DNA from: a virus
Lineage: Duplodnaviria; Caudoviricetes
IMG/VR virus record: IMGVR_UViG_3300005805_000466
Coordinates: 1 to 24,660 of that record
Direction: 5' to 3' (one strand)
DNA length: 24,660 nucleotides
The notes beneath the pieces are model-generated. The model ran no database searches and was not told the DNA's origin. It was given only the letters and a program-made list of their open reading frames with translations. Both the position numbers and the translations under genes were made by a program. Numbering within the stretch: the first letter of the stretch is position 1; each line of letters starts with the position of its first letter. Positions 1 to 24,660 of this stretch are shown piece after piece.

Positions 1-1
1 T

Positions 2-793
2 GTTCTTTTGAACAAAAATGTTACTTCTTCTCCATCTGTTAATGCTGGTATTGAAGTTGAGCGTGGTACTGAAACAAACGCATCTCTATACTGGGATGAG
101 TCAACAGACAAGTGGTATGTAAATGACGCAACTACTTCTAAACCAATTGCTTTGGTTGGAGATGCAACGTTTAATACCTTCGCAACTTTCACAGACGGAA
201 CAAATAACGCAACTCCAGATTCATCTTCAGATACATTTACATTTTCTGGTGGAACTGGTATCTCAGTTGCAGTTAACGGAACAAGCGATACACTAACAAT
301 TACTAACGATGGCGTAAGAACTATTACTGGAACAGCGCTACAAGTTATTGCTTCTGCTTCAACAGGTGCAGTGACCCTATCTTTACCACAAGATATTGCA
401 ACAACTTCCAGCCCATCATTCTCTGGTTTAACACTTACTGGAACACTTAGTGCTTCTGCAATAACATTTTTATATTCTGCTCAACAGGCTGTTGCTGCTA
501 CTGCAAGCACAAGCGGTACAGCAGAAGTTGTTGATGCATGGTCAGCAACAACATATAAGAGTGCAAAATATCTTGTTCAGATGACTAAGAGCACAGATAT
601 TGAAACTATTGAAGTTCTAGTCAACGTAGATGGAAACAATAACGTTTATATTACTGAGTATGCAGATGTTATTAGCAATGCACAACTTGGTACAACAGAT
701 GCTGATTACTCTGGCGGAAATGTTCGTCTAAAAGTAACACCAGCACAAGATGGCGTAGCAGTAAGGGTACACAGAACGCTAATCACAGCGTAA
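2..793 (+). CDS. Virion structural / tail fibre-like protein, 5'-truncated by the window edge
   Basis: Frame is open from base 2, so TTG at 8 is probably not the true start. T/S/G-rich beta-strand sequence (ASLYWDESTDKWY; VTLSLPQDIATTSSPSFSGLTL) and a C-terminal domain VDAWSATTYKSAKYLVQ...VYITEY...NVRLKVTP of the kind seen in aquatic phage virion proteins. Confidence 0.65.
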   Translation, partial: VLLNKNVTSSPSVNAGIEVERGTETNASLYWDESTDKWYVNDATTSKPIALVGDATFNTFATFTDGTNNATPDSSSDTFTFSGGTGISVAVNGTSDTLTITNDGVRTITGTALQVIASASTGAVTLSLPQDIATTSSPSFSGLTLTGTLSASAITFLYSAQQAVAATASTSGTAEVVDAWSATTYKSAKYLVQMTKSTDIETIEVLVNVDGNNNVYITEYADVISNAQLGTTDADYSGGNVRLKVTPAQDGVAVRVHRTLITA

Positions 794-798
794 TGTGA

Positions 799-825
799 CC
801 ACGAAGGGATAGTGAACTTCAGTGG
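799..825 (+). promoter_or_regulatory. RNA hairpin covering the RBS region and GTG start of the 822 gene
   Basis: CCAC(799-802)GAAG(803-806) pairs with CTTC(817-820), bulged A821, GTGG(822-825). Loop is GGATAGTGAA. Confidence 0.5.
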
Positions 826-1187
826 CAACAACGAATAAAGATTTTGTCGTAAAGGCAGGACTTAAGGTTGCCACTGGAGTTACCTTCCCAGACAATACAG
901 TTCAAACTACCGCCTTCACTGGCGGAGGACTAACTGTAGGAAGTTCTTTCCCAGGATCACCAAATAATGGTGATTTATTTTTATATACAACCACAGAGCG
1001 TATTTATTTTTATTACAATGGTGACTGGATTCCAGTTGCAACTTATTTAGATGCTCAAAGAGAGTATGACGGCAACGGAATTACATATCCAACATTATAT
1101 GCAAAACTAGACGGTGGCACTCCAAGCACTACATTTGGTAATGCTGTTCCATCAGCCGATGGGGGTAGTCCAAGTGAACAATTCTGA
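822..1187 (+). CDS. Small virion / fibre-associated protein
   Basis: GTG start; N-terminal NKDFVVKAGLKV; GVTFPDNTVQTTA and PGSPNNGDLFLYTTTERIYFYYNGDW motifs typical of fibre proteins; two C-terminal DGG motifs. Confidence 0.6.
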   Translation: MATTNKDFVVKAGLKVATGVTFPDNTVQTTAFTGGGLTVGSSFPGSPNNGDLFLYTTTERIYFYYNGDWIPVATYLDAQREYDGNGITYPTLYAKLDGGTPSTTFGNAVPSADGGSPSEQF

Positions 1188-1193
1188 TATAAT
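1185..1193 (+). promoter_or_regulatory. Extended -10 promoter TGATATAAT
   Basis: TGn+TATAAT overlapping the stop codon of the upstream gene; followed by RBS GAGGAGAGG and ATG 1218. Confidence 0.7.
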
Positions 1194-1217
1194 GGCTTTT
1201 AGCGAGGAGAGGTAGCA

Positions 1218-1877
1218 ATGGCAACAAGAATTCAAGTGCGTAGAGGTACAGGTGCCGCATGGACTACTTCTAATCCTACGCTTGATATTGGTGAGTTTGG
1301 TTATAATACAACTACCGCTCAACTTAAGATCGGTGACGGAACCACACTTTGGAATGATCTAGATTATATTGTTAATGATGCAAGCCTTACTACAAGTCTC
1401 GGAAGTTATATTGAATTAACTGAAAAAGATGCTGCTAATGGAGTTGCCACTCTAAATGCAAATCAGAATGTATACATTCCTGGAACTGGTCTTGTAATAC
1501 AAGGTGCTACGACCAATGGTTTTGAATTAACAGTTACAGCAACAGATCCTACTGCAGATCGCACCATCACACTTCCAGATGCCACTGGAACCGTAGTTCT
1601 AGCCGACGGCAGCGGAAATGTAACTATCTCAGGAAATCTAACAGTAAGTGGTACTACAACAACTATTGATTCAAGCACTATTAATATTACTAACTCGTTT
1701 GTTTTTGAGGGTACTGCTAATGACCATGAAACAACATTAACAATAACAGATCCTACTGCAGACCGTACCATTACCCTGCCTAACGTTTCTGGTACAGTGG
1801 TTACTGCTGGCAACTTCCCATCTTTGACATGGGGCCAGATTAAAAATGGTGGAGCAGTCACCGTTCCAACATCCTAG
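1218..1877 (+). CDS. Tail fibre-type protein with Mtd/hyaluronidase-like N-terminal domain
   Basis: RIQVRRGTGAAWTTSNPTLDIGEFGYNTTTAQLKIGDGTTLWNDLDY matches the major-tropism-determinant N-terminal module; followed by two DPTADRTITLP repeats. Confidence 0.75.
   Translation: MATRIQVRRGTGAAWTTSNPTLDIGEFGYNTTTAQLKIGDGTTLWNDLDYIVNDASLTTSLGSYIELTEKDAANGVATLNANQNVYIPGTGLVIQGATTNGFELTVTATDPTADRTITLPDATGTVVLADGSGNVTISGNLTVSGTTTTIDSSTINITNSFVFEGTANDHETTLTITDPTADRTITLPNVSGTVVTAGNFPSLTWGQIKNGGAVTVPTS
1541..1762 (+). repeat. Intragenic direct repeat, 204-nt (68-aa) period
   Basis: AACAGATCCTACTGCAGA exact at 1541-1558 and 1745-1762; peptides TDPTADRTITLPDATGTVV and TDPTADRTITLPNVSGTVV. Confidence 0.9.
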
Positions 1878-1901
1878 TACTATTTAAATTTAAAAGTACT
1901 A
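1875..1901. repeat. AT-rich near-perfect palindrome
   Basis: TAGTACT-a-TTTAAATTTAAA-AGTACTA: 13-bp arms with one unpaired A, directly at the stop codon of the fibre gene. Confidence 0.75.
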
Positions 1902-1969
1902 AACCTTTACTTTACACTTATTGTTTATAAAACTATTATAAATTATAACTTTTCTTTATTCAAACTTTG

Positions 1970-1978
1970 TGCTATACT
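1970..1978 (+). promoter_or_regulatory. Extended -10 promoter TGCTATACT for the RNR gene
   Basis: Same motif as 7681-7689; intergenic; RBS-like GGAAAGG at 2022-2028. Confidence 0.7.
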
Positions 1979-1985
1979 AGACACT

Positions 1986-2004
1986 ACTTTGCAATTTGCA
2001 AAGT
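1986..2004. promoter_or_regulatory. Perfect inverted repeat, candidate operator
   Basis: ACTTTGCAA-T-TTGCAAAGT, starting 7 nt after the -10 element, i.e. at the predicted +1. Confidence 0.55.
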
Positions 2005-2041
2005 TCTCATATTATTTTTGTGGAAAGGTTGTTAAAAACAA

Positions 2042-4072
2042 ATGTCAGACGTATTTTCTTTTCGCCTATTGGACGAATTTGTTAATAAATATAAGGAATT
2101 AGAGCCTCCATTTGGCTTTGCCGATGCAGGAAATAACTCCCTGGGCGAGATTACTTTTATTCGTACTTACTCCAGAGTAAAGGAGGATGGACGAAAAGAA
2201 CGCTGGTATGAGGTTTGTAAGCGGGTAATTGAAGGAATGTACTCAGTGCAGAAGAATCATGCCAAAGAGAACCGTTTGCCATGGAATGACAATAAGGCAC
2301 AAAAGTCTGCTCAAGAGGCCTATGATCGCATGTTTAACCTTAAATGGACACCTCCTGGACGTGGCCTATGGGCATTTGGTACTCCTATGACTATGGAGCG
2401 TAGAAACTCTGCTGCCTTGCAGAATTGTGCGATGGTATCAACAAGAGACATTGACCGTAATGATCCAGGTGCATTATTTGCTTGGGTAATGGATGCCTTA
2501 ATGTTAGGTGTAGGTGTAGGGTTTGATACTTTAGGCCAAGATAAAGAACTTGAGATTTATAAAAATGTATCTGAAGAAATCACATACGAAATTCCAGATA
2601 CTCGTGAAGGATGGGTAGAATCGGTAAGGCTGCTTCTCAACTCATACCTAAAGCCTAATCAGGCAAAGATTATTTTTGATTATTCTAAGATCAGACCTTT
2701 GGGTGCTCCGATTAAAGGTTTTGGCGGTACCGCTTCTGGTCCAGAACCATTAATCAAACTTCATGAAACAATTCGTAAAGTTATTGGTGATCGTGCTGGA
2801 GACAAATTAGATAGTCGTGCAATTGTAGACATTATTAATCTTATTGGTACCTGCGTAGTTGCTGGAAATGTTCGTCGTTCTGCAACTCTTGCTCTTGGTG
2901 GTTCTGGAGATAAAGACTTTATGAATCTAAAAAATTCAGAGGTATTTCCAGAGCGTAACTCCTTTGATCCAGAAAATCCAGGTTGGGCATGGATGAGTAA
3001 CAACTCAATCTCTGCTTCGGTAGGAACTAAGTATGAAGACTATGTTGACCTAATTGCAAACAATGGAGAACCAGGATTTATTTGGCTTGATGTTGCTCGT
3101 AACTATGGTCGTCTTGCAGATCCTGCAGATGGCAAAGATTATCGTGTGATGGGTTTTAATCCATGTGCAGAGCAGCCACTAGAGTCATATGAACTTTGTA
3201 CTCTTGTAGAGGTTCATCTAAATAGACACAAAGATAAAGAAGATTTCTTACGCACACTTAAGTTTGCATATTTATATGGTAAGACTGTAACTCTTGTGCC
3301 TACACATTGGCAGATTACAAATGGTATTATGCAACGCAATCGTCGTATCGGAACGTCATTAACTGGTATTGCATCATTCTCTGATGAGCATGGTTTGCCT
3401 ACCGTTCGTGATTGGATGGATGAAGGCTATAAGACAATTCGTAAATACGATCATGCTTATTCTGAGTGGCTATGTGTTCGTGAATCAATTCGTGTAACAA
3501 CAGTTAAGCCATCTGGATCGGTTTCACTTTTGTCTGGCGCAACTCCAGGTGTTCACTGGGGTCCAGGAGGAAATTACTTCCTTCGTGCAATTCGTTTTGG
3601 AAATACAGATCCGATGATTCATTTGTTCAAAGCAGCAGGGTACAAAATGGAAGCCGATCTAGTATCTGCTAACACAACAGTAGTATACTTCCCAGTCCAT
3701 TCAGGACACCCACGTTCTGAAAAAGATGTAACTCTTTTTGAAAAGATCGGGCTTGCTGCTACAACTCAAAAATATTGGTCTGACAATGGAGTTTCTGTAA
3801 CCTTGTCATTTGATAAAGAAACAGAAACCAAGCATGTTGCTCCAGCACTTCATATGTACGAGGGGCAATTAAAGGCTGTGTCATTTTTACCAATGGGTAA
3901 TATGACATATCCACAACAACCATATACTCAGATTACACAGGAAGAATATAATGCATATTTAGGCAAGATCAAGAAGATTAATTGGTCTGCTATTTATGAT
4001 GGTGTAGATAACTTAGAAGCCATGGGCGAAGCATACTGTACAACAGATGTATGTGAGATAAAAATAACGTAA
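2042..4072 (+). CDS. nrdJ: Class II adenosylcobalamin-dependent ribonucleotide reductase (monomeric RTPR type)
   Basis: RTYSR, KWTPPGRGLW, LQNC, VAGNVRRSA, finger-loop NPCAEQPL (thiyl Cys and Glu), NRRIG, TTVKPSGSVS and C-terminal redox pair CTTDVC. 676 aa, no ATP cone. Confidence 0.95.
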   Translation: MSDVFSFRLLDEFVNKYKELEPPFGFADAGNNSLGEITFIRTYSRVKEDGRKERWYEVCKRVIEGMYSVQKNHAKENRLPWNDNKAQKSAQEAYDRMFNLKWTPPGRGLWAFGTPMTMERRNSAALQNCAMVSTRDIDRNDPGALFAWVMDALMLGVGVGFDTLGQDKELEIYKNVSEEITYEIPDTREGWVESVRLLLNSYLKPNQAKIIFDYSKIRPLGAPIKGFGGTASGPEPLIKLHETIRKVIGDRAGDKLDSRAIVDIINLIGTCVVAGNVRRSATLALGGSGDKDFMNLKNSEVFPERNSFDPENPGWAWMSNNSISASVGTKYEDYVDLIANNGEPGFIWLDVARNYGRLADPADGKDYRVMGFNPCAEQPLESYELCTLVEVHLNRHKDKEDFLRTLKFAYLYGKTVTLVPTHWQITNGIMQRNRRIGTSLTGIASFSDEHGLPTVRDWMDEGYKTIRKYDHAYSEWLCVRESIRVTTVKPSGSVSLLSGATPGVHWGPGGNYFLRAIRFGNTDPMIHLFKAAGYKMEADLVSANTTVVYFPVHSGHPRSEKDVTLFEKIGLAATTQKYWSDNGVSVTLSFDKETETKHVAPALHMYEGQLKAVSFLPMGNMTYPQQPYTQITQEEYNAYLGKIKKINWSAIYDGVDNLEAMGEAYCTTDVCEIKIT

Positions 4073-4073
4073 A

Positions 4074-4082
4074 TGCTATAAT
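4074..4082 (+). promoter_or_regulatory. Extended -10 promoter TGCTATAAT
   Basis: Immediately after the nrdJ stop; followed by RBS TAAGGAG and ATG 4100. Confidence 0.75.
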
Positions 4083-4099
4083 AAAGGGTAAGGAGCAAT

Positions 4100-7000
4100 A
4101 TGTCCAACCCATCGAATTTATACGCAGAGAAAGTGTTCGCAGAACACCCTACAGCCTTGTGGGCTTTGGATGATCAAGCAGACTACATAAGTTTAATTAC
4201 CGAAGCAGAACGCAGTTTTACAAGTTGGACTCTAACAAATGCGACGGCAGCGGTAACAAGTGCTCCAACTACAGAGCCATTTGAAAGTAGCGTAGTAAAT
4301 CGGCTTGCTATTGTTATTCCAGCAAATACCAGTTTTACGGTAACTTGCATTAGTACTGATCTTGTAAACTTTTCTGATCTTAATGCTGACCTTGGTACAT
4401 TTTCTATCGGTGGTTATTTCTTTGACTCTAGCGCATTGCTTCAGTCTGTCTCAATTGGATATGAATATACAGATACAACTACAGCCCTAGATGTTCAAAA
4501 TGTAAATACTTTTGATACAAACCTAAATGCCGCTTGGGGGTTTGTTTCTGGAACATTTGAAACTCCCAATGAAAATACAACAATGAGAGCAGTTGTTAAA
4601 GCAACATTTCAAGGCGGTGCTTCAACATCAAGTACATTTATTTATTTTAATGGCATTAGTGCTGGACAATGGTCAGAAGAACATAATACTGAGTCACTTG
4701 GAATTCAAACCATTTCAATTACCTCAAATATTGCTATGGCCACAACAGAAGGAATTGAGGCAGAACCTTACGGTCTTGGTGGAGATCATGGATATTATTT
4801 AGTTAATGACAATGCTCTTGTTGCTAGAAACTCTGGCATTCCGATGGTTTATGGAGCAAGCGGTGTAACAATATTAAGACCAAATGTTTCTGGAGAACCA
4901 TCATTAATAATTCCAGGAAAAGGATTTTTAAATGAGGCTGGAAGACACAAAGAATATACTGTAGAATTTTGGGCAAAAATAAATTCAAGTGCAACTACTC
5001 CAAAAAGAATATTTGGACCCATTGCTTCATCAGATGGATTATATGTTGAAAGTGGTTTTCTAACCTTAGTTATAGGTAAAACTTTTGCTTCACACTTCGT
5101 TGGTGAATGGTTTAGGCCTATGCTTATTCACATTAGAATTATTAGAAATAATGCAACGGTTCTTGTAAATGGAGAAGAAGTAATCAGTTTAAATATTACA
5201 ACAGACTCACTAACCTTGCCAGAAATATTAGATAACTCAAATGATCAACAAGATTGGCTAGGTTTTTATGCCTACGCAGACGTAACGCCAGTAGAGATTG
5301 ATTGTGTTTCTATTTATCCATACCAAGTACCAATTCCAGTAGCAAAACGTAGATGGGTATATGGCCAAGGAGTTCTTTCTCCAGAAGGAATTAACTCAGC
5401 ATATGGTGGAACATCGGCTTTTATAGATTACTCTTTTGCAGATTACACAGCAAACTATACATATCCAGATTTTGCAAATTGGAACCAAGGCTCATTTGAT
5501 AACCTTTCAACAACACCTACATATATTGGAACCCCAGACTATCAACTTCCGACGGTATTTATAGATGGAGAAGCAATACAAGACCTATATGATGACAATC
5601 AAACAATTCAGGCTGGAGCCAACAAGTTCTTAACATTTAGACCAACCACAAGTTGGAACTCAGTACATTCATATTTTAACTTCTCAAACTTTAATGTTTT
5701 AGCCGAAGAGGTAAAATCTGTATATGGTGTATTTAGTAATAATGATGTTACATCCATAAATCAAACACTCTTTAAGATTTATAACAAGGTTAACGGAAAC
5801 TATTTTAAAGCAGTTCAAAACAATAATCAACTTGTTTATAGCCTTTACTATAATGGAGCAAGCACATCTTTATACACATATAACACCATATCAGTAGATC
5901 AGGTGTTTGCCGTTGGAGTTAATATCCCAGATCTTATTACTAGGTTTGGAGGCAACATTGCTTCATTCTTTGGAAATAGAAATGGATTAGAGTTGTATGT
6001 TGCTGGAGATAGCACAGCGTCAAATACATTTGAGGGCAAGATCTATTCATTTGGATTATCTACAGCAGTAAATGCAGATGAATCTTCTGATTATTTTAGT
6101 AATGGATTTGCAGTAGCCACATCTGGACAATCATTAATTGCTTTTACTGCCAGTTATACTCTGCTGCCAACAGAGGCATATGACTCATACTTTTTAGACA
6201 TTGGAGTTGCTGGATATTGGGAAGATTACTTACCGCTTTCATATTTTGGTCAGTATGTAAAAAATGATTTAGGAAATACATTTTATGACTTAGATTTCTT
6301 GCAATTTAATATTGGTTATCCAGCACCATCAGATTTAATTGAGCAGGCATCTACTAGCACATGGACATATCAAGAATTAAAAGACACATATGAGTTTCCA
6401 GTTCAAAGAACATATAATCAGTTAGATAACTATCTGTTTACAGGTTGGGAAGACTATGCTCAGATGGCAGGGCAGACAGATAAATATTATGAATACGATA
6501 CCGAAGATGCTTCAATTAGAAGTTATGTAACGGTGCAGTATATTGCCGATGGTGCAAACGCTCCAAGATCAAACTTTACAACTACTAGAACTGCAAGAGA
6601 AGGATCTATTATTGATATAGCAGACTTCCCTGCTTGGTCAACAACAAAGTTCGAGGTAGTAGACAATACACTCATATATCCATCTAAGTCAATAGACTTT
6701 AATGATCTTGCAATAGTAACTCATCTTGATTTTAATATTCGTGGTATTTTAAGAAAACCATTAAGACTTCGTAGACTTGAACTTGCTTCACAGGCATTAA
6801 ACGATAACTCATTTAACCCAGTTGGAACAAGATTTGGTGTTGACATATTCCCGTATAAAAAGGCGGGTATTTATTATGACTACAAAGCAAAAAATCCATT
6901 CAGTATATATAAAGGAAGCACTCCATATCTATATTTAAATAAGAGCACTGGTATTAAGATTCGTGGAGATTATGACCCGCTAGTAAATAGAGGTTTGTCT

Positions 7001-7678
7001 ATTCCAGTTAATAAAAATACAGCAGATAACTATCGTGTCAGCGCATTACAAATGTGGATGAAATATGATGACAGACAGTTCCCAGAAACTCCAGTAGAAC
7101 TTTTTGAAATCAAATATCGATCAGACACCATTAAGTTTTATTTTGTTGCGGACAGCGAAACTGGAGATCGTGCCAGAATATATGCAAAGAGTTTAGAGAC
7201 GGGCGCAGATTATAATGGTTTGTCATATTATTGGAACGGTGCACTGGTAAGAGAGCCAGTTGCAACAAGAAATGAATGGGGCGTTCTTGGCATAGGATTT
7301 TCAAATGCTTTGAACTTTGATCTATTCCTTGGTGCTATTAATCTCAATGGTCAGTTTGTATTTAATAATATTGCTTTCTATCAGGCCAATAATTTGCAAC
7401 AGGTTCAGAGTACCCTTACTCGCCCATGGCAGCAGGTAATCACAGACGGTATTACAAACTTTGATTGGCAATACTGGCTAAACTCCTCAACATGGGAAGG
7501 TGTGCTTGTTATTGGGTCATCAGATTTATATGGCGTAAATCCAGTAGATGTTTATGAAACCTACATAGGAACTAATAAGATTATCTTTGATGATGACGAG
7601 GGATTGACCGTAGACGCTGATAAATTAAAGGTTTATACTAATACAACATGGACGGTTAACGTCGGTACACCAGTATAA
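4100..7678 (+). CDS. Large beta-rich virion protein, probably with concanavalin-A/LamG-like and carbohydrate-binding domains (minor tail protein)
   Basis: 1192 aa, aromatic- and S/T-rich. AEHPTALWALDD N-terminus and YTVEFWAKI...IHIRIIRNNATVLVNGEEV...EIDCVSIYPY segment resemble LamG-type jelly rolls. Good RBS. Confidence 0.6.
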   Translation: MSNPSNLYAEKVFAEHPTALWALDDQADYISLITEAERSFTSWTLTNATAAVTSAPTTEPFESSVVNRLAIVIPANTSFTVTCISTDLVNFSDLNADLGTFSIGGYFFDSSALLQSVSIGYEYTDTTTALDVQNVNTFDTNLNAAWGFVSGTFETPNENTTMRAVVKATFQGGASTSSTFIYFNGISAGQWSEEHNTESLGIQTISITSNIAMATTEGIEAEPYGLGGDHGYYLVNDNALVARNSGIPMVYGASGVTILRPNVSGEPSLIIPGKGFLNEAGRHKEYTVEFWAKINSSATTPKRIFGPIASSDGLYVESGFLTLVIGKTFASHFVGEWFRPMLIHIRIIRNNATVLVNGEEVISLNITTDSLTLPEILDNSNDQQDWLGFYAYADVTPVEIDCVSIYPYQVPIPVAKRRWVYGQGVLSPEGINSAYGGTSAFIDYSFADYTANYTYPDFANWNQGSFDNLSTTPTYIGTPDYQLPTVFIDGEAIQDLYDDNQTIQAGANKFLTFRPTTSWNSVHSYFNFSNFNVLAEEVKSVYGVFSNNDVTSINQTLFKIYNKVNGNYFKAVQNNNQLVYSLYYNGASTSLYTYNTISVDQVFAVGVNIPDLITRFGGNIASFFGNRNGLELYVAGDSTASNTFEGKIYSFGLSTAVNADESSDYFSNGFAVATSGQSLIAFTASYTLLPTEAYDSYFLDIGVAGYWEDYLPLSYFGQYVKNDLGNTFYDLDFLQFNIGYPAPSDLIEQASTSTWTYQELKDTYEFPVQRTYNQLDNYLFTGWEDYAQMAGQTDKYYEYDTEDASIRSYVTVQYIADGANAPRSNFTTTRTAREGSIIDIADFPAWSTTKFEVVDNTLIYPSKSIDFNDLAIVTHLDFNIRGILRKPLRLRRLELASQALNDNSFNPVGTRFGVDIFPYKKAGIYYDYKAKNPFSIYKGSTPYLYLNKSTGIKIRGDYDPLVNRGLSIPVNKNTADNYRVSALQMWMKYDDRQFPETPVELFEIKYRSDTIKFYFVADSETGDRARIYAKSLETGADYNGLSYYWNGALVREPVATRNEWGVLGIGFSNALNFDLFLGAINLNGQFVFNNIAFYQANNLQQVQSTLTRPWQQVITDGITNFDWQYWLNSSTWEGVLVIGSSDLYGVNPVDVYETYIGTNKIIFDDDEGLTVDADKLKVYTNTTWTVNVGTPV

Positions 7679-7680
7679 TC

Positions 7681-7689
7681 TGCTATACT
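7681..7689 (+). promoter_or_regulatory. Extended -10 promoter TGCTATACT, probably giving a leaderless transcript
   Basis: ATG 7697 lies 7 nt after the hexamer; no Shine-Dalgarno sequence. Confidence 0.7.
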
Positions 7690-7696
7690 TATGGAT

Positions 7697-8080
7697 ATGA
7701 GTAGTGGAAAATTGCCAAAAGTTGGTAACGTCAGGCGCAAAGTTATAGAAAAAAACTATGCCTGGGGTCTTTACGTGTACAAAAAGGCCAATGGTAGATG
7801 GTTTACAGACGGAACAGGTAGCGTTTTAAACATTCCTGCAATGCGTGGAGATCTATCAAAAATTGCAGAATTAAAAAAAGCCGCTATGTATTATGGCGAT
7901 GATGGTGAGGGACAGTGTGTTTTTGTACCTGGGCTTAATAGAGTTAGTGAAGAGCAATACTCTGAAATGGTAGACAGAATGAAACAGGGTCTTATTCCAA
8001 ACGTTAATGATCTAGGTGCGGTCTATGATGCTCAACAAACTTTGAGAAAGCATGGAAAGGATGCCTACGACAGTGAGTGA
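7697..8080 (+). CDS. Hypothetical protein directly upstream of portal
   Basis: ORF-track start 7691 is only 1 nt from the -10 box, so ATG 7697 is preferred. WGLYVYKKANGRWFTDG motif; overlaps the portal start. Confidence 0.8.
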   Translation: MSSGKLPKVGNVRRKVIEKNYAWGLYVYKKANGRWFTDGTGSVLNIPAMRGDLSKIAELKKAAMYYGDDGEGQCVFVPGLNRVSEEQYSEMVDRMKQGLIPNVNDLGAVYDAQQTLRKHGKDAYDSE

Positions 8081-9674
8081 AAATTTTGAATATATTCAGG
8101 CAGGTCTGAATACACAACAAAAAGAACCTAATCAGTTTGCAGGATTAGATCCTTTTGCAAAGTCTTGGGACGATCTTAAAAGTTTAAATGGAATTGATAA
8201 TAACTTTCGTCGTAGAACAACTAGAAACCTTACCAAGGTTGCTTCTGAAGATCCTGCATATCTTGTATCATCTGGTGCAACCCCAATGGGAGATGGTAGT
8301 GGGTCAAAACAATTAAATCCTGGCACGGTATACAGAAATGGCTACGGACTATTTGATGTAATTACACCACCATACAACATGTATGAGTTGGCTAACTTCT
8401 ATGATACAAACTTTGCTAACCATGCTGCTATTGATGCTAAGGTAGAAAATGTTGTTGGTTTGGGATACCGTTTTGATATTACAGATCGTACAATGCTTAG
8501 TTTTGAAATGAGTGACGATGAAGGCAAGGTAGATAGAGCAAGAAATAGAATTGAACGAGCAAAGATTATGCTTCGTGATTGGATTGAAGGCCTTAACGAT
8601 GATGACTCATTTACAACTACAATGGAAAAGGTTTACACGGATCTACAGGCTACAGGTAATGGATTTCTTGAGGTTGGTCGTAAAGTAAATGGTGAGATTG
8701 GATATGTTGGACATATTCCAGCAACTACTGTTCGTGTTCGTCGTTTAAAAGATGGCTTCTTGCAAATTATTGGCAACAAGATTGTTTACTTCCGTAACTT
8801 TGGTGCAACAAATGCAAACCCAGTAACCTCAGATAGACGACCAAATGAAATCATTCATTTAAAGCAATACTCTCCACTAAACACTTTTTATGGTATTCCA
8901 GACATTTTGGCAGCATTGCCATCTTTAATTGGCGACCAATTAGCATCACAATATAATATTGATTACTTTGAAAATAAGGCTGTGCCACGATACGTGATTA
9001 CAGTTAAGGGTGCTAAGTTATCTGCAGATGCTGAAGACAAGATGTTTAGATTCTTACAGACAGGATTAAAATCTCAGTCTCATAGAACTTTGTATATCCC
9101 GCTTCCAGGCGATACTGAAAATAACAAAGTTGAATTTAAGATGGAGCCTATTGAGAACGGTATTCAAGAAGGATCATTCAAAGAGTATCGTAAACAAAAC
9201 CGTGATGATATTTTGATTGCACATCAAGTTCCAATCTCTAAACTAGGCGGATCTGACTCTGCTGCTATTGCTGCTGCGATTTCTCAAGATCGTACTTTTA
9301 AAGAACAGGTTTCTCGTCCAGCACAAAGGTATCTAGAGAAAATGGTTAATAAGATTGTTAAAGAGAAGACTGATGTTCTTGAATTGAAATTCAACGAGTT
9401 AACCCTAACAGATGAAATTGCACAGTCCCAGATTTTAGAGCGTTATGTTAAAACTCAGGTTATGACACCTAATGAGGCTCGTGAAAAGTTAGATCTTCCA
9501 CAACGTGCAGATGGAGATAGTCCATTTGTTATGAGTCCACGACAGGCTGCAGATTCTAGGGCAGATTTGGCAGGGAACAGGGAAAGAGATACTGAAAGAA
9601 CCAATAATAATTCAGATTCTCCATCCACAATTTCTGGAAGAAATCCACAGGGCGAGGGGCGTTCATCCACATAA
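8052..9674 (+). CDS. Portal protein (HK97/PBSX-like family)
   Basis: DLQATGNGFLEV, HIPATTVRV, NEIIHLKQYSPLNTFYGIP, YFENKAVP, RDDILIAHQVP, MTPNEAREKL motifs; position before protease and capsid. True start may be ATG 8061 or GTG 8073. Confidence 0.93.
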   Translation: MERMPTTVSENFEYIQAGLNTQQKEPNQFAGLDPFAKSWDDLKSLNGIDNNFRRRTTRNLTKVASEDPAYLVSSGATPMGDGSGSKQLNPGTVYRNGYGLFDVITPPYNMYELANFYDTNFANHAAIDAKVENVVGLGYRFDITDRTMLSFEMSDDEGKVDRARNRIERAKIMLRDWIEGLNDDDSFTTTMEKVYTDLQATGNGFLEVGRKVNGEIGYVGHIPATTVRVRRLKDGFLQIIGNKIVYFRNFGATNANPVTSDRRPNEIIHLKQYSPLNTFYGIPDILAALPSLIGDQLASQYNIDYFENKAVPRYVITVKGAKLSADAEDKMFRFLQTGLKSQSHRTLYIPLPGDTENNKVEFKMEPIENGIQEGSFKEYRKQNRDDILIAHQVPISKLGGSDSAAIAAAISQDRTFKEQVSRPAQRYLEKMVNKIVKEKTDVLELKFNELTLTDEIAQSQILERYVKTQVMTPNEAREKLDLPQRADGDSPFVMSPRQAADSRADLAGNRERDTERTNNNSDSPSTISGRNPQGEGRSST

Positions 9675-9682
9675 TATCCACA
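9623..9682 (+). repeat. Four ATCCACA direct repeats (DnaA-box-like / iteron-like)
   Basis: ATCCACA at 9623, 9643, 9665 and 9676 (spacings 20, 22, 11), followed by GTGATATAA twice (9685, 9698). Confidence 0.7.
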
Positions 9683-9698
9683 TTGTGATATAAACGGG

Positions 9699-9707
9699 TG
9701 ATATAAT
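9699..9707 (+). promoter_or_regulatory. Extended -10 promoter TGATATAAT
   Basis: 9 nt before ATG 9717; no SD in between. Confidence 0.7.
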
Positions 9708-9716
9708 TAACCTGCA

Positions 9717-11006
9717 ATGATTATAAACAAAGCACACTGGGTTACGGAAGGCGACAGCGTTCGTTTTTCCATGCCCATTGGCAAGATTGATCAAGAACGT
9801 CGCATTGTTTCTGGTTTTGCAACCTTAGATAATATTGATAAACAAAATGACATTGTAACTACGGAAGCAAGCATGAATGCTTTCAAAAAATTCCGTGGCA
9901 ACCTTAGAGAAATGCATCAACCCAGTGCTGTTGGTAAGGTTGTATCTTTTAAAGAGGATCGTTATTTCGATCCTGAAACAAAGAATTTTTACAGTGGTGT
10001 TTATGTTTCAGCATATGTTTCTAAGGGTGCACAAGATACATGGGAAAAAGTTCTTGATGGTACCTTGACTGGTTTTTCTATTGGTGGAAACATCAAGAAG
10101 TTTGATGATGAGTTTAATGCAGACCTTGATAAATCAGTGCGTATAATTAAGGAGTACGATTTGCACGAATTGTCGCTTGTCGATAATCCTGCTAACCAAT
10201 TCGCAAATGTTATCTCTATTGAAAAGGGACAACTTGGCGGGTATTTGGCAAAAGCAGTAGTTGACACAGTTTATTGGTGCAAACAAGATGACATTGTTCG
10301 TCTATCTCCTGAAGATAAGGAAGCGTGTCCTACTTGCGATACTTCAATGTCAAACATTGGTTTCGTTGAGCACGGAGATGATAATATTGAAACATTAAAG
10401 TTCTTAGTTGATAGTGCAAAAGGCATTAGGACAATTAAGATGACTAAGGAGGATAATCCTATGACAGAAGAAACATCAGTCGCAGCAGAGACACCAGTCG
10501 AAGCAGCACCAGTTGTGGAAAATGTTGAGGTTGCTCCAGAGGCTACAGCAGAAGTCGTAGCAGAAGCAGAAGCAGTCGTCGCAGATGCAGTTGAAGAAAC
10601 AGCAATTGCAAAAACTGACGAGGTTGCTACTTCTACAGAAGAAGTTGTAGAGAAGAAAGAAGATGTTGTTACAGATATCGCCAAAGATGTAACAGACATT
10701 AAAGATTCTCTAACTAATGCCTTGAGCAGTCTAGCAGAAACCGTTAAGTCACTTCAGGCTAACGTTGATGCAATTACAAAGTCCCTTGAAAACGTTACAG
10801 GTGAAGTTAAGTCTGTAGCAAGTGAGGTCAAAGAAGTAAAGGGTTCTTTCGATGAGTTTGGCAAGCGAGTAGATGCAGTAGAAGCAGATACCGCTTTCCG
10901 CAAGTCTGGCGATCTAGGCGAGATCGTGCAGGAGTTTTCAGAAATGAAGACTCAAAAATCCCTATGGGGCGGACGTTTCCTCACAAATGCCGACCTATTT
11001 AAGTAA
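9717..11006 (+). CDS. Prohead (capsid maturation) protease fused to scaffolding domain
   Basis: RIVSGFATLDNIDKQNDIV, LREMHQ (His), GFSIGG (Ser) and ELSLVDNPAN are HK97/XkdF-like S78 protease motifs. Then a CxxD...CxxC segment and an acidic E/A/V-rich plus coiled-coil tail. Confidence 0.9.
   Translation: MIINKAHWVTEGDSVRFSMPIGKIDQERRIVSGFATLDNIDKQNDIVTTEASMNAFKKFRGNLREMHQPSAVGKVVSFKEDRYFDPETKNFYSGVYVSAYVSKGAQDTWEKVLDGTLTGFSIGGNIKKFDDEFNADLDKSVRIIKEYDLHELSLVDNPANQFANVISIEKGQLGGYLAKAVVDTVYWCKQDDIVRLSPEDKEACPTCDTSMSNIGFVEHGDDNIETLKFLVDSAKGIRTIKMTKEDNPMTEETSVAAETPVEAAPVVENVEVAPEATAEVVAEAEAVVADAVEETAIAKTDEVATSTEEVVEKKEDVVTDIAKDVTDIKDSLTNALSSLAETVKSLQANVDAITKSLENVTGEVKSVASEVKEVKGSFDEFGKRVDAVEADTAFRKSGDLGEIVQEFSEMKTQKSLWGGRFLTNADLFK
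10461..11006 (+). CDS. Nested in-frame scaffolding protein (internal start)
   Basis: Strong RBS TAAGGAGG at 10445-10452, 8 nt before in-frame ATG 10461 (MTEETSVAAETP...), exactly where composition shifts to acidic/coiled coil. Confidence 0.75.
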   Translation: MTEETSVAAETPVEAAPVVENVEVAPEATAEVVAEAEAVVADAVEETAIAKTDEVATSTEEVVEKKEDVVTDIAKDVTDIKDSLTNALSSLAETVKSLQANVDAITKSLENVTGEVKSVASEVKEVKGSFDEFGKRVDAVEADTAFRKSGDLGEIVQEFSEMKTQKSLWGGRFLTNADLFK

Positions 11007-11030
11007 ACAAACCAAATGGAGGTGAACAAT

Positions 11031-12149
11031 ATGTCGGAACAAGAAAAACTAATTAAGGCTGCTGAAGCGGGTGCTTTCGTTTCTGGCGGTATCGGATCTG
11101 CAACAGCAACCGATGCTGACGGTAACGTATCTCCTGCTACTTCCCTTGGTAACGTTACTGGCGGAACCTTCGGTGTAACAACTGGAGCAAACGCAGTAAA
11201 TCCAACAGGAAGTAACAGTGGTATTCTAAACCCTGAGCAGGCTCGCCGCTTTATCGACTACGTGTGGGATGCAACAGTTCTCGCCAAGGATGGTCGTAGA
11301 GTTACAATGAGAGCAAACACCATGGAGATCGAAAAGGTCAACGTTGGTGAGCGTGTAATTCGTGCTGCTGCACAGGCAGACGATGCATACACAAATGCTG
11401 GCGCTACATTTACAAAAGTAGAACTTACAACCAAAAAGATTCGTCTTGACTGGGAAGTTTCTACTGAGTCTCTAGAAGACAATATTGAAGGGGCTGCTCT
11501 TGAAGACCGCCTTGTTCGCTTGATGACCAATGCATTCGCAAATGACATTGAGGATCTAGCGATTAACGGTGATGGTGCAACAGGATCATTCCTATCAATC
11601 ATGTCTGGCTTTATTAAGCAAACTCGTGGTACAGTAGGTAACGATGCTCACGAAGCAGATGTTACAGTATCTGATAACGAGTGGACTCCACAAGTAATGC
11701 AGGATATTATTCTTGCAATGCCACGTAAGTATCGTGCACTTAAGAGCAATCTTAAGTTCTATGCAGGTACTGACGCATTCCAGGGTATCGTTAAGAACAA
11801 CGGTACACTCGCTGATGCTATTGCTGAAGCGATTGCTGGACAAACACCAGGTAGCACACAGGCTAACCGTCAAGCATATCTTGATGGTCTAGGACAGACA
11901 TTCGGTGGTTCTCGTACCACCCGTGTTCTTGGAGTGGATGTACTTGAGGTTCCTTACTATCCAGCAGGATATGTAGATCTCACATTCCCTGAGAACCGTG
12001 TCTGGGGCTTCCAGCGTGATATCACGGTAAACCGTGAGTACAAGCCAAAGAAGGACACTGTAGAATATACAGTATTCGTTCGCTTTGGTATTGCATGGGA
12101 AGAGTTGGATGCAGTTGCTTATGGTGACGCAGACAGCGCAGATTCCTAA
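11031..12149 (+). CDS. Major capsid protein (HK97 fold)
   Basis: GILNPEQARRFIDYVWD, KVELTTKKIRLDWEVSTESLEDNIEG, AFANDIEDLAINGD, NRVWGFQRDITV; follows the protease. RBS GGAGGTG places the start at 11031 rather than 11016. Terminator downstream. Confidence 0.95.
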   Translation: MSEQEKLIKAAEAGAFVSGGIGSATATDADGNVSPATSLGNVTGGTFGVTTGANAVNPTGSNSGILNPEQARRFIDYVWDATVLAKDGRRVTMRANTMEIEKVNVGERVIRAAAQADDAYTNAGATFTKVELTTKKIRLDWEVSTESLEDNIEGAALEDRLVRLMTNAFANDIEDLAINGDGATGSFLSIMSGFIKQTRGTVGNDAHEADVTVSDNEWTPQVMQDIILAMPRKYRALKSNLKFYAGTDAFQGIVKNNGTLADAIAEAIAGQTPGSTQANRQAYLDGLGQTFGGSRTTRVLGVDVLEVPYYPAGYVDLTFPENRVWGFQRDITVNREYKPKKDTVEYTVFVRFGIAWEELDAVAYGDADSADS

Positions 12150-12167
12150 AATTAAATAAGTAAAATT

Positions 12168-12199
12168 AAAGGGGAGCGGCGTAAAAACCGCTCCCTTTT
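12168..12199 (+). terminator. Intrinsic terminator after the capsid gene
   Basis: GGGAGCGG(12172-12179) / loop CGTAAAAA / CCGCTCCC(12188-12195) then TTTT; A-tract upstream suggests it may be bidirectional. Confidence 0.9.
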
Positions 12200-12207
12200 A
12201 GCATCTC

Positions 12208-12216
12208 TGGTATAAT
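12208..12216 (+). promoter_or_regulatory. Extended -10 promoter TGGTATAAT
   Basis: Directly after the terminator; RBS GGAGG and ATG 12234 follow. Confidence 0.75.
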
Positions 12217-12233
12217 GACAGTGGAGGAATAAA

Positions 12234-12566
12234 ATGTTAAACATAGAAGATTTAAAAACAAAAAGTGTATTTGAAATTAAATCATATGCTAAAAAAAATA
12301 ACATTGACCTTAAAGACGCAAGAACAAAGATAGAAATGTTAAATCTTTTAGAGGGCAAAGAGGCAGTAAAAATAGCCAAAAAGAAAGAACCAGAAAAAGT
12401 TGCTATTTATTCAGAGAGAAATAAACATAATAGTGATAAAAAAATTGGTTCACTCAAAGTTGGTTATAATATAGTTAGTAAGGAGGCAGCCGATTGGTGG
12501 CTTTCTCGCAAAGGTGTTAGACTAGCAACGCCCCAAGAGTTAGCAAGGCACTACGGTATAGAATAA
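12234..12566 (+). CDS. Small basic protein with N-terminal Rho-N/HeH-like helix-extension-helix
   Basis: IEDLKTKSVFEIKSYAKKNNIDLKDARTKIEMLNLL fits the Rho_N/HeH pattern; good RBS; TAATG-coupled to the next gene. Confidence 0.6.
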   Translation: MLNIEDLKTKSVFEIKSYAKKNNIDLKDARTKIEMLNLLEGKEAVKIAKKKEPEKVAIYSERNKHNSDKKIGSLKVGYNIVSKEAADWWLSRKGVRLATPQELARHYGIE

Positions 12567-13537
12567 TGGAAATTCTTAGAATTCCCCCATACCCGCTTGA
12601 GATAGAGTACACAGTACCATCAGCAAGCACATCATATTTTCTTGTAATAGAAAGCAATGATCGTAATGAAGAATTAGTAGATGTAGCGGTTACATCAAAT
12701 TCAAGTTCTATTATCACTTATACATTATCAGAAACTTTTTCAAAGTATGATGAGCACTACGCTTTAACTATTTATGAAAAGAATGGTGCTAATCGTGGAG
12801 ACGTTGTAGTTGAGGATAATTTAGAAATTGTTCGTCCTTATGTTGACCCAAATACTCTTGCAACTACAGCAACAGAGATCGCAAAATATACAGAGTATGA
12901 GGCTCTGGCTCGTAATATTATTGATGCCTATGTTCCAGATGGGTTCTATTTCACCACAGAATGGCTTCAGACAGTAGGCCAGGGTACTGACTATATGCCA
13001 ATATGGATGCGTGGCTATAAGGTTCTTAAAGTTTACGAGAATGCAGAAAAGGTTTGGGATGTTGACGATGCAGAGGGTCCAGCATTAGACGAATATGATT
13101 ACAGCATAACAAAAGATAAAACTGCAATTATTAAAGATCCAGTCGCTGGAATAGATAATTGGAATAGAGATGAGCGTAAGCCAGCAAGAACTGCTATGGC
13201 AGCATCTGATTCATTTGATTGGTACGATACTGGAGATAGTGCAAATATTCAAACCTTTAAAGGTGGAGTAAGTTTTCCAGAAGGTGCTGATTATATGTTT
13301 TATATTGAGGCAGGGTATAAAGTAGTTCCCAATGATATTAAAGATGCAACAAATATGCTAATTGAAGATATTAAATGTGGAAGACTTGACTACTATAAGA
13401 GATATGTAGAAACATATAAGACAGATCAGTTCAATGTTAAATATAGCAAGGTTATGTTAGAAGGAACTGGAAACCTTTTAGTAGATAAAATTTTAGATAA
13501 GTATGTAAATGTAATAACTCGTCCTGGAGTTTTATAA
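12566..13537 (+). CDS. Head-to-tail adaptor with N-terminal extension
   Basis: First large gene after capsid; C-terminal YIEAGYKVVPNDIKDATNMLI...VDKILDKY resembles SPP1 gp15 / HK97 gp6-type adaptors. Confidence 0.7.
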   Translation: MEILRIPPYPLEIEYTVPSASTSYFLVIESNDRNEELVDVAVTSNSSSIITYTLSETFSKYDEHYALTIYEKNGANRGDVVVEDNLEIVRPYVDPNTLATTATEIAKYTEYEALARNIIDAYVPDGFYFTTEWLQTVGQGTDYMPIWMRGYKVLKVYENAEKVWDVDDAEGPALDEYDYSITKDKTAIIKDPVAGIDNWNRDERKPARTAMAASDSFDWYDTGDSANIQTFKGGVSFPEGADYMFYIEAGYKVVPNDIKDATNMLIEDIKCGRLDYYKRYVETYKTDQFNVKYSKVMLEGTGNLLVDKILDKYVNVITRPGVL

Positions 13538-13986
13538 TGGCAGTTTGCGAGACTACTGACTTTATTTATCCAATGAAGGCTGATGTATATTATCCAATTA
13601 TTAGTCAGGGAGAATATGGACAGCCCAAAAAAGATTGGGTATTTGATAAAACAGTTGCTTGTAATGCTGAACCATTAGGCGGAGATGGAACAGAAAATGT
13701 TAAAGCAGATTCATTTTTACAACTACAAAACAAACTATTAGTAAGAACAAAAAGTGACCCCCGCATTTCTTCTCAACAAGAAAAAAATGCAGTCACCAAT
13801 ATTCTTATAACAAATATTAGACATTCTAATGATGAATTAATATATAAAGAAACTGCTGGAGTTCGCGCTGGTCGTGGAACTATATATGAAGTTGCTACAG
13901 TACAACCTTTTGTTGGACCTTTCGGAACTACTGAATACTATAAGATGGTTTGGCGTAGAGCCGAAAACCAGACTGTAGGTGACTAA
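13537..13986 (+). CDS. Head-to-tail stopper / head closure protein
   Basis: Synteny, 149 aa, beta-rich (GEYGQPKKDW...TVAC...GTIYEVATVQP); TAATG coupling on both sides. Confidence 0.65.
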   Translation: MAVCETTDFIYPMKADVYYPIISQGEYGQPKKDWVFDKTVACNAEPLGGDGTENVKADSFLQLQNKLLVRTKSDPRISSQQEKNAVTNILITNIRHSNDELIYKETAGVRAGRGTIYEVATVQPFVGPFGTTEYYKMVWRRAENQTVGD

Positions 13987-14663
13987 TGATTGTTACTTTT
14001 AATACCCGTAAATTTCAAAAAACAATGAATAATATAGTAGATTATTCTCAAGGCTTTATTGATGGAATACAAGATGGTAAAAAACTTTTTTTAGATAAAT
14101 TAGGCAGACAAGTTATTGAGGCTCTTGGTCAATATATAGATATGAACGCAAAAGCAAATCCAAAAGCACTTCATCATATTTATGAATGGTATCGTGTAGG
14201 TAGTCCAGCAGCAAGGCTTTTTGACATAGATTATGTTGTTAACAAAAACGGACTAACACTATTTTCTAACTTTAGACAATCTCAAACGGTCTCTGCAGAT
14301 GCTACCGAGCCATTTTATAATAAAGCACAAATAATGGAACTTGGCAAAACAGTTGTTATAAAACCAAAAAGCGGTGGTGCTCTTCGTTTTGAATCGGGTG
14401 GTGAGCCAGTATATACAAAAAGAAATGTTGTTGTAAGAAACCCTGGTGGTAATGAAGTTCGTGGATCATATGAAGAAATATTTAATGAGTTTATGATAAA
14501 GTATTTTAGGCAATCATTTATTCGTGCATCTGGACTTTATGACTATATTAAAAAACCAGTTGCATATAAAAGAAATATTCGCCAGGGTGCAAAGGTCGGT
14601 AGGGCCAAAGGTGTTAGCACTGGCTTTAAATGGATAGCAAACGCAAGAATTGGGGTAGAATAG
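13986..14663 (+). CDS. Neck / tail completion protein (HK97 gp10-like position)
   Basis: Basic protein between stopper and terminator; KAQIMELG...VIKPKSGGALRF motif. Confidence 0.55.
   Translation: MIVTFNTRKFQKTMNNIVDYSQGFIDGIQDGKKLFLDKLGRQVIEALGQYIDMNAKANPKALHHIYEWYRVGSPAARLFDIDYVVNKNGLTLFSNFRQSQTVSADATEPFYNKAQIMELGKTVVIKPKSGGALRFESGGEPVYTKRNVVVRNPGGNEVRGSYEEIFNEFMIKYFRQSFIRASGLYDYIKKPVAYKRNIRQGAKVGRAKGVSTGFKWIANARIGVE
14656..14661 (+). promoter_or_regulatory. -10 hexamer TAGAAT, candidate leaderless promoter
   Basis: GGGTAGAAT ends 6 nt before ATG 14668; lacks the TG extension. Confidence 0.4.
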
Positions 14664-14667
14664 TAAA

Positions 14668-15243
14668 ATGGCCTACACATCAAATGTTTCACATACTGGG
14701 TTTGCACCTACTTTTATTAATCATTATGTAAAGGGTCAATTATCACTTTTTGGTTTAATATCCAGCGGTCCATCAGTACCAAATCAGGCTGGCTTTAATC
14801 CAATGATACCAGCGCAGTACCCAACAAGCATAGAAGATCTATATAACGACACAATACAAATTCAGCAAGTAGAATCTCCAATATTAATGGTATATGACAG
14901 AATGATGAGATTTAGACCTACCCCGTTTTATCGTCATAAAAGAGAACAGTTGATATATTTTATATATTCTTCAGATGTTGCTAAACTATTAAATACTGTT
15001 AGAGTTATTACAGATTCACTTGATCGTGAAGATTCAGCAGCACAGGATGTAAATGAATATTGTCTAGCCAACCCAATAGATGATGTAGACCATAATGTTT
15101 ATTTTCATAATATTAGGGTATATCAGGTAGATGAAAGCAGAGATGTGGCTGAACTGGCTTCAGCAAGAACCCTATTTGTAAATAAAGTCATAGTCGAATA
15201 TGACTATCATACAAACGATCCTGCCGAATATCCATATACATAA
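14668..15243 (+). CDS. Probable tail terminator protein
   Basis: Immediately upstream of the tail tube gene; 191 aa; assignment by synteny. Confidence 0.55.
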   Translation: MAYTSNVSHTGFAPTFINHYVKGQLSLFGLISSGPSVPNQAGFNPMIPAQYPTSIEDLYNDTIQIQQVESPILMVYDRMMRFRPTPFYRHKREQLIYFIYSSDVAKLLNTVRVITDSLDREDSAAQDVNEYCLANPIDDVDHNVYFHNIRVYQVDESRDVAELASARTLFVNKVIVEYDYHTNDPAEYPYT

Positions 15244-15247
15244 ATGC

Positions 15248-15256
15248 TGTTATACT
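15248..15256 (+). promoter_or_regulatory. Extended -10 promoter TGTTATACT for the tail tube gene
   Basis: Intergenic; RBS GAGGTG at 15298-15303. Confidence 0.7.
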
Positions 15257-15310
15257 ATAGGTGAGGAAACACGCCCACTTATTCAACAAGGAAAAAAGAG
15301 GTGAAACAAT

Positions 15311-15952
15311 ATGCCAGCATATACCCGTGGTACGTCTAACAACATCATCGTTGGTGCCGCAGCATTCTTTATCTGCGATACTACTCTTGATGCTGACGTT
15401 TTTACAGATTATCCATTTGTAAGCACAGAGTCTTATAAGTCTACTCTGTCTGCAAGTTCTTTCTGGACAAACGTTGGTTACACAATGAACGGTCTTGAAA
15501 TGCAATTCCAGCCTGACTTCGGTGAGGTTGCAGTTGATCAAGTACTTGATGTTGCTAAACTTTACAAGCAAGGTATGCAGGTAAACGTTGCTACAGCATT
15601 CGCTGAGGCAACTCTTGAGAATCTACTCTATGCTCTTGCATTCGCAGATGATCAACTCACTGGAACAAAGTCAACTTCCGCAGGCCGTCGTCTGAATCTT
15701 TCAGCAGGCGAACTCGGAGAGTGCCCAGTTGAGCGAGCAATCGCTGCTGTCGGTCCTGGTACTGGCGACTGCGATGACTCTGGTAACGTAGAACGTGTCT
15801 ATGTAGGATACCGTGCGCTCTCAATTGAGAACGTAACAGTTTCTGCAAAGCGTGACGAACCTTCAATGTTTGAAGTTTCATTCCGTCTACTTCCAGAAGA
15901 CGCATCTGGCGCATATGGTAAGATCGTAGATCGTACTCATACCGCATCATAA
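15311..15952 (+). CDS. Major tail (tube) protein
   Basis: NIIVGAA, WTNVGYTMNGLEMQFQPDFGEVAVDQ, FAEATLENL, KRDEPSMFEVSFRLLP; strong RBS; followed by terminator, chaperones and TMP. Confidence 0.9.
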   Translation: MPAYTRGTSNNIIVGAAAFFICDTTLDADVFTDYPFVSTESYKSTLSASSFWTNVGYTMNGLEMQFQPDFGEVAVDQVLDVAKLYKQGMQVNVATAFAEATLENLLYALAFADDQLTGTKSTSAGRRLNLSAGELGECPVERAIAAVGPGTGDCDDSGNVERVYVGYRALSIENVTVSAKRDEPSMFEVSFRLLPEDASGAYGKIVDRTHTAS

Positions 15953-15967
15953 TCTTAAATAAAGATT

Positions 15968-16008
15968 AATAACGACCCACTCCCTATATGGGGGTGGGTT
16001 CGTTGTTT
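15968..16008 (+). terminator. Intrinsic terminator after the tail tube gene
   Basis: ACCCACTCCC(15975-15984) / TATAT / GGGGGTGGGT(15990-15999), extended by AACG/CGTT, then GTTT. Confidence 0.85.
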
Positions 16009-16009
16009 A

Positions 16010-16018
16010 TGGTAAAAT
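16010..16018 (+). promoter_or_regulatory. Extended -10 promoter TGGTAAAAT (leaderless)
   Basis: Directly after the terminator; ATG 16026 lies 7 nt downstream. Confidence 0.65.
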
Positions 16019-16025
16019 GGATAAA

Positions 16026-16751
16026 ATGGCTACTGAGATTTATAAAATAGAAAAAATAAAATTAATCGATGGTACAGAATTAGAAATAACACCATTAAAG
16101 ATTAAATACTTAAGAGAGTTTATGGAAGTATTTGATGCGATTCGTGTTACAAAAAATGATCAAGAAGCAATTCTTGTTTTATCAGAATGCACAAGAATAT
16201 GTATGAAACAGTTTTATCCACAAATATCTAAAAATATTGAAATTTTAGAAGAAAACGTAGACCTTCCAACAATATATAAAATACTAAATGCTGCTGCTGG
16301 TATAAAAATAAATAGAGAATCTGAAGAACCAGTAAAACAACAAGCAGAGGAGAGTGGATCTACCTGGGATAATTTAGATCTTGCAGAGATTGAATCGGAG
16401 GCATTTTTGCTCGGTATTTGGAAAGATTATCAAGAACTAGAATTATCTATGTCTATGCCAGAATTAATGGCTACCCTTTCTAGCAAAAGAGAACTAGATT
16501 ATGAAGAAAAAAAGTTTTTAGCAGCAATTCAGGGTATTGATTTAGATGCTAATTCTAAGAGTAGTTCTGGTAAGCAAAGAGGGCAGCAAGAATGGGAAGA
16601 TCTTAAAGCAAGAGTATATAGCGGTGGTAAAGCAAGAGATGGAAATGATATTCTTGCATTACAAGGTCCCGCTGCAGAGAAGGCAGGGTTTGGTATTGGC
16701 ATGGGTATTGATTATGATGACTTGCGTGACCCTTCTTTAATGAAAAATTAA
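16026..16751 (+). CDS. Tail assembly chaperone, long (GT-like) form
   Basis: Between tube and TMP. First ~100 aa are paralogous to 16802-17131, and MATEIY aligns with MATTVY, supporting start 16026. C-terminal LLGIWKDYQELELSMSMPEL resembles T-type domains. Confidence 0.75.
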   Translation: MATEIYKIEKIKLIDGTELEITPLKIKYLREFMEVFDAIRVTKNDQEAILVLSECTRICMKQFYPQISKNIEILEENVDLPTIYKILNAAAGIKINRESEEPVKQQAEESGSTWDNLDLAEIESEAFLLGIWKDYQELELSMSMPELMATLSSKRELDYEEKKFLAAIQGIDLDANSKSSSGKQRGQQEWEDLKARVYSGGKARDGNDILALQGPAAEKAGFGIGMGIDYDDLRDPSLMKN

Positions 16752-16766
16752 AAAATAAGCGTTTTA

Positions 16767-16775
16767 TGCTATAAT
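16767..16775 (+). promoter_or_regulatory. Extended -10 promoter TGCTATAAT
   Basis: Intergenic; followed by RBS AGGAGG (16792-16797) and ATG 16802. Confidence 0.75.
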
Positions 16776-16801
16776 TACATTTAGCCTATATAGGAGGAAA
16801 A

Positions 16802-17131
16802 ATGGCAACCACGGTATATGAGAGCCAAGAACTTACTCTTATGGATGGTACAAAAATAACAGCGAGACCTTTAAAAATCTCGCTTTTGCGTCCATTCATG
16901 ACTAAGTTTGAAAAGGTAGCGGAGGTGGCAGACAACAATGAAAAGTCAATGACTCTTCTTGTTGAATGTGTGGCGATTGCTATGCAGCAATTTAATCCAG
17001 AACTCGCTGATATTAAGAAACTAGAGGAGATTTTAGATCTTCCAACAGTTTATAAGATCATTGAGTCCGCTTCAGGAGTTAAACTCCAAGACGCAAATGC
17101 CCTGCTAAATGCAGCACTTGCAACAAATTAA
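16802..17131 (+). CDS. Tail assembly chaperone, short (G-like) form
   Basis: 109 aa, directly before the TMP; paralogue of the upstream gene's N-terminal half. Confidence 0.75.
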   Translation: MATTVYESQELTLMDGTKITARPLKISLLRPFMTKFEKVAEVADNNEKSMTLLVECVAIAMQQFNPELADIKKLEEILDLPTVYKIIESASGVKLQDANALLNAALATN

Positions 17132-17155
17132 ATAAGACAGTAAGAGGTGTCATAA

Positions 17156-20100
17156 GTGGCTGATGTAAACGCAAATATTGGCGTAAATATTGACACCTCT
17201 AAAACTGTTGCACAATTAAAAGCACTTCGTGCAGAAATATCAAGATTCCATCAGTCTGTTTCAAAATCAAGCGCTGCTGCTGCTATGGCACAGCGAAATC
17301 TACAAACAAATTTAGTAAACTCTATAAATGCAACTGGTAAATTTCATGCCAAAATGGGCTTGGTTAGAACTTCTACAGAAGCCTTTACACATGCTCTAGA
17401 AACAAATAAACTCTCAATGCGAGAGTACTTCCGTTATGGAATGGGAGCAACTAGAACATTTGGTAGGTTCTTTAAAAAAGAATTTGACACTATTAGTCAG
17501 GTTGCTCAAGACCGTGTAAAGAGAATGCAGACCCAATATATTAAGATGGGTCGTGATGCATCTGGAGCAATGAAAGCAATTTCCGTAACCCCTACAACTT
17601 TAAACATGAAGGATTATGGAACACAGTTAGCAATAGCAGCACAAAGACAAGCGGTACTTAATCAATTATTAAAACAAGGATCTACAAATCTTCTAAACTT
17701 TGGTAAAAATACACAGTGGGCTGGCCGCCAGTTAATGGTTGGTTTTACCGTACCTCTTGCATATTTAGGTACTGCTGCTGCTAATACATTTATGAAAATT
17801 GAAGAGCAGGCAGTAAAGTTTCGTCGTGTTTATGGAGAAATGTTTACTACAAACCAAGAAACAGAAGATGCATTAAAAAATGTAAGAGATTTAGCAGAAG
17901 AATTTACTAAGTATGGTATTGCTGTTGAAAAAACTATGGAGATGGCTGCCAAGGCTGCTGCAACAGGTAAGATGGGTGCCGAACTTACCCAACAGGTAGT
18001 AAATGCAACAAGGCTTGCAGTTTTGGGTGGTGTAGAACAAGAACAGGCACTAGATACAACAATTTCTCTTACAAATACATTTGGTGTTGCAGCAGACGAA
18101 TTATCAAAGAAAATAGATTTTCTCAACGCAGTTGAAAACCAAACAGTATTAAGTATTGAAGATTTAACAATCGCTATTCCAAAAGCAGGACCAGTTGTTA
18201 AACAATTAGGCGGTAGTGTAGAAGATCTTGCATTCTTGCTTACTGCTATGCGTGAAGGCGGTATCAACGCATCTGAAGGTGCAAACGCACTAAAGTCTGG
18301 TTTGGCATCTCTTATTAATCCAACAGATAAAGCATCTAAAATGCTTGCTGGATTTGGAATCAATATTAAAGGAATTGTTGAAGCAAATAAAGGAGATGTT
18401 AAGGGAACAGTAATGGCCTTCTCTGCTGCCCTAGATACACTAGATCCTTTAAATCGTGCAAGAGCAATTGAACAGTTATTTGGTAAATTCCAATTTGCTC
18501 GTTTATCAACATTGTTTGGAAATATTACAAAAGAAGGATCACAGGCAGCCAGAGTATTTGATTTAATGGGGGCATCTGTAGAAGAACTTGCAATTCTATC
18601 TGAGCGAGAATTAAAGAAGGTAGAAGATGCAATAGGTGTTAATTTTAAAGAGGCTGTTCAACAATTAAGACTTGCGCTAGAGCCAATAGGTAAAGTATTC
18701 TTAGAAACCGTAACTCCAATTGCAAAGGCTCTTGGACAATTTTTAAGTAAATTTAATAATTTAAGTGATGGTGCTAAAAAGTTTATAGTTGTGTTTACTG
18801 TTCTTGTCGGTCTTATCGGACCAACATTCTTAATGACATTTGGTTTATTTGCAAACGCACTTGCAAATATTATTAAACTATTTACACTTATGAGGGGCGG
18901 GGTATTAAGATTAAGAGGCCAATCATCAATATTAGCAGAACAAACTAATTATTTAACAAAAGAACAAATGGAAGCAGCAACAGTTGCTGCCTCTCTTGAT
19001 CAAGCACATAATAGATTAACACAAAGATTTACATCTGAGGCTATTGCACTAGAGCAACTACGTGCAGCATTTGATAGGGCAACTGCAGCACAAACAAGAT
19101 TTGCTGCTGCAAACCCAGGAATGATGATGCCAGGATTTAGAGGAATTAAAGGTGGCGGAACAGCGCCAAGATTTTCTAGTGGAACTACTGAAGTTGTTGG
19201 TGGACAGGCAGGAAAAGACTCTGTACCAGCACTATTAACTCCTGGAGAAGCAGTTGTTCCAACAGACATTGCACAAGATGAAAGATTTAAACCTTTAATT
19301 GCAGCACTAGTAAGCGGAGATATCGCAAAGTATCAGGGTGGAACAACTAATGCTGGACAGGTAGAGGCTAGAACTAAATCTACAATGTTCTTTGATTTTG
19401 ATGATACATTGGCTAATAGTAAAAAAGCAATGGATTCATGGAAAAAGAAAAATGGTTTTTCTGGTCCAACAACTGCAGCAATGTATGCACAGTTTAATCA
19501 AGATGTAATTGATGGCAAAGTTAAAAATGTTCCTGGCATAGAAGAGAATATAGCAAAACTTAAAAAAGCACAAGCAGCAGGTTTAGATGTAAGAATATTA
19601 ACTGCAAGATATGATGATGAAGTAAGTAAAGCATCAATGAAAAAGGTTTTGTCATCACTAGGAATTAACATTGCAGATGATAAAATACATATGCGTCCAG
19701 CAGCATCTTCATTAGATGATGCAGCATTTAAACGTTCATTTGTTGAAAAATTTGCAGCAGGCACTAGAGGAAGAATTCAGTTAATTGATGACCAACCTAG
19801 AAATCTAAAGGCAGTAGAGGCATTAAGAGAAAGCCCTAAACTCAAAGGACGTATTGGTGTTATTCCAGGACCTCATCTTGTAAAATTTGAAGACCAATAC
19901 TACAATGCTAAAACTGCTAACTCTAGTAAAAATGTTAAAAAACTTTTAAACTCTTTGAAAAAAGGTTCTGATGGCAAGTATGTTTATACATTCCCAGATG
20001 GAACAGAAACACGTATTGCTCCAAGTACGATAGCAAAACAATTACAAAAATATGCTGATCGAGGAGAACCGATTGATGTTAGCAGAGTATCAAGAAATCT

Positions 20101-23100
20101 GGGTATAGGAAAAACTTATAGCAGCCCTCCATGGGTTAAAACACTAATGAAGAAAGCAGTTGCTGCTGATTCAAATATTTTTGCAGAACAAGAAGCACTT
20201 GAAAAAAGATTACAGAAACAAGGAATAACACTTAGTCCAGAACAACGTAAAAATATGTTCGGAATTGATGCAGCACATATAGTCAAAGAACTTGATGATG
20301 AGGGTAGAAAAATTTGGCGAGCAGCAAATCTTACTCCAGAACCAGGATATATAAATAAATATTTAAATGATCAAGTTGAAGGAAAAGAACTTCTTAGAAA
20401 AATACAAAATCTACCAGACTCCGAGTTAACAAAATTAGGTATTAGCAGACAAGCACTTGCTACTTTGGCTTTAGGACAGCATCCTACAACTGAAGATGAA
20501 GCAAGAACACTTCGTGGAATTGCAAAGTATCAAATTAAAACTGATCCAAGAAATCCAAGCATTTATCAGGCACACTTGGTCGATGAAGGTATTGGAGAAA
20601 GATTAAAGAGCGGTATTTATAAAAGAACTCTAAGAACTCTTGCACAAAGAGTTGATATTACAAAATCAAAAGCAGCATTGGCTGCACAAAGCAGATACGA
20701 AGCACTGCTCACTTCAAGAGAAGCAGTATTAAGAGCATCTGGAAAAGTTGATACAAGAACCGTTCCAAAGGCAGCAAATGAAAGAGCCTATGGTCCATAT
20801 GCAGGTGTTCAAGATTCAAGAAAAGGCGTAGTTGGTCCTGGAGATACAATCGTACCAAAATCTCGTCTAGCAACTCCATTTGGCTTTAGGGGTGCTCAGG
20901 CTAGATATTTACCAGGATTCCAAGATGCAACCTCAGTTGTTCCACCAGGATTCAAGGGTGGATCTGGTGCAGGACCATATGGCGTTCCAATGAGCAGTGT
21001 TGCAGCGGGATATCAAACTACCGCTCCACAAGGTGCTGCAACTCCTCCATCAGATGCAGATAAAAAAGCAATGGCAAGACAGCAAAGGGCTGGCATTGGT
21101 ATGGGTGTATCAATGGCCTCTGGAATGGTTGCAATGGGAGCAATGGCTAAAGGAAATGAAGAGTTAGCAAAGTTTGCAATGGCATTGTCTGTTGCTGCTG
21201 GTATTTTGCCACTTCTTTCTGCAAAAGTAAATATGGTTTTAATTCCTTTAATACTTATTGCTGGAGCACTTTATTCTTGGAATAGTGCAATGAAGAAGGC
21301 AAAAGAAGAAGGAAATGCTCTTGGTAAAGCATTATCAATGACAACAGAAAAACTTATTAAAATGTCAGAGATAACAGGAAAGGTAAGTGCAGCAGAAGAA
21401 CAAAATCTTAGAAGAAAAAATGTTATTGGTGGACAAACCGAGGCACAAAGAAAATCTGGACAAACAATTCTTGAAAGTGATTATGGTAAGTCTTTACTTG
21501 CAGATATTGAAGCACAAACAAAGGCTGGAGGAACATCAGAAACCATAGGTAAAAACCTAGGTATTCAAATGTCACAGGCTGTATTTTCTGGTGCGATAAG
21601 CACAGAACAGGCAAGATCTTTAGCATCAGCGCTAGGTGAAAAACTTAAAGATTATAGAATTGGTGCTGTTCTTGTTGGTGAAATGACAAGCATAATTGGA
21701 CCTAATGGAGAAAAAATAGGTCAAGATCCAATACAAACTGCAATAGATATTGATAAGAAATCTTTTGAAGATACACAAAAATTTGTTACTTCTTTAGCAA
21801 CAAAAGCATCTGAAAAAAGTAGTTTCTTTGGTTTAGGGGCAAAGGGTGGCTTTACTGAAAGAGCCGCACTTCCTGCTCTTGGAGGCATGGCTGCTGGCGC
21901 AATGATGTTTGGACCATTAGGTGCTTTAGTTGGTGGTGGCGTTGGTGGAGCAATAGCATCAATAACTGATAAAAATCTTAGCGGTATGGAGAAATTATTA
22001 GGTGTAGTTAGCGGAGGATTAGTACCAGCATTTTTTGATATTAGAGATGCAAATGCAAATTCATTAAAAATTAGTACCGCTAGTGCACAATTACTTATTC
22101 AAGAAGTTGGTAATAACCAACGAATGGCAGATGCTATCAATAAACAATTTAATGAAAAGTTAAAAATTGCTAAAACAGAAGATGAAATTAAAAAAATAGA
22201 AGATGATAGATCAAAAGCATTAACTAGACTTAATGACCAAAATAAACAACAACTAAACACCCTTGTAAAAATGAGAGATCAAATTGGTGAAGGTGGTTTT
22301 GGTGCTGCAATTAAAGACTCTGTAACAGCCCTTTATAAAGAGGGTCCAATGAAGACTTTAGCAGAAACTGTTTCTACACAGTTAGAAGAAATAACAAATA
22401 AAGATTATAAAACATATTTGCAACTAGAACTTGCAAGTGGAAACATAGACCCATTAACAATGCAAACATTAATTAACAATCCAGAAATGGAGACACGATT
22501 TAATGTTTTGGTTAAAACTATGGGAAGCACTGCTGATGCAACAATGGTTATGCAGTTGCTTACTAAAGGTGGTGCTACTGCTGAAGAAATTCCTGTTATA
22601 TTAAATATAATTGATCCAAAAGGTAAAGATCCAAAAGAAAAAGTAGAAGAAATTGCAGCAGCACTTGGTAATGTTTCACAAAGATATGGAATAACAATAG
22701 AAACAAAATCAAAGGCAGCAGCATCCGTCAAGAATTTATTTGATAGTTTAGATAAAGCAGGAATTAATTTTAAACCAGGCAAAACAAAGTTTTTAACTAA
22801 AGCACAAGTACAAGCCCTTGCAGATTATGATCCAACATATAAATATGTAATGGATAATTGGGACAAGGTAGCAGAAGGACAAGGCAAACAAACAATTAGC
22901 GTTACAGCAGTTGCTAGTATGGAAGCCGCTGGAGCAGATCAAGATACGCTTGACTTTTTCTTAGCAGCAAAAGGATCAAAAGAACAAAAATCTGTTGTAG
23001 ATTTAATGATTAATCCTCAAGTTCCAGAGGCAGCAAAACAAGGTTATGAAGCACAATATAAAAAGATTGTGGATGATGCAAAAATTTATATTGAAGAAAA

Positions 23101-24660
23101 TGCTGAAGCATTTAGAACTTGGCAAAATAGTGGAGTTATTCCTCCCACAGACGATACTGGAACAAAAGAAAGAGATACACACCTTGATGAATTATTAAAG
23201 AGGCTTAAGTTTATTCGTGATGCATCTATCAATGCTGAACGTGGTGTTAAAGAACTTATGAGGATTACTGCTGGAAAAGGTTTAAATAAATTTGGTGGTG
23301 TTCTGCAACAGTTAATGGCTGGACCAAAAGGTGGATTTAATAGAGAATTTTTATCGTTTATTGAAAACCTAGATAAAAAACAACGTGATATTTATATGAC
23401 CGAAAAGAAAGGCAAGGTCATATTAACAGAAAAAGGCAAGGCACTCAAAGAAGCATTTAATGAAAAAGCAATAGGTGAATTCCAAATAGCACAGGTACAG
23501 GCTATACAAGATACTAAGGCTCAGAATGCTGCGTTATTAAGACTTGCTGCTACTGGTATTGATTCTGCTACCGCTTTAGAAATGGTTGCTGATGCTAATC
23601 TAGCAGTTGCTTTAAATTCTAAAAATATTACTTCAACTGAAATTAAACAGATGGCAAAAGATGCTCAAGAGGCAAAAGACAGAGTAAGAGCACTTAACCT
23701 AGAATTAAGCAATACTGTTAAAACTATGACCGATAGAAGTCAGGAACTAAAAGAAACTACTGCAGTTATTGATAGAATTAAAGAGATTAATCCTAATGTT
23801 TCATCAGAATTTTTGCAAGCACTATCTTCTGATAAAACTGCAATACAAGGATTTTATGATGCGCTTTTTAAAGGTTCACAAAACAAGATACCAGATCTTA
23901 AAAAATACATAGATCAATATTTTGCAAATAATGCAGCAGAAATAACATTAAAAGCAAAGATAGATCCAAGAGTTGCTGTAGAGCAAGCACAAGAAGCATT
24001 TGATAAAGTGGCATCAAATATTGATAAATATTTAAGTGCACAAAGAGCATCTATAACTGCATCAATTGCTCCACCATCAGTTATTAGGGCTTTAGATAAA
24101 GACATTGAAGAAGCACAAGATGCTGTCAATACCGCACAAAATAAACTTGAAGGTATTAAGGATGAGACTGGAAAAACAATTGATAATTATCAAACTGAAA
24201 TAGATAATTTAAGACTTGCTCTTGATGCTGGATTAGAAATTGAAATAAGAAAACTAAGTAATCAAATAAAAGCAGAACAAGATAAGATTGCTGCAGAGTT
24301 TGATAAACCACTAGAGGGTCTAAAACGTAATATTGAAGATATTCAGCGTGGTATTGAAATAAACTTTACAAGACCAATAGAGGAACTAAATAAACAAATA
24401 GAGTTAATTCAAAGAGATGTAGAGTTAAACTTTGAAAGACCTATAGCAATTCTTAATGAGGAATCATCAGATCTTGCTAACGAACTTACTCTTATGGACA
24501 AAGTTGCTGAGTCCATTAATAAAAAATATGATGAGCAGGCTGCAGCGCTACAAAAAGTTTCTGACATTAACCAAGATATTGCTGATCAACAGAAGAGTCA
24601 ACTTGATGTTGCCAGCGCATTAAGCCGAGGAGATGTTGCTGCTGCTGCTCGTTCTGTACA
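17156..24660 (+). CDS. Tape measure protein (>2500 aa, 3'-truncated) with embedded enzyme domains
   Basis: RBS AGAGGTG 17143-17149, GTG 17156 (MADVNANIGVNIDTS...). No in-frame stop in the segments I translated, including the last line; absence from the ORF track is consistent with no stop before the edge. TP901-type TMP core near 17800-18500 (FLNAVENQTVLSIEDL...GGSVEDLAFLLTAMREGGINASEGANALKSGL), hydrophobic segments and long coiled coils. Confidence 0.93.
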   Translation, partial: MADVNANIGVNIDTSKTVAQLKALRAEISRFHQSVSKSSAAAAMAQRNLQTNLVNSINATGKFHAKMGLVRTSTEAFTHALETNKLSMREYFRYGMGATRTFGRFFKKEFDTISQVAQDRVKRMQTQYIKMGRDASGAMKAISVTPTTLNMKDYGTQLAIAAQRQAVLNQLLKQGSTNLLNFGKNTQWAGRQLMVGFTVPLAYLGTAAANTFMKIEEQAVKFRRVYGEMFTTNQETEDALKNVRDLAEEFTKYGIAVEKTMEMAAKAAATGKMGAELTQQVVNATRLAVLGGVEQEQALDTTISLTNTFGVAADELSKKIDFLNAVENQTVLSIEDLTIAIPKAGPVVKQLGGSVEDLAFLLTAMREGGINASEGANALKSGLASLINPTDKASKMLAGFGINIKGIVEANKGDVKGTVMAFSAALDTLDPLNRARAIEQLFGKFQFARLSTLFGNITKEGSQAARVFDLMGASVEELAILSERELKKVEDAIGVNFKEAVQQLRLALEPIGKVFLETVTPIAKALGQFLSKFNNLSDGAKKFIVVFTVLVGLIGPTFLMTFGLFANALANIIKLFTLMRGGVLRLRGQSSILAEQTNYLTKEQMEAATVAASLDQAHNRLTQRFTSEAIALEQLRAAFDRATAAQTRFAAANPGMMMPGFRGIKGGGTAPRFSSGTTEVVGGQAGKDSVPALLTPGEAVVPTDIAQDERFKPLIAALVSGDIAKYQGGTTNAGQVEARTKSTMFFDFDDTLANSKKAMDSWKKKNGFSGPTTAAMYAQFNQDVIDGKVKNVPGIEENIAKLKKAQAAGLDVRILTARYDDEVSKASMKKVLSSLGINIADDKIHMRPAASSLDDAAFKRSFVEKFAAGTRGRIQLIDDQPRNLKAVEALRESPKLKGRIGVIPGPHLVKFEDQYYNAKTANSSKNVKKLLNSLKKGSDGKYVYTFPDGTETRIAPSTIAKQLQKYADRGEPIDVSRVSRNLGIGKTYSSPPWVKTLMKKAVAADSNIFAEQEALEKRLQKQGITLSPEQRKNMFGIDAAHIVKELDDEGRKIWRAANLTPEPGYINKYLNDQVEGKELLRKIQNLPDSELTKLGISRQALATLALGQHPTTEDEARTLRGIAKYQIKTDPRNPSIYQAHLVDEGIGERLKSGIYKRTLRTLAQRVDITKSKAALAAQSRYEALLTSREAVLRASGKVDTRTVPKAANERAYGPYAGVQDSRKGVVGPGDTIVPKSRLATPFGFRGAQARYLPGFQDATSVVPPGFKGGSGAGPYGVPMSSVAAGYQTTAPQGAATPPSDADKKAMARQQRAGIGMGVSMASGMVAMGAMAKGNEELAKFAMALSVAAGILPLLSAKVNMVLIPLILIAGALYSWNSAMKKAKEEGNALGKALSMTTEKLIKMSEITGKVSAAEEQNLRRKNVIGGQTEAQRKSGQTILESDYGKSLLADIEAQTKAGGTSETIGKNLGIQMSQAVFSGAISTEQARSLASALGEKLKDYRIGAVLVGEMTSIIGPNGEKIGQDPIQTAIDIDKKSFEDTQKFVTSLATKASEKSSFFGLGAKGGFTERAALPALGGMAAGAMMFGPLGALVGGGVGGAIASITDKNLSGMEKLLGVVSGGLVPAFFDIRDANANSLKISTASAQLLIQEVGNNQRMADAINKQFNEKLKIAKTEDEIKKIEDDRSKALTRLNDQNKQQLNTLVKMRDQIGEGGFGAAIKDSVTALYKEGPMKTLAETVSTQLEEITNKDYKTYLQLELASGNIDPLTMQTLINNPEMETRFNVLVKTMGSTADATMVMQLLTKGGATAEEIPVILNIIDPKGKDPKEKVEEIAAALGNVSQRYGITIETKSKAAASVKNLFDSLDKAGINFKPGKTKFLTKAQVQALADYDPTYKYVMDNWDKVAEGQGKQTISVTAVASMEAAGADQDTLDFFLAAKGSKEQKSVVDLMINPQVPEAAKQGYEAQYKKIVDDAKIYIEENAEAFRTWQNSGVIPPTDDTGTKERDTHLDELLKRLKFIRDASINAERGVKELMRITAGKGLNKFGGVLQQLMAGPKGGFNREFLSFIENLDKKQRDIYMTEKKGKVILTEKGKALKEAFNEKAIGEFQIAQVQAIQDTKAQNAALLRLAATGIDSATALEMVADANLAVALNSKNITSTEIKQMAKDAQEAKDRVRALNLELSNTVKTMTDRSQELKETTAVIDRIKEINPNVSSEFLQALSSDKTAIQGFYDALFKGSQNKIPDLKKYIDQYFANNAAEITLKAKIDPRVAVEQAQEAFDKVASNIDKYLSAQRASITASIAPPSVIRALDKDIEEAQDAVNTAQNKLEGIKDETGKTIDNYQTEIDNLRLALDAGLEIEIRKLSNQIKAEQDKIAAEFDKPLEGLKRNIEDIQRGIEINFTRPIEELNKQIELIQRDVELNFERPIAILNEESSDLANELTLMDKVAESINKKYDEQAAALQKVSDINQDIADQQKSQLDVASALSRGDVAAAARSV
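19382..19870 (+). other. HAD-superfamily phosphatase domain (PNKP 3'-phosphatase-like) inside the TMP
   Basis: Motif I FFDFDDTL (19388-19411), motif II ILTAR (19595-19609), HMRP...DDAAFK (Lys at 19730), motif IV LIDDQPRN (DD at 19787-19792). Confidence 0.85.
20264..20368 (+). other. His-Me finger (HNH-like) nuclease motif inside the TMP
   Basis: IDAAHIVKELDDEGRKIWRAANLTPEPGYINKYLN: DxxH ... NLxP ... N spacing of beta-beta-alpha-metal nucleases. Confidence 0.55.
24299..24480 (+). repeat. 22-residue (66-nt) Pro-punctuated amphipathic repeats in the TMP
   Basis: FDKPLEGLKRNIEDIQRGIEIN / FTRPIEELNKQIELIQRDVELN / FERPIAILNEESSDLAN; Phe codons at 24299, 24365 and 24431. Confidence 0.8.

Follow-up and report, generated by a model that had tools for sequence, protein, structure and literature searches.

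We found that the tape measure protein (TMP) of an actinobacterial phage from a lake has an exchangeable slot for enzyme-like domains, which starts at a conserved box and lies between two hydrophobic stretches (H1 and H2). Since the swapped cargo is located between these stretches, the phage tail probably introduces ready-made enzymes into the host. We consider it somewhat probable that the enzymes of the TMP loop are delivered to the host cytoplasm at injection. A description of this TMP slot was not found in the literature searched. The whole stretch of DNA analysed (the window) is 24,660 nucleotides long, and its features are listed in Table 1.

The TMP reading frame is stop-free over 17156-24658, and the TMPs of relatives are ~2,300-3,600 aa long. 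Pfam PF10145 matches residues 245-443 above its cut-off (E 3.6e-24), and phrog_10030 matches the protein with E 4.8e-99. This PF10145 core lies in a long coiled-coil protein, as in siphophage TMPs of the TP901 family, and related proteins carry the name TP901-family TMP. The gene also has the position of a TMP, with tail chaperones upstream and a distal tail gene downstream. The two chaperone-like ORFs are 43% identical to each other over 95 aa, and are located where chaperones are annotated in phages Yaboi and Trina. The same ~210-aa tail gene came next after the TMP in 59 of 61 complete loci, whatever the cargo, and in the remaining two the next ORF was a continuation of the TMP past a stop. 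No immunity gene was found directly downstream of the TMP in these 61 loci. The TMP family is large: of 7,993 proteins scored, 2,937 fall within E<=1e-30. A Pfam scan of 17 of 45 whole distant TMPs returned PF10145 plus one LysM, and nothing else.

Table 1. Features of the TMP gene and its surroundings, in positions of the window
Feature	Position	Strand	TMP residues	Remarks
Two tail-chaperone-like ORFs	16017..17131	+		244 aa and 109 aa, directly upstream of TMP
TMP gene	17156..24660	+		not closed within the window; at least 2,501 aa
First hydrophobic stretch (H1)	18782..18874	+	543-573	31 uncharged residues, Gly-Pro at centre
Conserved junction box	19172..19342	+	673-729	57 aa, bounded by two [FY]xxG[TGS] motifs
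HAD phosphatase	19373..19864	+	740-903	Pnkp 3'-phosphatase type
Subdomain A0	19889..20113	+		small, beta-hairpin/helical; precedes module A in several relatives
Module A	20114..20650	+	987-1165	folded domain; conserved His, D/E, Asn
Basic G/P-rich spacer	20651..21088	+		may hold a degenerate second box (2.0 bits here, weak)
Second hydrophobic stretch (H2)	21089..21292	+	1312-1379	three segments, each ~17-22 residues

The cassette is continuous with the TMP, as originally predicted, without a stop or frameshift. The record is metagenomic and the whole TMP gene lies on no single contig, which would be compatible with an assembly chimera or a decayed insert. But contigs from another sample of the same study bridged 18902-20459 and 20448-21842 without gaps, and those of a second study covered 19285-19857 and 19851-20927, likewise gap-free. 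The order HAD-A0-A is repeated in a 66%-identical TMP (P0078), and HAD and an A-type module occur together in P0002, P0003, and L081. The bridging contigs and the repeated module order refute the chimera or decayed insert, to which we give hardly any credence.

To define the slot, we compared related TMPs and found conserved flanks around exchanged contents, in agreement with the swappable slot that had been proposed. Between L038 and L039, the identity was 88-100% over residues 1-700, 14-34% over 751-1050, and 90-98% over 1101-1350. Identity likewise collapsed after the box and recovered near H2 in the pairs L036/L041, L001/L053, and L016/L017. We identified 12 module combinations in 67 complete slots; this tally covers 67 of 80 loci and leaves out four incomplete in the slot, three ending before the box, and six with box variants missed by the search pattern. 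By eye, the six box-variant loci bear A- or B-like inserts. A HipA/PI4K-like kinase was found in 28 of the 67 slots and a cytidylyltransferase-like domain in 4, and PF01467 scored above cut-off in relatives at the slot position of HAD itself. One slot can hold up to three modules (e.g., NMNAT-like, A, and kinase), and many hold just one A or B module without an assigned family. The tree of the N-terminal TMP region (61 rows, omitting nine incomplete loci and identical N-terminal rows) revealed at least 11 A-to-B changes and at least 7 kinase changes.

In the kinase-like module, the Lys, Glu, DxD..N, and Asp residues are invariant, and dN/dS was 0.09-0.42 in eight pairs. Its neighbours in the ESM atlas were LepB_N, HipA_2, and PI3_PI4, at 0.92-0.93. 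Pfam assigned no kinase family to any of 20 members, so the kinase call is based on the motifs and the ESM atlas. Comparison of this module, and likewise of the whole cassette, with PDB sequences gave nothing meaningful.

The AlphaFold models (pLDDT 87.6 for residues 737-1176 and 93.6 for module A) revealed globular, enzyme-like folds in the expected region, and the HAD phosphatase proposed for the cassette was confirmed. It matches phrog_415 'polynucleotide kinase' (E 4.8e-17), to which phage polynucleotide kinases also belong. The closest structure to the HAD model is the T4 Pnkp 3'-phosphatase 5uj0 (Z 13.0, rmsd 2.8, 132 aligned), followed by T4 Pnkp 1ltq and Pnkp1 of the Pnkp1-Rnl-Hen1 complex (4xrp), both with Z 12.2. 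Identity to the Pnkp enzymes is only 11-15%, and unlike them the cassette HAD is embedded in a predicted virion protein and has no 5'-kinase or ligase. The HAD catalytic motifs are DxD, S/T, K, and DD; here D747/D749, T816, R818, K859, and D878/D879 are intact, and all of these apart from R818 were scored as kept in 6/6 HAD copies, two of which are identical over the domain. The dN/dS of the pair L081/L082 was 0.17. Searching IMG/VR with the domain alone confirmed no relatives from 14 pattern matches, and a three-sequence HAD alignment found two.

We found no 5'-kinase (P-loop) domain in the cassette by Pfam, PHROG, slot comparison, or the fold model, and no RNA ligase. RNA ligase PF09511 was found in none of five related records, where the control likewise had no match and the window is just 24.7 kb. 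A role of the phosphatase in tRNA or RNA repair would lack partners, since the cassette contains neither a kinase nor a ligase. HAD would work at most like the phosphatase half of Pnkp, most likely cleaving 3'-phosphates off nucleotides or nicked nucleic acid.

Module A corresponds to the part originally described as HNH-like. The claim stood insofar as the domain is well folded with conserved His and Asn, but no nuclease match was obtained from Pfam, PDB, Foldseek, or VIA. His1041 and D/E1062 are conserved in 33/33 rows and Asn1067 in 32/33, and Asn1071 is nearly invariant. In module numbering, strand 51-55 ends in His55 (His1041), strand 73-77 bears D/E76, and helix 78-88 bears Asn81 (Asn1067), forming a strand-strand-helix unit. 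The HNH (beta-beta-alpha-metal) motif consists of a His ending strand 1, a second strand, and then an Asn-bearing helix, and module A has this layout of residues and secondary structure. No HNH family was present among the 25 most frequent Pfam matches listed, and PDB sequences gave nothing meaningful. Foldseek against PDB found no matches at E<=0.001 (T4 endonuclease VII at E 1.3), and the best VIA match (Z 4.5, helical) and a Cas9 chain (Z 2.9) were below significance.

The sole match of module A in BFVD was a TMP of its own family (TM 0.92), and a usable match was absent from the ESM atlas. These negative fold searches do not by themselves argue for a new fold. Among 1.84 billion representatives there were 45 matches, 41 of which also matched the TMP N-terminus, carried the box, or both. 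None of 79 pattern matches in 185,579 GTDB genomes was confirmed, in a weak search with a single pattern. The dN/dS was 0.05-0.19 in eight close module-A pairs, near 1 with few changes in the pair L033/L043, and 0.33-0.49 at near-saturated dS between the window and its relatives. Modules A and B are new conserved domains; their union in one family was rejected at the profile level (hhalign probability ~1% or less). As the most probable function of module A we propose a metal-dependent nuclease or phosphodiesterase.

The cassettes carry a net positive charge (+6.1 per 100 aa), compared with +1.2 and -0.1 in the two flanks. This charge, and a core module A without an assigned enzyme family, would also fit a variable loop serving mainly as a recognition surface, either for an inner-membrane host protein or for escape from TMP sensing, with enzyme activity secondary. 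Regions of the TMP determine which host proteins are used and whether SNIPE is escaped (PMC13190303). However, the HAD, kinase, and A modules have invariant residues of catalytic type and evolve under purifying selection, and whole unrelated enzyme folds are exchanged rather than surface residues drifting. We thus regard recognition as an improbable main role of the loop.

The membrane topology was judged from hydropathy alone. Both hydrophobic segments were found where they had been placed before (~18782-18890 and ~21090-21280), the first as an uncharged run and the second as three segments. The equivalents of H1 have 27-31 uncharged residues in 12/12 TMPs inspected, and BillNye and Yaboi have a similar run. 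H1 could cross the membrane once over its whole length or fold into a short hairpin. The mean net charge is +1.3 before H1 and +2.2 after it, a difference too small for the positive-inside rule to discriminate well. The three segments of H2 would place the H1-H2 loop on the opposite side from the TMP C-terminus. In the TMP of TP901-1, the loop between two hydrophobic regions was predicted to be cytoplasmic (PMC5099701), and lambda TMP was labelled by TurboID-ManZ at injection (PMC13190303).

If H1 were a two-pass hairpin, the loop might remain outside the cytoplasmic membrane, its enzymes acting in the cell wall space like the usual TMP hydrolases. HAD class B/C acid phosphatases, which also occur among the structural neighbours of the HAD domain, would agree with this. 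But Pnkp phosphatases rank first among the HAD matches, and H2 would set the loop opposite the C-terminus. Kinase-like and cytidylyltransferase-like cargo requires ATP or other NTPs, so its presence at the same slot favours action in the cytoplasm. An outside location is therefore very doubtful.

Mycobacteriophage TMPs bear embedded cell-wall hydrolase motifs. Among the TMPs compared, those of BillNye (MG757153), Yaboi (MH727564; Streptomyces), and Trina (MF668286; Rhodococcus) share 27-31% N-terminal identity and both hydrophobic stretches with the present protein, and have a box homologue just ahead of C-terminal cargo. They differ in that a low-complexity linker of 140-440 aa without modules of this set forms the H1-H2 loop and the cargo is C-terminal, by eye lysozyme-like plus an M23-like peptidase. 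The box has instead been duplicated into the loop of the present TMP, where folds of nucleotide- and protein-acting type come after it. The plain loop and the C-terminal hydrolase-like cargo of the three phages agree with the C-terminus being outside and the loop inside. By eye, the C-terminal cargo of the relative L099 has an HExxH motif.

The cassette had been described as bounded by G/P-rich linkers. This applies to the downstream spacer, but the upstream one is the conserved box. The box profile matches all 77 loci whose TMP extends that far (80 related loci in all), and complete relatives have a second copy near the TMP C-terminus. The profile of the C-terminal copy scored 14.4 bits on lambda gpH, compared to 1.2 for the best of 200 shuffles; the profile of the internal copy alone did not match gpH. 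By this profile comparison, the box is homologous to gpH 732-777. The ~14-kDa gpHC is cut from the glycine-rich region of gpH at an exact site that is not known, and it remains in the lambda particle (PMC12617516). The computed masses are 12.8 kDa for gpH 732-853 and 13.9 kDa for gpH 720-853, placing the box homology close to the predicted start of this fragment. In lambda gpH, by contrast, a single box copy lies close to the C-terminus, and the protein is not known to contain an enzyme. The box is only a candidate for the cleavage element.

This homology and the agreement in mass raise the alternative that the cassette is excised at the box during tail assembly, and either is shed or works at a late stage in the producing cell, instead of being injected. 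In L058-L062 and L070 the cargo has a box on either side, and in L004 and L093 boxes likewise bracket a second slot, at the C-terminus. Moreover, a tail adds 0.145 nm per TMP residue (PMC5099701), so an extended 610-aa cassette would add ~90 nm and tail length would differ by cargo, which argues against delivery; excision would abolish this cost. However, gpHC stays in the particle, and a late-acting enzyme gains nothing from a position between membrane stretches. In most family members the downstream box is merely degenerate, scoring >0 bits in 27/68 real spacers versus 88/1,360 shuffles. We consider excision unlikely, though it is the strongest rival to delivery into the cytoplasm.

Other virion-borne effectors resemble this arrangement in part. 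Polyvalent and MuF-fused effectors, as their main texts describe them, are virion-borne and made up of exchangeable kinase, GNAT, ART, NTase, and peptidase domains; injection with the DNA was proposed (PMC5512222, PMC9503650). Like the polyvalent proteins (Iyer et al. 2017), the present TMP has several conflict enzymes in one polypeptide, here predicted to be virion-borne; the carriers described there are head or pilot proteins, in contrast to a TMP loop between membrane stretches. The word 'Tape' is absent from both main texts. MuF polymorphic toxins also combine a conserved carrier with a variable domain, but here the slot is internal rather than C-terminal and no cognate immunity gene lies directly downstream. 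Sle1 and Tme (PMC13277306), TMP-like effectors in contractile injection systems of actinobacteria, combine a TMP-related coiled coil, membrane segments, and a tube-packaged exchangeable variable domain. They serve bacterial nanomachines and have their domains at the C-terminus, and an immunity gene accompanies one of them, whereas the present protein is a tailed-phage ruler whose slot is internal and which no immunity gene adjoins.

Cytoplasmic delivery of the loop enzymes is favoured because of the ATP-dependent cargo in relatives, the three-segment H2, and the TMP precedents. During assembly, the chaperones would maintain the TMP with its cargo in an unfolded state within the tail. After ejection, H1 and the three-pass H2 would insert in the host membrane with the loop inside, and the refolded domains would act in the cytoplasm ahead of phage gene expression. 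The cargo may be active while tethered at the DNA entry site, or cleavage at the lambda-gpH-like box may release it. In relatives, the kinase and nucleotidyltransferase might modify host proteins or rebuild a nucleotide cofactor such as NAD+. The cassettes would thus be early counter-defence and takeover tools, exchanged as hosts change.

A broader proposal, which we hold tentatively and at slightly less than even confidence, is that in long-tailed phages that infect the dominant Actinobacteria of fresh waters the cytoplasmic TMP loop is a general injection port for proteins, where rotating enzymes, fenced and perhaps released by lambda-gpH-like boxes, disarm defence at DNA entry. These enzymes would include a 3'-phosphatase, a new His-metal nuclease family, a HipA/PI4K-like kinase, and an NMNAT-like transferase, on a backbone common to thousands of TMP variants.

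To our knowledge, few proteins are injected by siphophages, and the known TMP enzymes target the cell wall. If true, delivery from the loop would be a new route for counter-defence before transcription, where TMP-sensing defences such as SNIPE act, and the loop would be a natural, length-tolerant graft site for tail-borne protein delivery. The box gives a testable candidate for the element at which lambda gpH is cleaved, and cultivated Streptomyces phages, which share the backbone with an empty loop, offer a practical test system.

The 24,660-base window holds portal, protease, capsid and tail genes (Pfam and PHROG matches). Its last ORF encodes the tape measure protein (TMP), matched by PF10145 (E 3.6e-24) and by TMP PHROGs (best E 4.8e-99). 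DNA near-identical to the window was found in lake and freshwater metagenomes from at least 3 studies. Among cultivated phages, the nearest infect Streptomyces and Rhodococcus and are about 25-31% identical. The whiB gene, described as a marker for assigning freshwater phages to Actinobacteria (PMC6802176), scored above cut-off in 5/5 related records tested, 3 of which are at least 90% complete (101-110 kb). Neither Pfam nor PHROGs matched a 1,192-aa ORF (4100-7678) that separates the class II ribonucleotide reductase from the portal region. The two tail-chaperone-like ORFs share 43% identity over 95 aa, and the pair looks like a gene duplication in place of the G/GT programmed frameshift annotated in the Streptomyces phage Yaboi.

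Features of the TMP gene and its neighbours (TMP residues are counted from position 17156)
Feature	Window position	TMP residues	Strand	Description
Tail-chaperone-like ORF	16017-16751		+	244 aa; phrog_10504 and phrog_10474 joined in frame
Tail-chaperone-like ORF	16802-17131		+	109 aa; separate phrog_10504 copy
TMP ORF	17156 to window end		+	2,501 stop-free codons; last ORF, open at end
First hydrophobic stretch (H1)		543-573		31 uncharged residues
Box		673-729		57 aa; [FY]xxG[TGS] motif at both ends
HAD domain		740-903		phrog_415, E 4.8e-17
Module A		987-1165		
Second hydrophobic stretch (H2)		1312-1379		three segments
Third hydrophobic stretch	21875-21964	1574-1603		glycine-zipper-like

The original prediction placed an enzyme cassette between two hydrophobic stretches, in frame with the TMP, and both the stretches and the open frame were found there. 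Contigs from a second sample bridge 18902-20459 and 20448-21842 without gaps, and contigs from another study span 19285-20927 as two overlapping pieces; no single contig among the pieces listed crosses the whole TMP gene. Because gap-free contigs of another sample and another study cover the junctions, the fusion is no artefact, and we consider an artefactual origin of the arrangement extremely improbable. In two related loci (L030 and L053), a stop after H2 interrupts the TMP frame, which resumes in the next ORF, through either an assembly error or a natural split.

A HAD phosphatase lies between H1 and H2, as claimed. Its structure model is confident (pLDDT 87.6) and has a Pnkp-type fold; the top matches among 48,161 chains were T4 Pnkp 3'-phosphatase (Z 13.0), Pnkp1 (12.2) and T4 Pnk (12.2), and Foldseek returned other HAD phosphatases. 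The motif residues D747/D749, T816, R818, K859 and D878/D879 are intact in 6/6 HAD copies found (the window, P0002, P0003/L082, L081, P0078, and P0027, which is identical to L082 over the HAD). The window's nearest relatives on the N-terminal TMP tree, P0002 and P0003, have the HAD in common with it but carry another subtype of module A, and the more distant P0078 keeps the same order of HAD, small subdomain A0 and module A. A TMP backbone scan confirmed 584 of 600 pattern hits; since 0/80 of the best loci kept carry the HAD, it is a rare slot option.

We compared the region across TMP relatives, for which a protein search gave 2,937 at E<=1e-30 (of 7,993 scored). Identity between L038 and L039 falls from 88-100% (aa 1-700) to 14-34% (aa 751-1050) and returns to 90-98% (aa 1101-1350); in L036/L041, L001/L053 and L016/L017 it likewise collapses directly after the box. 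The 67 complete slots hold 12 module combinations (A-type 32, B-type 29, B3 6, kinase-like 28, cytidylyltransferase-like 4), and an A- or B-type module was present in 115/115 further proteins mapped. The cytidylyltransferase-like module (PF01467, E 3.4e-10) occupies the position of the HAD in the window. On a 61-row N-terminal TMP tree, a quick tree without shuffle control, the core module switched from one type to the other (A or B) no fewer than 11 times, and there were 7 kinase changes. The proposal of a swappable enzyme slot with conserved flanks is thus well supported. As an alternative to injected enzymes, the loop could chiefly be a recognition surface, which we regard as quite unlikely; by codon comparison, slot modules are mostly under purifying selection, with dN/dS of 0.17 for the HAD (L081 vs L082), 0.09-0.42 in 8 kinase-like pairs and 0.05-0.19 in 8 close module A pairs. 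For one module A pair the ratio is close to 1, and for the distant pairs that include the window it is 0.33-0.49.

The kinase-like label follows from invariant residues (Lys, Glu, DxD..N and Asp) and atlas neighbours (LepB_N, HipA_2 and PI3_PI4 at 0.92-0.93); Pfam named no kinase family. The module lies within ORFs having the TMP N-terminal region at 79/80 kinase loci. At least 37 of the 80 belong to a more distant TMP clade (L111-L165, e.g. L116:3975-12353), ordered as a tandem box (~aa 905-990), a ~360-aa domain without family, the kinase and a further domain without family. The B-type modules (e.g. L008:7440-8123 and relatives) form a further new family of the slot, with invariant His and Asp and three mutually related subtypes; no relatedness to module A was detectable.

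Modelled alone, module A gives a confident fold (pLDDT 93.6), on which an independently modelled family TMP superposes at TM 0.92. His1041 (33/33), D/E1062 (33/33), Asn1067 (32/33) and Asn1071 (30/33) are positioned on a strand-strand-helix unit, which we take to resemble the beta-beta-alpha-metal nuclease arrangement. Of the predicted HNH-like motif, the folded domain with conserved His, Asp/Glu and Asn stood; profile and fold searches gave no significant match to an HNH or other nuclease, so module A is a candidate nuclease or phosphodiesterase. It is essentially confined to the TMP setting, because 41 of 45 matches among 1.84 billion representatives carry the TMP N-terminal match and/or the box.

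The first supposed G/P-rich linker proved to be this conserved box, of which complete relatives carry another copy close to the C-terminus. Cargo in a second slot after a late copy (L004:15174-17417, L033:12861-15221, L043:18383-20929, L093:13128-15047, L099:11697-12875, L154:12126-13061) resembles, by eye, GNAT, ADP-ribosyltransferase, PI4K-type kinase and HExxH metallopeptidase; its only Pfam match is a weak GNAT (E 0.033). The C-terminal-copy profile matches TMPs of Trina, Yaboi, BillNye and LilMcDreamy, and scores 14.4 bits on lambda gpH 732-777 (<=1.2 in 200 shuffles); the internal-copy profile matches LilMcDreamy and Trina only. A ~14-kDa C-terminal fragment of gpH is reported to be cut off somewhere within a glycine-rich region and retained in the particle (PMC12617516); gpH 720-853 computes to 13.9 kDa. 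This makes the box a candidate mark for cutting or docking; being a repeat, it could also promote recombination. Excision of the cassette in the producer cell is an unlikely alternative to injection.

If the C-terminal end faces outward and H2 makes three membrane passes, the H1-H2 loop would be inside. Against injection of the loop stand a topology drawn from hydropathy, the weak charge bias around the stretches, the ~90 nm of additional tail needed, a phosphatase without repair partners and core modules without assigned family. Many relatives also have a hydrophobic stretch ~230 aa downstream of H2. Cargo acting outside the membrane is very unlikely in our estimate; the kinase and nucleotidyltransferase cargo requires cytoplasmic nucleotides. 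In the cultivated relatives BillNye, Yaboi (Streptomyces) and Trina (Rhodococcus), the C-terminal TMP enzymes look by eye like cell-wall hydrolases and a plain low-complexity linker joins the two stretches, whereas the window's loop holds the HAD and module A. The TP901-1 TMP likewise has two such regions; its loop is predicted to be cytoplasmic and its first region is essential (PMC5099701), and the lambda TMP is described as labelled from ManZ during injection, at the site of SNIPE nuclease attack (PMC13190303). We rejected a MuF-type polymorphic toxin system because no immunity gene directly follows the TMP in 59/61 complete loci; unfolding maintained by chaperones could stand in for immunity.

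Searches of full-text literature, with most subscription papers outside its coverage, turned up no TMP loop described as carrying a kinase, phosphatase or nucleotidyltransferase. The word 'tape' is absent from the main text of PMC5512222 (polyvalent proteins) and PMC9503650 (NAD+ survey), whose supplements may list such fusions; PMC7824862 and bioRxiv 10.64898/2026.05.27.728243 serve as background only. Precedents exist for the parts: TMP hydrolases, injected polyvalent effectors and TMP-like effectors of contractile injection systems (CIS). Actinobacterial injection systems are described as packaging TMP-like effectors with exchangeable domains, which then refold (PMC13277306), and phages as beating defence by rebuilding NAD+ with an adenylyltransferase (PMC13464706). 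Taken together, we slightly favour injection of the TMP-loop cargo: the H1-H2 loop would lie on the cytoplasmic side, where the cargo enzymes may act early after injection.
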